Source: Candidatus Poribacteria bacterium (GTDB lineage: Bacteria; Poribacteria; WGA-4E; WGA-3G). From it: a stretch of 64,000 nt of DNA. Positions within the stretch are counted from its first letter, which is position 1. Each line of letters begins with the position of its first letter. The notes beneath the pieces are model-generated. The model was not told where the DNA came from and did not search any database. It saw nothing but the letters and a program-made list of their open reading frames with translations. Both the position numbers and the translations under genes were made by a program. The stretch lies in assembly GCA_965116815.1 (NCBI GenBank), contig OZ220722.1, positions 2,293,941 to 2,357,940 of the forward strand, given 5' to 3'. Shown here in pieces: positions 1-64,000 of this stretch.

Positions 1-156
1 CGTGAGGGCATCACGACTGTTCTGGGTGTCCCTGAAGGCACGCCTGTCCTCATCGGACATATTATGTTAGAGGATCTCGACCTCTGTCTTGACATGAAGC
101 AGGGGTTAATCTATAATCCTGACCATGATGGCGAATGGATGTCAGAACTCTATTAA
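1..156 (+). CDS. 3' end of an upstream gene (partial; frame 1 open from nt 1, ends ...GEWMSELY*). It may be a retropepsin-like aspartyl-protease domain, but the assignment is weak.
   Basis: Frame 1 is open from nt 1 to the stop at about 154-156. There is only a weak resemblance to clan AA protease C-termini. Confidence 0.3.
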   Translation, partial: REGITTVLGVPEGTPVLIGHIMLEDLDLCLDMKQGLIYNPDHDGEWMSELY

Positions 157-387
157 AAGTCTCGGGTCCTACTGAGACACAGGGACTTGGCACAATGGAT
201 TATCTTCATTCAGTTTTCGTTTCTATCCTTCCACGCTTCTATCCTTTAGATTGGTTGCTGCGCAACGATGTATACCCACTCTTAGAAAAATTTGAATTTG
301 TAGCGAATTTGTGTTAAAATTTAACCTCTACAAACACAATGCTATCTCGTATTTTAATTACAATTTAATTACAAGCGGTGAACAAAA

Positions 388-1650
388 ATGAACACATTGG
401 AATCCAAATTAGGTGAAGTCGACCCGCAAATTGTTGAAATCGCCGCCAAAGATTTAAAACGTCAGCAAGATTCTCTCATGTTAATCCCTTCCGAAAATTA
501 CGCCAGCCGTGCTGTTATGGAGGCGCAAAGCAGCATTCTCGCCAATAAATACGCCGAGGGTTATCCCGGCGAGCGTTACTATAATGGGTGCCAGTTTATG
601 GACGATGTTGAATCGCTGGCGATTGCGCGCGCGAAGGGACTTTTTGGCGTTGATCACGTCAATGTCCAACCGCACGCTGGCAGCCAAGCGAACATGGCGG
701 TCTACCACGCGCTGCTTGAACCGGGTGACACAATTCTCGGTATGTCTCTCAGTCAAGGTGGACATCTCACGCACGGTGCCGGTGTCAACTTTTCGGGAAA
801 CTATTACAACATTGCTGCTTATGGTGTGGATGCTGAGAGCGAACGGATCGATATGGAAGAGATCACGCGTCTTGCTAAGGAGCATCGTCCGAAACTTATC
901 GTTGTTGGTGCGACAGCCTATCCTCGACACTTTGATTTTGCCGCATGGCGACAGGTTGCTGATTCCGTGGGTGCCTACTTACTTGCAGACATAGCGCATA
1001 TTGCGGGACTTATTGCTGGTGGTGCGCATCCGGATCCGGCTCCATACAGCGATGTGATCACTACAACAACACACAAGACCTTACGCGGTCCCCGCGGTGC
1101 CATGATTATGTGTAAAGCCGAACATGCGGATAAGATTGATCGCGCGGTGTTTCCGGGTTTACAAGGCGGACCTTTTCTCCATACAATCGCTGCGAGAGCC
1201 GTTGCTTTCAAGGAAGCGAGTGAACCCGCTTTCAAAACATATCAGGCACAGATTGTTAAAAATGCTAAAGCACTCGCTGCGAGGTTAACTGAAAATGGAT
1301 TCCGATTGGTGAGCGGTGGAACCGATAATCACCTGATGCTGATAGATCTTACCTCCAAGTACGAGAAGCTCAGTGGACGACAAGCCGCCGATCATTTGGA
1401 AGATGCCGGAATTATTGTGAATAAAAACACGATTCCTTTCGACAAAAGGAAACCGAGAACAACAAGCGGGCTACGCCTCGGTACACCGATGATCACGACA
1501 CGCGGGATGAAAGAGGATGAGATGGTCCAGGTTGCGGATTTCATCGCGGAGACGCTTGAAAATAGGCAGAAAGCCTCTATCAAACGGCAAATCCGAGAGA
1601 AGGTCAAAGAGCTCTGCGCACAATTTCCGATTTATGAATATTTAAATTAG
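388..1650 (+). CDS. glyA: serine hydroxymethyltransferase
   Basis: 420 aa with the full-length SHMT hallmark motifs, including SENY/S..GGHLTHG and the PLP-lysine region [12 protein letters not shown]. Confidence 0.95.
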
Positions 1651-1775
1651 TTATCGGTTGTCAGTTTTCAGTTAAGAGGGTTGGTGTAGCCTCTACAATG
1701 AACTGGACTGCCATAAGTAATTAACCGATAACTGATAACTGAAAGGTTTTTCATAGAAAAACCGAACTGACAACT
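1651..1775. repeat. Palindromic MITE/REP-like intergenic repeat, copy E1. Core GTTATCGGTTGTCAGTT...AAGAGGGT with an inverted partner AACCGATAACTGATAACTG, plus the hairpin GGTTTTTCATAGAAAAACC.
   Basis: It fills the whole glyA-folC spacer. It shares its core and hairpin with the copies at 21865-22040 and 30861-30943. Confidence 0.6.
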
Positions 1776-3152
1776 ATGAATTATGAAGCAGCACTCGCCT
1801 ATATTGAATCATTTATTGACTATGAAAGAAGCCCTGATTTTTCACGGCAGGCGAGGTTCTATAATCTGGACAGGATCTCTTTATTATTAGAACTGCTTGA
1901 TAATCCACACGATAGATTGAAGGTTATCCACATCGCAGGAAGCAAGGGGAAAGGCTCCACGGCTGCACTCGTGGCATCGGTGCTTACGCATGCTGGCTAT
2001 AAAACAGGGCTGTTTACATCCCCGCATCTCATTACGCCGCGAGAACGGTGCTGTATAGATGGTGCGTTAATTTCAGAGGCAGACGTTGCGTTCTATATTG
2101 AAAAACTCAAGCCTGCGATAGAAACTGTCTCCGCTTCTGAATTCGGACGTGTTTCGTTTTTTGAAATATACACTGCGCTTGCTTTTTCCTATTTCGCCGA
2201 CAAGGCAACAGACTTTGCCGTTATTGAAGTTGGTTTGGGCGGTAGACTCGATGCAACAAACGTTGTCACGCCCATCACGACTGTTATTACACCGATCGGT
2301 TTGGAGCACACCGCGATATTAGGCGAAACTTATATTGAGATAGCAGGTGAGAAGGCGGAAATCATTAAACAGGAGTGTCCATTGGCACTCGCTCCGCAGC
2401 GTCCGGAGGCGCAAGCTGTATTTGAAAAAGTGGCAGGTGAACGCAAGGCACCGATTATTGAAGCAAAGGGTTTCGTTGGAAAAAATTCTCTTCGCCTCAT
2501 TCAGGATACCGATGGTGTCCCTGTAGCACAACAATTTGACGTGGAAACGGATTCGGAGCGTTATTCGCAGCTCACTATGCCACTTTTAGGGCACCATCAG
2601 TTCGTAAACGCGATAACGGCTATTGCAGCGATTGAATGCCTGAAACAGAAAGGATACATAATTCCAAAAACCAGCGTTCACGCGGGATTTAAGTATGTGA
2701 AATGGCGTGGGCGAATTCAGCGAATTATGTCCTCACCCATTATTATACTTGATGGTGCACATTCGCCGATCTCAATGGAAGCGTTATGTTGTACGATCCG
2801 TCAGAGTTTTCGTTACACTCGGGTGACCTTTATTGTTAGCCTAATGAAAGATAAAAATCTGACAGCAATTGGCGACGTTATCTCACAAATAGCAGATTCC
2901 GTGATTACGACACAAGTGCCGAATAACCCGCGTGTGATGCCAGCTGAAGAGATACAGTATACTTGGAAGGGTATATGCAAGCGGGTGGCTACGTGTTCGA
3001 TGCCGGAAAAAGCCATCAAGAAGGCGTTATCCGACGCATCACCAACAGATTTAATTTGTATTACAGGTTCGCTCTATCTTGTTGGTCAAGCACTTAAAAT
3101 ATTTAAATCGAATTTTTCAGCGAAAGATCGTATTGAAATTTCGTTTTCTTAG
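1776..3152 (+). CDS. folC: bifunctional folylpolyglutamate synthase / dihydrofolate synthase (Mur-ligase family)
   Basis: P-loop HIAGSKGKGST and the Mur ligase central and C-terminal domains. 458 aa. Confidence 0.85.
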   Translation: MNYEAALAYIESFIDYERSPDFSRQARFYNLDRISLLLELLDNPHDRLKVIHIAGSKGKGSTAALVASVLTHAGYKTGLFTSPHLITPRERCCIDGALISEADVAFYIEKLKPAIETVSASEFGRVSFFEIYTALAFSYFADKATDFAVIEVGLGGRLDATNVVTPITTVITPIGLEHTAILGETYIEIAGEKAEIIKQECPLALAPQRPEAQAVFEKVAGERKAPIIEAKGFVGKNSLRLIQDTDGVPVAQQFDVETDSERYSQLTMPLLGHHQFVNAITAIAAIECLKQKGYIIPKTSVHAGFKYVKWRGRIQRIMSSPIIILDGAHSPISMEALCCTIRQSFRYTRVTFIVSLMKDKNLTAIGDVISQIADSVITTQVPNNPRVMPAEEIQYTWKGICKRVATCSMPEKAIKKALSDASPTDLICITGSLYLVGQALKIFKSNFSAKDRIEISFS

Positions 3153-3167
3153 CGAAAGATCGTAAGT

Positions 3168-3294
3168 CCGTAATGAAATGGAGAGATTTTGCTTGGGTAT
3201 TTCTGCGGATTTCTCCAAATCTACGGAAAGGAACTTCAATGCTCAAACACACTTCATCGAACTGCAAGGAAAATTAAAAAAAGAGAGGTTTTTA
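3168..3294 (+). repeat. conserved ~125-nt upstream/leader element, copy U1 (CCGTAATGAAATGGAG...TTTTGCTTGGGT...GCAAGGAAAATTAAAAA), immediately 5' of the hppA ATG
   Basis: About 75% identical across its whole length to 10797-10900, which lies upstream of an unrelated gene. Confidence 0.5.
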
Positions 3295-5664
3295 ATGCGT
3301 GATATCACTTGCAAGAGAGGGTGGCTAAATTGGAAGTCATTTCTGATACTCCTACCCATCCTAAATTTAGCCACCGAGGCTTTTGCCCAAACAGCCTCCC
3401 AACCTGCTCTGCCACTGGTATGGTGGATTGCCCCAATCGGTGCGCTTATTGCTTTAGGATTTGCTTATCACTTTTACCGTGCTGTGATGAAACAGGACGA
3501 GGGCAATGAAACAATGCGAGACATCGCACAATCTGTGCGCGATGGTGCAATGGCATATCTCCGGCAACAATACAAAGTGGTAGGTATCGTTTTTGTTGTC
3601 CTCTGCCTTATTTTTATCTTCATGGCTTTCGTCCTTGATGCGCAGAACAAAGTTGTTCCGTTTGCCTTTCTCACAGGCGGTTTTTTCTCAGGTCTCTGCG
3701 GTTTCCTCGGCATGAAGACAGCGACTAATGCCTCTGCTCGTACGACGAGTGCCGCGATGCAAGGCCTCAACGCAGGTTTAAAAGTTGCGTTCCGTGCTGG
3801 GGCAGTTATGGGACTAATAGTCGTCGGATTCGCCCTCCTCGATATTACGGGATGGTTTCTGATTCTCTACTACCTGTTCCCCAAGATACTGCCCGGATTT
3901 TTAGAAGTAAATCCGCTCCCGCAAATTACTGTGATTATGCTCAGCTTTGGTATGGGTGCCTCAACCCAAGCCCTCTTTGCCCGCGTTGGTGGTGGTATCT
4001 ATACCAAAGCAGCGGACGTTGGGGCAGACCTGGTTGGAAAAGTGGAAGCCGGAATCGCAGAAGATGACCCGCGTAACCCTGCTGCTATCGCAGATAACGT
4101 CGGCGATAACGTCGGCGATGTTGCGGGCATGGGAGCAGACCTCTACGAATCCTACGCAGGTTCAATCCTCGCGACGGCTGCGCTTGGTGTTGCTGCTGTC
4201 GCTGCCAAAGATCATGGTAACCTTGTCCTCCAACTTAAATATCTCTCGGCACCAATGATTATTGCTGGTATCGGCGTAATTCTCTCCATTTTGGGTATCT
4301 ATATGGTCAGAACAAAAGAGGGTGCGTCGATGAAACAACTGATGGGTTCGCTTAACTTCGGCATTAATGGCAGTGCAATAGGTATCGCAATTCTCTCTCT
4401 TCCGGTGTTACTCTATCTTGGTAAGGAAGAGGGTTTTGACAACGAATGGCAGATTTGGGGAGCAATTATTGCTGGACTTGTAGCAGGTTTAGTTATCGGC
4501 AAAGTCACCGAAATCTTTACGTCTCACGATTATTCTCCGACGCGTGCCATTGCGAAGCAGGCACAGACTGGACCCGCGACAGTAATTATTGAAGGCATCG
4601 CCGTTGGCATGGAATCAACGGCAATTCCGGTTATAACTATCGTTGCAGCGGTTGCTGTCAGTTACTACCTCCCTGGTGGGGCAACCGAACCACTGATGGG
4701 ACTTTACGGCGTCGGTATTGCTGCTGTTGGTATGTTGGCAACGCTCGGGATTACCCTTGCCACAGATGCCTACGGCCCCATCGCGGACAACGCTGGCGGA
4801 AACGCTGAGATGGCGGAACTCGATAAAAGTGTCCGAGAGCGGACAGATCAGTTAGATGCACTCGGTAATACGACAGCCGCAACCGGTAAAGGATTTGCGA
4901 TCGGTTCAGCCGCGCTAACGGCACTCGCACTTTTGGCAGCCTATTTAGAAGAAATTCGGTACGGTCTAATCCACTTAGCAGGCAAGGAAACACTGGATAT
5001 TGAAGGCGAAGGCACGATTGATACATTGAAGGTCACCGTCAGCCAATTTATGGATTACTACGATGTCACGCTGATGAATCCACAGGTCCTTATTGGATTG
5101 TTCATCGGGGCAGTGATGGCGTTCTATTTCTGCGCATTGACAATGAAAGCCGTGGGACGTGCTGCTGGAGCTATGGCCGCGGAAGTCCGTCGTCAGTTTC
5201 GTGAGAAGCCGGGCATTATGAAAGGCGAAGAAAAACCGGATTACGCACGATGTGTCGAAATTTCAACCGTTGGGGCACAACGAGAAATGATTTTTCCATC
5301 ACTCATCGCCATTATTGTGCCTGTCGCTGTCGGTCTAATTTTTGATGTCGGTGGTGTGTTAGGATTGCTGGCAGGTGGATTGGCGACTGGGTTTGTTCTC
5401 GCAATTATGATGGCAAATGCCGGTGGTGCATGGGATAACGCCAAGAAGTTCATTGAAGAAGGCAGTCATAAGGACGAATACGGTGAAAAGGGGTCCGAGC
5501 CTCATAAAGCTACCGTTGTTGGTGATACTGTCGGTGATCCTTTCAAAGACACTTCTGGTCCCTCGCTCAATATTTTGATTAAGTTGATGTCTATGGTGTC
5601 TGTCGTTTTTGCGGGTCTCATTGCGAAATACGGCGGTATGCTTAGCAGCTGGCTCAATATGTAG
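3295..5664 (+). CDS. hppA: membrane-bound proton/sodium-translocating pyrophosphatase (V-type H+-PPase)
   Basis: Polytopic membrane protein with the PPase signature GDNVGDNVGDVAGMGADL and C-terminal DTVGDPFKDTSGPSLN. The start is set at MRDITCK because the upstream in-frame stretch is the conserved leader element. Confidence 0.9.
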   Translation: MRDITCKRGWLNWKSFLILLPILNLATEAFAQTASQPALPLVWWIAPIGALIALGFAYHFYRAVMKQDEGNETMRDIAQSVRDGAMAYLRQQYKVVGIVFVVLCLIFIFMAFVLDAQNKVVPFAFLTGGFFSGLCGFLGMKTATNASARTTSAAMQGLNAGLKVAFRAGAVMGLIVVGFALLDITGWFLILYYLFPKILPGFLEVNPLPQITVIMLSFGMGASTQALFARVGGGIYTKAADVGADLVGKVEAGIAEDDPRNPAAIADNVGDNVGDVAGMGADLYESYAGSILATAALGVAAVAAKDHGNLVLQLKYLSAPMIIAGIGVILSILGIYMVRTKEGASMKQLMGSLNFGINGSAIGIAILSLPVLLYLGKEEGFDNEWQIWGAIIAGLVAGLVIGKVTEIFTSHDYSPTRAIAKQAQTGPATVIIEGIAVGMESTAIPVITIVAAVAVSYYLPGGATEPLMGLYGVGIAAVGMLATLGITLATDAYGPIADNAGGNAEMAELDKSVRERTDQLDALGNTTAATGKGFAIGSAALTALALLAAYLEEIRYGLIHLAGKETLDIEGEGTIDTLKVTVSQFMDYYDVTLMNPQVLIGLFIGAVMAFYFCALTMKAVGRAAGAMAAEVRRQFREKPGIMKGEEKPDYARCVEISTVGAQREMIFPSLIAIIVPVAVGLIFDVGGVLGLLAGGLATGFVLAIMMANAGGAWDNAKKFIEEGSHKDEYGEKGSEPHKATVVGDTVGDPFKDTSGPSLNILIKLMSMVSVVFAGLIAKYGGMLSSWLNM

Positions 5665-5691
5665 TAGGTGGAGCATTAAAACGGACCTAAC

Positions 5692-6207
5692 ATGAGATTA
5701 AAAAACATCGTTACATACGCTTTGAGTCTATCTATCTTCATCATTGGATGTCAGCAGTTAGATGATCAGATAAAAACGGGACCCGATGATGTCATATCTA
5801 TTTCTGTAGATGATGTTAATCCAGACGAAATATTTTATACAGGTGCTGTTTTCATCGGTGATGCGCGAGATAAGTTCGGAACCGACGCATATACCTTAAA
5901 TTCTGCCACTATCACAGATGATACACTGAATATCAGTGTATCCTACGGTGGTGGGTGTGAAGCACATCAATTGACGCTTATCGTTTCGGATACATTCCTT
6001 GAATCGTTCCCTGTTCAACTCCATGTTTCCCTCGCGCACAATGCTAACGGGGACGCATGCGAAGCATGGCTAACTGATGACTATCACTTTGATCTTACGC
6101 CGATCAAAACACTATATCAGAACGCTTACCGACAAGAAACAGGAACCATCATTTTACGACTCAAAGATGCTCCAAACGAAGACCTTGTCTACGAGTTTAC
6201 AATGTAA
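5692..6207 (+). CDS. hypothetical lipoprotein (signal peptide with lipobox ...FIIGC)
   Basis: 171 aa with an N-terminal lipoprotein signal. No recognisable domain. Confidence 0.45.
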
Positions 6208-6299
6208 TTGCGATTTCTAAATCTCGGCGTTGTGGGGAAACCGTGTTCCCTTGCCGTCGCCTTCTGCTTGTTTATCAATTTGTAGGAGAACCCAAAGAA

Positions 6300-7979
6300 A
6301 TGTCCAATAAACTGAAACCCCGAAGTTATGCGATTACCGATGGCCCCGACCGCGCTGCTGCACGCACCATGCTCATGTTCGGCGATGGCGGGCTTTCCCC
6401 TGACGACCTTGACAAGCCGATTATCGGGGTTGCCAATACATGGATCGAAATCGGTCCCTGTAACTTCCACTTAAGAAGACTTGCCGCCAAAGTCAAAGAG
6501 GGTATCCGTGCTGCAGGTGGAACACCGCTTGAATTCAACACCGTTAGCATCTCCGATGGTATCACGATGGGCACTGAGGGTATGAAAACCTCGCTTATCA
6601 GTCGGGAAATCATCGCCGATTCGATTGAGTTGGTTTCTATCGGCAACATGTTTGATGCTGTCGTTGCTCTCTGTGGGTGCGATAAGACCGTCCCTGGCAC
6701 CGTCATGGCGTTGGCACGGTTAGATATCCCATCGCTCACCCTCTACGGCGGTTCAATCATGCCGGGCAATTTTCAGGGACGCGATGTCACCATCCAAGAT
6801 GTATTTGAAGCGGTCGGGCAGCATGCAGAAGGCACAATCACGGTCGAAGAATTGGACGATCTAATTAGTAAAGGGTGTCCCGGTCCGGGGGCATGTGGTG
6901 GACAATTTACCGCCAATACCATGGCAACAGCGGTTGAGATGTTAGGTATTGCCCCCTTGGGAAGTGGAAGTGTCCCTGCTGTCGCTGAAGACAAGGATCA
7001 GGAGGCATACAAAGCTGGACAACTCGTCATGGACATGCTCGCTGATGATCGGCGGCCGAGTCAGATTATCACTCGTAAGTCGCTTGAAAATGCGATTACC
7101 TCTGTCGCTGCAACTGGAGGCTCTACGAACGGTGTTTTGCACCTCCTCGCTATCGCCTACGAAGCACAGATTCCGTTGACGCTTGAGGATTTCCACGCCA
7201 TTAGTCAAAGGACCCCGGTATTGGCGGATCTCAAACCCGGTGGACAGTTTGTTGCCACCGATCTCTATGAAGCGGGTGGCATTCCATTCTTGGCAAAACG
7301 CTTGGCAGAAGCAGGCTTGCTCCACACTGACGAACTTACCGTCACAGGTAAAACCATCGGTGTAGAGGCAAACGCAGCGACCGAAACTGAAGAACAACAG
7401 GTCGTCAGACCAGTAAAGGCACCGCTCAAACCGACGGGTGGCTTTGCGATCTTGAGGGGGAACCTCGCTCCGGATGGGTGTGTCATCAAGTTGGCAGGAC
7501 AGGATAAAACGCTCCATCGCGGTCCCGCACGTATCTTTGAACGTGAAGAGGATACCTTTGCCGCCATCAAAGGTGGAGAGATTAAACCGGGTGACGTTGT
7601 CGTTATCCGTTATGAGGGACCCACTGGTGGTCCCGGTATGCGCGAGATGTTGGGCGTAACGGCAGCAATCGTCGGTGCAGGCTTGAGCGAAGATGTTGCT
7701 CTCTTAACCGATGGCAGATTCTCTGGTGCAACACACGGTTTCATGATTTGCCACGTCGCGCCCGAAGCAGCAAGAGGCGGTACGATTGCTATCCTCCAAG
7801 AAGGCGACGAAATCGTAATTGACGCAAAGGAACGACGACTCGACGTTCAACTCTCCGAGGCGGAAATTCAAGCACGCTTTGAACAGTGGACACCACCTGA
7901 ACCGCGCTATGCACGCGGAGTTATGGCAAAGTATGCGAATTCGGTTTCTTCTGCCTCTGAAGGTGCTGTGACCGGATAA
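6300..7979 (+). CDS. ilvD: dihydroxy-acid dehydratase
   Basis: IlvD/EDD family motifs (CDKTVPG, SGATHG...[12 protein letters not shown] Fe-S cysteines). The start is set at MSNKLKP with an AGGAGAA RBS. Confidence 0.92.
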
Positions 7980-8003
7980 AACCTGTTCCCATTTTTATCT
8001 TTA

Positions 8004-8032
8004 GGGCAGGACCTGGTGCCTGCCCTTTTTTT
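8004..8032 (+). terminator. rho-independent terminator after ilvD (GGGCAGG-loop-CCTGCCC + T7)
   Basis: A GC-rich perfect stem followed by TTTTTTT, 25 nt after the ilvD stop. Confidence 0.7.
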
Positions 8033-8110
8033 GTATATAAGCATCGGAGGGGATGTCCATTGAATGAGAAAAATCTTGTAAAATCCGCTTTAATTTGTTA
8101 GAATGTGCCT

Positions 8111-8509
8111 ATGAGTAAACAGAGACCTATTATCCTCAACCAATCAGAACTTGACTGGGAAACGTGGGACGATCCAGACCTCGCTGCCAAAAGTCCAGTT
8201 CGTTGGAAGATCCTCATATCGGGTGAACGTGGACCCAGCAGTCGGCTGGCCACCGGAATAGCAGAGATAGCTCCGGGGACCTTGCTACCGCTCCATCACC
8301 ATGAACCCGCGGAGACGTATTATGTCATCAGTGGTTCCGGGTATGTAACAGTAGAAGATCACGAGGCATCGCTCAGTCCGGGTGCGTCAGTCTTTATACC
8401 TTCTAACGCAAAGCATTCACTCCGTTGCACCGGCACCGAGAAATTGGTTTTCCTGTTCACCTTCGCAGCGGATCGGTTCGATGAAATCGTCTACCATTTC
8501 AATGTGTAA
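8111..8509 (+). CDS. cupin-domain protein (RmlC-like cupin, small barrel)
   Basis: The LPLHHHE...E..YVISGSGYV...G..V.IP...H motif pattern is typical of cupin_2. Confidence 0.6.
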   Translation: MSKQRPIILNQSELDWETWDDPDLAAKSPVRWKILISGERGPSSRLATGIAEIAPGTLLPLHHHEPAETYYVISGSGYVTVEDHEASLSPGASVFIPSNAKHSLRCTGTEKLVFLFTFAADRFDEIVYHFNV

Positions 8510-8557
8510 TGTTCTTTACCGAACAGTTTGACAATGCTTCTAAGGTAAATTGTTGAG

Positions 8558-9547
8558 ATGTCAACATTAAAAACAACAGACACTAAACCTATCATTTCCA
8601 ACGCGGATGCCAGTTTGATAGACATCGGCGATGGCATCGTCCGGCTTGAATTGCATAGCAAGTTGAACATCATCGGGGACGAAATGTTGGAGATGTTTGA
8701 TGCCGCGTTGGACGAGGTGGAAACGAATTATGCGGGGATGGTTGTTGCTACAGAAGCGAAGCATTTTTCCGTGGGACTCAACCTCATCCTTCTGTTGGAA
8801 CGTGCCAAGAACCAAAATTGGGATGCGATTTCGGGAACACTTCGCAAACTGCAAACCGTCTGCACAAGACTTCGGACAGTATCAAAACCGGTCGTTGCAG
8901 CGACAGCAGGTATGGCACTCGGCGGTGGGTGTGAACTCGCATTCGGTGCGGATGCGGTGCAAGCCTTCTCTGAAAGTTCCATCGGTCTCGTTGAACTCCG
9001 CGTGGGGCTTATTCCCGGTGGCGGTGGCACCAAGGAGATGGCATTCCGGTGCTTGCACGGACAAACACTGTCCGCCCCGATTCAGGATCTGTTTCCGTCC
9101 GTTAATAAGGCTTTTGATACAATTCGCGAATCCAAGATTTCACAAAACGCTGCAGAAGCAGTGGGACTTGGTTACCTTCGTCTAACTGATGCTATCTCAT
9201 CGAATCAGGAGACGCATATTGAAGATGCCAAGCAACTGGTCCTCTCAAAGCACAAAGCGGGGTATAATCCGCCTGAACCGCAACAGATATTTGTACTTGG
9301 TGAGGAGGGGATCGCTCGTCTCAATCTACAAACACATCTCCTTCGGCAAGCGGATGCTATTGATGACTATACGCAGCATCTCGCCAATCAATTGGCTTAC
9401 GTCCTCTGTGGCGGCGCACTTTCGGCTCCGCAATTTGTCCCCGAACAGTATCTACTTGACTTGGAACATGAAGTCTTCCTCAGCCTTTGTGGACGACAGG
9501 AAACGCATGCGAGGATAGAAGCAACGCTCCAAAAGGGTAAAAAGTAA
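8558..9547 (+). CDS. enoyl-CoA hydratase/isomerase (crotonase-fold) family protein
   Basis: Oxyanion-hole region ATAGMALGGGCELAF with the crotonase fold. Its stop overlaps the next start (TAATG), which suggests translational coupling to the thiolase. Confidence 0.7.
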   Translation: MSTLKTTDTKPIISNADASLIDIGDGIVRLELHSKLNIIGDEMLEMFDAALDEVETNYAGMVVATEAKHFSVGLNLILLLERAKNQNWDAISGTLRKLQTVCTRLRTVSKPVVAATAGMALGGGCELAFGADAVQAFSESSIGLVELRVGLIPGGGGTKEMAFRCLHGQTLSAPIQDLFPSVNKAFDTIRESKISQNAAEAVGLGYLRLTDAISSNQETHIEDAKQLVLSKHKAGYNPPEPQQIFVLGEEGIARLNLQTHLLRQADAIDDYTQHLANQLAYVLCGGALSAPQFVPEQYLLDLEHEVFLSLCGRQETHARIEATLQKGKK

Positions 9548-10734
9548 TGCGAACGCTATCAGACGTAGTTATCGTATCTGCGGTGCGCACAGCTGTAGGA
9601 AGAGCAGGGAAAGGAACGCTGAGAAACACGCGACCTGATGAACTCGCCGCTGCCGCGCTCCATGGTGCAGTTGATAGACTCCCACAGCTTGACTTGGACA
9701 CCATAGATGATGTCATCATTGGATGCGCTACACATGAGGGACCACAAGGGTACAATATCGCTCGCATTGCCAGTTCGCGTGCCGAGTTTCCCGTCTCTGT
9801 GCCTGCCATTACGATCAACCGTTTCTGTGCCTCCGGTTTAGAAACGATTGCAATGGGTGCTGAGCAGATTCGATCTGGACGCGCCGAGATAGTAGTCGCG
9901 GGTGGTGTGGAGAGCATGAGTCAAGTCCCGTTCGGTGCCAATCTTTCTCCGAACCCTATGCTTATAGCGCATGCGCCGGATGCCTACCTCAGTATGGGAT
10001 TAACTGCTGAAAATCTGGCGCGAAAATATAGTATATCTCGCACCGCACAGGACGCTTATGCGTATCAGAGCCATCGCAAGGCGATCTCGGCGATTGATGC
10101 AGGCAAATTTCGAGAAGAAATTGTTCCGTTCACGGTAGAGGAAACGCATCTCAATTCAGAGGGTGCCTCTGAAACGAACAGTTCTGTCTTTGATATAGAT
10201 GAGGGACCCCGCCGAGATACATCACCAGAAGCGTTGGCATCTCTCAAACCCGTTTTTCACGTGGATGGCACAGTGACGGCTGGCAATGCCTCCCAGATGA
10301 GTGACGCTGCCGCCGCTGTCGTCCTCATGTCCGAGGCGCGCGCGGAGGCAGAAGGTTACAAGCCCTTGGCTCATTTTGCCAGTTACGCCACAGCCGGTGT
10401 ATCGCCCGAAATCATGGGCATCGGACCTGTGCCAGCAATCCCGAAAGCACTCGCGTCGGCAGGGTTAACTTTAGCAGATATAGACGTTATAGAACTCAAC
10501 GAAGCATTTGCCGTACAAGCCCTCGCCGTAATTGAAGAGGCACAGTTGCCATCCGAAAAAGTAAACGTCAACGGCGGGGCAGTCGCGTTAGGGCATCCGC
10601 TCGGTTGCACTGGAACGAAACTCACTGTGAGCCTGATTAATGAGATGCGTCGGCAACATCACCGATACGGCATGGTAACGATGTGTGTCGGCGGTGGTAT
10701 GGGTGCCGCTGGTATTTTTCTAAATCCGACGTAG
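9547..10734 (+). CDS. acetyl-CoA C-acyltransferase / 3-ketoacyl-CoA thiolase
   Basis: Thiolase active-site Cys NRFCASGLE, and a C-terminal GHPLGCTGTK...CVGGGMG. Confidence 0.9.
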   Translation: MRTLSDVVIVSAVRTAVGRAGKGTLRNTRPDELAAAALHGAVDRLPQLDLDTIDDVIIGCATHEGPQGYNIARIASSRAEFPVSVPAITINRFCASGLETIAMGAEQIRSGRAEIVVAGGVESMSQVPFGANLSPNPMLIAHAPDAYLSMGLTAENLARKYSISRTAQDAYAYQSHRKAISAIDAGKFREEIVPFTVEETHLNSEGASETNSSVFDIDEGPRRDTSPEALASLKPVFHVDGTVTAGNASQMSDAAAAVVLMSEARAEAEGYKPLAHFASYATAGVSPEIMGIGPVPAIPKALASAGLTLADIDVIELNEAFAVQALAVIEEAQLPSEKVNVNGGAVALGHPLGCTGTKLTVSLINEMRRQHHRYGMVTMCVGGGMGAAGIFLNPT

Positions 10735-10796
10735 AAAAAAGGAGACGGTGTTCCTCCGCTTCCGCCACACCCGCGAAGTTTTAATGCGCGCATAGC

Positions 10797-10900
10797 CCGT
10801 AATGAAATGGAGGGTTTTTGCTTGGGTGTTTTTTTAGATAGACGGGGAGGAACGTCAAAGATCAAATCCACTTCAACAAACCGCAAGGGAAATTAAAAAT
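10797..10900 (+). repeat. conserved upstream/leader element, copy U2, immediately 5' of the lactonase ATG
   Basis: Aligns with 3168-3294 (CCGTAATGAAATGGAGGGTTTTTGCTTGGGTG...GCAAGGGAAATTAAAAAT). Confidence 0.5.
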
Positions 10901-11917
10901 ATGCAAACTCATGTCTATCTCTCCATAGCAGGAGAAAACAGAATCGCCATTTACACGTATGATGCCTCTAATGGCGGCATCGAACTTCAGGAAAACATCA
11001 ACGTTACGGGTTCTCCAGGTCCCTTAGCACTCTCACCGTGTGGTAACTACTTGTATGCTGGTCTACGCTCCAGTCGCGAAATCGCAAGTTTCCGTATTGA
11101 CGAAGAGACAAAACACCTCTCACACTTGCGGACAGTCCAGTTAGACGCGGATACGTGTTATATTGCGCCAGACAAAACCGGTAATTTCCTGCTTTCCGCC
11201 TATTACGGTGCTGGCAAAGTTACTGTACATACAATCGGCGACGATAAAACCGTTCAAGGTGAACCGCTTCAGACCGTCGAAACCGATATACACGCCCACT
11301 GTGTCGAAACAGATGCCTCAAACCGATTTGCTTTTGTGCCACACACTGTCCCTCGAAACGCTATCTACCAGTTCCATTTTAACGAGGATACAGGCGTACT
11401 TACGCAAAACCCTGTAGGAAATCTCAATCCGGGTGCACCGATTGGACCCCGGCATTTCTGCTTTCATCCGAACAAACCGGTCCTCTATTTTTCAAATGAA
11501 CAGGGATCAAGTGTCTCCGCATACACCCTTCAGGAAGGAGGAGACCACCCCGGAATCTTAGTAGACTTACAGGACGATCTCTCTACGCTCCCCGCAGATT
11601 TTGATGCAGATAATACTTGTGCGCAGATTCACATCGACCCACAAGGAACGTTTCTCTACGTCTCTAATCGCGGGCACGACAGCATCGCAGGATTCGCAAT
11701 TGACGAGGACAGCGGCAAATTAAGTGCTGTCGGACATCAACTGACCGAGCCGACACCACGCGTTTTTAATATCGACGGAACTGGCAATTATCTCTTTGTC
11801 GGTGGTCAGGGTTCAGGACAACTCGCTACCTACCGCATCAATCGGGAAAGTGGCGCGTTGTCTCCTCTCACCACCTATGCTGTTGGCGAAAACCCTATGT
11901 GGGTGCTTTTTGTATAG
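10901..11917 (+). CDS. 7-bladed beta-propeller lactonase (6-phosphogluconolactonase / YbhE-Pgl-like)
   Basis: Lactonase-family pattern: repeated ...GxxPRHF.F.P.G..LYV.NE.., and YVSNRGHDSIAGFAID. Confidence 0.6.
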   Translation: MQTHVYLSIAGENRIAIYTYDASNGGIELQENINVTGSPGPLALSPCGNYLYAGLRSSREIASFRIDEETKHLSHLRTVQLDADTCYIAPDKTGNFLLSAYYGAGKVTVHTIGDDKTVQGEPLQTVETDIHAHCVETDASNRFAFVPHTVPRNAIYQFHFNEDTGVLTQNPVGNLNPGAPIGPRHFCFHPNKPVLYFSNEQGSSVSAYTLQEGGDHPGILVDLQDDLSTLPADFDADNTCAQIHIDPQGTFLYVSNRGHDSIAGFAIDEDSGKLSAVGHQLTEPTPRVFNIDGTGNYLFVGGQGSGQLATYRINRESGALSPLTTYAVGENPMWVLFV

Positions 11918-11927
11918 AAAGAGGAAA

Positions 11928-12542
11928 ATGGCACGACGCGGAATTTTTATTACATTTGAAGGCATAGAAGGCGCAGGGAAGACGACGCAATCAGAACGTT
12001 TAGCAACCGCTCTGGGACCGGACATTGTACTCACCCGTGAACCTGGGGGCACACACATTTCTGAACGGATTCGCGATCTCTTCCTGACATCAGACGGAAT
12101 AACGCCGATGACAGAGTTGTTGCTGATAGCTGCTGCACGCACACAACACGTCACTGAACTCATACGTCCCGCATTACACGCGAAGCGAACCGTCATCTGT
12201 GATAGGTTTATTGATGCTACTGTGGCGTATCAAGGCTATCGCGGGGGCATCGACCTTGCGTTTATTCACCAATTAAACCACACTGCTACTGACGGCTTGA
12301 CACCTGACATCACCTTTATCCTCGATCTATCTCCAGAGATAGGACTATCACGCCAACAGCAAGGCGGCGTGCAGCGCGATCGCCTGGACAGAGAGTCGTT
12401 GGAATCGCATCGGAAGGTTCGCGAGGGATACCTATCCGTCGCGAAAGCGAACCCACATCGTATCAAATTGATAGACGCTACACAGCCTGCAGATGCTGTC
12501 CACGCTGCGATCTTAGCTGAATATCAAGATTACGCATGGTAA
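11928..12542 (+). CDS. tmk: thymidylate kinase
   Basis: MARRGIFITFEGIEGAGKTTQ (P-loop), a DRF/DRY motif and the LID region. The ORF-track extension back to 11796 overlaps the lactonase and was rejected. Confidence 0.85.
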   Translation: MARRGIFITFEGIEGAGKTTQSERLATALGPDIVLTREPGGTHISERIRDLFLTSDGITPMTELLLIAAARTQHVTELIRPALHAKRTVICDRFIDATVAYQGYRGGIDLAFIHQLNHTATDGLTPDITFILDLSPEIGLSRQQQGGVQRDRLDRESLESHRKVREGYLSVAKANPHRIKLIDATQPADAVHAAILAEYQDYAW

Positions 12543-12691
12543 GCGATGAAACTCTTGTAAAGTGTGCGAAAGTTATGAATGCCTCGCAGTGAGAGTAAAG
12601 TTGAAAGAGGCTTCTGGTGCAATAACAACTTTAGATCCCTTTGCAACTTCGTTGACTTTGCAACTTTCTTACTTTCCTCTTGGAAGGAAAA

Positions 12692-13648
12692 ATGCAAAAT
12701 CCAATCATTGGACACCAACAAATTGTCGAACAACTCCAACGAACTGTCGCCTCGGATCGTATTGCTGGAGCATACCTTTTCTATGGACCGGAAGGTGTTG
12801 GCAAGGAAACGGTCGCTCGCTATTTTGCACAACTCATCCTTTGCGAACAAGAAACACAACCACCGACGGTGTGCGGAACGTGTCTCGCCTGTCGGAAGAT
12901 AGATTCAGGCAACCATCCTGACCTACAATTCATTCATCCTGAAGGGCGTCAGTTGAAGATCGGACAAATCCGAGAATTGCAGAAACAGATTATCTATGAG
13001 CCCCTTGAAGCGAGTCGAAAAATCTATATTTTGGCAGACACGGAACGGATGAACGCAGAGGCTGAGAACTGCCTGCTCAAGACACTGGAGGAGCCACCTG
13101 CAGCCTCAGTTTTAATTCTGCTTACATCAAACATCCAAGCATTGCTCCCTACGACCCGTTCTCGGTGCCAAATCCTCCAATTTCACCCAATGCCGACACA
13201 AGCGTTAGCAGAAATCTTGATGGATAAATTTTCGGTCGCGCCAGATCAAGCAACGACGCTTGCCATTGCGGCGGATGGCGCGATAGGAAAAGCACTCACG
13301 CAACTTGAAAAAGGCGAGGTACACACTGAAAGCGTTCCAGAAGTCCTCAAGGAGACAAATTTATTAGCCGCTTTCAGACTTGCTGAAGACTTCAAAGATA
13401 ATCCAGAGACTTTAAGTGAGCTGGTGACTTGGTATCGCGATCTTCTCTTTTTACAACAGGGCGCGCCCAGCGAACTCATAACACACTTTCACTTCCTTGA
13501 CGAACTCCGAGCGATTGTTCCCCGCTACTCTCGACTGCGCATACAGCAAGCCATCCAGACTATCTTTGACACCAAATCCCTCATCGAAAACACAAACACA
13601 AACGCTACCTTGGCTTTAGAGATAATGTGTTTGAAGTTACTCAAATAA
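12692..13648 (+). CDS. holB: DNA polymerase III delta-prime subunit
   Basis: AAA+ clamp-loader fold with the HAYLF.GP.G.GK motif and a Zn module CGTCLAC. The tmk-holB order is the conserved one. Confidence 0.8.
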   Translation: MQNPIIGHQQIVEQLQRTVASDRIAGAYLFYGPEGVGKETVARYFAQLILCEQETQPPTVCGTCLACRKIDSGNHPDLQFIHPEGRQLKIGQIRELQKQIIYEPLEASRKIYILADTERMNAEAENCLLKTLEEPPAASVLILLTSNIQALLPTTRSRCQILQFHPMPTQALAEILMDKFSVAPDQATTLAIAADGAIGKALTQLEKGEVHTESVPEVLKETNLLAAFRLAEDFKDNPETLSELVTWYRDLLFLQQGAPSELITHFHFLDELRAIVPRYSRLRIQQAIQTIFDTKSLIENTNTNATLALEIMCLKLLK

Positions 13649-13799
13649 GTTTACCTTCCTTTGATGACGAACTACCGACTGCGGACTGCTGATAGCCAAG
13701 AAACAGAGATTGACAAACGGGTTTCCTGATGGTATAATTTCTTAACGAATGAGTCAATGCCGACTGAACGGGAACCGCAAAAAAACAGAAGGAAATACA

Positions 13800-15695
13800 A
13801 TGAGCGCATTTTACATCACCACACCCATCTACTACGTCAACGATGAACCGCATGCGGGACACGGTTATAGTACCATTGTCGCAGATACTTTGGCGCGCTA
13901 TCACCGCCTCAAAGGCGATGAGGTTTTCTTTTTGACCGGCGTTGATGAGCATGGTGCAAAGATACATAAAGCCGCTGAAGAAGCAGGACTTACCCCGCAA
14001 GATTATTGCGATAAAATAGCACCTACATTTATCAAATTTTGGAAACGGCTGAATATCTCGCACGACGTCTTCATGCGTACGACAAGCGATATGCACAAGC
14101 GCGGCGCAGCGAAATTCCTCACCGCCCTCTACGACAGTGGGGATGTCTACAAAGGGGCTTATAAAGGATACTATTGCCTCCCATGTGAGCGGTTTGTTCC
14201 TGAAAAAGAATTGACGGACGAAAAAATCTGCCCGATTCATAAATTGCCCCTGGAATGGCTCGAAGAGGAAAACTATTTCTTTAGACTCTCCAAGTATCAA
14301 GATCGCTTACTCGCGCATTTCCACGAGAATCCTGACTTTGTCTACCCCGCAGCCCGGCGCAATGAGCTCCTGAGCGTCCTCAACTCTGGATTGGAAGATA
14401 TAAGCATATCTCGCTCCTCTGTCTCATGGGGAATCTCTTTACCGTTTGATCCTGAGCATATCGTCTACGTCTGGATTGAAGCATTGATGAATTATATGAC
14501 AGCACTTGGTTATGAAACTGATAGTGAGCAGTATCGCACTTTTTGGCCCGCTGATGTCCACATGATGGGGAAGGACATCACCCGCTTCCATGCGCTGATC
14601 TGGCCCGCAATGTTGATGGCTGTAGACTTGCCACTACCCAAGCAGATTGTCGCACACGGGATGATGACGAAAGATGGCGAAGCGTTGAGTAAAACGCGAG
14701 GTATTTTCGTTGACCTGGATGCAGACATCGCGCAATACGGATTGGATGCGTTCCGCTATTACCTTCTGCGTGAATTTAGTTTCGGCAACGATGGTGATTA
14801 CCGCCCTGCCCGTTTGCACGCCCGCTACAACGCCGATCTCGCGAACGATCTCGGTAACCTGCTCAATCGTGTTCTCGGTTTAGTCAACAAGAACTTTGAA
14901 GGGATTCCCACGCCGACAACACCGGGGGAATTCGACGATGAAATCGAAGCGATCGCGCAGACCACTATTGATCAATTAGACGCGCATATAAGCGCGTTCG
15001 CGTTCGACGCTGCGTTGGAAACCATCTGGGAGTTTGTCCGGCGTATCAATCGGTATGTCCAACAGACACAGGTCTGGACGCTGGCAAAGCCGGAGACGAA
15101 ACCGAGAATGGGCACCATCCTTTACAATAGTTTGGAGGCATTACGGTTCATCTCTGTGCTCATATCGCCTTTTGTTCCAGATACTGCTGAGAAAATTCAG
15201 ACACAGATCGGTCTGCCGGAATTTGATACCGTTGCCGAATGGGGACATTTGCCCGCAGGACTAACGGTCAGCAGAGGCGAACCTATTTTCCCGCGCGTTG
15301 ATACTAAACAGCAGAAACAGCCGCAACCGAAAACGGAAGCCGAACCGAAACAGAAAAAGACAGAAAAAACAAGCACCCTTATCTCCTTTGCTGATTTCCA
15401 AAAGTTGGATCTTCGGGTGGCATGTATCCTCGCTGCTGAGTCAATTGAAGGGACTGACCGGCTTCTCAAATTGCAGGTTGACCTCGGCACAGAGAAACGA
15501 CAACTGATCGCTGGGATTGCCGAACACTATACGCCAGAGGCATTGATAGGGAAACAGGTGATAGTCGTCGTGAACTTAGAACCCGCCACCATTCGCGGCG
15601 TTGAGTCGCAAGGTATGGTTCTCGCGGGGAGTGGTGACTCCGTGGTTTTGGCAACTCTTGAAACAGAAATGCCGCTCGGCACACAAATAAAATAG
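13800..15695 (+). CDS. metG: methionine--tRNA ligase (with a C-terminal EMAP/Trbp111-like tRNA-binding domain)
   Basis: Class I HAGH (HIGH) motif and KMSKS-like KTRG. The C-terminal LDLRVACI...KLQVDLG is the OB-fold tRNA-binding domain. Confidence 0.92.
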   Translation: MSAFYITTPIYYVNDEPHAGHGYSTIVADTLARYHRLKGDEVFFLTGVDEHGAKIHKAAEEAGLTPQDYCDKIAPTFIKFWKRLNISHDVFMRTTSDMHKRGAAKFLTALYDSGDVYKGAYKGYYCLPCERFVPEKELTDEKICPIHKLPLEWLEEENYFFRLSKYQDRLLAHFHENPDFVYPAARRNELLSVLNSGLEDISISRSSVSWGISLPFDPEHIVYVWIEALMNYMTALGYETDSEQYRTFWPADVHMMGKDITRFHALIWPAMLMAVDLPLPKQIVAHGMMTKDGEALSKTRGIFVDLDADIAQYGLDAFRYYLLREFSFGNDGDYRPARLHARYNADLANDLGNLLNRVLGLVNKNFEGIPTPTTPGEFDDEIEAIAQTTIDQLDAHISAFAFDAALETIWEFVRRINRYVQQTQVWTLAKPETKPRMGTILYNSLEALRFISVLISPFVPDTAEKIQTQIGLPEFDTVAEWGHLPAGLTVSRGEPIFPRVDTKQQKQPQPKTEAEPKQKKTEKTSTLISFADFQKLDLRVACILAAESIEGTDRLLKLQVDLGTEKRQLIAGIAEHYTPEALIGKQVIVVVNLEPATIRGVESQGMVLAGSGDSVVLATLETEMPLGTQIK

Positions 15696-15720
15696 TAGGC
15701 ACTCCGTGTGCCGTGACAAA

Positions 15721-18700
15721 ATGCGAGATATAGAAAACATCCTTAAAACCCGCATTGAAAACGATGAGGCGAACACCTTTGTCGTCATTGTACCGACCGA
15801 TTCTGCGCGTTTGAAACGTCAGCGCGAATTGGTCGGTTATCACCGAAACAGGGCAGTCGCCAATTTGCGTGTGTATAATATTGAAAATTTTGTGCAGCGG
15901 TTATATACGCAAGTACGCCCGTCGAGACAACATATTTCGCAAGGACTCCAAACCCTTTGGCTCCATGAAATCGCGAATAATACCGATGCCTACCGTTATG
16001 AGGTGTTCCGACCAAGCCAAGACATTTCGGTGCCGGATAGCACACTCTCCCTCATCGCAGACACAATTAATCGCCTCAGAGAACGCGGCGAGACACCCCA
16101 AAATATTATAAGAGATAATCCGACCCGGATTGACCTCGCTCACATTTATAACGATTATGAGGCAAAACTTGAGGATCGCTGGATCGATGAGCAGGGTAGG
16201 CACCTGTACCTTGCTAACAATTTCAATCCACGGTTTATGAGCAACGCATTTCCCCGAGTCAATCTTGTTGTTGTTGAAGGTTTCACTGTGCTTTCTCAGG
16301 CTGACATTAAAATCTTGACGCGCATCTCCGAGATGCCTAACTTAGAGATGTGGTTCCGCACCGACTGTGTTGAAGAAAATGAGAATCTCTATAAAAATAT
16401 TACCAAGCTCGTCTCGCAATTTAAAGCCGTAGACGTCCAGATTGATACAACCTATGCGCGTGAACCCAGTCTACATCAACGTTTTGCTGATAACCTGTTT
16501 CAATTGGATACTGCCAAGGCAACTTCGGTTCCAAATTCCGATACGGCGTTTCAGATTAGGTTATTGGAACCAGCCGACCGTTCGGCAGAGGTGGCGCAGA
16601 TCGCACACCATATCCAAAAACATGTCTCAGAAGGGGACTGCAAACTCAGTGACATCTGTGTTGCGTATTACAATGTGGGGTATTATCAACAGCGAATCGC
16701 CGAGACTTTTCCTGCTTACGGCATCCCTTATTCGCTTGTTGAAAGTATACCGCTAACAAAGTCAGAGGTCGTCAAAGCGATCTTTTCCCGCCTTTCATCG
16801 CGCCGAGTCCCACTAAACGATGTCTATTTTGGCACAGATTGCAAGCCAAAACTTGCGACAGAAAAGCCTGATGTTGAGCCTGCATCGCACACACGTCTAT
16901 TTCAACCTATCGAGTTTCAGGAATATGTTGACGACTTGCTTGCAGATGGTGCGGTTGTCAAGCATATTCTAAATCCTATGCTCGGACAGAACCGGGAAAT
17001 CGTTGAAGGAGAGGTTGAGGCGTATCGCCAATTCAATAGGATTGTCAAGGAGCTTTGCGAAGTATTAAAATCGGAAGGAAATGAGACTGATTTCCTTGAC
17101 AACTATATTGAAAAACTTTACTACATTGCAAGGCATACAAATTATCGAAATAGGGCGGCACCAAGCGGAGAGGTTGTGAGGATTGTTCAACTTGGTGAAC
17201 TCAGAAGTTTAGAATTTGATACCGTCTTTCTGGGTGATTTTGTAGAGGGTCGGTTCCCCGAAAATTATCGTCCAGATCCGTTGCTACCAGACACTCCTTA
17301 TCGTACTGAGGAGGAGCAACTGCACGATAATCGGTTCATGTTCTATCGAGTCCTCAAATCTTTTCGTAAGCGACTTTACCTGCTTGTACCACAACGTGAA
17401 CGTGAATCGGAACTAATCCCCTCTCCTTTTCTTGGGGAATTAAAAGCAATCGCCGACGTTCAGACGATTGACGTAGGGAATCCTGAACAAGGCAGTGTTC
17501 CCGGTTTTCTCAGCACATACGGCAACCACGTATGGACTACACCTACACCATCCAACCAAGAATTCCCAGATAACTTAGCAGACATGCGTTCTCTGATAGA
17601 CCATGTAATTGGGGTTGAAAAGAGCCGCGAGGAAACACATGAGCATTTGGCTTATGAAGGAATGTTAGCGGCTGAAATGCTTTCTGCCCAAAGCCAATTA
17701 CGGTTGGAAAATCGGCGGCGGAAAGTTTATTCCGTCACAGAATTGGAAACTTACGCGAAGTGTCCGTTTCAGTACTTTGTTGATAGTGTTTTGAGGTTCC
17801 ATATCGAAGAGGACGAAACGGAGGATGAGTTATCCAGCCTTGAAAGAGGATCATTGCTTCATGATGTTCTCCGCGCATTCTACAACAGCCGCCGCGAACA
17901 AGGATATCCGAGTATCGGACAATGTAGCGAGGAGGTTTTTGAGGACGCGAAAAAGCAATTAGCTGAAATATTAAATACCAAATCTGAGGAACACCGCAGC
18001 AAGCGCACTGAGACCCCTATCGGCGAGGGTAACCTCTTTTGGGAAATGGACATAGAGAAACTTCGCGTTGCTCTCCATAAGTGGCTTAAAGCGGAACGTA
18101 CCTATGGTTTACCCGTTATTCCGCGCTACTTTGAAGTTAACTTCGGTCAATCGGATGAACTGGCAGATTTGGAACTTGATTGTACGAAACCAATCCGCAT
18201 CGGTGACGTGCGGATGAAGGGCAGAATTGACCGCATTGATATTGGCAACGGTGCCTTTAATATTATCGACTATAAAACTGGCAGCTCCACAATTAGAATG
18301 CCGGAGATCCTTAATGGACGGAGTCTCCAACTCCCCATCTACCTTCAAATCACAGAGAAACTGCTGGAGGACCATGGACTAACAGGGCTAGACTCGGCGG
18401 CGGGACTCTATCATAAAATCAGGCTGGACCAATGTACAGTTGAACTCGGTATTGGCAAGGAGTCTTTAAACGAAGTCGCTTATAGTGCTTACAACGGCAC
18501 AGACTGGAGGTCGGTGGGTTCCAGAAGTGGTCAGCTGCTGGATGATGAACTGTTCGACGAACGGCTCGCCCGGACCCGTGGCTATGTTCAACAGTACGTT
18601 GACAGTATCTCTAAGGGGAAATTTCCGCTCATCACGCGCGTCAAAACCTTTTCGGTGTCTGAAGATGAATCTGAAGAAGATGATTTTATAGAGACTGATG

Positions 18701-18840
18701 AATATGGCTTTGTAGATTCTGAAGAGGACGGTGACAAGCCCCTTACCCCCCGTAACAAAACGGAACCCTGTAGTTATTGTACCTATAAGCGTGTATGCCG
18801 TGTTGGTGTAATTTCTGAAGTAAGCCAATCGGATGATTAG
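15721..18840 (+). CDS. AddB-like PD-(D/E)XK nuclease family protein (inactivated helicase-like N-terminal region plus a C-terminal Cas4/AddB-type Fe-S nuclease domain)
   Basis: C-terminal GRIDRIDIG...IIDYKTG nuclease motifs. Cys ligands CPFQYF plus a terminal CSYCTYKRVC. No Walker A. No AddA/helicase partner is adjacent. Confidence 0.55.
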   Translation: MRDIENILKTRIENDEANTFVVIVPTDSARLKRQRELVGYHRNRAVANLRVYNIENFVQRLYTQVRPSRQHISQGLQTLWLHEIANNTDAYRYEVFRPSQDISVPDSTLSLIADTINRLRERGETPQNIIRDNPTRIDLAHIYNDYEAKLEDRWIDEQGRHLYLANNFNPRFMSNAFPRVNLVVVEGFTVLSQADIKILTRISEMPNLEMWFRTDCVEENENLYKNITKLVSQFKAVDVQIDTTYAREPSLHQRFADNLFQLDTAKATSVPNSDTAFQIRLLEPADRSAEVAQIAHHIQKHVSEGDCKLSDICVAYYNVGYYQQRIAETFPAYGIPYSLVESIPLTKSEVVKAIFSRLSSRRVPLNDVYFGTDCKPKLATEKPDVEPASHTRLFQPIEFQEYVDDLLADGAVVKHILNPMLGQNREIVEGEVEAYRQFNRIVKELCEVLKSEGNETDFLDNYIEKLYYIARHTNYRNRAAPSGEVVRIVQLGELRSLEFDTVFLGDFVEGRFPENYRPDPLLPDTPYRTEEEQLHDNRFMFYRVLKSFRKRLYLLVPQRERESELIPSPFLGELKAIADVQTIDVGNPEQGSVPGFLSTYGNHVWTTPTPSNQEFPDNLADMRSLIDHVIGVEKSREETHEHLAYEGMLAAEMLSAQSQLRLENRRRKVYSVTELETYAKCPFQYFVDSVLRFHIEEDETEDELSSLERGSLLHDVLRAFYNSRREQGYPSIGQCSEEVFEDAKKQLAEILNTKSEEHRSKRTETPIGEGNLFWEMDIEKLRVALHKWLKAERTYGLPVIPRYFEVNFGQSDELADLELDCTKPIRIGDVRMKGRIDRIDIGNGAFNIIDYKTGSSTIRMPEILNGRSLQLPIYLQITEKLLEDHGLTGLDSAAGLYHKIRLDQCTVELGIGKESLNEVAYSAYNGTDWRSVGSRSGQLLDDELFDERLARTRGYVQQYVDSISKGKFPLITRVKTFSVSEDESEEDDFIETDEYGFVDSEEDGDKPLTPRNKTEPCSYCTYKRVCRVGVISEVSQSDD

Positions 18841-18897
18841 CCTTCCATCCACCGTTTTCCACTAACGATGTTTGAAATCTCACCTTTCAGAAAAAAC

Positions 18898-18926
18898 TTG
18901 CACACTTCTGATAAATCTGTTATACT
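18898..18926 (+). promoter_or_regulatory. putative sigma70-like promoter of the SOD gene (TTGCAC - 17 nt - TATACT)
   Basis: A -35/-10-like hexamer pair with 17-nt spacing, about 90 nt upstream of the ATG. The promoter consensus of this lineage is unknown. Confidence 0.3.
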
Positions 18927-19017
18927 TTCTTAGATTTTTTAAGAACTTTGCTTGCACGCCCGTTAGCGCAAAACTCGCAAGCACATGTGAAAGAACAAAA
19001 TAGGAGGCTATTTTTAA

Positions 19018-19623
19018 ATGGCACATACATTACCAGCGCTCCCTTATGCACACGATGCTTTGGAACCGCACATTGACACACAAACAATGGAAATCCATCA
19101 CGGCAAACACCATCAGGGTTATGTCAACAACCTCAACGCTGCCTTAGAGGGACTCGGTGATCTCGCCGATATGGGTGTTCACGAACTGCTCGGCAATCTT
19201 GATCAAGTTCCAGAAGACAAGCGTCAAGCCGTCATCAACAACGGCGGCGGACACGCCAATCATTCACTCTTTTGGTCCATCATGAGCCCTAACAGTGGTG
19301 AGCCGGGCGGAGAAATTGCAGCGGCGATAACCTCTACCTTTGGATCACTTGAAGCGGCGAAAGAGGAGTTTACAACTGCCGCAACGACACGCTTCGGTTC
19401 TGGCTGGGCATGGCTCGTCCTTGGTGACAGTGGGTTGGAAATCTATTCCACAGCGAATCAGGACAGCCCAATCATGCAGGGACATACTCCACTTCTCGGT
19501 ATTGATGTCTGGGAACACGCATACTATCTGAAATACCAGAACCTCCGTCCTGCTTACGTTGAGGCGTGGGGGAACGTTATCAACTGGACCCGAGTCAACG
19601 AACTCTATGTGGCGAATGCCTAA
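19018..19623 (+). CDS. sodA: Fe/Mn superoxide dismutase
   Basis: N-terminal LP.LPYA.DALEP.I...HH.KHH..YV and C-terminal D.WEHAYY metal-ligand motifs. Confidence 0.93.
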
Positions 19624-19644
19624 CTTTTCGCAACAAGTTTAGGA

Positions 19645-19698
19645 TTTTGGGAGGGGTAGGCGCGAACAGCGTTTCAGACCTACCCTTTACTCCCAAAA
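19645..19698 (+). terminator. long hairpin (TTTTGGGAGGGGTAGG ... CCTACCCTTTACTCCCAAAA) just after the sodA stop. Probable terminator.
   Basis: A 16-20 bp imperfect inverted repeat about 20 nt after the stop. It lacks a clean T-run. Confidence 0.45.
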
Positions 19699-19874
19699 TA
19701 GCGGAGGTCTGCTGAATTAAGTTTTTTTGACATCGTTCTTTAAATGTGTTATACTTAAAGAGGAAATATAATGCTTTCAGCATGGCCGTGAAACTTACTA
19801 AAACGGCGTGCGTAATTAACATCTAAATAGATTACCCAAAAAAGGCGTTGAAGGGGAGGAGTAAGTCGTCTGGG

Positions 19875-20125
19875 CTTGCGAGAGATGGAGACTCATCGGC
19901 TGAAAGGTCTCCTCAAGTTTCCACGACTGAAGGTCGCCCCGGAGCTGCTCATCTGAACAACTGTAGCAATAAGTAAGGTGAGTCGGTGTGATGCCCGTTA
20001 TCGCATCCCAAAGAGTGCTCTTTCTCGGTAAATGAAAATGAGAAAGGGAATTGGAGTGGTACCACGGTAAGGTCAGTGCAAATGTCCTTCTCGTCTCCAT
20101 GTTTGGAACGAGAAGGTTTTTTAAT
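19875..20125 (+). ncRNA. candidate T-box riboswitch leader (Leu specifier CUC?) with an intrinsic terminator, upstream of ilvB-ilvN-ilvC
   Basis: The boxes occur in the canonical order. AGAGA (AG box) is at about 19881. GCUGA (GNUGA box) is at about 19899. CUCA lies 3' of the distal hairpin at about 19912. CCGUUA (F box) is at about 19995. AAUUGGAGUGGUACCACGG, at about 20049-20067, matches the T-box consensus AAUUAGGGUGGUACCGCGG at 16 of 19 positions. The terminator CCTTCTCGT-loop-ACGAGAAGG + T6 is at about 20086-20122. Confidence 0.5.
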
Positions 20126-20175
20126 TTCAACGACTCCCGTAGGGACGATCCCTACAATTCATGAGGAAAATTGGC

Positions 20176-21852
20176 ATGGAACTTTCAGGAGCGCAAATCC
20201 TTGTTGACAGTCTCAAGCGGGAAGGTGTCGAATATATCTTCGGTGTGAACGGTGGCGCGGCGATGCCGATTTTCGATGCCCTCTACAGTGAGACCGAGGT
20301 TAAATTGATACCGATGCGGCATGAACAAGGGGCTTCCCACGCCGCTGATGGCTACGCACGTGCCACTGGGGATGTCGGCGTTGCGCTCGCAACTTCCGGT
20401 CCCGGCGCAACGAATCTTGTCACTGGCATCGCAACCGCTTATATGGATTCGATTCCGATGGTTGCGATTACTGGACAGGTTTTCACCCATTATATCGGTA
20501 GCGATGCCTTCCAAGAGTGTGATGTTATCGGCGTAACACGTCCGATCTGTAAACATAGTTACCTTATCACAAGTTGCGATGAGGTAGCAGATGTCGTCGC
20601 TGAAGCGTTTCACATCGCGAAGACCGGAAAACCCGGTCCCGTAATTATTGACATTGCCAAAGACGCGCAGATTCACGAAGCACTGTTTCAATATCCAGAA
20701 ACAGTTGACATCCGTAGTTACAAGCCGCAAGTTCATGGTGATCCAGCACAAATTGCAAAGGCAGCAGCACTGATTAAAGAAGCGAAACGCCCCATGCTTT
20801 ATGCCGGTGGTGGTGTTGTACTCGCCAATGCCAGTGAGGAGCTGCGGCAACTCACTCTCAAAACCCAGATTCCGATTACTGTTACATTAATGGGACTCGG
20901 CGCATTTCCCGAAACGCATCCTTTAGCGATGGAAATGCCCGGAATGCACGGTTCTTGTTGCGCTAATTACGCTTTTACCGACGCTGATCTCGTTATCGCT
21001 ATTGGCGCAAGGTTCGATGACCGCGTTACGGGTGATCTCAGTAAATTCGCACCGAACGCGAAGAAAATCCACATCGATATCGACGCGTCCTGTATTGGAA
21101 AAAATGTACCGGTGGATGTTCCGATCGTAGGTGATGCGAAGAGTGTTCTGACAGAACTGAATAAACAGGTTGAGACAGCAGACATTGACCCATGGCGCGA
21201 CCAGATTCAGGAATGGAAGCAGAAGTACCCGTTTGAGTATGAGCAGAAAGCCGATAAGGTAATGCCGCAATATGTCATTGAGCAGATTTATGAGCATTAC
21301 AGCGATGCCATTGTCGTTGCGGATGTCGGACAGCACCAGATGTGGGCGGCACAATACTTCAAATTCACCGAACCGCGGCAGTGGCTCAACTCCGGCGGTC
21401 TCGGCACGATGGGATTCAGCCTCCCCGCCGCAATCGGTGCGCAGCTCGGATGTCCGGACAAAACCGTTGTCAACATCAACGGAGACGGCTCCTATATCAT
21501 GACGATCCAAGAATTGGTGCCAGCGATTACGATGAAACTGCCGATTAAAGTTTTCATCATCAACAACATGTACCTGGGGATGGTGCGCCAGTGGCAGGAA
21601 TTGTTCCACGGCAAACGCTACTCTGCTGTCGATTACCACGATAATCCGGATTTCGCCTTGCTCGCACAGGCATTCGGTGCCACAGGGCTGCGGGTTGAAC
21701 ACCCAGACGAGGTCGAACCCGCATTACAGAAGGCGAAAGGGATTACCGATGGTCCTGTGGTTATTGATTTCATCGTTGATGAAGAGGAGAATGTGTTCCC
21801 AATGGTGCCAGCGGGTGCTGGACTTGGAGATGTTATCCGCGGGCTATCCTAA
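20176..21852 (+). CDS. ilvB: acetolactate synthase large subunit (biosynthetic, TPP/FAD-dependent)
   Basis: Full-length AHAS large subunit (GPGATNLVTGIATAYMDSIPMV, TPP-binding GDGSY...NN). The start is set at MELSGAQ behind a GAGG RBS. The ORF-track ATG at 20161 is an alternative. Confidence 0.92.
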   Translation: MELSGAQILVDSLKREGVEYIFGVNGGAAMPIFDALYSETEVKLIPMRHEQGASHAADGYARATGDVGVALATSGPGATNLVTGIATAYMDSIPMVAITGQVFTHYIGSDAFQECDVIGVTRPICKHSYLITSCDEVADVVAEAFHIAKTGKPGPVIIDIAKDAQIHEALFQYPETVDIRSYKPQVHGDPAQIAKAAALIKEAKRPMLYAGGGVVLANASEELRQLTLKTQIPITVTLMGLGAFPETHPLAMEMPGMHGSCCANYAFTDADLVIAIGARFDDRVTGDLSKFAPNAKKIHIDIDASCIGKNVPVDVPIVGDAKSVLTELNKQVETADIDPWRDQIQEWKQKYPFEYEQKADKVMPQYVIEQIYEHYSDAIVVADVGQHQMWAAQYFKFTEPRQWLNSGGLGTMGFSLPAAIGAQLGCPDKTVVNINGDGSYIMTIQELVPAITMKLPIKVFIINNMYLGMVRQWQELFHGKRYSAVDYHDNPDFALLAQAFGATGLRVEHPDEVEPALQKAKGITDGPVVIDFIVDEEENVFPMVPAGAGLGDVIRGLS

Positions 21853-21864
21853 TGATTTTAAGGG

Positions 21865-22040
21865 TCGTCAGTTATCGGTTATCAGTTACAAGAGGGTACC
21901 GTTAAACGAGGGGAAACACCCTATCAAAAACACCTCTTAACCGATGACCGAAAGGTTTTTCGGAGAAAAACCGAACCGATAACCGATAACCATAAAACCG
22001 ACAACTGAAAGCCTGCGCAGCAGGCGAACTGAAAACTAAA
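21865..22040. repeat. MITE/REP-like palindromic repeat, copy E2, inserted between ilvB and ilvN. It contains GTCAGTTATCGGTTATCAGTTACAAGAGGGT, the hairpin GGTTTTTCGGAGAAAAACC, the inverted partner AACCGATAACCGATAACC and the hairpin GCCTGCGCAGCAGGC.
   Basis: Same core and hairpin as E1 and E3. It makes a 193-nt spacer between genes that are normally adjacent. Confidence 0.6.
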
Positions 22041-22045
22041 AAAAA

Positions 22046-22546
22046 ATGAATCCAGAAGAACGACACATCTTTTCGGTATTGGTCGAAAACCGATTTGGTG
22101 TCCTTGCCCGTGTGGCAGGACTCTTCAGCGGGCGCGGCTTTAATATCGACAGTCTCAACGTCGCCGAGACGCATGACAAAAGCATTTCGCAGATAACCCT
22201 TGTCACACACGGTGATGCACAGATCATTGAACAGATCTACCACCATTTAAACAGACTCATTGACGTTATTGAGGTGACGGACCTCTCCACGGCTGGAACG
22301 CATGTTGAGCGAGAACTTGTTCTTATCAAGATCGCTACCGATGATCCTCAAAAACGTACCGAAGTTCTACAAGTCGCGGAGGTTTTCCGTGGGCGGGTTA
22401 TAGATATGAAACCCGCCTCCCTCGTCCTCGAAATTACAGGTGATGAGGGTAAATTGAAAGCTGCGATTGATATTTTCAATACGTACGGTATCCTTGAATT
22501 GGCGCGCACCGGCAAAATAGCGATGTTACGCGGATCAGAAAAATAG
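22046..22546 (+). CDS. ilvN: acetolactate synthase small (regulatory) subunit
   Basis: ACT domain start HIFSVLVENRFGVLARVAGLFSGRGFNI. 166 aa. Confidence 0.9.
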   Translation: MNPEERHIFSVLVENRFGVLARVAGLFSGRGFNIDSLNVAETHDKSISQITLVTHGDAQIIEQIYHHLNRLIDVIEVTDLSTAGTHVERELVLIKIATDDPQKRTEVLQVAEVFRGRVIDMKPASLVLEITGDEGKLKAAIDIFNTYGILELARTGKIAMLRGSEK

Positions 22547-22565
22547 GATATAAAGGAATAGACTT

Positions 22566-23558
22566 ATGGCAACGATTTATTACGATAGTGATGCTAATTT
22601 TGATTTACTGAAAGAGCGTACCGTCGCTGTCGTCGGCTACGGTGCGCAGGGTCGCGCCCAATCGCTGAACCTTAAAGACAGCGGTGCAAACGTCGTCGTC
22701 GGGTTATACGAAGGCAGTCGCTCAAAGGAGCGAGCAGAGGCGGAGGGTTTGACCGTCAAAACCGTTGAGGAGGCCGCAGCGATGGCGGACATCGTTCAGG
22801 TCCTCATTCCTGACGAACGCCATGCCGCTGTTTACCGCGACCAGATTGCCCCAAACATGCAGGCAGGAAATATGCTGCTCGTCTCACACGGGTTCAGCGT
22901 CCATTTTGGGCAGATTGTGCCTGCCGGTGATATTGATGTCGCAATGATTGCGCCGAAGGGACCTGGCTCCCTCGTCCGTGAAGTGTTTGAAGGTGGTGGT
23001 GGTGTGCCGTGTCTTATCGCTATCCATCAAGATACCACGGGTCTCGCGCGCGATGTGGCACTTGCCTATGCCAGAGGCATCGGTGGCACACGTTCAGGGG
23101 TTATTGAAACCACATTTCGTGAGGAAACCGAAACCGACCTCTTCGGTGAACAAGCCGTCCTCTGTGGTGGAACTGCTGCACTCATTAAAGCCGCCTTTGA
23201 CACACTCGTCGAAGCCGGTTACCAGCCGGAAATGGCTTATTTTGAGTGTCTCCACGAACTCAAGTTGATTGTTGACTTGATTTACTCTGGCGGATTGAGC
23301 AAAATGCGGAATGATATTAGCAATACCGCCGAATTCGGAGACCTCACACGTGGTCCGCAGATTATTGACGACAACGTCCGAGACAAGATGCGCCAAATCT
23401 TAAAGGACGTGCAAGAAGGTGTCTTCGCACGAGAATGGGTTTTGGAGAACGAGGCGAACCAACCCGTGTTGGGTGCGCTCCGCCGGCAGGAAGAAGAACT
23501 CAAAATAGAAGAGGTCGGCAAGAACCTGCGCAGCATGATGAGTTGGCTTGACGAGTAG
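22566..23558 (+). CDS. ilvC: ketol-acid reductoisomerase (class I)
   Basis: Rossmann motif [17 protein letters not shown] plus the KARI C-terminal domain. Confidence 0.93.
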
Positions 23559-23613
23559 ACTGTCCCTTCCCAAACCCTGGTAGGTGTGGTTTCTAACCGC
23601 ATCGATCACAACA

Positions 23614-24060
23614 ATGGATGTATCCGACAACACGAATACCCATCCAGATCCATTCTTCATTCGCGAGTGCCGCCCCGAAGAGGCGGAAGCACTTCTCGGG
23701 TTGTGGCAAGTTGCTGGCACCTCTCCGAGCGTCACAGATACAATCACGGACATCCGAAACACGATAGAAAGCCCCGCATTCGTGCTGATTGCTGAGGCAG
23801 ATCGATGCATTGTTGGCTCTTTAATCGCCACTTTTGATGGATGGCGCGGGAACATGTATCGGATCGCAGTTCACCCTGACTACCGACGGCGTGGTATTGG
23901 ACGCGCCTTAGTCAAGGAAGGCGAGAGATATTTGGTGAAACAGGGTGCTAAACGCATCACTGCACTCGTGGAGGAGAAGTATCCAAGGGCTGCCGCGTTC
24001 TGGTCGAGTGTCGGGTATGAGATAGAACCTGGGATAATAAGATTTTTCCGCAATCCCTGA
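23614..24060 (+). CDS. GNAT family N-acetyltransferase
   Basis: Acetyl-CoA-binding motif RRRGIGRALV. The start is uncertain. The ORF-track GTG at 23584 is an alternative. Confidence 0.6.
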   Translation: MDVSDNTNTHPDPFFIRECRPEEAEALLGLWQVAGTSPSVTDTITDIRNTIESPAFVLIAEADRCIVGSLIATFDGWRGNMYRIAVHPDYRRRGIGRALVKEGERYLVKQGAKRITALVEEKYPRAAAFWSSVGYEIEPGIIRFFRNP

Positions 24061-24107
24061 AGTAATGGGAGGCACACAGTGTGTGCCGTTGCGTAAGGAG
24101 GTTAGTC

Positions 24108-25229
24108 GTGGAATTTAGAGGACATCTACTGGACAACACCTTCAAAAGCGTTTACGGGCTTGCCGTCGCCGATATAAACGGAGACGGACAACTTGACATC
24201 ATCGCTGGCTCTACAGGTGAACCGATCATTGCTTGGTATGAGGCCCCTCACTGGAAAAGGCATCTCGTGACTGATCAGGGCAGCGGACATATCACTATTG
24301 CGCCTTATGATCTGACCGATAACGGCACACCTGACCTCATTGTAGGGAGCGGCTTCAATCGTGGGGTAAACGCTGCGGGTGGCTACCTCCACTGGCTTGA
24401 GGCACCGGCGCAAGACGGACAAAACTGGAAGAGCCACCACATCGCCGATGTTCCTTTCATCCACCGCATCGCATTGGCGAATTTCTCTGAAAATACATCA
24501 ATCCCTTTCCTCATCGTCGCTTCAATCCGCGGTGAAGACGGCAAACCCAGTGAATGGCATAGTCCCGGTTCGCTTTGGTGCTATGAACTCTCAGATACCC
24601 CACAAGACACAAATTCTTGGCACTTCCATCTCCTTGACGATTCCCTCCACATCAACCACGGCTTGAGTATCAACGATGTTGACCAAGATGGTCGCGATGA
24701 TGTCTTAATCAGTTGCACAGAAGGATTGATCTGGTATGAACCGCCTGCTAACCCAATGACTGACGACTGGGGTAAGTGGATTATTAGTGACCGTGAGTGT
24801 AGTGATGCATTCGCCGCAGACATTGATGGGGACGGTATCAACGAAATTTTAGGTATTGAGCCGTGGCACGGGAACAATCTCGTCTGGTATAAAGCCACTG
24901 GTGATCTACGTACCGATCCGTGGGAGCGTCACCTCATTGATGATACGCTCAATCGCGGACACTCCCTCGCTGCTGTTGATGTTGATGGCGACGGTGTACT
25001 TGAGATCGTCTGTGGATACAACGGCGAAGGCACAAGCCTTCACCTCTACCGTCCGGAGGATTTGGAACATAACCACTGGCGTAAAGAGACGATTGACGAT
25101 GGTGGTTTGGGTGTTGGACAGATGCATGTCTTAGATATGAACGGAAACGGTAGGTTGGACATCGTCGCGAGCGGTCTCAGTACAGGGAATGTCAAATGGT
25201 ATGAAAACCAATTTTATAATGAATTATAA
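24108..25229 (+). CDS. FG-GAP/VCBS repeat beta-propeller protein
   Basis: Repeated D.NGDG..DI/V...G motifs. GTG start behind an AAGGAGG RBS. Confidence 0.6.
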   Translation: MEFRGHLLDNTFKSVYGLAVADINGDGQLDIIAGSTGEPIIAWYEAPHWKRHLVTDQGSGHITIAPYDLTDNGTPDLIVGSGFNRGVNAAGGYLHWLEAPAQDGQNWKSHHIADVPFIHRIALANFSENTSIPFLIVASIRGEDGKPSEWHSPGSLWCYELSDTPQDTNSWHFHLLDDSLHINHGLSINDVDQDGRDDVLISCTEGLIWYEPPANPMTDDWGKWIISDRECSDAFAADIDGDGINEILGIEPWHGNNLVWYKATGDLRTDPWERHLIDDTLNRGHSLAAVDVDGDGVLEIVCGYNGEGTSLHLYRPEDLEHNHWRKETIDDGGLGVGQMHVLDMNGNGRLDIVASGLSTGNVKWYENQFYNEL

Positions 25230-25346
25230 AAGTGAAGTGCCTATCGTAAAATTAACAAATTGAAGGACTTATAATGGAATGGTTTGCAATTTCTATGTTA
25301 GTCATATTTCTCACAGGGCTCGGCATAGTCGCTGGGACTGCTATAA

Positions 25347-25826
25347 GTGTACTGCCAGGTCTGGGTAGGCGATATTACCTACGTCAGACTCAAGGGGCAC
25401 TTCGTCTATGTGAGTCTACTCATGGATGTCTTCACTCGCAGGATCAGAGGGTGGCAGGTGAGTCGACACCTGACCCAGCCGCTGACTTTGAGACCTTTAG
25501 AGCAAGCATTACGCCAAAGCGTCCCGGAGATCCATCACTCTGATCAAGGCGTTGAGTATCTTTCAAATGTCTATCTCTCGACGCTCACAGAGCATGGCGT
25601 TGAGATTTCTGTCGCCCGTCGCGGATGTCCTTGGGAGAACGGGTATGCTGAGAGACTCATCCGCACGCTCAAGGAGGAAGAAGTTTACCTAAATGACTAT
25701 CAGAACATTCACGAAGTGAAAGTCCGCATTGGGCATTTTATCACACAGGTGTATCATCAGAAACGCCCACATTCGGCGTTAGGGTATTTGACACCTATCG
25801 AATTCGAGCAGCAAAACTTGGATTAA
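25347..25826 (+). pseudogene. IS3-family transposase OrfB remnant (integrase catalytic core only; N-terminus and OrfA missing)
   Basis: WVGDITYV...HSDQG.EY...CPWENGYAERLIRTLKEE matches the IS3 DDE core. Only about 160 aa remain. No HTH/OrfA is left, and no obvious IRs. Confidence 0.75.
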
Positions 25827-26019
25827 CTTTGCTAATTTTTGGTCTAAATAAACGTTGGCACTTCAAAGGAATGCCTACAAAGATTAGGATTTACGCAGAT
25901 CCTATAAACGACAGATTAGTAACGGGTTAAAATCCCCAATAGATTATTAGATCGTTAGAGGAACGGACCCGTCCAAGCCAGATGTCTATGAAACAAAATT
26001 TTATGAAAGGATTCAACAA

Positions 26020-27918
26020 ATGGAAAAAAAAGAACTACCCCGGATCACAACACTGAATGAGTTTATAGAATGGGTAGAGCGGTTAAAAGAGCAAGTAGAA
26101 CAATCAAATCTCGGAAAATGTTTATTTCGAGGTCTATCAAAAAGAGAGTACTCAATAGAAGCATCCGCTTGGCGTCGATTGAAGCGTGAAGCAGAAAAAA
26201 ATAACCTTGAGATATTCCTTGAAATTAATACCAGTTTAATCAATGATGCTCGCCTGCATGAACACGACCACAGAAACGGACGTGAACTAAAGGACTTGGA
26301 AATACTTGCTGAACTCCAGCATTTCCGAGTAGCAACATGCCTGATAGACTTTACCTATAGTGCTCAAGTTGCGCTCTGGTTTGCCTGTCAATCATCTTAT
26401 AAAAATCCACCAGATTCTGAGGAATTGGCAGACGGTAAAGTTAGTGTGGTGTTTGATAATACAAGTAAAATTAAACAAATTACACCGGATTTGCTCAACG
26501 AAGAGATTAATTCCTTCTTCGAGACCAACGAAGATGGTATATATCCCCTTTATCAATGGCAGCCAAGGCAGCTGAACAACCGTATTTTTCCGCAGTATTC
26601 CGTTTTTTTATTTGGTGGTGACAGAATTATTGAACCAGATGAAGGATGCATCATTGCAGCAGGTAGTAAACAAAAAATCCTAACTTCTCTCGAAGATTTC
26701 TCACAGACTACTGAAGCAACTCTGTTTCCTGATTTTGAGGGTTTCGTGTATCAGCGAACTCAGGAAAGGCCCTACAATGTCCCTGATTATAAGGAATACG
26801 GTTATCGGGCTTACCAAAATCGTCAATACCAGGAAGCTATTACCTATTGTGACGAGGCCATTAAGAAAAATCCTGATGATGTAGAGGCTTATAAATTGCG
26901 CGGAGATGCGAAGGTTCGCCTAGAGCAGTATACAGAAGCTATTGCTGACTTTGATGACGTGCTCAACAGGGATCCTGATATGGCATCTGCCTACTACTCT
27001 AGGGGAGCTGCAAATTACTTCTTGTATCAAAACGAATCAGCCGTTGCTGACTTTGATGATGCTATCCGTTTAGACTCCAATGATAGACGTTCCTATAAAT
27101 TACGCGGAGATGTGAAGCGGGATCTTGGTCGCTTTGAGGATGCGAGGAACGATTATCAAACAGCATTGGAACTTGCTTTGCAGGTTGACGATACTTTTCT
27201 TATAGCAAGTATTACGCCTGCCCTTCATGAAATTGATTCGCGTATCACTGAAGGAGGGTATTGGACACCAGAAAGGTTTGAAGCACTAGTTCCTGAGCAG
27301 TTTAGGCAACTTTATGAAGCCAAAAACAGAGATGGAGAATTATATAGTTTGGGGGCAGATCTGCAAACGTTTTTTCATAAACAGGGTTGGGAATTAAGCC
27401 ACCGATTTAGTGTAAAGCATATTTTCTTTTTTGCTAAAGATAGACGGCTTTTTGGCATAAATCTATTTTCGTCGCTTCCAAGACTTACTTTCTGCGATGT
27501 GTCAGAAGAAGAAGCCAGAGCTATTGTCCCTCAATATGGCTTTACTGCTTACCCTCAATATTCACAATTGGTGTGTCAGCGAGGCCCGAGCGTAGAAGAC
27601 CTTCGACCACTTTTTGAATTTGTCTATAGGCAACATATAATGCCACTATGGGAAGATCAGGAAATTGTGGATGCCCTTAAGCATATTCTGGAAAATTACG
27701 ATTACTTAGAATATGATGAAGAAGCCTCAGAACGTACTAATGGATTACGGGTTAAAGTAACTCGTTTAGAGGCAAATCGCGATTTTTCCGTTACAGGTCA
27801 TATTTGTAGGGTATTAGAGCAATCTACTGGAAGACGTTTCTTCGTTCCTAGTGTTGTTGGGCACAGCTTTCAGAATTGGGAAACAGAGTGGACATATTTC
27901 ACTGTGCGTGAATGGTAA
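26020..27918 (+). CDS. FRG-domain protein fused to TPR repeats and a C-terminal unknown domain
   Basis: The N-terminal CLFRGLSKREY...ELQHFRVATCLIDFTYSAQVALWFA matches the FRG-domain signature. The central AYKLRGDAKVRLEQYTEAIADFDDVL... segment is TPR repeats. The last ~270 aa are unassigned. Confidence 0.55.
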   Translation: MEKKELPRITTLNEFIEWVERLKEQVEQSNLGKCLFRGLSKREYSIEASAWRRLKREAEKNNLEIFLEINTSLINDARLHEHDHRNGRELKDLEILAELQHFRVATCLIDFTYSAQVALWFACQSSYKNPPDSEELADGKVSVVFDNTSKIKQITPDLLNEEINSFFETNEDGIYPLYQWQPRQLNNRIFPQYSVFLFGGDRIIEPDEGCIIAAGSKQKILTSLEDFSQTTEATLFPDFEGFVYQRTQERPYNVPDYKEYGYRAYQNRQYQEAITYCDEAIKKNPDDVEAYKLRGDAKVRLEQYTEAIADFDDVLNRDPDMASAYYSRGAANYFLYQNESAVADFDDAIRLDSNDRRSYKLRGDVKRDLGRFEDARNDYQTALELALQVDDTFLIASITPALHEIDSRITEGGYWTPERFEALVPEQFRQLYEAKNRDGELYSLGADLQTFFHKQGWELSHRFSVKHIFFFAKDRRLFGINLFSSLPRLTFCDVSEEEARAIVPQYGFTAYPQYSQLVCQRGPSVEDLRPLFEFVYRQHIMPLWEDQEIVDALKHILENYDYLEYDEEASERTNGLRVKVTRLEANRDFSVTGHICRVLEQSTGRRFFVPSVVGHSFQNWETEWTYFTVREW

Positions 27919-28198
27919 CTATAAGATGAGTTTTTTCGCTCGTAAATTGACACTTAAACGAACTGCTGCTTCCATTTCCAGAGCTGGTCTTAATTGAGGT
28001 TATGGGGTTTCCGACACAGTTCCGCTTGTGAACTTTCACCGCGGAGTGCCTCAAGAACGACCCCTGCTTTAAAGTCGGTGGTGAAGTTTCTTCGTTTTCG
28101 TTTCGCCATCGGAGACTCCCTTCAATGAGATTGTTATCATATCACAATCTTGGTTTAGACAGTAGCCCAAATTTCCGATGGCAGTACATAGAATCCAG

Positions 28199-29680
28199 TT
28201 AGTTAAAGGCGTTAGCGATTAGGACGAGATCGAGGATATTAACCACTCCGTCAGCGTTAACATCTGCTTGTCCGCCTGGCTCGCCCAGTGAATTAGCAGT
28301 AAGCACTAAATCAAGGATATTGACATCCCCATCGGCGTTGATATCAAGTCTATTGTCTTTTAGGTATATCTCGCCGTCTAAGTCTGGAATGATGTGTTTG
28401 GTGCCGCCAAATCCGCTCGCTTTGCCGCTTACGTGCGATCCAAACCTGATTTCCTGCTCACTACCGCTACGGTTGTACACAACCCAACCTCGTGCGAATT
28501 CTCGGATAAATAAGCCTTCTCGATTGTCGTAAAGTTGGGATTTCGCGCCGATCGGTTCACCGAGATCGACGTCATAAAAATCATACCAGTATTTCTCGTG
28601 GGTATGACCATGAGGCACACCTAATTCATGCTCATGAGTATGACCTTCCCATATTTCGTATTGATGATTATGTGTAGGCGAAATAATACCAGGCACAAAA
28701 GATACATACCCATCAGAATGCGTGAGCCCTAACGCTATGATGGCTCGTGCTTGTTGATAGTTATTTGGTGCATTTAAGGATTCGGTTGGCATCCCCCAAC
28801 CTTCCAAGCAATTAACCTGTGGGTATCTTAAGTTGGTTTCGTACCACGATAACGCATGTTCTATACCTATCAATTCCTCGTGGGTATACCCGTCTATGCC
28901 AGAGGTAACTTCCATGAACGCACCGTTCACATAAGGAGCGGAACGTGGTATCTTGCGTGTGTTCGTGTTGACAATGATAAGAAAATCGTCGCCAACGTAT
29001 TCACGTATCCGTTTTACGAGTTCGACAATAGCGTCTGTTCTATCGCCGTGGTAGTATTTAGCGACCAGATCGCTCCCGACATCGAATACAAGTTCTTCGC
29101 TCCACCAATCCATGAAAATACCATCATGCAGTCCGCAATCAGCAATCGCTTTCGCACGTTTTGCGAAATGATCGATTGCACCTGGCAAAGTGTAATCGAT
29201 GAGATAGATATGAGACCATCCGGCATCCGTGAGCCTGTTGCCGTTCTCGTCTCTCAACCAATACTCCCAATCGTCTGGATAGTGGTCTCCGCTCACACCA
29301 TAATGGTTTAACGAGGCGATGTATAAAAAATTAGGATTAATTTCGTGCAATTCATTTATTAATCCTATATCATACTGAGTCCCACCATCAACGGTGACAA
29401 TTTGTGAGTGGTCGATATTCCAATGCAAGCCCCTAAACAACCCGCTCCAAAACAAGTCGTGGTACGAATACATCTCTTTTGTGTATCCCCATTCCCAAAT
29501 ATCATCTGGTCTGTCATGGTTAATAATACTATGGTGCCATGCACCAAAGACAGACGGGAAGGTTCGGTTTTCGACCCGACTAATCACGTTGTTCCGTTCA
29601 ACAATACATACTTCTTCGCTATAAACCAAGCCACACACTAAAAACACGAACACTGCTATCAACACTAATTTTTTAAACAT
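28199..29680 (-). CDS. secreted protein with a putative glycoside-hydrolase-like (TIM-barrel) domain and a C-terminal type-I dockerin repeat pair
   Basis: Signal peptide MFKKLVLIAVFVFLVCG. The C-terminus DINADGDVNILDLVLTANSLG...DVNADGVVNILDLVLIANAF is a duplicated dockerin Ca-binding repeat. Confidence 0.55.
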   Translation of the reverse strand: MFKKLVLIAVFVFLVCGLVYSEEVCIVERNNVISRVENRTFPSVFGAWHHSIINHDRPDDIWEWGYTKEMYSYHDLFWSGLFRGLHWNIDHSQIVTVDGGTQYDIGLINELHEINPNFLYIASLNHYGVSGDHYPDDWEYWLRDENGNRLTDAGWSHIYLIDYTLPGAIDHFAKRAKAIADCGLHDGIFMDWWSEELVFDVGSDLVAKYYHGDRTDAIVELVKRIREYVGDDFLIIVNTNTRKIPRSAPYVNGAFMEVTSGIDGYTHEELIGIEHALSWYETNLRYPQVNCLEGWGMPTESLNAPNNYQQARAIIALGLTHSDGYVSFVPGIISPTHNHQYEIWEGHTHEHELGVPHGHTHEKYWYDFYDVDLGEPIGAKSQLYDNREGLFIREFARGWVVYNRSGSEQEIRFGSHVSGKASGFGGTKHIIPDLDGEIYLKDNRLDINADGDVNILDLVLTANSLGEPGGQADVNADGVVNILDLVLIANAFN

Positions 29681-29681
29681 T

Positions 29682-30815
29682 TTATTTCTCAATTGCCTCA
29701 ACATTCGCACGAGGCAGTGTCATCTGTTGACCGTCCGCAAGTTCAACCCGCAATACCCGCACCTGTGCCTCTGTCTCCAAGTTCTGAAGTTCTACTGGTA
29801 GTTCCGTAACACGTCCCAATTTGCCGAAATGCGGTTCCCGAATAATCCGCACCGAGCTGCCAATCTCTAAAATACCCTCGATGCTTCCATCCTGCTCCTC
29901 TTCCACCGTTTCCGCAGTGTCTGATACCAATGGAATCACTATCTCCGGACGGACGACCCCAGCACGAATCTGTGTCGCGCCGTTGATGGAGGTTTTCATA
30001 CCCTCCCGTGCTTTCAAGAGCGCGAACGTCTGCTCCGCCATCGCTATCTCTCCGAACCCCTCCGTGATAACGAGTGTGATGCCGATCTCCTCAGAACCGG
30101 TAATCGCAACGCCGAGTTCATAGCCGAGAAGTTTCCGCAGATCCGCGTCATCGATACCACCAGCAATGATGCCCTTGACCCCCTGCTGGATCGCCTTCTG
30201 AATTGCATCGGTCGTAACAAGCGAACCACCAACCAAGATATTATCTTGATGTTCAGGTAATATCTGTTCAGCGGTCAGTTCATCACCCGACGATTGGGAG
30301 ATGACGACTAAGTTTCCAACTGTCTCACCGCCGACACCGAAGATGCCTTGAATATAAGTGCCGTAAGTTTCTACTGTGACACCTTCGTTTGGGACGGTCT
30401 CCGTTACTGTGCCATTTGTGTAAGCTTTGACTTCCACTGGGATGGGCGGTTCACGAAGGATAACCTGTCCTGTGACATCGGACACGGCTTCAATCGTGCC
30501 GTCGATCGGTGACCGCGCTTGCGATTTGAAAAGCCCGAAAAGCCCTTTTGTCGTGGCGATAATCTCGTCTTCTGAGACGGCTTCACCTACAGATTTAAGC
30601 ATATATTCGGCAACTTCTTCAGGTGGGACACTCAGCAGGTTGGCAACGTTTAACAGCTGAACATTGCCCGGCAGATCTGCTTTCGCGATAACATCTTCTG
30701 CCTCAACTGTCGCGCCGGTTTCGACGAGGACCTCGCCTTCAAGCGGGAGCCTGCGTTCCTTTTGTATTGTCATTCCCTCGGTAACCTTAAGACCGGGGGT
30801 ATATGCATGCGCCAT
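29682..30815 (-). CDS. conserved hypothetical cytoplasmic protein (Gly/Ala/Val/Glu-rich; no family recognised)
   Basis: Clean 377-aa ORF with good codon usage. It abuts the dockerin gene and is probably co-transcribed with it. Confidence 0.5.
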   Translation of the reverse strand: MAHAYTPGLKVTEGMTIQKERRLPLEGEVLVETGATVEAEDVIAKADLPGNVQLLNVANLLSVPPEEVAEYMLKSVGEAVSEDEIIATTKGLFGLFKSQARSPIDGTIEAVSDVTGQVILREPPIPVEVKAYTNGTVTETVPNEGVTVETYGTYIQGIFGVGGETVGNLVVISQSSGDELTAEQILPEHQDNILVGGSLVTTDAIQKAIQQGVKGIIAGGIDDADLRKLLGYELGVAITGSEEIGITLVITEGFGEIAMAEQTFALLKAREGMKTSINGATQIRAGVVRPEIVIPLVSDTAETVEEEQDGSIEGILEIGSSVRIIREPHFGKLGRVTELPVELQNLETEAQVRVLRVELADGQQMTLPRANVEAIEK

Positions 30816-30860
30816 TAAAAAGCCTCAATTTCAAGATATAATCTGTAATATGATTTTTAG

Positions 30861-30943
30861 GTTATAAGTTGTCAGTTATCGGTTGTCAGTTAAGAGCGTG
30901 TTCATTTACGGATAACCTCTTGTAACTGAAAACTGAAAACTAA
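30861..30943. repeat. MITE/REP-like palindromic repeat, copy E3 (GTTGTCAGTTATCGGTTGTCAGTTAAGAGCGTG ... ACCTCTTGTAACTGAAAACTGAAAAC)
   Basis: Same core as E1 and E2. It lies in the divergent region between the 377-aa gene and the PhyH gene. Confidence 0.55.
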
Positions 30944-30999
30944 TATATTATACCATTTTAGTTGTGTTTATGGTAGAATGAAATCAGAATTTAGATAAG

Positions 31000-31860
31000 G
31001 TGAAGCAACAAATGTCAAACCAAGGCGTAACCTACAAAACCGACAAAATCATGCCGACGTGGGAACAACTCGCTGAAATGGGGCGCGATCTCCAATTTCA
31101 TCCAAGCACCACGGAGCATCCGAAGGTGCTAACCCAAGAACAGTTGGCTGATTTCAACCGCATCGGTTACATCAAAGGTATCCCGATTTTCGATGAAGCC
31201 GAAATCGGTGAACACCGTCAATATTTTGATGCCCTATTAGCAAACGTCATGGCAGAAGGCGGGAGTAGTTATTCGATTATCTCCGCACATATAAAATACG
31301 GGAAGGTCTATGACCTGCTCACACACCCAAAGATCGTCACCTGTGTGAAAGACCTGATTGGTGAAGACGTTATCGGTTGGGGTGCGCACTACTTCTGCAA
31401 GATGCCCCACGATTCGCAGACCGTCGGTTGGCATCAAGATGCGGGTTACTGGCCCCTCACACCTTCCAAAACCGTTACCGTTTGGCTCGCGATTGACGAC
31501 GCAACTGTTGAAAACGGTGCGATGCGGTTTATTACAGGTTCGCATCATCTTGGACACTTGACACCTCGGCACAGTGAACCCGGCGATAACAGCGTCTTGG
31601 GTCAAGTCGTTGAAGACGCTGAGAAGTACGGTGAACCCGTCGATGTTGAACTCAAAGCGGGTGAAATCTCTATCCACACTGACTTGCTGCTGCACGGTTC
31701 AAACGCCAATCCCTCGCCCAAACGACGGTGCGGGCTGACTTTACGCTACTGCACTACCGATGTCCGGGCATCTTTCCGTTGGGATAAAGAAGGTGTCGTC
31801 GTGAGTGGAGAGGATAGAAATGGGAACTGGGGAAACCCACCACGTCCTGCTGTCGATTAA
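31000..31860 (+). CDS. phytanoyl-CoA dioxygenase (PhyH) family Fe(II)/2-oxoglutarate oxygenase
   Basis: HQDAGYW...WLAIDDATVENGAMRFITGSH...H facial triad pattern. Confidence 0.7.
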   Translation: MKQQMSNQGVTYKTDKIMPTWEQLAEMGRDLQFHPSTTEHPKVLTQEQLADFNRIGYIKGIPIFDEAEIGEHRQYFDALLANVMAEGGSSYSIISAHIKYGKVYDLLTHPKIVTCVKDLIGEDVIGWGAHYFCKMPHDSQTVGWHQDAGYWPLTPSKTVTVWLAIDDATVENGAMRFITGSHHLGHLTPRHSEPGDNSVLGQVVEDAEKYGEPVDVELKAGEISIHTDLLLHGSNANPSPKRRCGLTLRYCTTDVRASFRWDKEGVVVSGEDRNGNWGNPPRPAVD

Positions 31861-31929
31861 TCCAACAGATTGTAGACACCCACAATTGGCGTTTCTTTTT
31901 GTTAAAATTATCAAACGTTTCCGAGTCTA

Positions 31930-33415
31930 AAACCGCCTTGCTTTAGCTGGGGGATACAGACTCGCTCTTGTGAATTAGACCAAAGCGTTTTTTGAAAAAA
32001 ACACTTGACATTTCTACGAAAATATGTTTTAATAGATGTATCACGTTGGCAGACATACCAAGCGTAACCGCAAGGTTACGTGTCTGCCTCCCCACTTGGT
32101 AGGGGTTAAAAGCGTGATACGTGAACATCCATGAAAACCTATAAACTGAAAATCCCTCACACTCAACAGTTAGACGCTCTGAATGCTGCGTCTGCGTCGG
32201 TTTGGAACGAGTGCCTGACTCTCAAATCCGTTTGGGATTATGCGCACGGCTATCGAAGCACCGGACGACTTGATCCACAATGTGAGTTGTGGATGGACAA
32301 GCAACTTTCCAAGTCCCAATCCCTACACTCACAGAGTATCCAAGCTGTCCGTGAGCGGTATTTCAAGAACAGAAAAGCCTATCGTGTGTTACGTAGGAAC
32401 GGCAATTCAACCGCCAAACCGCCGCATAAGTCTAAACGCTTTCAAACAACGACTTGGAAAAAGTCAGCCATCCGTTTCAAAGAAACATTGCTTGGTAAAG
32501 TCTTGATACTCTCTAATGGTAAAGGCACCCCTGCTTTAGAGATACCGCTTCCAAAGTTGTTTAACCTTTCTTTGACCCCTAATATTGTAATTGTGCACCT
32601 TGTCTATACTCGTGGACAATACGAACTTCATTTTGTCTATAACACCGAGACACCTGAAGTCTCTAAGGTTTCCGATGGCGTTGTGGGCGTTGATATTGGC
32701 GAGATACACCCGATTGTCAGCCATGACGGACATAACACACTGATTTTCAATGGGCGGTATATCCGAAGCCTATACCGATTGAGAAACAAGGTGATTGCCT
32801 CCTTTGGTAAAAAGATTGATAGGTGTAAACGCTATTCCAAACGTTGGTGGCATCTCGTGCGTAGGAAGTGGAAACGTCTTCAAAGGATTGACAATCAAAT
32901 CAAGGATGCGCTCCATCAACACACCACAAAGTTTGTGAAAAAATGTGGTGAGTCGGGTATAGGCACGATTGTCATTGGAGACCTAACGGGTATACGAGAC
33001 GATATCAACTATGGCAAACGTGCAAATCAGAAACTTCACCAGTGGGCTTTTGGTAAGGTTGCCGAGTTGATAACCTACAAAGCGAAATCTTTGGGTATCA
33101 AGGTTGACTTGATAGATGAGGCACATACCTCACAGACATGCCCAAAATGTGGCAACCGAAAGAAACCTACAAACCGAAACTACACCTGCAAATGCGGATT
33201 TAACTTTCACCGTGACGGTGTAGGTGCTATAAACATTCGCAAAAAGTATCTTGGACACTTCGGTGTCCCAGTAGTGGCGGACATGGATACCCAGGTTTCC
33301 ATGAAAATGACACCGCCCGTTGGATTTCGTCTCGAAGTCAAACGTTGCTCTGCCTGAGCAGAGAATGTTCCCACGAGGAACAAAAGAATCACCCTTGCTT
33401 TAGCTGGGTGAGTAT
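31930..33415 (+). mobile_element. IS200/IS605-family (IS1341-like) tnpB-only insertion sequence with direct-repeat-type ends
   Basis: The 16-mer CCTTGCTTTAGCTGGG occurs in direct orientation at about 31936 and about 33393, flanking tnpB. The LE carries a long hairpin GGCAGACAT...GTAACCGCAAGGTTAC...TGTCTGCC. The RE has the hairpin CTCTGCCTGAGCAGAG. No tnpA is present. Confidence 0.7.
32131..33357 (+). CDS. tnpB: TnpB (OrfB) RNA-guided endonuclease/transposase-accessory protein, RuvC-like plus Zn finger
   Basis: RuvC motifs VVGVDIGEIHP, IGDLTGIRDD and DEAHTSQTCPKCG, with the Zn finger CPKCGN...CKCG. Confidence 0.85.
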   Translation: MKTYKLKIPHTQQLDALNAASASVWNECLTLKSVWDYAHGYRSTGRLDPQCELWMDKQLSKSQSLHSQSIQAVRERYFKNRKAYRVLRRNGNSTAKPPHKSKRFQTTTWKKSAIRFKETLLGKVLILSNGKGTPALEIPLPKLFNLSLTPNIVIVHLVYTRGQYELHFVYNTETPEVSKVSDGVVGVDIGEIHPIVSHDGHNTLIFNGRYIRSLYRLRNKVIASFGKKIDRCKRYSKRWWHLVRRKWKRLQRIDNQIKDALHQHTTKFVKKCGESGIGTIVIGDLTGIRDDINYGKRANQKLHQWAFGKVAELITYKAKSLGIKVDLIDEAHTSQTCPKCGNRKKPTNRNYTCKCGFNFHRDGVGAINIRKKYLGHFGVPVVADMDTQVSMKMTPPVGFRLEVKRCSA

Positions 33416-33416
33416 G

Positions 33417-34886
33417 TCAATTAACATCAATTCTCATAAACGCCAAGACTGCCGCCATGAATAGGAGGAGTGCGAGCGAGACTAACAACGTTAGATCCAA
33501 CAGTGCGCCTCCGAAGGTGATACCGACAGTTAACTGTTCTGAAAACTTAGGAATGCTATTAAAGGGTACCGGTTTTTGGGATAACCCTTCTTTTACAAGA
33601 TAAACGTGGTAACTGTCGTTGTCTCCTCTATCTTCCGATTTAATAAAGTCGACGAACTGCCGTCTGTAGCGTCGGGCGTGTTGGACGAATCGTTTATGTC
33701 TGGCGAATCCTGTACCTGCCAAAGATTCTACAGCATATTTATAGATAGCCGCCGGAGAGAGTCGCGTAATTTGTTGCGTAAATTCAACCTGTGCGAACTG
33801 TTTATTGAGGTGTTCATCATTGATGCTGCTCTTGGCATCAGCATGTTCGTTTAGATAGTCAGCCCACATCCTTAACACCTCAATTTTAGGTGGCGTGTCG
33901 GAAGGCGAACCTGTTCTGTAAAGTTTGTCTCCTTCTTTGTGCCGAGTATCAATTTCGTCTTCTCTTGCTTTCTGTATGCGAGAAATTTCGCTTCTTGAGG
34001 ACACTTGCTGGAAACCGCTTGCCAATACACCCATAGTGTTCGGGATAAGCACCACAAACACAATCCAAATTAACAGCAACGTCAGCAAACTGCTTGACGA
34101 AGTAGAAAATTGGCTTGAGATAAACAGCCCAAGCCATAAGAATATTGAGATGTAGACAGCGGAAATAACAAAGATTATCCCCATCCGCACCCATTCGCCT
34201 CCGCTAAGCGACACCAATCTTGACGCATTGACGATCATTAAATTCAGTAGTACCGCAATAAACAACGGAATCAGGATCGTGAGAAACGCACCCGTGAATT
34301 TTCCCAGAAGCACGGTCGCGCGGGACACGGAATTAGACATGAGCAAGCTTAACGTGCCTGTTTCACGTTCTCCAGAGATGGCATCGTAAGTGAACAGAAT
34401 CGCCATAAAACTCATTACCAATCCGATGATGAATGTCCAATCCAATTCCGTGAAGTTTGGCAGCGAATCGTTTTTTCGAGATGTATGCTGTGGGTACTGA
34501 AGCCACCAGTTTGCTGACCAAGAGTAGTTGAAACTAAAATCAGGTGTCGTCATACCTATACCATAGCCGCCGCTTGGAGCCCCTTCAACTCGCTTGGGTA
34601 AGTTTGCATCCTCTCCCATTGCAATGAAGGTTAATGGGCTAACCGGTTTGTGTAGATACCCTGGGCCTTTTACTGCAAGTTCACTTAAATTACTGCTTCT
34701 CGTTTTGAGTGAGTCGATGGCTTGGTTGGTATCTTCGGAATATTCCGCGATCCTTCGCGGATATTGACTGCTCACGAATATCACGGCATTCATCACCATC
34801 AACACCATTACCAGAATCAGCGTGAGTGCGAATCGAAAACGCGTCAAATTATCAAGGATTTCTCGTTTTGCTATGTGCCAGATCAT
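33417..34886 (-). CDS. ABC-2-type transporter permease-like membrane protein (large extracytoplasmic loops)
   Basis: N-terminal TM, 4-5 clustered TMs and a C-terminal TM. It is a paralog of the adjacent gene. No ABC ATPase is nearby. Confidence 0.5.
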   Translation of the reverse strand: MIWHIAKREILDNLTRFRFALTLILVMVLMVMNAVIFVSSQYPRRIAEYSEDTNQAIDSLKTRSSNLSELAVKGPGYLHKPVSPLTFIAMGEDANLPKRVEGAPSGGYGIGMTTPDFSFNYSWSANWWLQYPQHTSRKNDSLPNFTELDWTFIIGLVMSFMAILFTYDAISGERETGTLSLLMSNSVSRATVLLGKFTGAFLTILIPLFIAVLLNLMIVNASRLVSLSGGEWVRMGIIFVISAVYISIFLWLGLFISSQFSTSSSSLLTLLLIWIVFVVLIPNTMGVLASGFQQVSSRSEISRIQKAREDEIDTRHKEGDKLYRTGSPSDTPPKIEVLRMWADYLNEHADAKSSINDEHLNKQFAQVEFTQQITRLSPAAIYKYAVESLAGTGFARHKRFVQHARRYRRQFVDFIKSEDRGDNDSYHVYLVKEGLSQKPVPFNSIPKFSEQLTVGITFGGALLDLTLLVSLALLLFMAAVLAFMRIDVN

Positions 34887-34916
34887 GTTGGCTCCTTTGC
34901 AAACCCTGAACCATCA

Positions 34917-36404
34917 TTATACAACGTCGTAGCGTAGGAATGAGATGAATGCGCCCATAAAGAACAGCATGTTTAATACCGCGAGTATCATAATATCGAA
35001 TGACGCGCGTTGCAGACTGTTGCTGATGCCTTCGCTCTGTTCGTTAAATCTCGGAACTCTGCTCAAGTCAAAAGGTGCCTCGAATTCAGTCGTAAACCAT
35101 CTGCGCGAAGAGAATATTTTTTCATCCCTTAGATAGTCGACCCATTCACGACGATATTGTCGGGTCTGTTCCATAAATCGCCAGAAGCTACTCAAATCTG
35201 TTTCCGCAAGAATTGCGGCGGCATTGTAATAAATCGCTGCCGGAGATATACGGGATATGTTCAGTGCTAATAGAGATTGTCGGTTCGGATTTCTGTCGAG
35301 ATACGCTTTGCGTATTTGCCATATTCGATCAGCGTATTGCGTACGGAGATTTTCTTTGAATCCATAACATTCTTGGGCAAAGGGTACACCTTCTTCGTTT
35401 TCAAAGCTGCCCACGTGGACTGTCTCACCACTGTCATAGTCGTTGACACCTGAGCGAGCACCTACACCGCCAAAATTGGCACGATCAAGTGGGCCCTCAA
35501 CCCCTCGTTTTTCAAAATAGTCTTTAACTTCGGCTTCATATTGCTTCCACTGGTCACGTGCCTGCTCTTTATACGGTTCCTCTGACTGTATGGGACTGGC
35601 ATGTTCCACCAATAAAACTGTCAGATTCGGAACAATGAGTACGAAAAGCACCCAGACGCACATTGAGAACATGAGTGTGATAGAAGGTCGGTCGGTTCGA
35701 GTGGAAAGAAAAAGTCCTATCAGGAAAAAGAGCGAAACGTAAAGCATGGATAGCAGAAAGATTAACAGTATCCGTCCCCAGTCCGAACCACTGAAGGAGA
35801 CATAAGCGGAAAATTGTATCACTAACAAGCCTGCGACGAAACTCGCGATAAGCGGAAGCGAAATAGATACCATCCCAGCGACATATTTGCCCAGCAGCAG
35901 CGTTGGTCTCGGAACCGCGCAAGAGAGTGCTAACCTCAAAGTCCCGGCTTCCTTTTCTCGCGATATCGCGTCATAGGAGAAAAGCAGGGCAAGTAGGCTC
36001 ATCACCACTTGGCAGATTACCGTGAAGTCAATAGAAGAAAAAATGTTCAGATACGGATTATCAGAGCCGTGGTGCTCGGCAACGGCAGGAACATATCCGT
36101 GCGCCACCGTCACTGTATTTCCCTTTCTTTTATCTACGCCTTCGTTGAAAATGCTAAGTAGTTTCGGGCTTCTATCACACTTTAACATGTGAGTGAGTCC
36201 GAATTCAGAGTATCTCGTTACCTGACCTATCTTATCTTCATTTTCTCGAATAGCCGTTTGGTAACTTTGCAGCCTATCTTCGTAACCTCTGGTCAAAACG
36301 AAGAGATTTGTCACAATCAGGGAAAAATAGATGAGTAATCCCATGAGGAATCTGAAACTCAAAATATTTGCTGTGATTTCTCTTCTAACAATTGTCCAGA
36401 GCAT
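34917..36404 (-). CDS. ABC-2-type transporter permease-like membrane protein (paralog)
   Basis: Same topology and about 30% identity to 33417-34886. The start is set at MLWTIV behind a GGAGG RBS, 17 nt downstream of the sigma-factor stop. Confidence 0.5.
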   Translation of the reverse strand: MLWTIVRREITANILSFRFLMGLLIYFSLIVTNLFVLTRGYEDRLQSYQTAIRENEDKIGQVTRYSEFGLTHMLKCDRSPKLLSIFNEGVDKRKGNTVTVAHGYVPAVAEHHGSDNPYLNIFSSIDFTVICQVVMSLLALLFSYDAISREKEAGTLRLALSCAVPRPTLLLGKYVAGMVSISLPLIASFVAGLLVIQFSAYVSFSGSDWGRILLIFLLSMLYVSLFFLIGLFLSTRTDRPSITLMFSMCVWVLFVLIVPNLTVLLVEHASPIQSEEPYKEQARDQWKQYEAEVKDYFEKRGVEGPLDRANFGGVGARSGVNDYDSGETVHVGSFENEEGVPFAQECYGFKENLRTQYADRIWQIRKAYLDRNPNRQSLLALNISRISPAAIYYNAAAILAETDLSSFWRFMEQTRQYRREWVDYLRDEKIFSSRRWFTTEFEAPFDLSRVPRFNEQSEGISNSLQRASFDIMILAVLNMLFFMGAFISFLRYDVV

Positions 36405-36423
36405 TACGTTGCCTCCAGTAAAT

Positions 36424-37689
36424 TCAAAAGTTTTCAGTGACGCGCCATGTTTCAATAATCGTTTCGTCAAGATAGGAACTACGCGATTTATATGTGTACG
36501 TAGAACCGATTTGCAAAGGCAGATACTCTTCTGTCTTGCCCGGGGTCCTATATTCCGTTAATTCTATCTCTGTTGTGATGCCGTTGGCATGCTCATAACG
36601 CGTTTTCACAAGCCCAACGCCTTTAGCAAACCACAAATAGCGGACCCCGTTAACAAACGGACTCATCTGTCTGTCACCTGGTTCATAGCGTTTGTCGTTA
36701 GTAATAATAAGCGGGCTGTTCTGTGAGTGAGAATCGATGTCCGTAAGGACACTTTTATGCTTCAGACACGTAGAGAAAACACCGGCGGGAACTTCTACTT
36801 GTTCGTGCCCATCCAAGATTGTCTCCACTTGCGAATTCCAAAATCCTTCCTGCGTCCAAGTATCGCCTACAACTATCGGGAATCTGAGAACGGAAGGCGT
36901 AACAGCCGTTCCGAGCAAGGCTGTTAGCACACACTCAAATCGACTGTCTCCTTCCCAACCGCAATTAAGACTTTTAACTCGCAAAAGTGTATCGTTTCTT
37001 ATTAAGGAGACACTTCCATCTCCTGATTGATTGCCACTTTCGGTAGCGGCATCAAAGCTGACCTTTATATTGCGTTCCATTTTAGCTACCTCACTTAGAG
37101 TTGCGAAAGTTTGAAAATCGTCAGGAGAAGATTGCCCTAAAGATTCGCACTTCTTTAATCGCTGCCGCGCACGACTGAGCCGACTTTTTATCGTATTGGG
37201 AGTTACATCTAAAAAAGCGGCGATATCTTCGCAGGACATTCCATCAAAGTAGTGGAGCGTAACGACGGTGCGTTCACTTTCCCGCAATTTCGCAAGCCAC
37301 TTTTTGATGGTTTCACGAAGTTCTTGCGTTGCCTCTTTTGCTTGCTCTCCCGCAAGGTATCCAGAATACGGATCGCCGTGTCTCATGGCGATATTTATAT
37401 TCTGAGCAAGTTCGGAATTTAGGCGTTTCTCACGAAACCACGCAAGACAACATCGCGTGGCAATGGCGTTAATCCACGCAGAGAATCGATGCGGATCGTT
37501 CAGCGTTTCAAGTTTCTGATGTGCCTTCAGAAAGGTTTCTTGGACGATGTCTTCAGCAATGTGGAAATCCTTGATTGTCCGCCACGCGGTCGCGTGAACC
37601 TGTTTTTGATATTTTTCCACTAACATCGTGAAGGCTGTCTCGTCACCTGCAAGGGCCCGGTGAACCAATGCAACATCATCGTTTCTCAT
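36424..37689 (-). CDS. ECF-type RNA polymerase sigma factor with a ~230-aa C-terminal extension of unknown function
   Basis: Sigma-70 regions 2 and 4 (HRALAGDETAF...DIVQETFLKA...; CEDIAAFLDVTPNTIKSRLSRAR HTH). The start is set at MRNDDVA. A long Ser/Thr-poor globular C-terminal domain follows. Confidence 0.75.
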   Translation of the reverse strand: MRNDDVALVHRALAGDETAFTMLVEKYQKQVHATAWRTIKDFHIAEDIVQETFLKAHQKLETLNDPHRFSAWINAIATRCCLAWFREKRLNSELAQNINIAMRHGDPYSGYLAGEQAKEATQELRETIKKWLAKLRESERTVVTLHYFDGMSCEDIAAFLDVTPNTIKSRLSRARQRLKKCESLGQSSPDDFQTFATLSEVAKMERNIKVSFDAATESGNQSGDGSVSLIRNDTLLRVKSLNCGWEGDSRFECVLTALLGTAVTPSVLRFPIVVGDTWTQEGFWNSQVETILDGHEQVEVPAGVFSTCLKHKSVLTDIDSHSQNSPLIITNDKRYEPGDRQMSPFVNGVRYLWFAKGVGLVKTRYEHANGITTEIELTEYRTPGKTEEYLPLQIGSTYTYKSRSSYLDETIIETWRVTENF

Positions 37690-37953
37690 CAATCTCTCCT
37701 GTCGGTACGGATAAACTTGAATTTCAAATCTCAGCACTCGCCTGATTTGACCAAGTGACGCGAATCGAGTGGGAAAGGTTGCATAATTCTGCAAATTGGC
37801 AGATAGAAATGTTTTATGGAAGGTAGCATCAGCTGCTTCAAAAGAAAAGGTAGTGTTGTGGATGTGAAAGACGGAAACGGGTTCCAAGGCAATCCACCAC
37901 GGGTTAACCCAACACCAAAACATCCACAACAGAGATGGGGAAATATTCTACGT

Positions 37954-38748
37954 TTAAACGGGACCCAGAAATTCCAACTCACGTAACCGATCGATCCAAC
38001 GCTGTCGCCTTTCACTGCCTGCTGGATTGGCAACCCAGTGTGGATCGTAGAGTGAGGTGCCCGGTCGGTTAAAGTGTTCGGGACTCTTGGCGTTGCTTCG
38101 GGCGCGATTGCGTGTGGCGGCATCTTCTTCAGGGGTTTTGGGATTGTTATAGTAGACTATTGTGCACATCCGACGGTCATCATTGCCGCCCCAACTTGCG
38201 TGCCAGCAGCGCATATCGAAAGCAACAACATCACCCGGTTCCGATTTGCAGACGTAACCCGGAACGTCGCAAATCTCCAGGCCCAGTTCATTCAAATTCT
38301 CCCGCAGATCATCATGAAGCGACCGCTTATGAGAACCTGGGATCAATCGCAACGCGCCACTTTCGGCATCGACAGGTTCGAGATAGTATGCGAATTTCAC
38401 GCCGTAGCAGTCTTGGGTTGGATCGGCATTATGATCGGGGTGCCAGCCTGTGTTGCCGACATAACGGTTTGCGTCCGAAACGACGAAAAATACGTCATCG
38501 CCGTAAAGTTGTTCTGCTACTTCTGAGAACCGTGGGTCTTCTGGTAAATTCGCGAAAAATGGCGTTTCGGGTCCCATCATCGGTAGCCAGTGTCGGCGTG
38601 TTCCATCAAATGGTGCGTGGCGATATGCCGCCTCCATTGCCGCTTCAAATTCCTCGTGTATCGTGCTCAGTTCCTCTTGGTTGAACACTTGCCGAAAAAC
38701 GAGAAATCCAAGGGTATGAAAATGCTTGATTTGCTGTTCTGTGAGCAT
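37954..38748 (-). CDS. phytanoyl-CoA dioxygenase (PhyH) family oxygenase
   Basis: WHPD...GALRLIPGSH...WH motif pattern. It is a paralog class of 31000-31860. Confidence 0.7.
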   Translation of the reverse strand: MLTEQQIKHFHTLGFLVFRQVFNQEELSTIHEEFEAAMEAAYRHAPFDGTRRHWLPMMGPETPFFANLPEDPRFSEVAEQLYGDDVFFVVSDANRYVGNTGWHPDHNADPTQDCYGVKFAYYLEPVDAESGALRLIPGSHKRSLHDDLRENLNELGLEICDVPGYVCKSEPGDVVAFDMRCWHASWGGNDDRRMCTIVYYNNPKTPEEDAATRNRARSNAKSPEHFNRPGTSLYDPHWVANPAGSERRQRWIDRLRELEFLGPV

Positions 38749-38764
38749 GATGTTCCTCCACGTT

Positions 38765-39802
38765 TCAACGCGCTAACTTCTGCTGTAGTTTTGGACTGTC
38801 TATAACATCGCGGTTAACAACATACGAAGGGATTTGACCAGCAGCCACATTGATGATACTTCGACAGGCACTCTTGGCGTTGCCTTCAAAACATTCGTCT
38901 GTCCAACAGATACTGTGCGGCGTAACGATTACATTGTCTAAGCTTAAGAGCGGGTCATCATCACGCATTGGTTCCTGCTCAAAGACATCGAGTCCTGCCC
39001 CTTGGATCCGTTTATTCTGGAGTGCCTCTGTGAGTGCCTTCTGATCAACGATTGGACCGCGTGCGGTGTTGATGAGGTAAGCCGTCGGTTTCATCAACCC
39101 GATACGCCTCGCATCAACAATCCCTCGCGTCTCTTCATTTAGCGGGCAGCAGACACATACAAAATCGGCGGTTTGCATTAAGGTGTCCAAATCGACCAGT
39201 TCTACATCAACTTCCGCCGCCTCAGCAGGTGTGACATACGGATCGTAAGTGATATGGCGCATCCCGAAAGGTTTCGCTAATTTAAATGCCTCTTTTCCAA
39301 TATTACCCATACCGACAAGTCCCAGCGTTCTGCCAATCAATCCCATTCCCCTATAGTTTTGTGTATTTCTCCAACCGCCAGCACGGGTGAGTCGATCCTT
39401 TATTAAGAGCATGTGGCTCAGCGACAAGACAAAGGTCATAATAGAGGTGGCAACGGGACGGCGAACACCATCAGGGGCAATTGTTAGCAGCACACCGTTT
39501 TCAGTACAGGCTTCCACGTCCACCTTATCATAACCGACACCGAATCGAGCGATGACAGACAGTTTGTCTGCTCCTGTGAATGTTTCTGCCGTAATACCCG
39601 TACCCAATACTAAGAGTGCATCGTAATCCTGAACCTGTGTTGCTTGTAATACCGGTGTATTTTCAGCAATATATTCCCATTGTAGACCGGCTCCATCAAA
39701 AAGTGGACCGGCAAAGTCATCTAAATCAGAGGTGCCATCGGGACCCAGAAAGTCCCGTGTGACACCTACACGAAATACGGATTTTTTCATATTATTCCTC
39801 AA
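38765..39802 (-). CDS. D-isomer-specific 2-hydroxyacid dehydrogenase (NAD-binding; PGDH/GyaR-like)
   Basis: GLVGMGNIGKEAFKLA Rossmann motif, with catalytic R/E/H in the PHS.CWTDE region. Confidence 0.8.
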   Translation of the reverse strand: MRNNMKKSVFRVGVTRDFLGPDGTSDLDDFAGPLFDGAGLQWEYIAENTPVLQATQVQDYDALLVLGTGITAETFTGADKLSVIARFGVGYDKVDVEACTENGVLLTIAPDGVRRPVATSIMTFVLSLSHMLLIKDRLTRAGGWRNTQNYRGMGLIGRTLGLVGMGNIGKEAFKLAKPFGMRHITYDPYVTPAEAAEVDVELVDLDTLMQTADFVCVCCPLNEETRGIVDARRIGLMKPTAYLINTARGPIVDQKALTEALQNKRIQGAGLDVFEQEPMRDDDPLLSLDNVIVTPHSICWTDECFEGNAKSACRSIINVAAGQIPSYVVNRDVIDSPKLQQKLAR

Positions 39803-41384
39803 TCCAAATCTGACGGAAGTACCTCCACTTCAACGGATGGAGTTTGAGATTCTTGACCTTTTTGTTAATCACTAAAATTTGTTTTGCGTGTGCTAAAGGG
39901 ACCCACGGTACATCTTTATGGAAAATTTGCTGTGCCTCTTGGTAGAGCGAAACCCGCTTTTCTCGATCCGAGATTGCTCTCGCCTGCTCTAAAACGTTTT
40001 GCATTTCATCACTTCGATAAAATGCGATATTTCCGGCGGGCTTCTCGGCTGACGATTTGCTTAAAAGAAAATAGAGGAAATTATCTGGGTCACCGAGGTC
40101 GGCACTCCATCCTAACATTGCCATATCGTGTTCACCGTGTTTCGTTTTCTCAAGATAGGTGCCCCAGTCGAAAGTCACGATTTTTGTTTCAATGCCAATA
40201 TTTCGGAGTTCGGATTGCAGTGCCTCTGCGAGTGCGCGTCCGTCAGGAATATAGGGACGCGGGACCGGCAATGCCCAGAGCGTTGTCTCAAAACCGTCGG
40301 GATATCCGGCTTCAGTGAGAAGTCGCTTCGCCAGTTCTGGATCATAAGTGTAATCCTCAATTGAATCGTCATAACTCCAGAGCGTCGGCGGAATCGGGTT
40401 CTTCGCGGGGATGCCCATTCCCTGATAGAGATGTTCAATAATCACGGATTTGTTAATGGCATGGTTAATCGCGAGTCGGACTTTGAGGTTATCGAAAGGT
40501 GGCTTGTCCATATTCATCGCAAGATAGCCGATACTCATACCGGGCTGTGCGATCAACTTAAGTGTCTCATCGTCTCGAATCTGTTCCAAATCGTCCGGAT
40601 TTGGGAACTCCATGGCATGGAGGCTTCCTTGCTGAAGTTCAATAAGCCTCACCGAGTTATCAGGAATAGAACGGAAGATGACTCTATCTAACATAGGTCG
40701 CCCATCCCAATAGTCATCGTTTGCCACAAGCACGATTTTATCTTTCCTGTCCCACTGCACAAACTTGAACGGACCGGTACCAACTGGGTTGTTGGAAAAC
40801 TCATCACCCCATTTCTGCGCTGCTGTTGGGCTAACAATGGAGAATGGGGTTATTGCAATCGTATAGATGAAAGGGGCATAAGCCGTTTTAAGGCGAATTT
40901 GGACGGTAAAGTCATCTACAGCGGTAATTTTATCGACAATCTCTGCCAAGCCTGTGGCTATCCAGTAAATGTAGCTGCCGCCAATTTTATGGAACGGATG
41001 TGTCTTATCGTGTTGTCGGTTAAGGGAGAAGAGGACGGCTTCGGCGTTGAAGGGGGTTCCGTCGTGGAAGGTTACGCCTTGCCGAAGGTGAAAGGTCCAC
41101 GTCAAACCGTCTTCCGAGTTCTCCCAATTTGTGGCGAGACCCGGCTCAAGTTCAGCACTCTCCTCTTTGTATTGAACGAGTGTATCGTAGATGTTATCGC
41201 AGACTTTGAAGGATTCCCCATCTTCCTCAAGGGCTGGGTCTAATCCGACCGAGTCACCACCGCGACCGAATATTAGGGTGCCGCCCTGCTTTGAATGCGA
41301 GTCGGCAAATACAGGGGAAAGCATGGCAATCGGTAGTATCAGGACAATGAGTAAGAAGACCTGTGTGGAAAGTTTGTTTTGCAT
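39792..41384 (-). CDS. ABC transporter substrate-binding protein, family 5 (peptide/nickel/opine type), orphan
   Basis: SBP_bac_5 pattern (GGTLIFG.GGDSVGLDPA...). Signal peptide. The start is set at MQNKLST. No permease or ATPase genes are adjacent. Confidence 0.75.
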   Translation of the reverse strand: MQNKLSTQVFLLIVLILPIAMLSPVFADSHSKQGGTLIFGRGGDSVGLDPALEEDGESFKVCDNIYDTLVQYKEESAELEPGLATNWENSEDGLTWTFHLRQGVTFHDGTPFNAEAVLFSLNRQHDKTHPFHKIGGSYIYWIATGLAEIVDKITAVDDFTVQIRLKTAYAPFIYTIAITPFSIVSPTAAQKWGDEFSNNPVGTGPFKFVQWDRKDKIVLVANDDYWDGRPMLDRVIFRSIPDNSVRLIELQQGSLHAMEFPNPDDLEQIRDDETLKLIAQPGMSIGYLAMNMDKPPFDNLKVRLAINHAINKSVIIEHLYQGMGIPAKNPIPPTLWSYDDSIEDYTYDPELAKRLLTEAGYPDGFETTLWALPVPRPYIPDGRALAEALQSELRNIGIETKIVTFDWGTYLEKTKHGEHDMAMLGWSADLGDPDNFLYFLLSKSSAEKPAGNIAFYRSDEMQNVLEQARAISDREKRVSLYQEAQQIFHKDVPWVPLAHAKQILVINKKVKNLKLHPLKWRYFRQIWIEE

Positions 41385-41679
41385 AATTTCTCCGATGTGT
41401 GTTGAAAAGATATATGCTCTATGATACAGACTTCTCTCGGAAATGTCAAGCGGTCTTTTTCTTAGCAAAAATGTCCGAGTTGCAGAAGGCAACGGAAAAA
41501 TGTTATAATCTTTGATGGGAGTCCCTTATATACTTCTCGTATAAATAGCAGTATTTTTTATAGTAAAGCTTCTGGTAATCACGAAGCCTTGTTAACTGGT
41601 GTGGCTGAGAAGTGAGGTTTCCAACCTCGCCAGCGTTGCACTATGCATGATTATACTAACATTTTTTTAGGAGGTTTTC

Positions 41680-42159
41680 ATGAAAACCGATAATAATGGC
41701 AATCAGTTACCGAAGGAGACAAAACTGGCGTACGCGTATTATAAACTGTACCGTGATATGCCGGCAGAGGAACGTTCTTTGCGGGTGCTATGTGAACGCG
41801 AAGTGAACGGTAAAAAAAGATCTATTTCGCTACTTGGGCGTTGGTCGAGTGAACACAATTGGCAAGAGCGAATTGCGGCTTATGACGCTGAAGCTGAGCG
41901 TGCGGCGTATCAAGAAAAATTAGCTCAGCGTCAGGCAGAGGTTGAGGCGTTTATAGACGAAGATATGGCGATCTCCATTAAATTCCAAAAGCTTTGTAAG
42001 ACGCGGCTTGAGGAATTGGACCAAGCCGGAAAGGATATGGATTGTAAAGAGTTGCGTCAATTGGCGTTGACGTATAAAGAATGTCGGGAGTGGCTAAAGA
42101 ACCTGATCGGGATTCTGGGGGAGGTAGAGGACGATGAAGCGGAAACGGCAGAAGATTAA
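41680..42159 (+). CDS. hypothetical protein (charged, helical; mobile-element-associated?)
   Basis: 159-aa ORF with a TATACT-type promoter upstream. Its 3' end overlaps the next ORF. Confidence 0.4.
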   Translation: MKTDNNGNQLPKETKLAYAYYKLYRDMPAEERSLRVLCEREVNGKKRSISLLGRWSSEHNWQERIAAYDAEAERAAYQEKLAQRQAEVEAFIDEDMAISIKFQKLCKTRLEELDQAGKDMDCKELRQLALTYKECREWLKNLIGILGEVEDDEAETAED

Positions 42160-43138
42160 TTTTCATGAGGTACGTTATCCGAAGCAGTTGAAATCAAAGG
42201 TAACTTTGATGTCTCCAGAACGACTTGGGGAATTGTATACAGAATGGGTCGATTTCGTTCGGCAGTTTACCCTGTGTGGTGGCGGCGAATGGTATATTGA
42301 TTTCTGTAATGACGAGTTTCGCGAATGGTTTGATAGTGAGGACTGTTGGTGGTCAAAGAAGGATAATATCCTCGCGTTTCGTCGGTGGTATGAAAAGAAC
42401 AAGGAGGTGTTGACATCTGCAGCATTTCAACACTATAAGGCGGAACAAGAAGCACAGAAAACAGCATTACATAAGCGGTTTTATTCCTTAGATCCTATCA
42501 AATACCATTATGAGGTTTCTCTTGGTTATATCGGTAGATGGTTGACTATTCTTGAGAGATGGTATAAAGAGGAGGCAGCGATATATAAACTGGCGCAGGC
42601 TTTGCTTTTGGAGGTTGCAATCACTGAATGCGTCTTTTTACGAGAGACAACATCTGTGCGGGGGAGTCAGGAATATAAAGAGTGGCTTCTGGTGGATGAG
42701 GCGAATGATCTGTTTCCACAGATGCGCAATAGAGGTCCACTGGACTGGAAATGGCAGGCATTGAAATCGAGTAATGATTGCTATCGGGGTGACATGGAAC
42801 AGGCAGGGTTGATTGTTTCGGTGATGCGCGCCCAGGTCTCCTCTGGAAATCTTGATGAAGAGGTTCTCGGTTTGATAGCGGCGGAGCATGCGCGGTTTTC
42901 ATCAAGTGATCTGGATTTTGAGTATCACCGGTCGTTAGCGATTGCGTCTTGTTTTTCTTCTGATTCTATTACAGTAAATCCATCGAGGTTGTTAGAAGGA
43001 ACAGAAAAATGTTTGCAAGCGTGGAATGTAAGAGATAGGAGCTCTGGATGGGATGCACTTGCGGTTCAAAAACAGGAAGAGTATCGGGCATTTTGGGAAA
43101 GGTGGAAGAACGTTCAAACAGAGCATGAGAATTTATAG
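42134..43138 (+). CDS. hypothetical protein (Trp/Cys-rich N-terminal region; unknown family)
   Basis: 334-aa ORF overlapping the upstream gene by about 26 nt (operon). Confidence 0.4.
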   Translation: MKRKRQKINFHEVRYPKQLKSKVTLMSPERLGELYTEWVDFVRQFTLCGGGEWYIDFCNDEFREWFDSEDCWWSKKDNILAFRRWYEKNKEVLTSAAFQHYKAEQEAQKTALHKRFYSLDPIKYHYEVSLGYIGRWLTILERWYKEEAAIYKLAQALLLEVAITECVFLRETTSVRGSQEYKEWLLVDEANDLFPQMRNRGPLDWKWQALKSSNDCYRGDMEQAGLIVSVMRAQVSSGNLDEEVLGLIAAEHARFSSSDLDFEYHRSLAIASCFSSDSITVNPSRLLEGTEKCLQAWNVRDRSSGWDALAVQKQEEYRAFWERWKNVQTEHENL

Positions 43139-43281
43139 TGTTGAAGGGGCATCAAGGTGCATTAGGTGGACATGTTTGTTGCCCGTTTCGTATGGACTGT
43201 CCAAGTTGTTTCTGTGAATCTTCAGTGTGCCTTTTGTTATTGTATAGGTTACGGAGAGTCCACGGCGTGTGCCTACTACTT

Positions 43282-43539
43282 TTAATAAGGATCCGTGATA
43301 GTCTCATTCACAGTCTCACGCCATGAGTCTTCAAATAGCATACGGAAAGACATTGTTTTGTTGTTGGTTGAAATGATCTCCATCGTGCCGTGTTGTGTAG
43401 CGTTTCGATATAATTTTTCTAACGATTTGATAAGTTTCTGTTTGTAGGTGGTGTCGGTGTTACCTTCGAGGTGTTGTCCTTTGGTCTCGAAACCAACGCC
43501 CTTCGTTTCATATCTGAATAATGATTTCCTCATGGTCAA
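43282..43539 (-). CDS. HicA-like toxin (YcfA family), probable
   Basis: The N-terminus RKSLFRYETKGVGFETKGQHL resembles E. coli HicA KQSEFRRWLESQGV..GSNHL. It overlaps the upstream HicB-like gene. Confidence 0.45.
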   Translation of the reverse strand: MTMRKSLFRYETKGVGFETKGQHLEGNTDTTYKQKLIKSLEKLYRNATQHGTMEIISTNNKTMSFRMLFEDSWRETVNETITDPY

Positions 43540-43729
43540 CTTTCGCAGCCTTGATAGCCTCTTTACTATTGTAATCTATCATTTCGAGAAGCATAATTCG
43601 TAGTGCTTCAAGCAATTCGTCCTTCGTCCGTTCTTGACCATTTACGCCGGGAATTTCCTGTATCCAACCCATCCACCAGCCTTCGTCCTGTTGGATAACA
43701 GCGGTATAAGTTTGTGTCAGCGGTTCCAT
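43508..43729 (-). CDS. HicB-like antitoxin (UPF0150 family)
   Basis: YTAVIQQDEGWWMGWIQEIPGVNGQERTKDELLEALR is the UPF0150/HicB N-domain signature. Confidence 0.55.
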   Translation of the reverse strand: MEPLTQTYTAVIQQDEGWWMGWIQEIPGVNGQERTKDELLEALRIMLLEMIDYNSKEAIKAAKVDHEEIIIQI

Positions 43730-43904
43730 CCTCCTTTAAGAGGGTACAACAACTTTAGACTTAAGAATCAAGCCACCCTTTTCATCTTTTATGAAATTTC
43801 CGTGTGTAGTCGGTGAGGAAGTCTTGTTTCTCTTGCCGTTTGATATCCTCACAGAGTGCGCGTAAATCGTACTGAAAAGAAGCAGCCCATTCGTCGCGAA
43901 TCTG

Positions 43905-44180
43905 GTGAATTTCCTCAATACCGACCAGTATCGTGGATACAATGAGATCGGTAAACAGATGAAGCACGAAACGATGAATCGAAGTGAGCAGTGGGAGCCC
44001 AATGGTATCCATACCAACACAATCGAAGGCTTCTGGTCTTTCGTCAAACGGGCGTGGTATGGATCACATCACCACTATTCAACAGGATACACGCCCTTGT
44101 ATCTCGCAGAGGCAGGCTATAAGTATAACTACCGAGAAACCAACATCTTTGAGAAGTTTCTCAAGCAAAGCATGCAGTGA
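43905..44180 (+). pseudogene. IS1595-family (ISXO2-like) transposase C-terminal fragment
   Basis: TDQYRGYNEIG...H..MN....W..NGIHTNTIEGFWSFVKR matches the IS1595 DDE C-terminal region. The upstream two-thirds are absent. Confidence 0.6.
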
Positions 44181-44320
44181 AGAACGGATACAAGTGGAAA
44201 CTCAAAAAGGAAAATTACAACTTTCTCAAGTCCAAAACGACTAATTCCGATAACGCAAGTTGCTACCTTTTTATGCATATAGCACTCCGCTGGAGTGCAA
44301 TCGCACAAATACGCTATTTT

Positions 44321-44530
44321 CTATAGATATATCACCCCGCTGGGGTGGGGAAAAGACAAAAAACCTTTCCGAAGTGGGCAAAATCTGTTAGTAGCAACTT
44401 GGATTAAATTATGACGATGTTTCCAAGAACGTCGCAAATCCAGAACAAGCATGTCTTCAAGGGTTTCCTTTTCAGGTATCCACTCGCCATTTTCAACACA
44501 GTTCGGTTCATAGAAGAATCCGTTTTTCAT
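44321..44530 (-). CDS. small hypothetical protein (good AAGGAG RBS; C-terminal part may be spurious)
   Basis: MKNGFFYEPNCVENGEWIPEKETLEDMLVLDL... behind a strong RBS. The ORF runs into a hairpin-rich region. Confidence 0.3.
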   Translation of the reverse strand: MKNGFFYEPNCVENGEWIPEKETLEDMLVLDLRRSWKHRHNLIQVATNRFCPLRKGFLSFPHPSGVIYL

Positions 44531-44750
44531 TAATCATACTCCTTGTAAAAAATGCCCGGTAGGTGCGGTTTTGCGGCGTACACGCCCAAATGCGACCTGC
44601 ATACTAACCGCACCGGATTTTAGACACAAACTTTGCATATCCCAAAATCTATTATTCAGATTCAGTAAGAGTATCCGATTCATCGGCATATCCCATAAAT
44701 TCTCGCATAAATGTATCGATTGTCTATTTTGTTAAGTTCAGAAATTAATC

Positions 44751-45620
44751 CTATTTCTTTGCCTCTGTTGTGAAATCAATGATGCGTATAACCCCCCAGT
44801 CGGCAGGTTCCCAATTCCGTGCCGCATCTGCCCATCGAAGTTGTACTCTATAGCGCTCTCCATGCCGTAACCAAAGGCCTTCACCCGGTAATCTCAAAAG
44901 GATTATACGCTTACCATCTATCAACATTGTCCATTTCATATCAATCTGGCGCGTGTTATTCCAGAGTTTCACGTTCGCGCTATCAATATCCTCGTCAAAG
45001 TCAAACACAAAACGTTCTGTGTCTTTAGGGACATTTATGTCCCCATGTCCGACACTACTTCTGATCATTTGGGGGGCTCTATTGTCTCCTTTCTTTGTTG
45101 TGAATGTAATTAGAATGGTGCGCTTATTTCCCTCAGTGTCTTCGACATCCCCGGATATTTCATATTGTCCGTCGGTTTTTAAATTAATCACGTTTCCAAG
45201 GGGTGTGAGAACAACTTTCTTGCCATTAACAATCCGTTTCCAACGAAGACTCTGTCTAAAGTTGTCGTGGTTTTTGTGGATTTGGATATTCGATTTTGCA
45301 ACATCTTCATCGAAAGTCAAGGTGATGCTATTCAAACGTATATGCACGTTTCTTTCACCGTCCGAGATGCTGCTTTCTACGAGTTTCGGACCAAAGATAT
45401 CAAAAACAGGTTCAGGTTCAGGTTCATCTACAATAGGTTCTATAATAGGAACTGCCGGATCTGGTTGTGGGACTAAAGGTTGGGATTGTGCTTCTGTATC
45501 AGGTTCCTCTATCACAACAGGTGTCGCAAAAATGCTTTGTGTGCCTTCGTGATCCCCGCTATCGACAGAACAGCCGATCACACAGGCAATGAGTATAGAC
45601 ATTAAGAGTGTTTTTATCAT
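44751..45620 (-). CDS. hypothetical lipoprotein (Ig-like/beta-rich?)
   Basis: Lipobox LIACVIGCS. The Pro/Glu-rich linker suggests a surface location. Confidence 0.45.
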   Translation of the reverse strand: MIKTLLMSILIACVIGCSVDSGDHEGTQSIFATPVVIEEPDTEAQSQPLVPQPDPAVPIIEPIVDEPEPEPVFDIFGPKLVESSISDGERNVHIRLNSITLTFDEDVAKSNIQIHKNHDNFRQSLRWKRIVNGKKVVLTPLGNVINLKTDGQYEISGDVEDTEGNKRTILITFTTKKGDNRAPQMIRSSVGHGDINVPKDTERFVFDFDEDIDSANVKLWNNTRQIDMKWTMLIDGKRIILLRLPGEGLWLRHGERYRVQLRWADAARNWEPADWGVIRIIDFTTEAKK

Positions 45621-45631
45621 CGTTTCCTCTG

Positions 45632-46309
45632 TTAGTGAAAATTGAGCGCAATGTTATAGACAATCTCAGAACTCTCGAAAGAGAATTCAATAGCACCGAT
45701 GAGTGTGATTGTCGGGGACATCTCTATTTCAATTCCGGCTTCTCCAGAGAATAGGTTAGCTGTGTCATCAATAAGAAGCTCACGAGTGGTTGATACGTTA
45801 CGCCAGATATTTGAATAGAAGACACCAAAATAAGGTCTGAGAAAGTTGTTAGGTTCATGTATGATACCGAGACCACCTGCGAGTATCGCATTTACTGAAT
45901 GCTGTGGTAGTCCGCTGCTATGGATTTGGTGATAGTGTGCCCGAAGCCCAGCTCTAAAAAAGTATTGTAATGTTGGCATGTTTCCTAATGGTCCTATGTG
46001 GGTCAATCGTAGTTCAGCAGACGGTGATGGTGGTATATCTAACGGTTCTTTACTGTCAATATGGATGAACCCGACGCTTGGGATTAGTGATACCATTGAA
46101 CTGTGCGTAAAAGCATAATCAAGGCTTATTCTGATGGTTTCTGCTCTAAAAACTTGGTTTTCGCGCCTGCGTTTTGGGAATTCGTAACGCTGTAATCCCA
46201 ATCCGAGTGCCCCTTTTCCTTCAGGTAATGCCTTTAAACGTGTCTGGGCTTCTGATGCCGGTATTAAGAAAAAGATAAAAATTAGGGTGAATATGCAATA
46301 TTTTATCAT
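45632..46309 (-). CDS. putative outer-membrane beta-barrel protein
   Basis: Signal peptide, alternating amphipathic strands and a C-terminal aromatic residue (..NFH). Confidence 0.4.
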   Translation of the reverse strand: MIKYCIFTLIFIFFLIPASEAQTRLKALPEGKGALGLGLQRYEFPKRRRENQVFRAETIRISLDYAFTHSSMVSLIPSVGFIHIDSKEPLDIPPSPSAELRLTHIGPLGNMPTLQYFFRAGLRAHYHQIHSSGLPQHSVNAILAGGLGIIHEPNNFLRPYFGVFYSNIWRNVSTTRELLIDDTANLFSGEAGIEIEMSPTITLIGAIEFSFESSEIVYNIALNFH

Positions 46310-46632
46310 TCAATTATCATCCTTTGGCATTTGGTATTCCTCTTAAAAAAGTGCAAAAGTGCAAAGTGGTGGACAGGGTATCCACGTCTTTGTGTTAGGT
46401 TAGTTCCAATACATACTCTCTTCTTTTTGTCGACGGAAAATTTCACTTGGATATGCCGCTGAATTTCAGAAGATGTAACATATCGTGTTTTCGGGACAGG
46501 TGATGTTTTGGGGCGTGATGGATTTCCTAATGGTTCCGGAAAATATTTAGAATCATTAGGTTTACCGCTCGCGTCCAGAATATCCTCTTGATATGATACA
46601 TAACCCATGAAAATCCCCCTTGCCGAGTTCAA
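46306..46632 (-). CDS. hypothetical protein
   Basis: 108-aa ORF whose start overlaps the OMP-like gene's stop. Confidence 0.3.
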   Translation of the reverse strand: MNSARGIFMGYVSYQEDILDASGKPNDSKYFPEPLGNPSRPKTSPVPKTRYVTSSEIQRHIQVKFSVDKKKRVCIGTNLTQRRGYPVHHFALLHFFKRNTKCQRMIIE

Positions 46633-46824
46633 ATTGAATTCGGATCAATAACAAACTGAAGGTTTGACCACTTTCTGTTTTCGATAGTCTATTTGGATTT
46701 ACCAGTCCAGTCCTTTATCCCCCTACCATGGTGGAAAGGTGGCAAAACGGAGAGAGTCTCCGATTCATGGTAGTGCCACCTTAGAACTGGTTACAATACT
46801 ATGACGTGAGTTCAACTTAAAAGT

Positions 46825-47421
46825 TTAGAGAACATCATACGTAGGAGCGTTCTCTCCACTGTACTTCAGATTAGCACCTTTTTTGTACCACCCGACATCG
46901 TCTTCGAGCCAATCATCAATTTCATCATCATGTAAAGGCACTTCACGTAAAAGTGCAGATCTAGCAACTTTCTCATAAACGAGCACGCTCTCATGCGTAG
47001 TGGTGAAACCTCGATTGTCACGACTTCCTTTTAGATTAAGAACTGCTGCAAGGCATACAATAAACGTATCAGCCCCAAATATTTCGTCCATGATCATTCG
47101 CAAATGATGCTGTTCGTGATGGTCAATAGAAACGAAAATAACGCCATCATCGGAAAGCAATTCGCGCAGCAAATGCAGGCGCGGCCACATCATGCAAAGC
47201 CATTTGTCATGGAGTTCAAGGTCTTCACCATCAACCGGACTGTTTTGAGCAAACCACGCTTGCATCAGCGGGCTATTCACTCGGTCATTGTACACCCAAG
47301 CCTGACTGCCTGTATTATATGGCGGATCAATGTAGATGCACTTGATCTTGCCAGCGTATTTTGGGAGAAGTGCCTTTAGTGCATGTAGGTTGTCGCCGTG
47401 GATAATGAGGTTATCATTCAA
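46825..47421 (-). pseudogene. N6-adenine/N4-cytosine DNA methyltransferase fragment (Type III Mod / beta-class-like), C-terminally truncated
   Basis: DNLHALKAL...IKCIYIDPPYNTG (motif IV DPPY) and HESVLVYEK. It stops after 198 aa, with no TRD or motif I. It begins with TTG directly after a poly-C tract. Confidence 0.7.
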
Positions 47422-47433
47422 CGGAGATTTTTC

Positions 47434-47446
47434 GGGGGGGGGGGGG
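47434..47446. repeat. homopolymeric G13 tract (C13 on the coding strand), 12 nt 5' of the Mod fragment start
   Basis: Seen directly in the sequence (ttcGGGGGGGGGGGGGtaaac). An upstream ATG at about 47546 would read through it into the Mod frame with 12 or 15 Cs rather than 13. Confidence 0.8.
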
Positions 47447-47563
47447 TAAACACGAATTAAGTGATTTTTCTGTGTCTATCTGTAGGGTGCGGACGGGGAC
47501 GGTGAGGTGGTGTCCGTATATGAATTGTTTGCCTTTGAAGTCGAGCGTGGGCATAGAGACTCC

Positions 47564-48412
47564 TTAAAAAATCTTATTCATATCAACAGGAAAACCTGCA
47601 TTTTTGATTTCTTGACCGAGTTTCAATTTCCAGTCTCCGCTATCCATAGGCACGTAGATTACGCCATCAATATCTGAGGGTTTCTCTATTTTTCCTTTGA
47701 AGAGCGGACATACTCGTTCACGACCCAGTTTTCCCATGAAATAACCGAGTTCAAAAACAACGTTCTGACGGGCTCTCGGTTTGCTTTCGTTCTCAATTTT
47801 ATCTTTTAAGGCACCAATATCGTCAGGTGTGAGTAGAACGATTGCAAATCCTGCATTACCGGCGTATTTTTCAAGCTTCTCAATGATCGTTAGTCCACTA
47901 CTGGGCTATTCGTGAAGGATAGTTACCTTTAAGCCCAATCTCTCTACAAACCTCGCAACGGTTTCTTTAACCCCATCATCGCGTCCGTGTACGATGAATA
48001 CTTCGTTACCCGAGATGAGCGGAAATGTGTCTGATGATTCATCGTACAGTTCAAGTTGATCCTGAATTCCCATTAGGTAATTGATATCCCTGTCTACATT
48101 TTCTCTGTATCTAATCAAATCCTTTGAAAACTCGACTCTTTCCTCCCTATTTGGAGACGAAACTATTCCCATAGGGTAAAAAATGCAGGCTCTTTCGTAT
48201 TCTTCTGCAACTAACGTCCCATCAAATAGGTGCAACAAAAGGTTTTTATTATGCCGTGACCAGTTTCCATGATCATTTCGAGCACGACTATATTCATCTC
48301 GTGCATCAATTTGTCTATCGCGGAGTTGTTGCCCTTTATCAATTTGCTCTTGTATTTTCTTCTCGGTTCCCTCTCTACTCACAAGCAATTTTGGAAGCGT
48401 TTTATCTTTCAT
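47564..48412 (-). pseudogene. TIR-like (COG4271/DUF2321-type, Cap12/PycTIR-like) protein with a novel ~130-aa N-terminal domain, interrupted by one in-frame TAG
   Basis: The ORF-track piece 47906-48412 ends ...[31 protein letters not shown]. The same frame continues [29 protein letters not shown]...RARQNVVFELGYFMGKLGRERV... to a TAA at about 47564. The paralog has CAG (Q) where this gene has TAG. Confidence 0.6.
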
Positions 48413-48861
48413 AGTTTCTCCTCAATAGGCAGTCCAGCGTTTTGCATGCCTTGACTGAGTTTCAGTTTCCAATCATCTGCACCATCCATGGGTACATAGA
48501 CTACGTTAGGAATATATGATGGTAATTCAACACCTTCTTTGTAGAGGATACACACTCGTTTATCGCCTAACCCCCCGAGGAGATAACCGAGCTCAAAGAT
48601 AACGTTTTGGCGGGCCCTAGGTTTCCGTTGTCCTGTAGCTTTTGAGGACCCAACATCGTCCGGTGTCAACAAGACAATTGCGAAACCCGCTTCATCTGCC
48701 TGTTCTTCAAACTTATCAATGATTGTTCGTCCCTTACTGGGTTGTTCGTCAAGAACGGTTGGCTTTAAACCCAACGTCTCTACAAATTTGGAGACGGCTG
48801 TTTTGGCTTCATCATCATGCCCATGGGCGATAAACACTTTCGATTGAGTTTTCACATTCAT
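48409..48861 (-). CDS. stand-alone TIR-like domain protein (COG4271/DUF2321-type)
   Basis: [20 protein letters not shown]...[18 protein letters not shown]...[10 protein letters not shown]...[32 protein letters not shown]. Its stop overlaps the next gene's ATG (ATGA). Confidence 0.65.
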
Positions 48862-49100
48862 GATCTTTCCCCCATTTTCACCCTGACGTGCTGGAGGCGG
48901 AAAAACGCCTATTCATAATCAATCAAAACACAACTCTGCACTAAATTATAGCACTAATTCATCCATAGTGTCAAATCCCATTTTGGACAGGAGGTGTAAA
49001 TATTTTGTCAAAAAGGAAACCGAGGACTATACACCTATCACACCATAGGGGCATAGACGCGCGTTCTAAAATCGGGGTTAGAAACCCTTTCTACAAGAAG

Positions 49101-49251
49101 GTTGTCAGTGAGTAAGTCGGGAAGCGGAGTTCCCTCCTACCAAGAGGGTTATCAGTTGTCGGTAAGTGTCGGGAAGCGGAGTTCCCTCCTACATTGGCTT
49201 TCAGCAGTCACCGGAGTTCCTGCGGAGTCGGGAATCGGAGTTCCCTCCTAC
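49101..49251. repeat. short tandem array: the 25-nt unit GTCGGGAAGCGGAGTTCCCTCCTAC occurs three times (third copy carries a T substitution at unit position 9) with 27- and 34-nt spacers that themselves carry GTTGTCAGT / GTTATCAGTTGTCGG motifs
   Basis: Seen directly. The unit has an internal GGGAA...TTCCC palindrome. The spacers resemble each other and the MITE-family core, so this is a tandem repeat rather than CRISPR. Confidence 0.7.
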
Positions 49252-49483
49252 AGCTCAAAATTGTAAAATTCGCCATATTTACACTTTCTTTGGATACGAG
49301 CCTCCGCCCTGTTACGGAGATTTGAAACCCTATTTCTATAAAAATCGTTTTATTAATGGGGATAGTGTATTAAAAATAGTTAGGATTTACGCAGCGCCCT
49401 TTGCTGGCGAGGTTTGAAACCTCGCCAGCGGCGTGCGGGCCATAGGTACTCATCAGTTTGCGTCAGTTTGCGTAAAGAAAATT

Positions 49484-51466
49484 ATGTTATCTTTTGAGCA
49501 ACTCATCCAGAATGTAACAGACACAACACAACCGAGCATTGTGCGCAGTAGTGCTATTGCAAGTCTTGTCGCACAAGGCAACTCACAAGGGATAAGCCCT
49601 CTAATTGAGTGCCTTGCTGATTCGGATTCGGTGATACGGCGCGAAGCCGCGAAAGCACTTGCACAGCTGGACGCAACTCGTGCAGCGGAGCCACTACTTG
49701 AAGCATTACAAGTGGAGTCGAATGACCTTACGCTTTGGGCAATGCTTGAAGCTGTTGGTGAGTTGGCCACACCTGATGCCCTTCCTCTGCTCGAATCGTT
49801 CTCCACTGCTGGTTCTATGCTCACGCGGATAGAGGTGAAAAAAAGTATCGCCCGCATTCAGACTCGTTATGTTGACGGAAGTCCCTCAGTATCTCCAAAG
49901 ACATTTGAACCTGAGCCGCATGATGAACAGATGGATGCAAATGAACCGCCAACAGTGAGTTTTGAAGACTCACAGGTCGCGCCGGAATCGGAAGTGGTAG
50001 AACTGGGTTCAGATCCTTCACCCGCTCATAGTACGCAACGGCTTCAGACAGACACCTCCGAGGATCCGCTTATAGAGCAGGTAGAGGATGTAACAACAGA
50101 TGAGGTATCAGCAGCTGAATCTGGTGAGGAACAGTCTAACCTACACGAAGCGACTGTGGTGGCACCAGAAGAGATAACTGATGCAACGAATTATACACAG
50201 CTCACTGAGGAACCGATTGAGGCTATGGGTGAAGCGGAATCTGTAGAAGAGGGAATCGATATCACAGATCCGGTACATCCTGAAGAACCTACAGAGCAGG
50301 TAGCAACTGATACGGAATCGGCACAACGAGAAAAAGCGGACAAGGAAATAGACGATTTGGCAGAGTCCATCGCGCAATCCACTCGTCTCGCGGGTTCTTC
50401 TGTTAACCTTCCTGTATTAGCACCTAATGCTGCCACTGTGCCGTATCATCCAAAAGGAACCGCACTTGAAGAACCACCCCGTGAGAATTTTTTCCTCACG
50501 CTGATACACCCAGGCAGGTACCTCTCTAAACAGTGGCTATACCGAACGCGTGTTTATCTGCTCTTATGGGCGGCTCTCATTATCGCTACGATCGGTTTTA
50601 CCCAATATCAGAAGTATAGTAGCGTAGAGTTAAGTCCGCTATCTCGCATTGGACTTTCTGACGATGAACTACCGGCGTTGGTAAAACGCTCCTTGGCAGA
50701 AGGTGATTTCTACATCCAAGAGGGGTATTATAGGAAAGCCATTAATTCGTATGAACTGAGTAAGAATCTTGACATCTTACCGATTAGTTTCTATAGAAAA
50801 CTCGGATTTGCATACTTCAAGGAAGGTCAGTATGCACTCGCGGCTGAAGCATACGAAATGTTTTTAGAGGCGAGAGAGGACGACAATCCGGACGTATTTG
50901 CCGCTGAAGCCTCGCTCGTTGGTGTATATCCACTGACTTCGATAGAAAAGGGAACGGCACGCGACTATGAAACCTACAATATCCTCGGTATAGCATACAT
51001 GAAACTCGGACGTGTATTAGAAGCACAACGCGCTTACGAACAGGCGATACGTCTTGCGCCTAAATATGGCGAGGCATACAATAACCTTGCGCGCCTCTAT
51101 GCCGATAATTATCCGCACGTCTTAGCTGCAGACTCGCAAGTTTTACCGTTGTCTACAGTTTCCGTTTTGCAAACTGTCCCCAAACTGAGACTCGCTGAGG
51201 CGTTAGCCTATACAGCGGTGACACTGAACCCAGATGTCGCCGCCTATCACGATACCCTTGGCTGGGTTTTATCAAGACGGGGTCAGGTAAACAAGGCAAT
51301 AAAAACTTTAGAACGTGCTATTGATCTGCAAAGCGATGCCGTTGAACCGCACTATCATCTCGCACAGGTTGCGCTCAAAGCCAACGAACGGAAGAAGGCA
51401 GCGCAAGCCATCCGAAATGTGTTCAAACTTAACCCTGCTTTTGTTCCTCTCAACGCGGAGCAGTAG
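49484..51466 (+). CDS. membrane-anchored protein with N-terminal HEAT (PBS-lyase-type) repeats, an acidic linker, one TM helix and C-terminal TPR repeats
   Basis: SDSVIRREAAKALAQL HEAT-like repeats, TM VYLLLWAALIIATIGF, and C-terminal TPR-like A..YE.A..L.P...A..N units. Confidence 0.5.
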   Translation: MLSFEQLIQNVTDTTQPSIVRSSAIASLVAQGNSQGISPLIECLADSDSVIRREAAKALAQLDATRAAEPLLEALQVESNDLTLWAMLEAVGELATPDALPLLESFSTAGSMLTRIEVKKSIARIQTRYVDGSPSVSPKTFEPEPHDEQMDANEPPTVSFEDSQVAPESEVVELGSDPSPAHSTQRLQTDTSEDPLIEQVEDVTTDEVSAAESGEEQSNLHEATVVAPEEITDATNYTQLTEEPIEAMGEAESVEEGIDITDPVHPEEPTEQVATDTESAQREKADKEIDDLAESIAQSTRLAGSSVNLPVLAPNAATVPYHPKGTALEEPPRENFFLTLIHPGRYLSKQWLYRTRVYLLLWAALIIATIGFTQYQKYSSVELSPLSRIGLSDDELPALVKRSLAEGDFYIQEGYYRKAINSYELSKNLDILPISFYRKLGFAYFKEGQYALAAEAYEMFLEAREDDNPDVFAAEASLVGVYPLTSIEKGTARDYETYNILGIAYMKLGRVLEAQRAYEQAIRLAPKYGEAYNNLARLYADNYPHVLAADSQVLPLSTVSVLQTVPKLRLAEALAYTAVTLNPDVAAYHDTLGWVLSRRGQVNKAIKTLERAIDLQSDAVEPHYHLAQVALKANERKKAAQAIRNVFKLNPAFVPLNAEQ

Positions 51467-51481
51467 TGAGATAATCAAAAC

Positions 51482-54400
51482 TTAGCGGATGATAGAAAGC
51501 TTGCCGACGCGCTGATCCGTTTCAGATGAAAGAACATAGATATAGATACCACTACTGACTCCTGTGAGGTCCCAAACCTTTCTGTCCTTTTCACGTTCCG
51601 TCCTCGTAAGCGATGCGATGCAATTTCCACTGCTATCGTAGATGTAAATATTGGTTCTTGTTGGCAGTTTATCGAATGTAACCTGATTGCATTCTTTTGC
51701 CGGATTGGGGTAGACAATCGCTTCTGCCAACGTTGGTGCCGAGAGTGTTATTGTCAAGGTCCTGGCATCGTCTGCGAGGTCTGCCCCGTATATATCCGAA
51801 AGTTGCAATAGTTCAATCTGGTAATGATTCCCAGTGCGGAAAACCTCAGGTGGGAATGTAAGCACAACCCGTTTCCGTGTCTTATCAAGGATTGCCGAGC
51901 GCGGTATATAACTCTCCGAACTGTTTTCCCTATTTTCTTGCTTATATAGGCGATAACGTCCAGCGTGCGTTGCTGAGATGCCCATTGGTTTGTCAAACTG
52001 CAGCAAAAGTTGATTCGGCGGTGAAAGCACAGCGGTAAGCAGCCGCGGGCGATGGGTTGGCACAACAGATACCGATTCGGATGACTCTGAACGGCCGCCG
52101 CTTGAACTCCGATTGAAAGCCGTCAAGGTGTTATTGCTATTGAATAGCAGAATATTTGCGCCATCTCCGTTTAGATTTGCCACAATCGGTTCAAAGGTGC
52201 TTGTCGCTGAATGGTGCCAGATAGGTCGATACGTTGTCCCGTCATATTGCAAGAGATAGAAGTTCGGTTGGACAGAGATACAAAGCTCATTTCGTCCATC
52301 ACTGTTTGCATCTGCGATCGTCATTCCGTTTCCGCTGTCGTGTAAATCGCGGATGCGCTGCTGCCACACAGGGTGATATGTATCATTACCTTCTGAACTG
52401 AAAACCGTCAAAAGCCAGTGATAGTACCGGTTATCCAATTCTATGGTGCCAACTTGGGTCCCTGTTTTCGCACAAATAGCGAACTCTGCGTTTCCATCAC
52501 CGTCCATATCTCCAGCGGCAAAGAGTTGTGGAGTGCCTTCGGGGAGAGTGTTTGTCCATGTTTGTCTATATTGGTTATTTCCAATCGCTTCGTATATGAA
52601 CAACTCTCCATCGCTGTCCCCGACTAAAATTTCTATCCGTCCATCGCCATCAAAATCGCCTGTAGCAAAATTCGCACTAATTCCGTTGTCCCCTCCCGTT
52701 GGATTTTCAAGAGTGGCTATAACTTTATGAGTGTTATCTCCGTCTGCCTCGTATACTGAAATAGAATTGGTCGCATCGTCGCGCGCAAAGATTTCAGATA
52801 TACCATCGGCATCCGCATCTACAATTGTCCGACTCCAGCTCCCTTGCGCTTCCCAGATACGTTCCGTTGGAAATTCGCCCAGTGTGGGTTGCTCCAACAA
52901 AAACGCCGTGCCTGAAGCGTTGCACAATATCTCAATAAGCCCGTCATCATCTGTATCCGCTATCGCCCAGGGCCATAGGGGTTCAGTGAATGAAAAGACT
53001 GGCTCGTGTATCCTGTTAGCCGTTATCTCAAAAATTTGCGCCGTATCTGTATCCATTTCAACAGCGAAAAGTTCTAATCTCCCATTTCCGTTTATGTCCA
53101 TTGGCGAAACAATAGCGTGCAACCCACGGCCAGCAGATGCGATTTGCGAGAGATACGATGAATGAATTGCTGCATTCTGTACTTCAATCTGATATAACCC
53201 ACCGTTGTTGTCATCAATGTGAGAGAACCCTGCGCGATTTTGCGCTACCAAGCGGTACATATAGACACCTGGTGAGATACCTAAGTCAGACAAGTTGACA
53301 ATATGAAGCAGATTCTCTGCGTCTGAGCGTCCCGTTCTGTCAACATTCCCATTTGCTGTGAGGAGTTCTATTTTCCCTATGGTGAGTTCCTCTGTCTCCC
53401 ATATCACTATTGGATCCAGTTTGCTCCCCGCAAGCCATGGCTGCGATTCGTGTGTTAAAATAAGTGGAGATCTGTGACTTACATCAACAACTGTTTTAAC
53501 TCTCTTGATATCTCCGTCTACCAATTTAACGCTGAGTCGTAGTGTATACCTACCTTCCACTAACGTGGAAGTGTCCCACTCATGTAAACAAGCATTCAAC
53601 TTCGGTTCAGCCTCCACGGTTCCCAAAGGAAACCATAAATTCGGTATTTCGCCGATGCCATATTCTAACCAGTACTCGGTAAATTCAGCTCCCCCCGCGC
53701 TGCCGACAATTTCAATTTCTTCGATAGCCTGCTGGGAGGTCTGCTCGGTGTTGATCTGTGCGATGAAGGGAGTTGAAGCCGCGAGTGCTGCGTATGCATC
53801 CAGTGAACCGGCACCAACAAGTTCAGTAATGAAAAGTGGGTTTGCAGTCGCAATTAACTTCTCTTGAACCTCTGTATTGGTGGCGTGTGGGTTTGCGGAC
53901 AGGACGAGGGCAGTAACGCCAGAGACATGCGCAGCCGCCATAGATGTCCCGGACCTCTTTCGATATTCTCCATTAAGTGCTGTGCTAAGGATCTCCTCAG
54001 CCGGTGCGGCGATGCTAATTGTAGCACCAAAATTGGAGCCGTCCCACATCTGTCTTTCCCGTCCAAGTCCCGCGACAGAGATGACGGTTTTGAGACCCGC
54101 AGGATAATAAGAACCCGATACCGCTGCATTTCCAGCTGCACCAATGAGGACACATCCACGGTTGTAAGCGTATTCTACCGCATCCTCTATAATAAAGGCG
54201 CGCACCGTATCTCCCCAACTCATGTTAATTATGTTTGCTCCATTATCCGCTGCATAGACGATGGCAGCGGCGGCATCGTCGTTCTGAATATACGTGCCAC
54301 CTCCAAATTTGAAACTCGCCCTCACAGGCATCAAACGACAATTTTGGGCGATTCCGGCAATTCCAATCCCATTGTTTGCTTCCGCAGCGATGATACCGGA

Positions 54401-55090
54401 GACATGCGTCCCGTGTCCTCCCTCGTCTTCAGGGTCGTTATCGCGTTCTGTCCAATCGCCACTGCCGAGAAGGGTCGGTGCGTCGCTGAAATCCCATCCG
54501 TTTCTGTCGTCAATGTAGCCGTTTCCGTCATCGTCGATCCCGTTTCGTGGAATTTCACCAACGTTTTCCCAAAGCCGCGAACGGAATTCTGGGTGTTGCG
54601 TTGCTATACCGCTATCAACAACTGCCACTGTCACGTGTGGTTTTCCGTTTTCGATTCCCCACGCTTGTGGCATATTTAGTAAGGTTAGATTCCACTGTTC
54701 CGTATAGTTCGGATCATTCGGTGCTACCTCTGAACAAAACTGGTTGAGACGGTTCGTCTCAACTGCCTCAATTAGAGCGTGCCGTTCATACCGTCGCTGT
54801 AAGGGTTCCAACGCCCGCCCTTTTGGAAATCGGATGAGATAATTACGGCGGAGTCGTGGGTGTTGACCGCCAGGCGTAGTCGGCGAAAAGATGGGAGAAA
54901 CAGACACCGCACCGAGTCGTCTACTCAACGTTTCAAGTTGTTCGCTGGAGACCCCTGGATGTAGACGAACAATCAGTTCTCTCGGTGTTTCGGTGATGTC
55001 GGAAAAGTCGTCCGAGTTGCTTTGTGCAAAGGCGAATTGTGAATTGATGAATAGGACGAGAATGTAGAGATAGATATTTTTTTTTGTCAT
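51482..55090 (-). CDS. secreted subtilisin-like serine protease (S8) with FG-GAP/VCBS repeats and a T9SS-type C-terminal sorting domain
   Basis: Signal peptide. Catalytic D (VAVVDSGI), H (HGTHVSGIIAA) and S (GTSMAAAHVSG). Multiple DxDGDG..E repeats. The C-terminal ...IYIYVLSSETDQRVGKLSIIR resembles the Por/T9SS CTD. Confidence 0.8.
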   Translation of the reverse strand: MTKKNIYLYILVLFINSQFAFAQSNSDDFSDITETPRELIVRLHPGVSSEQLETLSRRLGAVSVSPIFSPTTPGGQHPRLRRNYLIRFPKGRALEPLQRRYERHALIEAVETNRLNQFCSEVAPNDPNYTEQWNLTLLNMPQAWGIENGKPHVTVAVVDSGIATQHPEFRSRLWENVGEIPRNGIDDDGNGYIDDRNGWDFSDAPTLLGSGDWTERDNDPEDEGGHGTHVSGIIAAEANNGIGIAGIAQNCRLMPVRASFKFGGGTYIQNDDAAAAIVYAADNGANIINMSWGDTVRAFIIEDAVEYAYNRGCVLIGAAGNAAVSGSYYPAGLKTVISVAGLGRERQMWDGSNFGATISIAAPAEEILSTALNGEYRKRSGTSMAAAHVSGVTALVLSANPHATNTEVQEKLIATANPLFITELVGAGSLDAYAALAASTPFIAQINTEQTSQQAIEEIEIVGSAGGAEFTEYWLEYGIGEIPNLWFPLGTVEAEPKLNACLHEWDTSTLVEGRYTLRLSVKLVDGDIKRVKTVVDVSHRSPLILTHESQPWLAGSKLDPIVIWETEELTIGKIELLTANGNVDRTGRSDAENLLHIVNLSDLGISPGVYMYRLVAQNRAGFSHIDDNNGGLYQIEVQNAAIHSSYLSQIASAGRGLHAIVSPMDINGNGRLELFAVEMDTDTAQIFEITANRIHEPVFSFTEPLWPWAIADTDDDGLIEILCNASGTAFLLEQPTLGEFPTERIWEAQGSWSRTIVDADADGISEIFARDDATNSISVYEADGDNTHKVIATLENPTGGDNGISANFATGDFDGDGRIEILVGDSDGELFIYEAIGNNQYRQTWTNTLPEGTPQLFAAGDMDGDGNAEFAICAKTGTQVGTIELDNRYYHWLLTVFSSEGNDTYHPVWQQRIRDLHDSGNGMTIADANSDGRNELCISVQPNFYLLQYDGTTYRPIWHHSATSTFEPIVANLNGDGANILLFNSNNTLTAFNRSSSGGRSESSESVSVVPTHRPRLLTAVLSPPNQLLLQFDKPMGISATHAGRYRLYKQENRENSSESYIPRSAILDKTRKRVVLTFPPEVFRTGNHYQIELLQLSDIYGADLADDARTLTITLSAPTLAEAIVYPNPAKECNQVTFDKLPTRTNIYIYDSSGNCIASLTRTEREKDRKVWDLTGVSSGIYIYVLSSETDQRVGKLSIIR

Positions 55091-55366
55091 AGTTATTTGG
55101 GACGCTGTTGTACGGCGTACCCTATTTGATTAAACCTTTAGGATGTGTTGCGAACTCCATTTGCACGCGCCAAAAGCAAGGATTGTCGCACAAACTTCGC
55201 ATGTGTGGTATATCTGGCGCAAACTGGAAAGCTCGCGTTACATTTATCAAACTCACGTTACTTTAAAAAAATTGCAATTCTAAATTCAATCTGTTATATT
55301 AATGATAGAGGATTCAGAGAGAAAAAACAAATTTTTCATATCTAAAAAACACAAGGAAGTGTACCT

Positions 55367-57004
55367 ATGAAAGCGTCAGAACTGATCGTTAAATGCTTAG
55401 AAAATGAAAACGTTGATTATATTTTCGGATTACCGGGTGAGGAAAACCTGGATTTAATGGATGCCTTATTGGGATCCGATATTCAATTTATTCAGACTCG
55501 CGATGAACGGGGTGCCGCCTTTATGGCGGATGTCTACGGACGACTCACTGGGCGCGCCGGTGTTTGTCTCTCTACTCTCGGTCCCGGAGCCATGAACCTC
55601 GTCACAGGAGTTGCTGATGCCAATATGGATAGGGCACCGCTCGTTGCAATCACTGGACAGGCGAGCCTCGACAGGATGCACAAAGAATCGCATCAATATA
55701 TGGATGTGGTTTCTGTCTTCAAACCGATGACAAAATGGAATACACTCCTCCACCTCCCTGAAATCATACCCGAATCGGTCAGCAAAGCGTTTAAGGTCGC
55801 GACGGCAGAAAAGCCGGGGGCGACACACATCGATTTTCCAGAGGATGTCGCGAAAATGGAAATTAGCGCGGAACCTGTCCCACATGACTTTCCGAGCGAA
55901 GCGGAACCCGTTGCGTCCTGTTTGGCACGCGCCGCCCAGTTGATTAACGACGCAAAGCAACCTATTATTCTTGCGGGGAATGGCGTTGTCCGTCAAGGTG
56001 CCTCTCGAATTCTGACGCAATTTGCTGAACTGACGAATATCCCGGTTGCCCATACCTTCATGGGCAAAGGCAGTATTCCGTGGACGCATCGCCTCTCGCT
56101 CCTCAGTGTCGGGTTGCAAGCAAACGATTTCGTTTCTTGTGGATTTGATCGGGCAGACCTCGTTATCGCAATCGGCTATGATATTGTCGAATATCATCCG
56201 CGCCTCTGGAATCCCGATCGGAACAAGAAACTTATCCATATTGACACGGAACCGAGTGAAAGCGATGCCGCTTATGTTACGGATGTCGAAATGGTCGGTA
56301 ACATTCGACAGAGCCTTAGACATTTGATGGCACAAGAAATCTATCCTAAAGATTCGGAGTATGCCTCAAACACCTTGCGGAAAATCATACTCGATCAACT
56401 CGACCAACACCGCGATGATACAGAGTTTCCGATGAAGCCACAAAAAATTTTGAGTGATGTCCGCTCCGTTCTTGCTGAAGATGACATTCTCATCTCCGAT
56501 GTTGGCGCACACAAAATGTGGATTGCCCGCATGTATCCATGCTACCAACCCAATACGTGCATCATCTCTAATGGGTTCGCCTCCATGGGGATTGCGTTAC
56601 CCGGGGCTTTCGTCGCCAAACTTATCTACCCAGAGCGTAAATGTTTGGCAATCTGCGGGGACGGTGGGTTCATGATGAACTCACAGGAACTCGAAACGGC
56701 AACGCGAACCGGTGTGCCGTTTGTTACACTTATCTTCAATGATGAGGCTTACGGACTTATTGAGTGGAAACAGATGAACGGTTTTGGTAGACCTGCACAC
56801 ATCGATTTCACGAATCCCGATTTTGTTAAATACGCCGAAGCCTTCGGTGCCAAGGGCTATAGAGTTGAAGGGAGTGACGAACTGGTACCTATACTCAAAG
56901 ATGCGTTCAGTCAGAAAGTGCCTTCGGTTATCGATTGTCCGGTTGATTATTCTGAGAACCTGCGTTTAACCGACGAACTTGGGCACCTAACATGTCCTAT
57001 TTAA
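55367..57004 (+). CDS. thiamine-pyrophosphate enzyme, acetolactate-synthase-like (AlsS/IlvB paralog)
   Basis: GPGAMNLVTGVADANMDRAPLVAITGQ and the C-terminal TPP-binding GDGGF...NDEAYG. It is distinct from the ilvB at 20176. Confidence 0.75.
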   Translation: MKASELIVKCLENENVDYIFGLPGEENLDLMDALLGSDIQFIQTRDERGAAFMADVYGRLTGRAGVCLSTLGPGAMNLVTGVADANMDRAPLVAITGQASLDRMHKESHQYMDVVSVFKPMTKWNTLLHLPEIIPESVSKAFKVATAEKPGATHIDFPEDVAKMEISAEPVPHDFPSEAEPVASCLARAAQLINDAKQPIILAGNGVVRQGASRILTQFAELTNIPVAHTFMGKGSIPWTHRLSLLSVGLQANDFVSCGFDRADLVIAIGYDIVEYHPRLWNPDRNKKLIHIDTEPSESDAAYVTDVEMVGNIRQSLRHLMAQEIYPKDSEYASNTLRKIILDQLDQHRDDTEFPMKPQKILSDVRSVLAEDDILISDVGAHKMWIARMYPCYQPNTCIISNGFASMGIALPGAFVAKLIYPERKCLAICGDGGFMMNSQELETATRTGVPFVTLIFNDEAYGLIEWKQMNGFGRPAHIDFTNPDFVKYAEAFGAKGYRVEGSDELVPILKDAFSQKVPSVIDCPVDYSENLRLTDELGHLTCPI

Positions 57005-57157
57005 TCTCAGAAAACTGAACCGTGAATTTTGATTGCCATACGGCATGGAAAATGCTATTATCTTTTATAGTAAAAAAATATGTGGGCAACCGTAGTCTTT
57101 TGTCTATTTCTTTCAAATATACTTCGTTTTTTTTAGAGGAGGGGACTTTACCGAAAA

Positions 57158-58198
57158 ATGGCAGTTTCAACAATTGAGTGGGCGGATGGCAGAATTCGGA
57201 TGATCGACCAGACGCTGTTGCCCAACGAATTCAAGCAAATTTATTGCGACGATCTCTCATCAACTTGGGAAGCAATTAAATCGCTACGTGTGCGCGGTGC
57301 ACCCGCAATCGGCATCGCTGGTGCCTTGGGCGCGGTGCTCGGAATATGGGATTCCACAGCGGAAACATACGATGATTTCGCCGCTGAACTCAAGTCCGCT
57401 ACCGATTATCTGGCAACGTCGCGACCAACAGCCGTTAATTTATTTTGGGCACTTGATAGAATGACGCAGACAGCGGAAAAGAACAGTCATCTTCAGATTC
57501 CCGAACTCAAAGAGGTGCTACTTGCTGAGGCTCTGGAGATTATTGATGAAGACAAAGCGATGTGTCGTGCTATCGGGCAGCACGGCATGGCATTGCTGAA
57601 TGAAAACGATACTATTTTGACGCATTGCAACGCGGGTGGGTTAGCTACCTCCGACTACGGCACAGCATTAGCCGTTATGTTCAGTGCACATGAAGCCGGT
57701 AAAAAAATTCAAGTTTATGCGGATGAGACGCGTCCGCTGTTGCAAGGCGCACGTCTCACCACTTGGGAACTTATGCAAGCAGGCATTGATGTAACCCTTA
57801 TCTGTGATAACATGGCGGCACAGGTCATGAAAGAGGGTAAGATCCAATGCGTTATTGTCGGAGCCGACCGGATTGCGGCAAACGGTGACACCGCGAATAA
57901 GATCGGCACCTATAACGTTGCTATCCTTGCAGAGGCGCACGGTATCCCTTTTTATGTCGCCGCACCGACTTCAACATTGGATTTCGCTCTTGAAACGGGA
58001 GCAGAGATTCCTATTGAGCAGCGAGCAGCGGAAGAGGTAACAGAGGGCTTCGGAAAGCTGACAGCACCTGAAGGCGTGAAGGTCTATAGTCCCGCATTTG
58101 ATGTTACACCTGCGGCGTTCGTCACGGCAATTATTACGGAAAAAGGTGTCGCGCACGCGCCTTATACAGATAGCCTGAAGGCTTTACGGGACGCATAG
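57158..58198 (+). CDS. mtnA: S-methyl-5-thioribose-1-phosphate isomerase (eIF-2B alpha/beta/delta family)
   Basis: Full-length MtnA-like (W.DG.IRMIDQTLLP, GAPAIGIAGA, C..ADRIAANGDTANKIGTY). Confidence 0.85.
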   Translation: MAVSTIEWADGRIRMIDQTLLPNEFKQIYCDDLSSTWEAIKSLRVRGAPAIGIAGALGAVLGIWDSTAETYDDFAAELKSATDYLATSRPTAVNLFWALDRMTQTAEKNSHLQIPELKEVLLAEALEIIDEDKAMCRAIGQHGMALLNENDTILTHCNAGGLATSDYGTALAVMFSAHEAGKKIQVYADETRPLLQGARLTTWELMQAGIDVTLICDNMAAQVMKEGKIQCVIVGADRIAANGDTANKIGTYNVAILAEAHGIPFYVAAPTSTLDFALETGAEIPIEQRAAEEVTEGFGKLTAPEGVKVYSPAFDVTPAAFVTAIITEKGVAHAPYTDSLKALRDA

Positions 58199-58199
58199 G

Positions 58200-59489
58200 T
58201 TACGCCGCTTTCGCAATGTTTGAGCGAGTGCCGCTTATATCGAAGCAGTCGTACTGATTTGTATTCATAATCCGGGTTGCAAACGCCATCGCCTGTTTTT
58301 CGGTGAGGTAACCGTCCGCGATTTCAGCCTCAAGCGCGCGTCGAATTTCGTTTCGGGCTTGAATCGCATAAGCCATCGCGCTGGTCGGCCATCCTGTATC
58401 ACCACCGAAGGCGAACAGTTTATTTGATGGCACCGCATGGATACATCGGCGGAGGAAATCACGCGAGCTATACGGATCAATGCTCCACGCCCAGCAGAAG
58501 TCAACCCAGATGTTACGATAATGTTTCGCAAGCGCGACCAATTCATCGTTGTAAGGGTAGGCGATATGCATCAAGACGAACTTCGCGTCAAGATAACGAG
58601 TGAACAGGGCACACATATTGCCAGCGGGGATACGTCGCACCGGCATTCGGTTGTTACCCGCATAGTAGCCAGTGTGAATTTTAAAGGGGAGGTTGTGTTC
58701 AATCGTGAGTTCAACACCTCTCGCCCAGCACCAATCGCCGAGACAGAGTCGTGTTGCTTCATCAATATCTGAAGCGGGTTTTGTAAGTACAGCGTTAAGG
58801 GCAGTAGAAGCCTCTGCCTCGCCCCTTTCGATCCAGTTGAGCGTACGATTGTAAGCGTGCTGCGATTTTACGGCAATAGCGCACGGAGCGTGCTTGGCGA
58901 AAATCGCTTCCATCCCTTGTTTAAGGGAAGCGAGGTCGTTGACTTCAACGCCTGTTTCGGCGTGAATAGCACTTGGGTCAACCTGTCCGTTACAGAATGT
59001 TGCCCACGAAAGATCATAGAGGAAAAAATCGGGACCGGATGTGTCAGGTGTGCACTGCCAACTGAAGTCATCCGTTTGAATGTGGTCAAGATTCGCGATG
59101 TCGTGTAAAATGTGATAACGTTTGCCGGGCGTGCGAAGCGTCTTTAGGTTATCGGCACCGGCAAGCCCATCGCCTGTCAGTTCGTCGAGTCCATAGATGT
59201 GCTTCGCGATGAGGCTGACTGCTTCGCCATATCCGGTAAACTGTGTTGCTTCCCATGCGTCTCGGATACCTTCAAATCGTGATGCGATGTCTTGGGACGC
59301 ATCCATCAGGTTACCCATTGCTTCTGGGGAGGCACCTGCTGTTACCAGGTCGGCTGGAACATAGTTTCCAAATAGGTCTTGGAGGATATCGGGACCATTT
59401 TCCACCCATTCGGTTTCGCGCTTCATGTGTTCGTGTGTATCAACAAGTCGGATGGATTGGATGTGATGTGTCAAATCGGTGGTTGCCAT
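58200..59489 (-). CDS. amidohydrolase-2 family (TIM-barrel metal-dependent hydrolase) protein
   Basis: N-terminal VDTHEH metal-binding motif. 429 aa. Convergent with mtnA with a 1-nt gap. Confidence 0.5.
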   Translation of the reverse strand: MATTDLTHHIQSIRLVDTHEHMKRETEWVENGPDILQDLFGNYVPADLVTAGASPEAMGNLMDASQDIASRFEGIRDAWEATQFTGYGEAVSLIAKHIYGLDELTGDGLAGADNLKTLRTPGKRYHILHDIANLDHIQTDDFSWQCTPDTSGPDFFLYDLSWATFCNGQVDPSAIHAETGVEVNDLASLKQGMEAIFAKHAPCAIAVKSQHAYNRTLNWIERGEAEASTALNAVLTKPASDIDEATRLCLGDWCWARGVELTIEHNLPFKIHTGYYAGNNRMPVRRIPAGNMCALFTRYLDAKFVLMHIAYPYNDELVALAKHYRNIWVDFCWAWSIDPYSSRDFLRRCIHAVPSNKLFAFGGDTGWPTSAMAYAIQARNEIRRALEAEIADGYLTEKQAMAFATRIMNTNQYDCFDISGTRSNIAKAA

Positions 59490-59920
59490 ACTAAAGTCTC
59501 CTTTAAAACTGAAACCGGCGTGTCTGTCGTCTCGTACTTGACAAATGTGTTGGATTATGATTTAATATATAGTGTCTTGGCAATTTGCCTCTCTTTTCAG
59601 TCTTATAGGGCGGTGTTTGCTGTAAAGCAAGATGAGATTTGTTCTATTATAAAAGAGTTAGGGTATTGTGTCAAGAAAAACCTTTCATTCATTTTGCAGG
59701 GCTATTAAGTGTATGGCTTTTTGCTGCTTTTATAATGAGGCGTTGTGATCCAACCGTTGCTCGGATGCATTGAAGTGTGCGAGGTTACAACAGTTGAACG
59801 ACTCTGACAGATTTGGGGACTCGCTCACAGGCTCCCCTTGTGAAAAAAGGAATGCTCGCGCAGGAACGCGAATGGTTAACGTCACCCGTCTGAAAAGGGA
59901 CAAGACCACAGGAGCATATA

Positions 59921-60871
59921 ATGCCTACAGGACGGATTAAGTATTACAATTTCGATAAAGGCTTCGGGTTTATCGCGCAAGATAGTAGTGACGCTGATGT
60001 CTTTTTACACAGCTCCGCTATTAAGCAGCCTGAATATGAAGAACTTCGTGTCGGGCAGCGCGTAAAATACAACATTATTGAAGGCGAGAAGGGACTCGTT
60101 GCCCAAAATGTCGAAGTATTATTGACACCGACGGAACGCCGATGGCTGCGGCAGGGAAAAGCAATTATTCCACGGGGTTATGCTGGCTTCCCTGCTCAGA
60201 ATCAGGGACAATTTCCCAGTGATGAGGCAATAACCGACACGAATCGCGAAAACGATAAATCAAGATCCGTTCGGAATCGCCGAGACCGGAATACACCCGT
60301 ATCACCTTCTGGGTCCAAAACAGAGCCTCAACACACCTCACCGAGAGATGCTGACGATTCCACAGCACAAGCACGAGAGGAACAAGCGCCGTCTTCAAAG
60401 CAACTCAGCTTTGGTGACCTTTATATTCTCAAGCAGATTAATTTTGAAACGTCTATGTTTTTCGCGTTGTATAACCACGTGCAGTTGCCTGCTACCGTCC
60501 TTGAAATGACGCTCTCTACTTTGACGCTCAACAGCAATGGAAAGAAACAGCACGTCGCGAAAACAGATGTTAAATACTGCTATAAAGATGTTGATGCGGA
60601 AAGGGTTCAGGCTTCTGTTGCTATTGATGACGCTGTGAAAGCACAGCAATTGACGCAACTCGCGCCTGACGCACAGGCACCTGAGATTGATACGGAAGCC
60701 GTTCAACACGCCCGAAAAAATGGTACCCCGATTCAGGTTAACCTTCGCGAAGGTGAAATTTTTCGCGGGACTATAGATTGGGTCAGTCCGTATGAGATTA
60801 AGCTCATTTTAGAGAACGGCGCAAAGGTCGTTATCTTTCGGCATGCTATCCACAGTTTTTCCGTAGGTTAG
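59921..60871 (+). CDS. cold-shock-domain protein with a ~250-aa C-terminal extension
   Basis: N-terminal GRIKYYNFDKGFGFIAQD...VFLH (RNP1/RNP2 of CspA), followed by a basic/Ser-rich linker and a C-terminal beta-rich domain. Confidence 0.7.
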   Translation: MPTGRIKYYNFDKGFGFIAQDSSDADVFLHSSAIKQPEYEELRVGQRVKYNIIEGEKGLVAQNVEVLLTPTERRWLRQGKAIIPRGYAGFPAQNQGQFPSDEAITDTNRENDKSRSVRNRRDRNTPVSPSGSKTEPQHTSPRDADDSTAQAREEQAPSSKQLSFGDLYILKQINFETSMFFALYNHVQLPATVLEMTLSTLTLNSNGKKQHVAKTDVKYCYKDVDAERVQASVAIDDAVKAQQLTQLAPDAQAPEIDTEAVQHARKNGTPIQVNLREGEIFRGTIDWVSPYEIKLILENGAKVVIFRHAIHSFSVG

Positions 60872-60879
60872 GTGCTGCT

Positions 60880-61449
60880 ATGAAAGCATATTACGAACTC
60901 GTTGATGAAATTCAACGCGATGTTGAACGCTTGCGCGAGGAGTCTGGAGGCGTGCCGTGCCCTTCTGACTGCTTTTCCTGCTGCCGAAACACCTCAACAA
61001 TGGCGATAAGTGAGGTTGAAGCTCGTGATCTGAAGGTAGGGTTGGAAGCCCTTCCTGCCGAACTCCGCACACATATTCACCAGAAGGCGGAACGGAGCAT
61101 CAAAAAATTAAAAGCGCACGGCTACAATGTTGAAAACATAATGCCGGATGCTGGCATGAAAGCGATTGAAGTGGTAAAAGGCACCCCTGAAGGCGAATGC
61201 CCTATGCTCATCGGTGGTGTCTGCTCCGTTTATGAACACCGTCCGGTCATCTGCCGCGTCTGGGGTTACCCAATTCAAAACAGCAATGAGTTAGCCTGTT
61301 GCCACAAAACCTTCATCGGAAAACGCCGCCAATTCCGCCCGCTCAACTATACGCGCTATTGGAGAGTATGTCAGGATCTTAGTAAGGAACTGGGGGCTAC
61401 CGAAAAAACGCCAAACTGCTATCTCGTCGCGCAACTGCTCTCGGAATAA
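60880..61449 (+). CDS. YkgJ-family cysteine-cluster (CxxCxxCC) protein
   Basis: CPSDCFSCC...C and CSVYEHRPVICR motifs of the UPF0153 family. Confidence 0.7.
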   Translation: MKAYYELVDEIQRDVERLREESGGVPCPSDCFSCCRNTSTMAISEVEARDLKVGLEALPAELRTHIHQKAERSIKKLKAHGYNVENIMPDAGMKAIEVVKGTPEGECPMLIGGVCSVYEHRPVICRVWGYPIQNSNELACCHKTFIGKRRQFRPLNYTRYWRVCQDLSKELGATEKTPNCYLVAQLLSE

Positions 61450-61507
61450 AGTCCGATACATCTGCCACGTTTTTCGGACCTCACCTATTCGGACCCATGG
61501 AAACACC

Positions 61508-62521
61508 ATGAAAAATAGATTGATCCTTTCCTGCTTTTTTTATTTTGCATCTGTCCTCAGTCTTCTGCTCTGCTTCGGTTGTGGAGACACCGAGGACGAG
61601 CAGGAAGTCATCAACCCTACCAACAATACGTTCCTCGACGCACCTGATGAACAACCCCTACGACCTGCTGAACAACTGCCACAGTTGACAGCCGAAGACC
61701 GGGAAAAGTTAGAAGAGGCTAAACAATGGCTACACTTGACAGCCGAAGCCTGGAGAAAGTTAGAAGCCGAAGATTGGGAAAAGTTAAAAGGCGAAGATTG
61801 GGTCAGGTTGACAGACGCGGAAGTTAAAGAACTCATGAACCTTGAGGTTCCGAAAGACTGGGCGCTTGAGGCGGCAGACCCAGCACTACGCGAAAAACAT
61901 CGCGAAGCTGCGCTCTTCCAGCAGTTCGGAGACATTCCACAGGTTCGCTATAAGGTAGAGTTTGATCGACATTATTTGAAAAAGCGAGGTTTCACTATAA
62001 CTGAAACACCTGAAATTGCTAAGCAATTCGTTGGGTATTACGCAGCACACTACTTTCTTTTTCCGACTGAAGACCATAAGCGTTTGCTTGAAGACGCAAT
62101 AAATCAGTTAAAAGCTGTAATAGAACGTGGAGAACGCAGTCTCGAAATAGAGGAACTTCGCCGCTTAGATCAACTCAGAATAGAAGACCCCGAAGCTTGG
62201 GTAAAAAGCATGCGTGCCTTTTTTATTGAAAAATATGGCAACACGCCGGGAGCTAACACGATTATCGAATTTTTGAGAAAATTGGAACTGGATTTACCAA
62301 GAGCAGACCAGGAATGCCGTTCCTATCTTACGGCATACAATGCGCTCTATACTGCCTTTAAAATCCGCTCAACCTATGAATACGAATATTATGCTATGTT
62401 TGAAGCATCGGACCAGCTCCGGCCTATTGTAGCGGGGGTCCCGCTACGCATCCTCGAAAAATATCGAGAGGCGAGAGCAGAAGAGATCTCATTCTATGAT
62501 ATAGATTGGGACGGTGAGTAA
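61508..62521 (+). CDS. hypothetical lipoprotein with acidic EDWEKL-type repeats
   Basis: Lipobox LLLCFGCG. Repeats LTAEDREKLEE / EAWRKLEAEDWEKLKGEDWVRL. Confidence 0.4.
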   Translation: MKNRLILSCFFYFASVLSLLLCFGCGDTEDEQEVINPTNNTFLDAPDEQPLRPAEQLPQLTAEDREKLEEAKQWLHLTAEAWRKLEAEDWEKLKGEDWVRLTDAEVKELMNLEVPKDWALEAADPALREKHREAALFQQFGDIPQVRYKVEFDRHYLKKRGFTITETPEIAKQFVGYYAAHYFLFPTEDHKRLLEDAINQLKAVIERGERSLEIEELRRLDQLRIEDPEAWVKSMRAFFIEKYGNTPGANTIIEFLRKLELDLPRADQECRSYLTAYNALYTAFKIRSTYEYEYYAMFEASDQLRPIVAGVPLRILEKYREARAEEISFYDIDWDGE

Positions 62522-64000
62522 ATGCGAAGTTTTGAAACGCGCGGTCCTGTCTACCCTGAAGATAACTACATCGTTGCCCGGACTGATGAACTTTCGGATT
62601 TCATCGGTCGCCTCGAAAAGGGTCGATACGTCGTCCTCTTTGCCCCCCGGCAGACCGGCAAAACCACGTTCTTCCATCGCGCTTTAGAGACACTCCCCAC
62701 CGACGTATATTTCCCGATCCGGATCGATTTCCAAGCATCCAACAACCTTGAACCCGCCGTGTTTTACCAAGGTCTCTACGAAGATATTTGTGAGGAAATA
62801 GAGGCAGTCTTCCAAAAACGGGGCAGCACACCCGCTCCGGCTCTCACAGAATTTCTGGATAACACCCAAATTACGGATCATCTCTCCATGAGAAGATTCT
62901 TTCGACGCTTCTCAAACTTCCTTGAACACCATCATAATAGACAAAAAGTTGTGCTTATCATTGACGAATTTGACGGTATCCCACGAACCGTTCTCAGCGA
63001 TTTTCTGTATTCACTGCGCCATATCTACCTCTCTGGTCGGGCTCGATGTCCGCACAGCGTTGGTATCGTTGGGGTGAAGAGCATTGCGCAACTCAACTAC
63101 GATCGCTCTATTTCACCTTTTAATATCCAAGACGAATTCAAATTGCCGAATTTCACGCTTGCTCAGGTGCGCGAGCTCCTTTCCCAATACACAGACGAAG
63201 TTGGGCAGCCCTTTGATCCTGCGGTCATTGAATCTATCCACAAACAGACATCAGGGCAGCCTGTGCTTGTCAACCGGTTCGCACAGATTCTTACAGAAGA
63301 AATGGACATCCCGAAAAACGAACCAATCACAATAGAACACTTTTCAAAAGCACACACGCAGCTTCTGCGCGAACGGAACACACATACGGAGCATCTGGTA
63401 ACGAATATTCGTCGGGATCGGCGATTTGAGGCACTCCTGATGAAAATCGCTTCCTATGATGATGGTGTAGAATTCAACTTACACAATGACCTTATAAACG
63501 AACTTGCCACTTATGGCGTAATTGCTAAAGGTGATGATGGGATGTGCGAAATTATCAACCCAATTTATCACTACTGCACTATGCAAGCATTTAAACCTGC
63601 TGTCAATGGCTTAGAGCAAAACTATTTACCGGAAGACACGCGCTCTGGATTTCAGGATTATCTCACACCGGACGGAGATATTCAGATGGAGGCACTCCTT
63701 GATAACTTCCGGGACTTTATCGTACGCGCAGGTTTCAGGATTCTACAAGTACCAGAAACACCGCAAGAATACGTCGGTCAACATCTCCTTTTCGCCTATC
63801 TTGAGCAGTTTGTCCAGATCGTGGGCGGGATGATGTATCTGGAAATACAAACCGGACGCGGCAGGATGGACATCCTCATTCTCTATGATCAGAAAAAGTA
63901 TATCGTTGAGACCAAGATATGGAGCGGGGATATGCGTTATGAGGCAGGCAAGGCGCAACTCGCAACGTATGTTAAACTCGAAGCAGCTGAGGCAGGATAC
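62522..64000 (+). CDS. AAA-ATPase-like protein (predicted orphan AAA ATPase, likely with a C-terminal PD-(D/E)XK domain), partial, running off the window end
   Basis: Hand translation: MRSFETRGPVYPEDNYIVARTDE...VVLFAPRQTGKTTFFHRA (Walker A). The frame appears open as far as I translated it by hand. It is missing from the ORF track because no stop is reached. Confidence 0.55.
   Translation, partial: MRSFETRGPVYPEDNYIVARTDELSDFIGRLEKGRYVVLFAPRQTGKTTFFHRALETLPTDVYFPIRIDFQASNNLEPAVFYQGLYEDICEEIEAVFQKRGSTPAPALTEFLDNTQITDHLSMRRFFRRFSNFLEHHHNRQKVVLIIDEFDGIPRTVLSDFLYSLRHIYLSGRARCPHSVGIVGVKSIAQLNYDRSISPFNIQDEFKLPNFTLAQVRELLSQYTDEVGQPFDPAVIESIHKQTSGQPVLVNRFAQILTEEMDIPKNEPITIEHFSKAHTQLLRERNTHTEHLVTNIRRDRRFEALLMKIASYDDGVEFNLHNDLINELATYGVIAKGDDGMCEIINPIYHYCTMQAFKPAVNGLEQNYLPEDTRSGFQDYLTPDGDIQMEALLDNFRDFIVRAGFRILQVPETPQEYVGQHLLFAYLEQFVQIVGGMMYLEIQTGRGRMDILILYDQKKYIVETKIWSGDMRYEAGKAQLATYVKLEAAEAGY

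What the first reader, a model, noticed from the sequence alone, without database searches (positions are those of the whole stretch)
1651..1775. New palindromic MITE/REP-like intergenic repeat family (three or more copies in 64 kb)
There are copies at 1651-1775 (glyA-folC spacer), 21865-22040 (ilvB-ilvN spacer) and 30861-30943 (divergent spacer). They share the core GTCAGTTATCGGTT(G/A)TCAGTT(A)(A/C)AAGAG(G/C)GT, an inverted partner (…ACCTCTT..AACTGA(A/T)AAC(C)GATAAC…) and, in the two longer copies, the hairpin GGTTTTTC-NNAG-AAAAACC. The elements are 80-180 nt, non-coding, and exactly fill gene-to-gene spacers. This behaviour matches REP/BIME-like or miniature inverted-repeat elements. These are probably recognised by a trans-acting transposase (REP-associated tyrosine transposase, RAYT) encoded elsewhere. 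I do not recognise this family.
Basis: seen in the sequence. Interest (0 to 1): 0.6.

Follow-up and report, generated by a model that had tools for sequence, protein, structure and literature searches.

The report
Heptamer-armed palindromic intergenic repeat of Poribacteria
The three spacers hold copies of a real, non-coding, hairpin-forming repeat common in Poribacteria genomes, whose arms are runs of the already published 7-base unit TCAGTTA/TAACTGA; it is gained and lost between close relatives, and nothing links it to the proposed RAYT transposase.

Summary
Three elements lie at 1648-1776, 21864-22038 and 30859-30942, far above chance. They are mosaics rather than simple palindromes. Each has a left arm of tandem heptamers (YRGTTDT), a junction CAGTTA(C)AAGAGG…CCTCTT(GT)AACTG around a variable centre, and a right arm of the reverse-complement heptamers. 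Copies 1 and 2 also carry small hairpin cassettes nested in the arms.

The unit is the "TAACTGA direct repeat" described in 2015 for Beggiatoaceae, Cyanobacteria and Bacteroidetes, whose function is unknown. The inverted-arm mosaic recurs in 35 loci from Poribacteria MAGs. With other centres it also occurs in several other phyla. No Rfam family matches it.

Orthologous spacers give four kinds of history:
- two clean filled/empty sites, with no target duplication over 2 nt;
- one site kept across relatives, with constant ends but three unrelated interiors;
- one site whose content differs in every relative examined;
- one deletion remnant.

I found no transposase association. The only RAYT near such arrays, in a cyanobacterium, has unrelated REPINs.

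My best reading is a non-autonomous, DNA-level mobile mosaic repeat, analogous to REP/BIME or MITEs, that survives only between a stop codon and the next ribosome-binding site. When transcribed it has RNA side effects. It is a new variant of a known kind and of moderate interest.

The parts
1648..1776 (.). Copy 1, whole element in the glyA-folC spacer
   Evidence: The outer ends are conserved in orthologues L127, L128, L129, L131 and L133.
1648..1675 (+). Copy 1 left arm: TAGTTAT CGGTTGT CAGTTTT CAGTTAA. The first three bases are the glyA stop codon.
1676..1720 (.). Copy 1 junction GAGGG plus variable centre, with a small AGAGG/CCTCT stem
   Evidence: The same centre is found in L127/L128. Unrelated centres are found in L129 and in L131/L133.
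1721..1741 (-). Copy 1 inner right arm: TTAACCG ATAACTG ATAACTG (reverse-complement units)
1745..1763 (.). Nested hairpin cassette GGTTTTTC-ATA-GAAAAACC. It is terminator-like only on the minus (antisense) strand.
1764..1776 (-). Copy 1 outer right units G AACTGAC AACTA. The last A is the A of the folC ATG, and there is no Shine-Dalgarno sequence.
21864..22038 (.). Copy 2, whole element in the ilvB-ilvN spacer, inside a T-box-controlled ilv operon
21869..21889 (+). Copy 2 left arm: CAGTTAT CGGTTAT CAGTTAC
21890..21938 (.). Copy 2 junction AAGAGGGT … variable centre … CCTCTT
21939..21951 (-). Copy 2 inner right units: AACCGA TGACCGA
21954..21972 (.). Nested hairpin cassette GGTTTTTC-GGA-GAAAAACC
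   Evidence: (D8).
21973..22008 (-). Copy 2 further reverse-complement units: GAACCGATAACCGATAACCATAAAACCGACAACTGA
22011..22025 (.). Second nested cassette GCCTGC-GCA-GCAGGC. It has the same CG…C-TTT frame as the cassette at 21954-21972. It is shared with orthologue L121 and is terminator-like only on the minus strand.
22026..22038 (-). Copy 2 last units GAACTGAAAACTA, followed by an A-run and the ilvN ATG at 22046
30859..30942 (.). Copy 3, the short form, in the divergent spacer between a 377-aa gene on the minus strand and a PhyH-family gene on the plus strand. It is absent from the orthologous spacer in L148-L151.
30859..30893 (+). Copy 3 left arm, five units, ending CAGTTAA
30894..30921 (.). 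Copy 3 junction and short centre: GAGCG TGTTCATTTACGGATAA CCTCTT
   Evidence: Similar short forms occur at other loci in L065 and L082.
30922..30942 (-). Copy 3 right arm: GTAACTG AAAACTG AAAACTA
22547..22565 (.). Unoccupied site in the ilvN-ilvC spacer. The close relative L121 carries a 135-nt element of the same family at this point.
49141..49167 (+). Heptamer-element-like fragment CAAGAGGGTTATCAGTTGTCGGTAAGT, lying between two copies of an unrelated 25-nt repeat. Its relation to the family is uncertain.

Best explanation
**What it is (shown).** The three loci are members of a family of mosaic palindromic intergenic elements found across many Poribacteria MAGs.
- Each arm is a tandem array of 2-6 degenerate heptamers YRGTTDT. 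This is the TCAGTTA/TAACTGA unit.
- The outermost unit is T[A/G]GTTDT, usually preceded by AA.
- The innermost unit is CAGTTAA, fused to GAGG.
- The two arms face each other across a centre that differs greatly from copy to copy.
- Small hairpin cassettes of the frame CRGTN-CG-stem-loop-stem-C-TTT-CRGT are nested in the arms.

**How it behaves (shown).**
- Whole elements are present or absent at exactly the same point in close relatives, with no target duplication longer than 2 nt.
- At a conserved site the ends persist while the interior is replaced or gains cassettes.
- Elements can be lost by deletion.

**Mechanism (inferred).** These are non-autonomous selfish or near-neutral DNA elements.
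- They are spread at the DNA level by a trans-acting activity that recognises the hairpin or heptamer arms. That activity has not been identified.
- Local remodelling follows, through slippage and recombination between the shared arms.
- Selection lets them persist only where they break nothing, between a stop codon and the next ribosome-binding site or start codon. This is why they seem to fill spacers exactly.

**Effect when transcribed (inferred).** They form a long imperfect stem-loop in the intercistronic RNA.
- The stem-loop does not terminate sense transcription, because ilvN and ilvC lie downstream of copy 2 in one operon.
- In flush cases such as glyA-folC, the upstream UAG and the downstream SD-less AUG sit together at the foot of the stem. 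This would couple translation of the two genes.
- In the divergent spacer, the arms of copy 3 supply -35-like CTGACA/TTGTAA boxes facing both genes.
For: **Anatomy and non-randomness:**

**Family membership**
- 35 of the 120 loci returned for the shared 18-mer are Poribacteria MAGs. This is strong over-representation for so small a group.
- Those loci show the same architecture and cassettes.
- The unit is the published TAACTGA repeat.

**Gain and loss**
- ilvN-ilvC is empty in the window and filled with 135 nt in L121, whose IlvN is 95% identical.
- The p377-PhyH spacer is filled in the window and empty in L148-L151, whose PhyH proteins are 85-89% identical.
- glyA-folC is filled in six genomes at 83-100% FolC identity. 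The ends are the same, the interiors fall into three unrelated types, and L127/L128 carry an extra 30-nt insert.
- L130 is a deletion leaving TAGTTA. L132 has no element and instead has a GGAG SD.
- The ilvB-ilvN spacer differs in content in every relative.

**Same form at unrelated loci:** the short form of copy 3 is 77-85% identical to elements in L065 and L082.

**Position relative to genes**
- In about 12 cases the element starts at or within 3 nt of a stop codon.
- It ends either about 19-20 nt before the ATG, leaving AAGGAG intact, or at the ATG itself.
- Gene contexts are 21 co-directional, 5 convergent and 1 divergent.

**DNA level rather than RNA level**
- Folding energy shows no sense/antisense asymmetry: 11 of 21 elements, p = 0.73.
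- The arms are not more complementary than random partners at the variable positions: 6 of 28, against 46 +/- 8%.

**Not a terminator**
- Terminator-like hairpins are found only on the antisense strand.
- No promoter-like site lies between ilvB and ilvN.
- A T-box lies upstream of ilvB.

**Not a curated RNA family:**
Against: - No transposase or other mobilising activity was identified, and no autonomous element bounded by heptamer arms was found.
- The arms vary in unit number and order, and 23 of 36 centres are unique. This is unlike a classical MITE copied from one master.
- The same F…R layout would also arise from two independent arrays, each tied to a gene end. Solo arms do exist.
- Identical units in many phyla hint at a conserved recognition function rather than mere selfishness.
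- Most related loci were picked with an 18-mer from the element itself, so the architecture statistics are biased by how the sample was chosen.
- Gene calls in the loci are crude longest-ORF calls.
- The RNA effects (translational coupling, promoter boxes) are untested inference.
Confidence: 0.6

Rival explanations
1. The elements are REP/REPIN-type sequences mobilised by a REP-associated tyrosine transposase (RAYT, of the HUH Y1 family) encoded elsewhere in the genome.
For: - The elements are palindromic, form hairpins, lie between genes and occur in many copies.
- They appear as inverted doublets with some solo halves, as REPINs and REPs do.
- Insertion leaves no target duplication, as expected for single-strand HUH transposition.
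- An IS605-family TnpB element at 31937-33417 shows that Y1-dependent elements have been active in this genome.
Against: - There is no short GTAG-headed REP. The arms are 14-42 nt heptamer arrays of variable composition.
- No Y1/RAYT was seen in the window or in any Poribacteria locus. This rests on a crude sequence-pattern scan of all the DNA held, on Pfam for 20 window ORFs, and on 146 neighbouring ORFs in which no such family was recurrent.
- The one RAYT-like gene in 1.09 Mb around such arrays (L010, a cyanobacterium) is flanked by its own unrelated REPINs.
Confidence: 0.12
2. The heptamer arrays are cis-regulatory binding sites for a conserved protein or for the ribosome, as MacGregor proposed for TAACTGA repeats. 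The hairpin layout would be a functional device for translational coupling or SD-independent initiation rather than selfish DNA.
For: - The same unit, with the same variable positions, occurs in many phyla.
- Arrays in the TAACTGA orientation abut start codons with no SD in several genes, including folC here and in five orthologues. The element-free orthologue L132 has a GGAG SD instead.
- Stop and start codons are juxtaposed at the stem foot.
- The outer arm ends are conserved while the interiors turn over.
- Published proposal: PMC4679880.
Against: - Elements are present or absent at the same gene pair in close relatives with no other visible change.
- The flanking genes have no common function. 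The top neighbour families are assorted oxidoreductases.
- Many elements stop short of an intact SD.
- One copy lies in a divergent promoter region.
- There is no strand asymmetry in folding.
- No binding factor is known.
Confidence: 0.2
3. The elements are not mobile. Two independent simple-sequence arrays grow in place by replication slippage, one after each stop codon and one before each start codon. They only look like one palindromic element because both point inward.
For: - Unit number and order vary freely.
- Centres are mostly unique.
- Solo arms exist.
- The arms are not mutually complementary at the variable positions.
- Heptamers are the commonest long simple repeats in bacteria, and indels in 7-nt steps are reported (PMC4679880).
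Against: - Arms plus centre appear or vanish together at sharp boundaries.
- A conserved AAGAGG/CCTCTT junction and shared centre or cassette types recur at non-orthologous loci and in different genomes.
- The terminal units are defined.
Confidence: 0.1
4. The elements are intrinsic transcription terminators or attenuators between genes.
For: - They form strong stem-loops.
- The nested cassettes are hairpins followed by TTT.
Against: - In copies 1 and 2 the cassettes look like terminators only on the antisense strand.
- No U-tract follows the main stem.
- Copy 2 sits between ilvB and ilvN in a T-box-controlled operon, with no promoter-like site downstream.
- My tally of the orientations listed against the gene strands gives about 6 sense and 10 antisense, so cassette orientation relative to genes is mixed.
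Confidence: 0.03

Closest known systems
TAACTGA heptamer direct repeats (MacGregor 2015, Front Microbiol, PMC4679880)
   Same: - The 7-nt unit is the same (TAACTGA, which is TCAGTTA on the other strand).
- The repeats are intergenic.
- They are often immediately upstream of start codons, in the orientation that carries stop codons in all three frames.
- Their phylogenetic distribution is patchy and spans several phyla.
- Their function is unknown.
   Different: - In the Beggiatoaceae genome almost all sets are direct repeats of the exact unit, with 169 direct sets and 1 indirect.
- Here the units are degenerate (A/G at position 2, A/G/T at position 6).
- Here they are arranged as inverted arrays around an AAGAGG/CCTCTT junction, with nested hairpin cassettes, so that they form long stem-loops.
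- Poribacteria are not among the taxa reported in that paper.
REP / BIME / REPIN elements with RAYT transposases (enterobacteria, Pseudomonas; PMC3116915)
   Same: - Both are interspersed extragenic palindromes.
- Both are mosaics of inverted units with linker motifs.
- Both lie inside operons and at gene ends.
- Both occur as doublets that form hairpins, plus singlets.
- Neither leaves a target duplication.
   Different: - There is no sequence similarity and no GTAG-headed 20-40 nt palindrome.
- The arms are arrays of variable length.
- No RAYT association was found.
MITEs of bacteria (for example Correia/CREE of Neisseria and Nezha of cyanobacteria; named from my own knowledge)
   Same: - The size is 80-180 nt.
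- They have terminal inverted repeats and are non-coding.
- They show presence/absence polymorphism.
- They can supply promoter or RNA-structure elements to neighbouring genes.
   Different: - No target-site duplication was seen.
- No parent insertion sequence with the same ends was seen.
- Centres are mostly unique rather than copied from a master.
Cyanobacterial STRR heptamer repeats, and the small dispersed repeats nested in them (Mazel 1990 and Elhai 2008; from my own knowledge, as the papers are not held in the library)
   Same: - Both involve tandem heptamers in intergenic DNA.
- Both have very small hairpin-forming cassettes inserted into repeat tracts.
   Different: - The heptamer sequences differ (the STRR units, as I recall them, are CCCCAGT, TTGGTCA and CAACAGT).
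- The host phylum differs.
- The inverted-arm architecture with a conserved junction is not, as far as I recall, a feature of STRR.

Membership tests
TAACTGA heptamer repeats (MacGregor 2015) | Tandem head-to-tail copies (two or more) of the 7-nt unit TAACTGA/TCAGTTA | tested here: met
   Arrays of 3-5 units occur in each arm. CAGTTAT is the commonest unit.
TAACTGA heptamer repeats (MacGregor 2015) | Only the exact unit is repeated, and near variants are not | tested here: not met
   Units are mixed: CAGTTAT, CGGTTAT, CAGTTGT, CGGTTGT and CAGTTTT. In the Beggiatoaceae genome variants are rarely repeated.
TAACTGA heptamer repeats (MacGregor 2015) | [quoted passage not shown] | tested here: met
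   All arrays in the window are intergenic. Arrays in the TAACTGA orientation end 0-38 nt before the folC and ilvN start codons, and do the same before many genes in the loci.
TAACTGA heptamer repeats (MacGregor 2015) | Direct repeats only, not inverted pairs | tested here: not met
   At least 34 of 62 arms in Poribacteria loci have an inverted partner within 200 nt. All three window copies are inverted pairs.
REP/REPIN with RAYT | A 20-40 nt imperfect palindrome with a conserved 5' GT(A/G)G | tested here: not met
   The terminal units are AA-T[A/G]GTTDT. There is no conserved GTAG, and the arms are arrays of variable length.
REP/REPIN with RAYT | Inverted doublets that form a hairpin (REPIN), plus singlets | tested here: met
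   Paired arms and solo arms are both seen. This is an analogy of layout only.
REP/REPIN with RAYT | A RAYT (Y1 HUH) gene in the genome, flanked by the same repeat | tested here: inconclusive
   - A crude HUH/Y1 pattern scan of the whole window and of 1.09 Mb around arrays found none in the window or in Poribacteria loci.
- Pfam on 20 window ORFs and on 146 neighbouring ORFs showed none among the recurrent families.
- The single RAYT-like ORF (L010) has other REPINs.
- The rest of the genome could not be searched.
MITE | Terminal inverted repeats, small size, no coding capacity | tested here: met
   The elements are 84-175 nt with inverted arms and stop codons throughout.
MITE | Target-site duplication flanking the element | tested here: not met
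   Two filled/empty comparisons show no duplication longer than 2 nt.
MITE | Presence/absence polymorphism at orthologous sites | tested here: met
   ilvN-ilvC is filled in L121 and empty in the window. p377-PhyH is filled in the window and empty in L148-L151. L130 carries a deletion.
MITE | A related autonomous element with the same ends and a transposase | tested here: inconclusive
   Four arm pairs lie 0.4-5 kb apart. I looked at the ORFs in two of them, and they enclose ordinary or unknown small ORFs. No transposase recurs among the neighbours. The sample is about 1 Mb, not whole genomes.
Intrinsic terminator | A G+C-rich hairpin followed by a U-tract on the sense strand | tested here: not met
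   Only antisense-strand matches were found in copies 1 and 2, and no element-derived match in copy 3.
Any Rfam family | A match to a curated covariance model | tested here: not met
   There was no hit on the elements at gathering score or at E<=5 in the window. There was none in 122 kb of Poribacteria loci.

The most novel reading that the evidence does not exclude
The degenerate heptamer YRGTTDT would be a recognition code read by one conserved, still unidentified trans-acting factor: a transposase-like enzyme or a nucleic-acid-binding protein. This would explain why identical units build hairpin arms in Poribacteria, Bacteroidota, Cyanobacteria, Planctomycetota, Verrucomicrobiota, Acidobacteriota, Latescibacterota and some Gammaproteobacteria. 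In Poribacteria the inverted arrays would have been co-opted as intercistronic couplers. They place the upstream stop codon and an SD-less downstream start codon together at the foot of a stem, so that the second gene is translated only through termination-reinitiation.
Probability: 0.12. Interest if true: 0.8.

Novelty: new variant of a known kind. Interest (0 to 1): 0.5.

Why it matters
Heptamer repeats have been seen in bacterial intergenic DNA for decades (STRR, my recollection) and the TAACTGA repeats since 2015, with no accepted function or origin.

This window and its relatives supply material the earlier descriptions lacked. One unit type builds defined palindromic mosaic elements, and those elements have datable gains, losses and interior replacements at orthologous sites. 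They sit in a candidate phylum for which several complete long-read genomes now exist, so the question of origin can be addressed by whole-genome census.

If the elements are only selfish filler, they are still useful in three ways:
- as markers for strain typing;
- as a warning for gene callers. An upstream ATG in or beside these intergenic repeats can be mistaken for the true start, as with the 487-aa FolC call in L129, where the ATG taken lies just past the right arm;
- as a recurrent source of hairpins inside operons.

If the arms are read by a conserved factor, that would be a gene-expression or DNA-mobility mechanism shared across phyla.

Tried and rejected
- **Rfam.** Gathering-score and E<=5 scans of the window, and a gathering-score scan of 18 loci, found nothing on the elements.
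- **Annotated plasmids.** A distant blastn found no match.
- **Viral contigs.** The 18-mer gave 11 hits. By my rough estimate this is no enrichment, so I did not pursue it.
- **Autonomous parent element.** Four arm pairs lie 0.4-5 kb apart. I listed ORFs for two of them. They enclose an ordinary binding-protein gene or small unknown ORFs, with no transposase.
- **Recurrent neighbouring families.** In 146 ORFs the top families are PhyH, GFO_IDH_MocA and ADH. TnpB appears only twice and Y1 does not appear.
- **HUH/Y1 pattern scan of 1.09 Mb.** It found one RAYT, which has unrelated REPINs.
- **RNA-level selection.**
  - Sense and antisense fold energies do not differ.
  - The arms are less complementary than random partners at the variable positions: 6 of 28. 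The sample is small. Two earlier scripts caught too few elements.
- **Target-site duplication.** Models with TA, T or no duplication all fit within one indel. Nothing longer than 2 nt fits.
- **Terminator reading.** Rejected.
- **Chance.** Rejected.
- **Link to the TnpB element at 31937-33417.** Its ends are CCTTGCTTTAGCTGGG repeats, not heptamers.
- **Look-ups that failed.**
  - The window's own GlyA and FolC are not on record by exact sequence, so I could not obtain the source genome.
  - Elhai 2008 is not held in the library.
- **Pfam by alignment id.** It returns only the 25 most recurrent families, so it cannot exclude a single transposase.
Full report
**1. The observation**

The shared core is a run of 7-nt units.
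- On the left of each element the units read N-R-G-T-T-N-N, for example TAGTTAT CGGTTGT CAGTTTT CAGTTAA at 1648-1675.
- On the right they read as the reverse complement, for example TTAACCG ATAACTG ATAACTG at 1721-1741.

The three spacers stand out clearly.
- A scan for three or more consecutive units finds six arrays in 64 kb, one per strand in each of the three spacers and none elsewhere.
- The 12-mer CAGTTATCGGTT with up to two mismatches occurs 22 times, against 5.08 +/- 2.29 in shuffles, and 0 of 100 shuffles reach 22.
- The repeat finder recovers the family and the cross-copy inverted match.
- Each copy folds far better than shuffled controls on both strands, with z between -2.7 and -4.6.

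The extents are 1648-1776, 21864-22038 and 30859-30942.

**2. Anatomy**

The elements are mosaics.
- The innermost left unit CAGTTA(A/C) runs into (A)AGAGG. The mirror CCTCTT(GT)AAC opens the right arm in copies 2 and 3. In copy 1 the matching CCTCT lies close to the left junction.
- The centres share nothing: 45, about 40 and 17 nt.
- Copies 1 and 2 carry a nested cassette GGTTTTTC-NNN-GAAAAACC, at 1745-1763 and 21954-21972. Copy 2 has a second cassette, GCCTGC-GCA-GCAGGC, at 22011-22025.

Across loci these cassettes share the frame CRGTN-CG-stem-loop-stem-C-TTT-CRGT. The stem sequence changes in a paired way: GTTTTTC/GAAAAAC, ATTTTTC/GAAAAAT, CCTGC/GCAGG, ATTTGC/GCAAAT. They are therefore small hairpin units inserted into heptamer tracts.

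Flanking genes (Pfam):
- Copy 1 lies between glyA (SHMT) and folC.
- Copy 2 lies between ilvB and ilvN.
- Copy 3 lies between a 377-aa gene on the minus strand and a PhyH-family gene.

In copy 1 the glyA stop codon TAG (1648-1650) is the first three bases of the first unit. The last base of the element is the A of the folC ATG (1776). No Shine-Dalgarno sequence lies between.

**3. Source organism and wider occurrence**

The 18-mer AGTTATCGGTTRTCAGTT, shared exactly by all three copies, was scanned against one genome per GTDB species.
- My arithmetic gives about 140 chance matches in 596 Gb, so the raw count means little. The taxa are informative.
- 35 of the 120 loci come from about two dozen Poribacteria MAGs.
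- The window's FolC is 90% identical to a protein named Candidatus Poribacteria.
- In those Poribacteria loci the same architecture recurs. The outermost unit is T[A/G]GTTDT, usually preceded by AA. Inner units are CRGTTDT and the innermost is CAGTTAA+GAGG. Centres vary, and the same cassettes appear.

Outside Poribacteria the same units also build inverted arms around lineage-specific centres:
- Saprospiraceae and other Bacteroidota
- Thermoanaerobaculia
- Latescibacterota
- Planctomycetaceae
- Competibacteraceae
- Kiritimatiellales and Verrucomicrobia
- Cyanobacteria also gave matches, as runs of the same units.

Three hits (L040, L045, L060) lie inside one homologous coding sequence and are not repeats.

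**4. What is already known**

A full-text search led to MacGregor 2015 (PMC4679880).
- TAACTGA, the complement of TCAGTTA, occurs as abundant intergenic direct repeats in marine Beggiatoaceae, 15 Cyanobacteria and 5 Bacteroidetes.
- It is often just upstream of start codons.
- In that orientation it carries stop codons in all three frames.
- A single array is predicted to be unstructured.
- The function is unknown. A translational role and horizontal spread were proposed.

That paper reports 169 direct sets and one indirect set in the Beggiatoaceae genome, and near variants there are hardly ever repeated. It does not mention Poribacteria.

Searches for the repeat sequence, for Poribacteria plus repeat or MITE, and for 'Poribacteria-1' found nothing further. 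A Nostoc preprint discusses other heptamers and is equally speculative about function. Rfam has no matching family.

So the unit is known. The inverted-arm mosaic and its abundance in Poribacteria appear undescribed in what I could search.

**5. History at orthologous sites**

This is the most informative evidence.

(a) *glyA-folC*.
- Six genomes with FolC 83-100% identical carry an element whose two ends are the same: TAG+TTATCGGT… and …AACTGACA(A/C)CT+ATG.
- The interior falls into three unrelated types.
- L127 and L128 have the window's centre plus a 30-nt insert in the left arm.
- L130 keeps only TAGTTA, so it is a deletion derivative.
- L132 (81%) has no element and instead has a GGAG Shine-Dalgarno sequence.

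(b) *ilvB-ilvN*.
- Every relative has a long spacer with different content.
- L121 shares only the 3' cassette and the last units with the window.
- L122 and L123 have decayed units.
- L125 and L126 have no arrays.

(c) *ilvN-ilvC*.
- The window has 19 nt: TAGGATAT|AAAGGAATAGACTTATG.
- L121, whose IlvN is 95% identical, has a complete 135-nt element exactly between GATAT and AAAAGGAAG.

(d) *p377-PhyH*.
- The window carries copy 3.
- L148-L151, with PhyH 85-89% identical and the same gene order, have other short sequences between the conserved flanks …AATCTGT… and ATATATTATACC.

In (c) and (d) no target duplication longer than 2 nt can be fitted.

The short form of copy 3 is 77-85% identical to elements at non-orthologous loci in L065 and L082.

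Together these results show whole-unit gain or loss at sharp boundaries, long persistence with replacement of the interior, and dispersal of similar units to unrelated loci.

**6. Position rules**

In 48 array clusters of Poribacteria loci, using crude longest-ORF calls, the arrays press against gene ends.
- In about a dozen cases the stop codon is the first unit or lies within 3 nt of it.
- Right ends fall into two classes. Some stop about 19-20 nt before the ATG and leave an AAGGAG-type Shine-Dalgarno sequence intact. Others abut the ATG directly with no Shine-Dalgarno sequence.
- Gene contexts are 21 co-directional, 5 convergent and 1 divergent. The divergent case is the window's copy 3.

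This is the pattern expected of sequences tolerated only where they break nothing. It also fits a role in translation.

**7. Tests of mechanism**

*RNA level or DNA level?*
- Sense and antisense fold energies do not differ. The sense strand is more stable in 11 of 21 elements (Wilcoxon p = 0.73).
- Paired units of the two arms are complementary at the two variable positions in only 6 of 28 cases. Shuffled partners give 46 +/- 8%. The sample is small.
- There is therefore no sign of selection for pairing beyond the five invariant positions. Perfect palindromy may even be avoided.

*Terminator?*
- In copies 1 and 2 the only terminator-like matches are the nested cassettes read on the antisense strand.
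- Copy 2 lies between ilvB and ilvN, downstream of a T-box leader at 19839-20101. No promoter-like site follows it.
- Sense transcription must therefore pass through.

*Transposase?*
- The window holds a TnpB element (32131-33357, bounded by CCTTGCTTTAGCTGGG repeats) and an IS3-type fragment. Neither has heptamer ends.
- 146 neighbouring ORFs in 35 loci show no recurrent transposase.
- Of four arm pairs 0.4-5 kb apart, the two I examined enclose ordinary genes or small unknown ORFs.
- A pattern scan for HUH/Y1 proteins over 1.09 Mb found one RAYT-like gene, in a cyanobacterial locus. It is flanked by its own REPINs (GAAGTCGGGTTTC…). The heptamers there belong to a separate 120-nt tandem repeat.

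*Master copy?*
- 23 of 36 centres are unique. The shared parts are the nested cassettes.

**8. Explanation**

*Shown.* This is a family of mosaic palindromic intergenic elements built from TAACTGA-type heptamers. It is gained, lost and internally remodelled on the time scale of species divergence within Poribacteria.

*Inferred, with about 0.6 confidence for the overall picture.*
- The elements are non-autonomous DNA spread by an unidentified trans-acting activity that acts on the hairpin or heptamer arms. The absence of a target duplication points to a single-strand or recombinational route rather than a DDE transposase.
- Slippage and recombination between the shared arms then remodel them. 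This would explain why ends persist while interiors change.
- Purifying selection confines survivors to the gap between a stop codon and the next ribosome-binding site.

*Consequences when transcribed (inferred).*
- A long imperfect stem forms in the intercistronic RNA.
- In flush cases the UAG pairs with the CUA that overlaps the AUG. A terminating ribosome would then open the start region, which is a plausible coupling device.
- The element-free orthologue has its own Shine-Dalgarno sequence.
- In the divergent spacer, CTGACA and TTGTAA in the arms lie 17-18 nt from flank -10-like boxes facing both genes.

**9. Rivals**

- *RAYT/REPIN (0.12).* The layout and the lack of duplication fit. The defining REP features are absent and no RAYT link was seen. 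A single distant RAYT cannot be excluded.
- *Regulatory binding arrays (0.2, not exclusive).* Favoured by the cross-phylum identity of the unit and by SD-less starts. Weakened by presence/absence at the same gene pairs and by unrelated neighbouring functions.
- *Growth of two independent arrays in place (0.1).* This explains the variability and the solo arms. It does not explain whole-unit gain or loss, or junctions and cassettes shared between loci.
- *Terminator (0.03).* Rejected for the sense strand.

**10. Verdict**

The finding is real. The RAYT mechanism is unsupported. 'Unrecognised family' is only half right, because the unit was published in 2015.

The element is a new variant of a known kind. 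Interest is moderate at 0.5. The cross-phylum reuse of one heptamer as hairpin arms is unexplained and could now be tested on complete Poribacteria genomes.

Caveats:
- Most comparison loci were chosen with an 18-mer from the element itself.
- Gene calls in the loci are crude.
- The source genome itself could not be retrieved.

Noticed in passing
window 3160-3282 and 10794-10899; also L127-L132 (folC-PPase spacer), L129/L130 (glyA-folC), L125, L032 ~6489, L086, L042, L145/L147: This is a second intergenic repeat family. It has a 5' hairpin with an invariant 13-nt loop GTAATGNAATGGA, closed by a covarying stem (CCC/GGG, CCGC/GCGG, GCGC/GCGC). The long form continues …CTACGGAAAGGAAC…ACCGCAAGGAAAATTAAAAA, up to the SD or the ATG of unrelated genes (H+-PPase, an IF-2B-family gene, folC, ilvC, a nuoK-like gene). 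It has no Rfam match. It could be a mobile leader that brings its own ribosome-binding region, or a protein-binding RNA hairpin. It also implies that the H+-PPase start is near 3295, not 3178.
   Followed up: partly
window 49116-49251: Three copies of the 25-nt repeat GTCGGGAAGCGGAGTTCCCTCCTAC are separated by 27- and 34-nt spacers. The first spacer (CAAGAGGGTTATCAGTTGTCGGTAAGT) looks like a piece of the heptamer element. The repeat was absent from the 133 loci held when it was searched. A weak CRISPR-DR9 hit lies nearby at 49391-49420 (E = 0.49). Whether this is a mini-array or another hairpin repeat is undecided.
   Followed up: partly
window 31937-33417: A TnpB-only IS605-family element lies here. 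The ORF at 32131-33357 has OrfB_IS605 and Cas12f1-like TNB domains. The element is bounded by CCTTGCTTTAGCTGGG direct repeats and has an internal TTGACA-N17-TTTAAT promoter-like site. It is inserted between PhyH and an ABC-2 permease gene, and the syntenic relatives L145-L151 lack it. Its 5' region is conserved in L063 and L082.
   Followed up: partly
window 19839-20101: A T-box leader (112.8 bits) lies upstream of ilvB and apparently controls ilvB-ilvN-ilvC and the following genes. T-boxes are usually associated with Firmicutes, so this is a notable occurrence in Poribacteria.
   Followed up: no
window 46825-48861: Two adjacent TIR-domain ORFs of the CAP12/Pycsar effector type lie at 47906-48412 and 48409-48861, with a 204-nt internal duplication at 71% identity (47800-48003 and 48636-48839). 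They sit next to a DNA methylase fragment at 46825-47421. This may be a small defence island.
   Followed up: no
window 25274-25826: An IS3-type integrase-core (rve) fragment lies directly after the ilv operon genes.
   Followed up: no
L010 4940-7110 (cyanobacterial MAG): A RAYT-like gene is flanked by its own REPINs (GAAGTCGGGTTTCT…AGAAACCCGACTTC). About 1 kb away lies a ~120-nt tandem repeat in which each unit ends in TCAGTTA-type heptamers. This is a natural case where REPINs and heptamer arrays coexist but are distinct.
   Followed up: partly
L035 and L073 (Kiritimatiellales / Verrucomicrobia MAGs): A heptamer-armed hairpin is conserved at the same position in two different genomes. It lies between an upstream gene ending …DDDKKK* and the SD of a GroES-like gene (MNIKPLGDRVLVEP).
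   Followed up: no
L031, L086, L112, L125, L130 and window 32005-32040: A promoter-like repeat of the form TGTAAACATATTTTTGGATTTTACTATAAC (a -35/-10 pair) recurs in Poribacteria spacers and next to the TnpB 5' region. It may be a further dispersed element.
   Followed up: no

What the first reader, a model, noticed from the sequence alone, without database searches (positions are those of the whole stretch)
3168..3294. About 110-130-nt conserved leader element shared by two unrelated genes (H+-PPase and a lactonase), with a 14-bp direct repeat at its left border
3168-3294 and 10797-10900 align end to end (CCGTAATGAAATGGAG(A/G)G.TTTTGCTTGGGT.TTT...ACGG.(A)AGGAAC.TCAA.G.TCAAA..CACTTCA.C.AAC.GCAAGG.AAATTAAAAA). 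Each ends 1-15 nt before the ATG of the downstream gene and supplies the purine-rich RBS. In copy 1 the 14-mer AGCGAAAGATCGTA occurs twice, 19 nt apart, straddling the folC stop codon, like a footprint of an insertion or recombination event. The element could be a portable promoter/5'-UTR cassette, a small structured RNA, or a co-regulatory leader. It also explains the spurious in-frame N-terminal extension of hppA in the ORF track.
Basis: seen in the sequence. Interest (0 to 1): 0.55.

Follow-up and report, generated by a model that had tools for sequence, protein, structure and literature searches.

The report
Poribacterial start-codon leader repeat family
The two look-alike sequences upstream of the H+-pyrophosphatase and lactonase genes belong to a large, previously uncatalogued family of ~90-115-nt elements. 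In sponge-symbiont Poribacteria this family sits directly before the start codons of many unrelated genes, carries a conserved hairpin, and is kept by selection, so it probably acts as a shared mRNA leader controlling expression.

Summary
Window 3161-3281 and 10790-10900 align at 82% identity (90/110 positions, one ~10-nt indel). It is not a two-copy oddity. The organism is a Candidatus Poribacteria bacterium. A profile found 219 copies in 1.1 Mb of fetched DNA.

The element is always sense-oriented to the downstream gene. In 88 of 191 copies with a 3' end, the start codon lies 11-13 nt after an invariant CCGCAAGG (exactly 12 nt in 73). Downstream genes are unrelated (79 homology clusters, 124 Pfam families). 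A 21-nt 5' hairpin (P1) shows compensatory changes and a G.U bias that points to the sense strand. Orthologous copies are more conserved (0.85-0.95) than synonymous sites (0.64).

There are no terminal inverted repeats, no target-site duplications and no Rfam 15 match. The 14-mer "footprint" is a local tandem duplication of the element's 5' flank.

Best reading: a phylum-specific cis-acting mRNA leader or intercistronic module. Family membership is firm; the mechanism is inferred. Rivals are a leaderless-promoter cassette and a REP-like selfish repeat.

The parts
3119..3150 (+). Unit 1 of a local tandem duplication of the element's 5' flank. It holds the first AGCGAAAGATCGTA and lies inside the 3' end of folC.
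   Evidence: aligns with 3145-3164 and lacks the hairpin; the same arrangement is in L005
3151..3164 (+). 5' flank of copy 1: the second 14-mer, ending in the GTA of the GTAAG tag
   Evidence: family 5' flank consensus aAAAccGTAG
3165..3187 (+). Hairpin P1 of copy 1 (AGTCC / loop GTAATGAAATGGA / GAGAT). It is weakened: only 3 of 5 stem positions pair.
3188..3219 (+). Optional G/U-rich module (TTTGCTTGGGTATTTCTGCGGATTTCTCC) with a 10-nt internal duplication relative to copy 2
   Evidence: the module is absent from 26 'short' family members
3220..3257 (+). Locus-specific middle region. It varies between loci and is conserved between orthologues.
3258..3269 (+). Block C (CGAACTGCAAGG), the near-invariant 3' block of the family
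3270..3281 (+). A/U-rich 12-nt tail (AAAATTAAAAAA). In this copy it is followed by hppA's own SD GAGAGG (3283-3288) and the ATG at 3295.
10788..10793 (+). 5' flank of copy 2, with the CAT of the CATAG tag
10794..10816 (+). Hairpin P1 of copy 2 (AGCCC / GTAATGAAATGGA / GGGTT). All 5 stem positions pair.
10817..10839 (+). Optional G/U-rich module (TTTGCTTGGGTGTTTTTTTAGAT)
10840..10876 (+). Locus-specific middle region. Its 16-nt patch ACGTCAAAGATCAAAT is also found upstream of the lactonase gene in relatives that lack the rest of the element.
10877..10888 (+). Block C (CAAACCGCAAGG)
10889..10903 (+). 12-nt A/U-rich spacer GAAATTAAAAAT followed by the lactonase ATG (10901), the canonical 12-nt spacing

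Best explanation
The two window sequences are members of a Poribacteria-specific, high-copy family of sense-oriented gene-leader elements. Members are about 115 nt in the long form and about 90 nt in the short form.

Anatomy, 5' to 3':
- a weak A-rich flank and an RTAG tag
- a 21-nt hairpin P1 with a conserved irregular loop
- an optional G/U-rich module that tolerates tandem expansion and nested insertions
- a middle of about 40 nt that is specific to each locus
- an invariant block (G)AACCGCAAGG
- a 12-nt A/U-rich spacer
- the start codon

Shown: family membership, orientation, fixed spacing to the start codon, covariation in P1 with a sense-strand G.U bias, and purifying selection along the whole element.

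Inferred: the element works in the mRNA, either as a 5' UTR or as an intercistronic leader. P1 would be a recognition or 5'-end-protecting hairpin for a shared trans-acting factor (a protein or the ribosome). CCGCAAGG-N12-AUG would be a fixed-geometry translation-initiation region, with a weak, distant SD-like AAGG and an A-rich standby stretch. Together these would give many otherwise unrelated genes a common, possibly co-regulated, level of translation or stability. The locus-specific middle would tune each gene individually.
For: Family and taxon:
- The lactonase's closest homologues are named Candidatus Poribacteria.
- The genome scan gave at least 118 stretches. Most record titles name Poribacteria, and a few more titled only 'uncultured bacterium' (L085, L088, L096, L101) carry full elements. 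Up to 13 loci lie across one 5.6-Mb chromosome.
- nhmmer found 219 hits, 131 of them full length, in 1.11 Mb.

Orientation and spacing:
- The nearest downstream ORF is co-oriented in 158 cases and convergent in 27.
- A start codon lies 11-13 nt after CGCAAGG in 88 copies: 73 at exactly 12, with ATG 82, TTG 4 and GTG 2. This also holds in copies not selected by the search pattern.
- When the tail is duplicated, the last unit keeps the 11-12-nt spacing.

Not spread by gene duplication:
- 123 downstream proteins fall into 79 homology clusters, and 90 representatives hit 124 Pfam families.

RNA-level hairpin:
- P1 has 24 cells with changes on both sides, against 7.9 +/- 2.3 in shuffles (0 of 500 reach it) and 3-10 when the partners are slid.
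- Pair types seen are CG, UG, UA, GC and AU. The inner pair is UA 55, CG 7, UG 2.
- A second loop type, GCCUGC-AACAACGGC-GCAGGC, has the same 21-nt geometry.
- G.U-type cells on the + strand number 27, against 6 A.C-type cells.

Selection:
- In 14 diverged orthologous pairs, synonymous-site identity is 0.64. Block A is 0.88, the middle 0.85 and block C 0.95.

Transcription from outside the element:
- The upstream neighbour is tandem in 114 cases and divergent in 32. Divergent gaps have a median of 170 nt, which leaves room for an external promoter.
- -10-like hexamers are about 2.5-fold enriched where a transcription start would fall roughly 0-6 nt 5' of P1.
Against: - No transcript data exist, so the transcription start is unknown.
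- Apart from P1, no structure is supported. RNAalifold gives -2.3 kcal/mol on 83 copies and finds only P1 in the short forms. MFE z-scores are about 0.
- AAGG lies 12 nt from the AUG, further than the 5-10 nt seen by eye for the SDs of other window genes.
- No trans-acting factor was identified.
- The enrichment of external -10-like hexamers is modest, covering about 12-19% of copies.
- The tail also resembles a -10 box at the right distance for leaderless transcripts.
- Copies were partly ascertained with a pattern that fixes the P1 loop, ORF calls were crude, and orthologous pairs are not independent.
Confidence: 0.5

Rival explanations
1. Promoter cassette for leaderless or near-leaderless mRNAs. 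The tail (T/A)A(A/T)AAT acts as a -10 box followed by a 6-7-nt A-rich discriminator, so transcription starts on the A of the ATG. Where the gene has its own SD, as in hppA, transcription would start just before it. The upstream 90 nt would then be a regulatory or UP region.
For: - The strict 12-nt distance from AAGG to the ATG places an ANNNT hexamer 6-7 nt before the ATG.
- 93% of these starts are ATG.
- In copies with a longer gap, an SD such as GAAGGAGG or GAGAGG follows directly after the tail.
- hppA upstream regions that lack the element still carry TAAAATAAAAAAGAGAGG at the same place.
Against: - There is no -35-like hexamer at 16-18 nt, and that stretch varies between copies.
- The consensus promoter scan finds nothing in either window copy.
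- P1 covariation with a sense-strand G.U bias needs a single-stranded sense strand, most simply RNA. That implies transcription through P1 from upstream.
- Insertions of 0-130 nt between P1 and the tail would break any fixed activator-promoter geometry.
- Element-bearing genes are not enriched for divergent (operon-first) positions.
Confidence: 0.2
2. A selfish REP- or MITE-like repeat. P1 with its 5' RTAG tag would be a REP-type hairpin recognised by a RAYT or IS200-like tyrosine transposase. The family would have spread as mobile DNA, and its position in front of genes would reflect target preference or tolerated sites.
For: - An RTAG tag directly 5' of an imperfect 21-nt palindrome matches the GTAG-tagged REP architecture (PMC3733652, PMC2817692).
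- The family is high-copy and dispersed.
- Presence and absence differ at orthologous sites among genomes about 90% identical in protein.
- Tandem arrays, partial copies and nested insertions occur.
Against: - The conserved unit is 90-115 nt, not a 20-40-bp palindrome.
- Neighbouring copies are mostly in direct orientation (35 same strand, 10 opposite), not inverted pairs.
- Copies lie upstream of co-oriented ORFs at a fixed 12 nt, not downstream of ORFs or between convergent ones.
- There is no TSD: flank LCS is 5.6 against 5.2 in permuted pairs. No TIR was seen by inspection of the consensus ends.
- Orthologous copies, including the locus-specific middle, are conserved well above synonymous sites. 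Selection for transposition alone would not produce that.
- GTAG itself is present in only about half of the copies.
Confidence: 0.15
3. A sigma-54 promoter embedded in the G/U-rich module. TGGAGGGGTTTTTGCT resembles TGGCACG-N4-TTGCW with GG-N10-GC spacing.
For: 90 of 116 pattern-bearing copies have the GG-N10-GC spacing. The T before GG and the TTGC are conserved.
Against: - Both window copies and 18 others have N9, and 6 have N11.
- The module is absent from 26 short copies and from all type-II copies, which keep everything else including the 12-nt spacing.
- The GG lies in the P1 loop and the first G of the spacer is a pairing base of the P1 3' arm.
- The downstream genes are a broad housekeeping mix.
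Confidence: 0.03
4. A chance or purely local duplication between two neighbouring intergenic regions.
For: Only two copies lie in the 64-kb window, 7.6 kb apart.
Against: There are hundreds of copies in about 35 genome assemblies, and both sites are conserved in L005.
Confidence: 0.01

Closest known systems
Putative mobile promoters (PMPs; Matus-Garcia, Nijveen & van Passel 2012, PMC3488235)
   Same: By definition these are families of 50-100-nt upstream sequences, at least 80% identical, in front of non-homologous genes within a genome. The two window copies and the wider family fit that operational definition.
   Different: - Reported PMP families have 2-93 members. This family has at least 219 copies in 1.1 Mb sampled and spans many species of a phylum.
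- It shows a fixed 12-nt spacing to the start codon, a covarying sense-strand hairpin and purifying selection.
- Promoter activity is not shown here.
GTAG-tagged REP elements and their RAYT transposases (Di Nocera 2013, PMC3733652; Nunvar 2010, PMC2817692; Messing 2012, PMC3479197)
   Same: - A short imperfect palindrome directly preceded by an (R)TAG tag.
- High copy number and extragenic location.
- Plausibly transcribed and active as RNA hairpins.
   Different: - REPs are 20-40-bp units, often in inverted pairs, and mostly lie downstream of ORFs or between convergent ORFs.
- Here the hairpin is only the first fifth of a 90-115-nt oriented unit that ends at a start codon.
- Neighbouring units are mostly in direct orientation.
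- RAYT presence was not tested.
Promoter- or terminator-carrying MITEs such as Neisseria Correia elements and enterobacterial ERIC/IRU (from my own knowledge)
   Same: These are dispersed ~100-150-nt intergenic repeats that alter expression or mRNA processing of neighbouring genes.
   Different: Those elements have terminal inverted repeats and target-site duplications and insert in either orientation. This family has none of these features and a single orientation.
Cis-regulatory mRNA leaders: riboswitches, ribosomal-protein leaders and 5'-terminal stabiliser hairpins such as ompA (from my own knowledge)
   Same: - Sense-strand location directly upstream of the ORF.
- A conserved hairpin with covariation.
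- A conserved RBS-proximal block.
- Conservation above neutral.
   Different: - Known leaders serve one pathway or a few operons per genome, whereas this one precedes many functionally unrelated genes.
- Only one small helix is supported.
- There is no match to any of the 4227 Rfam 15 families.

Membership tests
Putative mobile promoter family (PMC3488235) | 50-100-nt upstream sequences at least 80% identical in front of non-homologous genes | tested here: met
   The two window copies are 82% identical over 110 nt. The downstream genes are hppA and a lactonase. Family-wide there are 79 homology clusters.
Putative mobile promoter family (PMC3488235) | Actual promoter activity | not testable with these tools
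   No transcript data are available. Consensus scans find no sigma-70 site in either window copy.
GTAG-tagged REP / RAYT system | Unpaired GTAG tag at one end of the palindrome | tested here: inconclusive
   GTAG is present in roughly half of 152 copies. ATAG, CAAG and TAAG make up most of the rest, and the final G is the first stem base.
GTAG-tagged REP / RAYT system | The repeat unit is a 20-40-bp palindrome, often in inverted pairs | tested here: not met
   The conserved unit is 90-115 nt with P1 as its first 21 nt. Neighbouring hits are 35 on the same strand against 10 on opposite strands.
GTAG-tagged REP / RAYT system | Located mainly downstream of ORFs, or between unidirectional and convergent ORFs | tested here: not met
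   The downstream ORF is co-oriented in 158 cases and convergent in 27. A start codon lies 11-13 nt after block C in 88 copies.
GTAG-tagged REP / RAYT system | A RAYT (Y1 transposase) gene in the genome, flanked by the repeats | not tested
Cut-and-paste MITE | Terminal inverted repeats and target-site duplication | tested here: not met
   For the TSD, the longest common substring between the 5' and 3' flanks is 5.61, against 5.22 for permuted pairs, over 129 copies. For the TIR, the consensus ends AAAACCGTAGCCC and CCGCAAGGAAAATTAAAAA were only inspected by eye. They resemble each other as a direct repeat (CCGYAG / CCGCAAG), not an inverted one.
Any described RNA family (Rfam 15) | Covariance-model match | tested here: not met
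   There is no match at gathering score in the window or in 18 loci. There is none at E<=10 on the two window copies. There is none at E<=1 in 62 kb that holds many copies of all variants.
Structured cis-regulatory RNA (generic) | Conserved secondary structure supported by covariation | tested here: inconclusive
   P1 is supported. No global fold is found and z-scores are about 0. The mid hairpin and the UUUUUGC/GCAAGGA pairing are unsupported.
Sigma-54 promoter | GG-N10-GC with TGGCAC/TTGC and strict spacing, present in all members | tested here: not met
   The spacing is N10 in 90 copies, N9 in 20 (both window copies included) and N11 in 6. The module is absent from the short and type-II copies.
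Leaderless-mRNA sigma-70 promoter | A -10 hexamer 6-7 nt before the AUG plus a -35 or extended -10, with the transcription start on the AUG | tested here: inconclusive
   An ANNNT hexamer sits at the right distance. No -35 or TGn is present. The transcription start cannot be tested.
FourU / ROSE-type RNA thermometer | A U-rich strand paired to the SD region | tested here: not met
   UUUUUGC could pair with GCAAGGA, but one-sided variants are not compensated. The U-rich module is missing from the short copies.
CsrA-type leader | GGA in a hairpin loop plus GGA at the RBS | tested here: not met
   The type-I loop has AUGGA, but the type-II P1 loop (AACAACGGC) has no GGA while the rest of the element is kept.
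Leader peptide / uORF | A conserved reading frame from the AUG in the P1 loop | tested here: not met
   Element lengths are 89, 90, 91, 92 and 93 nt, covering all residues mod 3. Type-II copies have no AUG. Conservation does not show a third-position pattern.

The most novel reading that the evidence does not exclude
Poribacteria use a phylum-specific 'universal leader' RNA. A small conserved hairpin plus a fixed-geometry CCGCAAGG-N12-AUG block would be read by a dedicated factor or by the ribosome itself. This would put the translation or stability of many functionally unrelated mRNAs (from the sampled density, possibly hundreds per genome) under one common control, a bacterial counterpart of a shared 5' leader or IRES-like entry module. 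The locus-specific middle would act as a per-gene tuning region.
Probability: 0.3. Interest if true: 0.85.

Novelty: new variant of a known kind. Interest (0 to 1): 0.66.

Why it matters
If the leader reading is right, a large fraction of the Poribacteria proteome shares one cis-acting expression module. This would be a scale of leader sharing not described for bacteria, in an uncultured sponge-symbiont phylum where nothing is known about gene regulation.

Practical consequences hold whatever the mechanism:
- The family explains spurious N-terminal extensions in gene calls, because the ATG in the P1 loop can open a false reading frame.
- Block C followed by 12 nt is a strong predictor of true start codons.
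- The element is a lineage marker for Poribacteria in metagenomes.
- It offers a ready-made candidate expression cassette.

It also shows that dispersed-repeat families can be held by purifying selection over their whole length, not only by mobility.

Tried and rejected
- Rfam. There is no match at any threshold. I recall a 'Poribacteria-1' motif from Weinberg et al. 2017. The word is absent from that paper's main text, its supplements are not held, and full-text searches found nothing. Prior description therefore cannot be excluded.
- Global RNA fold. RNAalifold on 83 copies gives -2.3 kcal/mol. MFE z-scores are -0.12 for the full element, -0.04 for the middle and -0.24 for the 5' part.
- Mid-region hairpin (CGG-AA-AGGC...GCCU-GA-CCG). 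Some cases look compensatory by eye, but the register differs between subfamilies and there is no thermodynamic or consensus support.
- Long-range UUUUUGC/GCAAGGA pairing. No compensation is seen.
- uORF from the loop AUG, CsrA GGA sites and a sigma-54 promoter. Each is contradicted by the short or type-II variants.
- TSD and the 14-mer as an insertion footprint. Rejected.
- Spread by gene duplication. Rejected.
- 'Decayed orthologue' in relatives that lack the element. Support is weak. A 16-nt patch of the lactonase copy's middle is shared with L001 and L006 (z = 2.8, 11 of 500 shuffles reach it). For hppA only the native A-rich/SD stretch is shared. Gain versus loss is left open.
- Lineage-wide absence. 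Not supported, because the L003-type genome appears to carry a copy elsewhere.
- Resemblance of the element's ends to the 16S rRNA h44-h45 linker (CAAGGUAA, AACCGUAG). I noticed this from memory of E. coli 16S. No poribacterial 16S was at hand, so it was not pursued.
- Metagenome scan for transcript ends. It returned 35 genomic contigs and was uninformative.
- Exact-protein look-up of the window's lactonase. It is not on record.

Full report
**1. The observation**

The two regions are as described. The 16-mer CCGTAATGAAATGGAG occurs only at 3168 and 10797. The repeat finder reports a 38-nt block at 89% identity. A global alignment of 3161-3281 against 10790-10900 gives 90 identical of 110 aligned positions, with one ~10-nt indel.

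Copy 2 runs up to the lactonase ATG at 10901. Copy 1 is followed by GAGAGG, 6 nt and the hppA ATG at 3295. The 828-aa ORF in the ORF track starts at an ATG (3178) inside the element.

The 14-mer AGCGAAAGATCGTA is at 3119 and 3151.

**2. Organism and relatives**

The lactonase's closest homologues (57-91% identity) are named Candidatus Poribacteria. I fetched six syntenic loci from relatives.
- L005 (91% identical in protein) has both copies at the same two sites, including the direct repeat at folC.
- L001, L002, L006, L003 and L004 lack recognisable copies at both sites.

**3. A large family**

I scanned one genome per species for GTAATGAAATGGAG-N2-5-TTTTGC.
- Most record titles name Poribacteria, and a few more titled only 'uncultured bacterium' carry full elements. 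Together they come from about 35 assemblies.
- Up to 13 loci are spread over a single 5.6-Mb chromosome.
- The few hits in other taxa lack the rest of the element.

A profile built from 83 copies found 219 hits, 131 of them full length, in the 1.11 Mb held. Only the two known copies are in the window.

The roughly 100 extra hits in about 0.94 Mb of flanking DNA, and 2 copies per 64 kb in the window, both suggest on the order of 10^2 copies per genome. This is an inference and the flanking DNA is a biased sample.

The JGI metagenome collection holds 35 stretches.

**4. Anatomy**

The consensus is:
aAAAccGTAG-CCC-GTAATGAAATGGA-GGG-GTTTTTGCTTGGGtGTTTCttCAGATaTACGGAAAGG-[variable ~30 nt]-ccGAACCGCAAGG-(A/T)AAAATTAAAAA-ATG

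Variants:
- A short form lacks about 24 nt (GTTTTTGCTTGGGTGTTTCTTCA). It accounts for 26 of 156 copies.
- A type-II form replaces the first hairpin by GCCUGC-AACAACGGC-GCAGGC.
- Long forms carry tandem expansions of G-blocks and C-blocks, or nested insertions right after TTTTTGC.
- Some copies have tail duplications, and some loci hold tandem arrays.

**5. Relation to genes**

- The nearest downstream ORF is co-oriented in 158 cases and convergent in 27.
- Of 191 hits that include the 3' end, 88 have the start codon of a long ORF 11-13 nt after CGCAAGG. In 73 it is exactly 12 nt. The starts are ATG 82, TTG 4 and GTG 2.
- Among copies not selected by the search pattern, 29 of 96 are at exactly 12 nt.
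- Where the gap is longer, an ordinary SD often follows the tail, as in hppA.
- The upstream neighbour is tandem in 114 cases and divergent in 32, close to what any gene would show. Divergent gaps have a median of 170 nt.
- The 123 downstream proteins form 79 homology clusters, and 90 representatives hit 124 Pfam families. These include PhyH, GFO/IDH/MocA, GT4, Pup ligase, Nuo/Mrp subunits, enolase superfamily, ABC transporters and H+-PPase.

There is therefore no functional theme, and the element did not spread by gene duplication.

**6. Structure**

There is no global fold. RNAalifold gives -2.3 kcal/mol, and MFE z-scores are about 0.

The first 21 nt after (R)TA form a hairpin, P1. The stem is GCCC/GGGC, with variants GCUC/GAGC, GCGC/GCGC, GCAC/GUGC, GCCU/AGGC and GUUC/GGAC.

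On 64 distinct sequences:
- 24 cells have changes on both sides, against 7.9 +/- 2.3 in shuffles (0 of 500 reach the observed value) and 3-10 when the partners are slid.
- An inner pair is UA in 55, CG in 7 and UG in 2 sequences, and is never unpaired.
- Type-II P1 has the same 21-nt geometry. It turns two non-canonical positions of type I (G.A and U.G) into G-C and C-G.
- G.U-type cells on the + strand outnumber A.C-type cells 27 to 6.

The folded strand is therefore the sense strand, most simply the mRNA.

The window's copy 2 has a perfect P1. In copy 1 a G-to-A change weakens it, leaving 3 of 5 stem positions paired.

**7. Selection**

In 14 diverged orthologous pairs, identity at synonymous sites is 0.64. 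Block A is 0.88, the locus-specific middle 0.85 and block C 0.95.

The middle differs strongly between loci yet is conserved between orthologues. Each copy is therefore maintained in place along its whole length. Selection for transposition competence alone would not give this pattern.

**8. Mobility signatures**

- There is no TSD. No TIR was seen when I inspected the consensus ends.
- Copies are mostly in direct rather than inverted arrangement.
- The folC-proximal direct repeat extends to about 20 nt (TTTYTYAGCGAAAGATCGTA) and is a local tandem duplication of the 5' flank, shared with L005.
- Relatives without the element keep a 16-nt patch of the lactonase copy's middle (z = 2.8). This hints at decay rather than insertion, but the evidence is weak.

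**9. Mechanism**

What is shown fits a cis-acting mRNA leader or intercistronic module best:
- a sense-strand hairpin
- fixed geometry to the start codon
- whole-length constraint
- no dependence on operon position
- room for external promoters
- a modest enrichment of -10-like hexamers placed so that transcription would begin roughly 0-6 nt before P1. That position would make P1 a 5'-terminal hairpin.

I infer that P1 is a recognition or stabiliser hairpin. I infer that CCGCAAGG-N12-AUG is a fixed translation-initiation geometry, with a weak, distant SD-like AAGG and an A-rich stretch.

The main rival is a -10 box in the tail producing leaderless mRNAs. It explains the spacing equally well. 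It does not explain P1, the tolerance of insertions between P1 and the tail, or the lack of a -35.

A REP/RAYT-like origin of P1 remains possible (PMC3733652, PMC2817692). The family as a whole fails the REP criteria that could be tested.

**10. Comparison and novelty**

Operationally this is a very large 'putative mobile promoter' family (PMC3488235). Three features set it apart:
- conservation across a phylum
- the covarying hairpin
- the fixed spacing to the start codon

It matches no Rfam 15 family, and I found no paper describing it. I recall a 'Poribacteria-1' motif from Weinberg et al. 2017 but could not check it.

I rate it a new variant of a known kind, with interest 0.66.

Noticed in passing
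window 19839-20101 (+): A T-box leader (Rfam RF00230, 112.8 bits, E = 3.8e-24) lies upstream of ORF 20161-21852. It was the only Rfam hit in the window.
   Followed up: no
window 1729-1774, 21864-21909, 21938-21983, 30868-30941: A second dispersed repeat: runs of heptamers (AACTGAT / AACCGAT / GTTATCG) flanking a GGTTTTTC...GAAAAACC hairpin, in direct and inverted copies. A similar run follows an element tail in L018.
   Followed up: no
window 49116-49251 and about 49385-49432: Three 25-nt direct repeats, GTCGGGAAGCGGAGTTCCCTCCTAC, lie at spacings of 52 and 59 nt. They are followed by a palindrome, TTGCTGGCGAGGTTTGAAACCTCGCCAGC. The same palindrome family sits upstream of hppA in L001, bounded there by AGGACTTACGCAA / TTGCGTAAGTCCT inverted repeats.
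   Followed up: no
window, just upstream of ORF 46825-47421 (-): A homopolymeric C tract of about 13-14 nt lies close to a putative TTG start. It looks like a slippage or phase-variation tract, or an assembly artefact.
   Followed up: no
L018, L021, L083, L086, L118 (inside the element, right after TTTTTGC): Nested insertions of about 35-130 nt begin with GAATCAACGC and contain their own palindromes. This is a separate small insertion family that targets one spot of the element.
   Followed up: partly
L089 846-1250; also L035, L056, L113, L111: Two or three elements lie in tandem upstream of a single gene. In L056 the ATG after the first tail is immediately followed by the TAG of the next element's GTAG.
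   Followed up: partly
window 8558 and 9547 gene starts: Genes without the element also show AAGG followed by an A/T-rich spacer before the ATG: CTAAGGTAAATTGTTGAGATG with 12 nt, and AAAGGGTAAAAAGTAATG. The tail geometry may therefore be a more general poribacterial RBS style.
   Followed up: no
window 61667-61814: 24-nt tandem repeats (four or more units at 61-82% identity) lie inside a coding region.
   Followed up: no
L067 (OZ241845.1) versus L003: The L003-type genome lacks the element at hppA and at the lactonase gene. The contig length recorded for its lactonase cluster (4,605,424) equals that of OZ241845.1, which carries a copy elsewhere. Presence and absence therefore look locus-specific rather than lineage-wide.
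   Followed up: partly

What the first reader, a model, noticed from the sequence alone, without database searches (positions are those of the whole stretch)
19875..20125. Probable Leu-type T-box riboswitch controlling ilvB-ilvN-ilvC
The 540-nt sodA-ilvB spacer carries all four T-box leader boxes in the right order. AGAGA is at about 19881. GCUGA, inside a distal hairpin GGAGAC...GUCUCC, is at about 19899. CCGUUA is at about 19995. The T-box core AAUUGGAGUGGUACCACGG at about 20049 matches the consensus AAUUAGGGUGGUACCGCGG at 16 of 19 positions. An intrinsic terminator (9-bp stem + U6) follows at about 20086-20122, about 40 nt before the ilvB start. A CUC-A triplet (Leu codon plus the conserved purine) sits immediately 3' of the distal hairpin at about 19912. 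The UGGU bulge would pair with an A73 discriminator, as in tRNA-Leu, -Ile and -Val. T-box control of ilv is a Firmicutes hallmark and would be notable in this lineage.
Basis: partly seen in the sequence, partly recalled or inferred. Interest (0 to 1): 0.65.

Follow-up and report, generated by a model that had tools for sequence, protein, structure and literature searches.

The report
Valine-sensing T-box leader of ilvBNC
The spacer before the branched-chain amino-acid genes ilvB-ilvN-ilvC holds a genuine, complete T-box riboswitch in an uncultured Poribacteria bacterium, but its codon matches valine tRNA (GUC), not leucine tRNA as first proposed; it is an ordinary member of a well-known RNA family in an unusual phylum.

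Summary
The Rfam T-box model (RF00230) matches window 19839-20101 end to end at 112.8 bits (gathering score 93, E 3.8e-24), and it is the only RNA-family hit in the 64 kb. The window comes from a Candidatus Poribacteria bacterium. The same leader precedes ilvB in every Poribacteria relative fetched that had upstream sequence. Across 11 distinct leaders, 94.5% of pair cells in the canonical T-box fold are paired (42-51% when slid), and 24 of 56 pairs show compensatory changes.

The Leu assignment is wrong. The specifier loop reads GAA-N-GUC-G (19929-36): N varies, while GUC and the following purine are invariant. The bulge UGGU fits the A73 discriminator of tRNA-Val.

The antiterminator (-13.5 kcal/mol) and the terminator (-19.0 kcal/mol, plus U6) share one strand. 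All 12 leaders checked keep a terminator.

Verdict: a canonical transcriptional Val T-box, a new member of a known kind. Points of mild interest are the phylum and a GUC/AUC specifier polymorphism between 99.6%-identical metagenomic strains. Function is inferred, not tested.

The parts
19727..19755 (+). Sigma-70-type promoter-like site: TTGACA, 17 nt (with TG), TATACT. The transcript would start near 19762.
   Evidence: 11 of 12 matches. The same TTGACA-N17-TATACT site is seen upstream of the T-box in L086 and L090. No experimental evidence.
19839..20122 (+). Whole T-box leader: stem I, stem II, IIA/B pseudoknot, stem III, antiterminator/terminator.
   Evidence: RF00230 at 112.8 bits, E 3.8e-24. 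Covariation across 11 leaders.
19845..19945 (+). Stem I. It contains the GA/K-turn motif (UGA 19849-51 / GGA 19941-43), the specifier loop, the AG bulge (AGAGA 19881-85) and the distal hairpin 19887-19912 with its GNUG-box loop (GCUG 19899-902).
   Evidence: CM alignment. Helices 1-5 are 86-100% paired, and 10 of 21 pairs show compensatory change.
19929..19936 (+). 3' side of the specifier loop, GAA-G-GUC-G: S-turn GAA, a variable spacer, the specifier codon GUC (Val) at 19933-19935 and the conserved purine G19936.
   Evidence: The spacer is G, U or C, while GUC-G is invariant in the 12 leaders examined in detail (window, L001 and ten distinct relatives). The register follows the TBDB rule.
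19948..19982 (+). Stem II, 7 bp, with the S-turn elements GAA and AGUA.
   Evidence: helix 6: 5 of 7 pairs have changes on both sides.
19984..20007 (+). Stem IIA (19984-86 / 19995-97), the F-box CCGUUA (19995-20000) and the IIB pseudoknot GAUGC 19990-94 / GCAUC 20003-07.
   Evidence: helices 7 and 8, 96-97% paired, one compensatory pair in each. RNAalifold finds the IIB helix on its own.
20018..20048 (+). Stem III.
   Evidence: helix 9: 6 of 7 pairs have changes on both sides.
20049..20099 (+). T-box sequence and antiterminator. Helices: 20052-56 / 20095-99, 20064-67 / 20091-94, and an extension 20069-72 / 20086-89. The 7-nt bulge UGGUACC is at 20057-63; its UGGU would pair with the ACCA-3' end of uncharged tRNA.
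   Evidence: This is the minimum-free-energy fold of 20049-20101, -13.5 kcal/mol. UGGU is invariant. Helices 10 and 11.
20086..20122 (+). Intrinsic terminator: 9 bp, a 1-nt bulge, 4 bp, then U6. Its 5' strand is the 3' strand of the antiterminator.
   Evidence: -19.0 kcal/mol. A hairpin followed by U5-7 is present in all 12 leaders checked.
20176..21852 (+). ilvB, acetolactate synthase large subunit. The likely start is ATG 20176 behind GAGGA 20164-68; an in-frame ATG also lies at 20161.
   Evidence: TIGR00118 at 796.9 bits. Relatives are 558 aa long.
22046..22546 (+). ilvN, acetolactate synthase small subunit.
22566..23558 (+). ilvC, ketol-acid reductoisomerase.

Best explanation
This is a canonical, full-length transcriptional T-box riboswitch specific for tRNA-Val. 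Transcription starts at a sigma-70-type promoter near 19727-55. In the roughly 360-nt leader, stem I presents the codon GUC (19933-35) to the anticodon of tRNA-Val(GAC) and docks the tRNA elbow on its distal platform. Stem II and the IIA/B pseudoknot back up the codon-anticodon contact. If the tRNA is uncharged, its ACCA-3' end pairs with UGGU (20057-60) in the T-box bulge and stabilises the antiterminator (20052-20099), so RNA polymerase reads through into ilvB-ilvN-ilvC. If the tRNA is charged, the more stable terminator (20086-20116 plus U6) forms and transcription stops about 55 nt before ilvB. Valine shortage therefore turns on the first common enzymes of branched-chain amino-acid synthesis. 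Shown here: family membership, fold, covariation, mutual exclusivity of the two helices, codon conservation, and conservation across Poribacteria. Inferred from the characterised Firmicutes T-boxes: tRNA binding, sensing of charging, and read-through.
For: RF00230 matches the full model at 112.8 bits against a gathering score of 93, E 3.8e-24. Distinct Poribacteria relatives score at or above the gathering score (93-111 bits), and three more diverged ones score 74-76 bits with E about 1e-14. The canonical fold on 11 distinct leaders gives 94.5% of cells paired against 42-51% when slid by 1-3 columns. 24 of 56 pairs have changes on both sides, and 0 of 500 shuffles reach this. RNAalifold recovers stems I, II, IIB, III and the antiterminator independently, with 29 compensatory pairs. 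In the specifier loop GAA-N-GUC-G, N varies and GUC-G is invariant. This matches the TBDB '+0' frame, and GUC is a common Val specifier with 474 entries. UGGU is invariant, which fits the A73 of bacterial tRNA-Val (established knowledge). The antiterminator is the minimum-free-energy fold before the terminator's 3' strand exists, at -13.5 kcal/mol. The terminator is -19.0 kcal/mol and shares the strand 20086-20099. Both values fall in the TBDB ranges of -7.4+-4.2 and -19.5+-7.9. A terminator hairpin plus U-run is present in 12 of 12 leaders. The distance from the terminator to ilvB ranges from about 55 to about 300 nt, which excludes Shine-Dalgarno sequestration. The downstream genes are ilvB, ilvN and ilvC.
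Against: There is no experimental evidence. No tRNA gene lies in the window or in the fetched relatives, so the cognate tRNA-Val(GAC) with A73 was not verified in this lineage. The purine after the codon is G rather than the more usual A. Single-sequence folding of stem I does not recover the canonical fold (z-score -0.24), so support for stem I rests on the model and on covariation. RNAalifold pairs two specifier nucleotides with the 5' side of the loop (invariant columns). ilvD and metG in the same window have no T-box, so the regulon may be a single operon.
Confidence: 0.85

Rival explanations
1. Leu-specific T-box, the first reader's reading: CUC at 19912-14 is the specifier and the switch senses tRNA-Leu.
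For: A CUC-A triplet is present at 19912-15. UGGU also fits A73 of tRNA-Leu. Other ilvB T-boxes seen here, in Paenibacillus (L019, L031) and Armatimonadota (L010, L012), carry CUC in their specifier loops.
Against: In the CM alignment C19912 closes the distal helix (it pairs with G19887) and U19913-C19914 are a 2-nt linker, far from the S-turn and specifier loop. The triplet is CCC in L083 and CUA in L086. The actual specifier position holds an invariant GUC.
Confidence: 0.03
2. The switch responds to isoleucine tRNA or to more than one tRNA (Val and Ile, or the overlapping frames GGU Gly or UCG Ser), not to tRNA-Val alone.
For: Two metagenomic contigs (L115, L118) that are 99.6% identical to a GUC-bearing contig (L163) carry AUC at the same position. 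The lineage therefore tolerates an Ile specifier. tRNA-Ile also has A73. ilvBNC serves both Val and Ile synthesis.
Against: The window itself and 28 of the 30 ilvB-type leaders whose specifier could be read (12 examined in detail plus 18 from the metagenome scan) carry GUC. GGU exists only where the variable spacer happens to be G, and tRNA-Gly has U73, which does not fit UGGU. UCG would sit at the very end of the loop with no following purine, the least favoured frame in TBDB.
Confidence: 0.07
3. The element is an inactive relic, acts on translation rather than transcription, or the region encodes the 104-aa ORF on the minus strand (19816-20130).
For: A minus-strand ORF of 104 aa spans the element. 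T-boxes outside Firmicutes are often translational, as in the Actinobacteria ileS leader.
Against: Compensatory changes in 24 pairs show selection on the RNA fold. The minus-strand frame is broken by stops or frame-shifting indels in most relatives. All 12 leaders keep a stable hairpin followed by a U-run. The ilvB ribosome-binding site lies 40-300 nt beyond the terminator and takes no part in it.
Confidence: 0.03

Closest known systems
T-box leader of the Bacillus subtilis ilv-leu operon (ilvBHC-leuABCD), specifier CUC (own knowledge); Paenibacillus relatives L019 and L031 were seen here
   Same: A T-box transcription-attenuation leader directly upstream of ilvB, with stem I, stem II, IIA/B, stem III, a UGGU bulge and an intrinsic terminator.
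   Different: The specifier is Leu (CUC-A) there and Val (GUC-G) here. The operon here stops at ilvC and includes no leu genes. The host is Poribacteria, not Firmicutes. No sign of the additional protein regulators known in Bacillus was looked for.
Val-specific T-boxes of Firmicutes (GUA/GUC specifiers in TBDB; tandem GUC-A T-boxes before ilvB of Bacillus benzoevorans, L062)
   Same: Same family, the same amino-acid class and the same specifier codon GUC, and in L062 the same target gene.
   Different: L062 has two T-boxes in tandem and an A after the codon. The Poribacteria leader is single, has G after the codon, has the core GGAGUGG instead of GGGUGG (with a compensating change in the partner strand), and has an extended upper antiterminator helix.
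T-boxes outside Firmicutes: leuA leaders of Geobacter and Pelobacter, plus Chloroflexi, Deinococcus and Actinobacteria (Wels 2008, PMC2494555; Sun 2013, PMC3766115)
   Same: Isolated T-boxes on branched-chain amino-acid or tRNA-ligase genes in phyla where the family is rare.
   Different: The phylum is different and is not listed in those surveys. The Actinobacteria ileS type works on translation and has a reduced stem I, whereas this one is full-length and transcriptional.
Leader-peptide attenuators of ilvBN and ilvGMEDA in Escherichia coli (own knowledge)
   Same: The same logic: shortage of charged branched-chain tRNA relieves termination ahead of ilv genes.
   Different: Those sense charged tRNA through ribosome stalling on a leader peptide. 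Here the RNA binds the tRNA directly, and there is no conserved leader ORF.

Membership tests
T-box leader (Rfam RF00230) | Covariance-model score at or above the curated gathering score, over the full model | tested here: met
   112.8 bits against 93, model positions 1-219 of 219, E 3.8e-24.
T-box leader (Rfam RF00230) | Stem I with GA/K-turn motif, S-turn specifier loop, AG bulge and distal loop | tested here: met
   All elements align to the model. Five stem I helices are 86-100% paired, with compensatory changes in 10 of 21 pairs.
T-box leader (Rfam RF00230) | Specifier codon followed by a purine at the 3' end of the specifier loop, matching the function of the regulated genes | tested here: met
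   GUC-G at 19933-36, invariant in the 12 leaders examined in detail. Val matches ilvBNC.
T-box leader (Rfam RF00230) | Conserved T-box sequence with a 7-nt bulge starting UGGN | tested here: met
   UGGUACC at 20057-63, invariant.
T-box leader (Rfam RF00230) | Mutually exclusive antiterminator and terminator (or sequestrator) | tested here: met
   The two share the strand 20086-20099, at -13.5 against -19.0 kcal/mol. A terminator plus U-run is present in 12 of 12 leaders.
T-box leader (Rfam RF00230) | Stem II and the IIA/B pseudoknot with the F-box (full-length class) | tested here: met
   Helices 6-8. The pseudoknot GAUGC/GCAUC has a compensatory G-C to A-U change in L092.
T-box leader (Rfam RF00230) | Host encodes a tRNA with the matching anticodon and discriminator base | not tested
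   No tRNA genes in the window or in 18 related loci. Whole genomes could not be scanned with these tools.
T-box leader (Rfam RF00230) | Read-through that depends on uncharged cognate tRNA | not testable with these tools
   Requires in-vitro transcription or reporter assays.
   The specifier position holds GUC. The CUC at 19912-14 lies in the distal stem I region and varies (CCC, CUA).

The most novel reading that the evidence does not exclude
The Val-type ilvB T-box is an old, vertically kept feature of the whole candidate phylum Poribacteria. It is found in marine pelagic, sponge-associated and other members with IlvB identity down to 76%, and in still more distant GC-rich lineages at about 60% identity. 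That would make it a T-box entrenched outside the Firmicutes/Actinobacteria/Chloroflexi/Deinococcus group rather than a recent import, and it is caught in the act of switching amino-acid specificity (GUC Val to AUC Ile) within one natural population.
Probability: 0.45. Interest if true: 0.45.

Novelty: new member of a known kind. Interest (0 to 1): 0.3.

Why it matters
The result gives Poribacteria, an uncultured phylum known mainly from sponge and marine metagenomes, a clear and conserved example of tRNA-sensing gene control. Surveys in the held literature report that T-boxes are more than 95% from Firmicutes, and none lists this phylum. The corrected specificity (Val, not Leu) matters for any regulon annotation. 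The GUC/AUC difference between nearly identical strains is a natural example of how a single base change can retarget a T-box. None of this changes what is known about how T-boxes work.

Tried and rejected
- Single-sequence folding of stem I gave a non-canonical fold with no significant stability, so I used covariation instead.
- I scanned the window and 18 related loci for tRNA genes to find the cognate tRNA-Val. None was found.
- The genome-collection scan with IlvB returned only one Poribacteria genome (L001, about 91% DNA identity to the window) and 79 distant phyla. I reused those 79 as a survey of ilvB T-boxes in other phyla.
- The literature searches for 'T-box' with 'Poribacteria' and for 'Poribacteria' with 'riboswitch' returned nothing relevant. 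A multi-phylum search was uninformative. The Vitreschak 2008 and Gutierrez-Preciado 2009 papers are not held.
- The metagenome pattern scan returned many unrelated hits. These included leuA T-boxes with CUC (L098, L189) and coincidences inside high-GC coding sequence (an EWYRG peptide). Only about 25 of the 120 hits are ilvB leaders of this type.
- I considered and rejected four readings: a Gly reading (GGU), a Ser reading (UCG), a translational mechanism, and a minus-strand protein gene.
- I could not establish whether Poribacteria have further T-boxes. ilvD and metG in the window have none.

Full report
**1. The observation.**
- AGAGA at 19881-85.
- GCUGA at 19899-903, inside the hairpin GGAGAC/GUCUCC (19887-19912).
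- CCGUUA at 19995-20000.
- AAUUGGAGUGGUACCACGG at 20049-67.
- A 9-bp stem plus U6 at 20086-20122.
- A CUCA at 19912-15.

The Rfam covariance model for T-box leaders (RF00230) matches 19839-20101 over its whole length, at 112.8 bits against a gathering score of 93 and E 3.8e-24. Nothing else in the window matches any Rfam family, even at E<=0.05. The flanking genes are as described. A superoxide dismutase lies at 19018-19623. Downstream are ilvB (20161 or, more likely, 20176 to 21852), ilvN (22046-22546) and ilvC (22566-23558). A GNAT acetyltransferase and an FG-GAP protein follow.

**2. Where the window comes from.** The IlvB protein is 99% identical to that of the MAG 'Candidatus Poribacteria bacterium jk18xAbins.24', although the DNA is only about 91% identical, so the window is from a related species. 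More than a hundred IlvB relatives at 76-98% identity exist. Those with names are all called Candidatus Poribacteria, which is a candidate phylum in the NCBI taxonomy.

**3. Conservation of the leader.** I fetched 17 loci around ten of these relatives. One of them (L095) has almost no sequence upstream of ilvB and could not be tested. Twelve loci (eight distinct leaders) have a T-box at or above the gathering score (93-111 bits), in the same place between sodA and ilvB. L090, L096 and L097, which are more diverged, score 74-76 bits with E about 1e-14. L091 was not scored with the model but carries the same specifier motif.

I laid the canonical T-box fold on an alignment of 11 distinct leaders: five helices of stem I, stem II, stem IIA, the IIB pseudoknot, stem III, and the antiterminator with an extension. 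In this fold 94.5% of cells are paired, against 42-51% when the 3' partners are slid by 1-3 columns. 24 of 56 pairs show changes on both sides, and none of 500 shuffles reaches this. RNAalifold, run without my structure, recovers the same stems and counts 29 compensatory pairs. No reading frame on either strand is conserved across the element. It is a structured RNA under selection.

**4. The specifier.** The model alignment puts the 3' side of the specifier loop at 19929-36, GAAGGUCG, directly before the CCCC strand that closes the loop. This is the consensus layout: the S-turn GAA, one spacer, the codon, then a purine. Across relatives the spacer is G, U or C, while GUC and the following G never change.
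- That rules out GGU (Gly), which exists only where the spacer happens to be G.
- GUC sits in the position that TBDB gives priority to, nucleotides 2-4 from the 3' end of the loop.
- GUC is a common Val specifier, with 474 TBDB entries.
- The T-box bulge reads UGGU in all leaders. It pairs with an A73 discriminator, as bacterial tRNA-Val has (own knowledge).

C19912 pairs with G19887 at the base of the distal helix, and U19913-C19914 form a linker. The triplet is CCC in L083 and CUA in L086. The element is therefore a Val T-box, not a Leu T-box.

**5. The switch.**
- The antiterminator pairs 20052-56 with 20095-99, 20064-67 with 20091-94, and 20069-72 with 20086-89.
- It is the minimum-free-energy fold of 20049-20101, at -13.5 kcal/mol.
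- The terminator (20086-20116: 9 bp, a bulge, 4 bp; -19.0 kcal/mol) uses the same strand, 20086-20099, and is followed by U6.
- Both energies fall in the ranges TBDB reports for transcriptional T-boxes.

All 12 leaders examined keep a hairpin of -17 to -38 kcal/mol followed by five to seven U residues. In L083 the hairpin carries a 55-nt insertion in its loop. The distance from the terminator to the ilvB start ranges from about 55 nt in the window to about 300 nt in L090. The ribosome-binding site is therefore not part of the switch, and control is at the level of transcription. A strong promoter-like site (TTGACA, 17 nt with TG, TATACT; 19727-55) lies upstream and recurs in L086 and L090.

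**6. Most likely mechanism.** The steps below are inferred from the studied Firmicutes T-boxes. Uncharged tRNA-Val binds stem I through its anticodon and elbow. Its free ACCA end pairs with UGGU and locks the antiterminator, and ilvBNC is transcribed. Charged tRNA cannot do this, so the terminator forms. I could not find the tRNA itself, since there are no tRNA genes in the window or in the related loci.

**7. Comparison with what is known.** Published surveys find more than 95% of T-boxes in Firmicutes. The rest are in Actinobacteria, Chloroflexi, Deinococcus-Thermus and two delta-proteobacteria, and none was found in the single Planctomycetes genome examined (PMC2494555; PMC3766115). TBDB ascribes occurrences in other phyla to horizontal transfer. 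No held paper mentions a T-box or any riboswitch study in Poribacteria.

Among 79 distant ilvB loci, T-boxes precede ilvB in the following lineages:
- Paenibacillus: CUC, Leu.
- Bacillus benzoevorans: two in tandem, GUC, Val.
- Limnochordales.
- Two Armatimonadota MAGs: CUC-like.
- One Atribacterota MAG: AUC, Ile.

T-box control of ilvB with Leu, Ile or Val specifiers is therefore not confined to Firmicutes. The present element passes every family feature that could be tested. It differs from the consensus only in detail: G rather than A after the codon, GGAGUGG rather than GGGUGG with a compensating change in the partner strand, and a longer upper antiterminator helix.

**8. Extra finding.** A metagenome scan with the core sequence found about 25 more ilvB leaders of this type, with IlvB identity of 59-96%. 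The specifier could be read in 18 of them. Sixteen have GUC. Two contigs of assembly JYMV01 (L115, L118) read AUC (Ile), while a third contig that is 99.6% identical over 7.5-10 kb (L163) reads GUC. This looks like a one-base specifier polymorphism within a population. It needs read-level confirmation.

**9. Verdict.** This is a real, conserved, canonical transcriptional T-box riboswitch. Its specificity is Val rather than Leu, its target is ilvBNC, and its host is Poribacteria. It is a new member of a known kind and is detected by the standard Rfam model. The interest is modest, resting on the phylum and the specifier polymorphism.

Noticed in passing
L115 about 6540-6560 and L118 (JYMV01000613.1, JYMV01017556.1) against L163 (JYMV01036803.1): These are orthologous ilvB T-box leaders on contigs 99.6% identical over 7.5-10 kb. 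They differ at the first specifier base: GAACAUCG (AUC, Ile) in two contigs and GAACGUCG (GUC, Val) in the third. This is a possible natural Val/Ile specificity switch.
   Followed up: partly
window 21857-21997; also 1650-1739 and 30868-30891: A REP/MITE-like imperfect inverted repeat built on GTTATCGGTTATCAGTT fills the unusual 190-nt ilvB-ilvN spacer. In most relatives ilvN overlaps or abuts ilvB. The motif occurs 6 times in the window against 0.04 expected, always between genes, and in none of the 97 loci held at the time of the search (L001-L097).
   Followed up: partly
L086 2270-2500, L083 2300-2500, L090 2240-2500: In several relatives, 200-300 nt of unexplained sequence lie between the T-box terminator and ilvB. 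In L086 this includes a long inverted repeat, GAAACCGAGTTTT...AAAACTCGGTTTC. The window has only about 55 nt there.
   Followed up: no
window 6243-7979 and 13749-15695: ilvD (dihydroxy-acid dehydratase, above the TIGR00110 cut-off) and metG (methionyl-tRNA ligase) are typical T-box targets in Firmicutes. Neither has a T-box here, and their upstream spacers are too short for one.
   Followed up: yes
window 55367-57004: A second acetolactate-synthase-like large subunit (PRK08322 type, 792 bits). It has no small subunit next to it and no leader RNA.
   Followed up: no
window 19644-19699: A long inverted repeat, ATTTTGGGAG...CTCCCAAAAT (a 10-nt perfect core that extends further), lies just after the sodA stop. 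It is probably the sodA terminator and separates sodA from the ilvB promoter.
   Followed up: no
window 59921-60871: A 316-aa ORF combines an N-terminal cold-shock domain with a C-terminal Hfq-related domain, an uncommon pairing of two RNA-binding modules.
   Followed up: no
window 25347-25826, 32131-33357, 46825-47421, 48409-48861: Signs of mobile and defence elements: an rve integrase fragment directly after the ilvBNC-GNAT-FG-GAP block, an IS605 OrfB/TnpB (Cas12f1-like TNB domain), a DNA methylase fragment, and a CAP12/Pycsar-type TIR effector domain protein.
   Followed up: no
L184 (metagenome contig; IlvB 70% identical): The T-box 3' half and the F-box are intact, but no normal stem I lies within 225 nt upstream. 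An inverted repeat (GTGAAACGTGATAA...) sits there instead, possibly an insertion into the leader.
   Followed up: no
L062 2042-2652 (Bacillus benzoevorans): Two tandem T-boxes, both with GUC-A (Val) specifiers, lie ahead of ilvB. Paenibacillus relatives instead have a single CUC (Leu) T-box.
   Followed up: no
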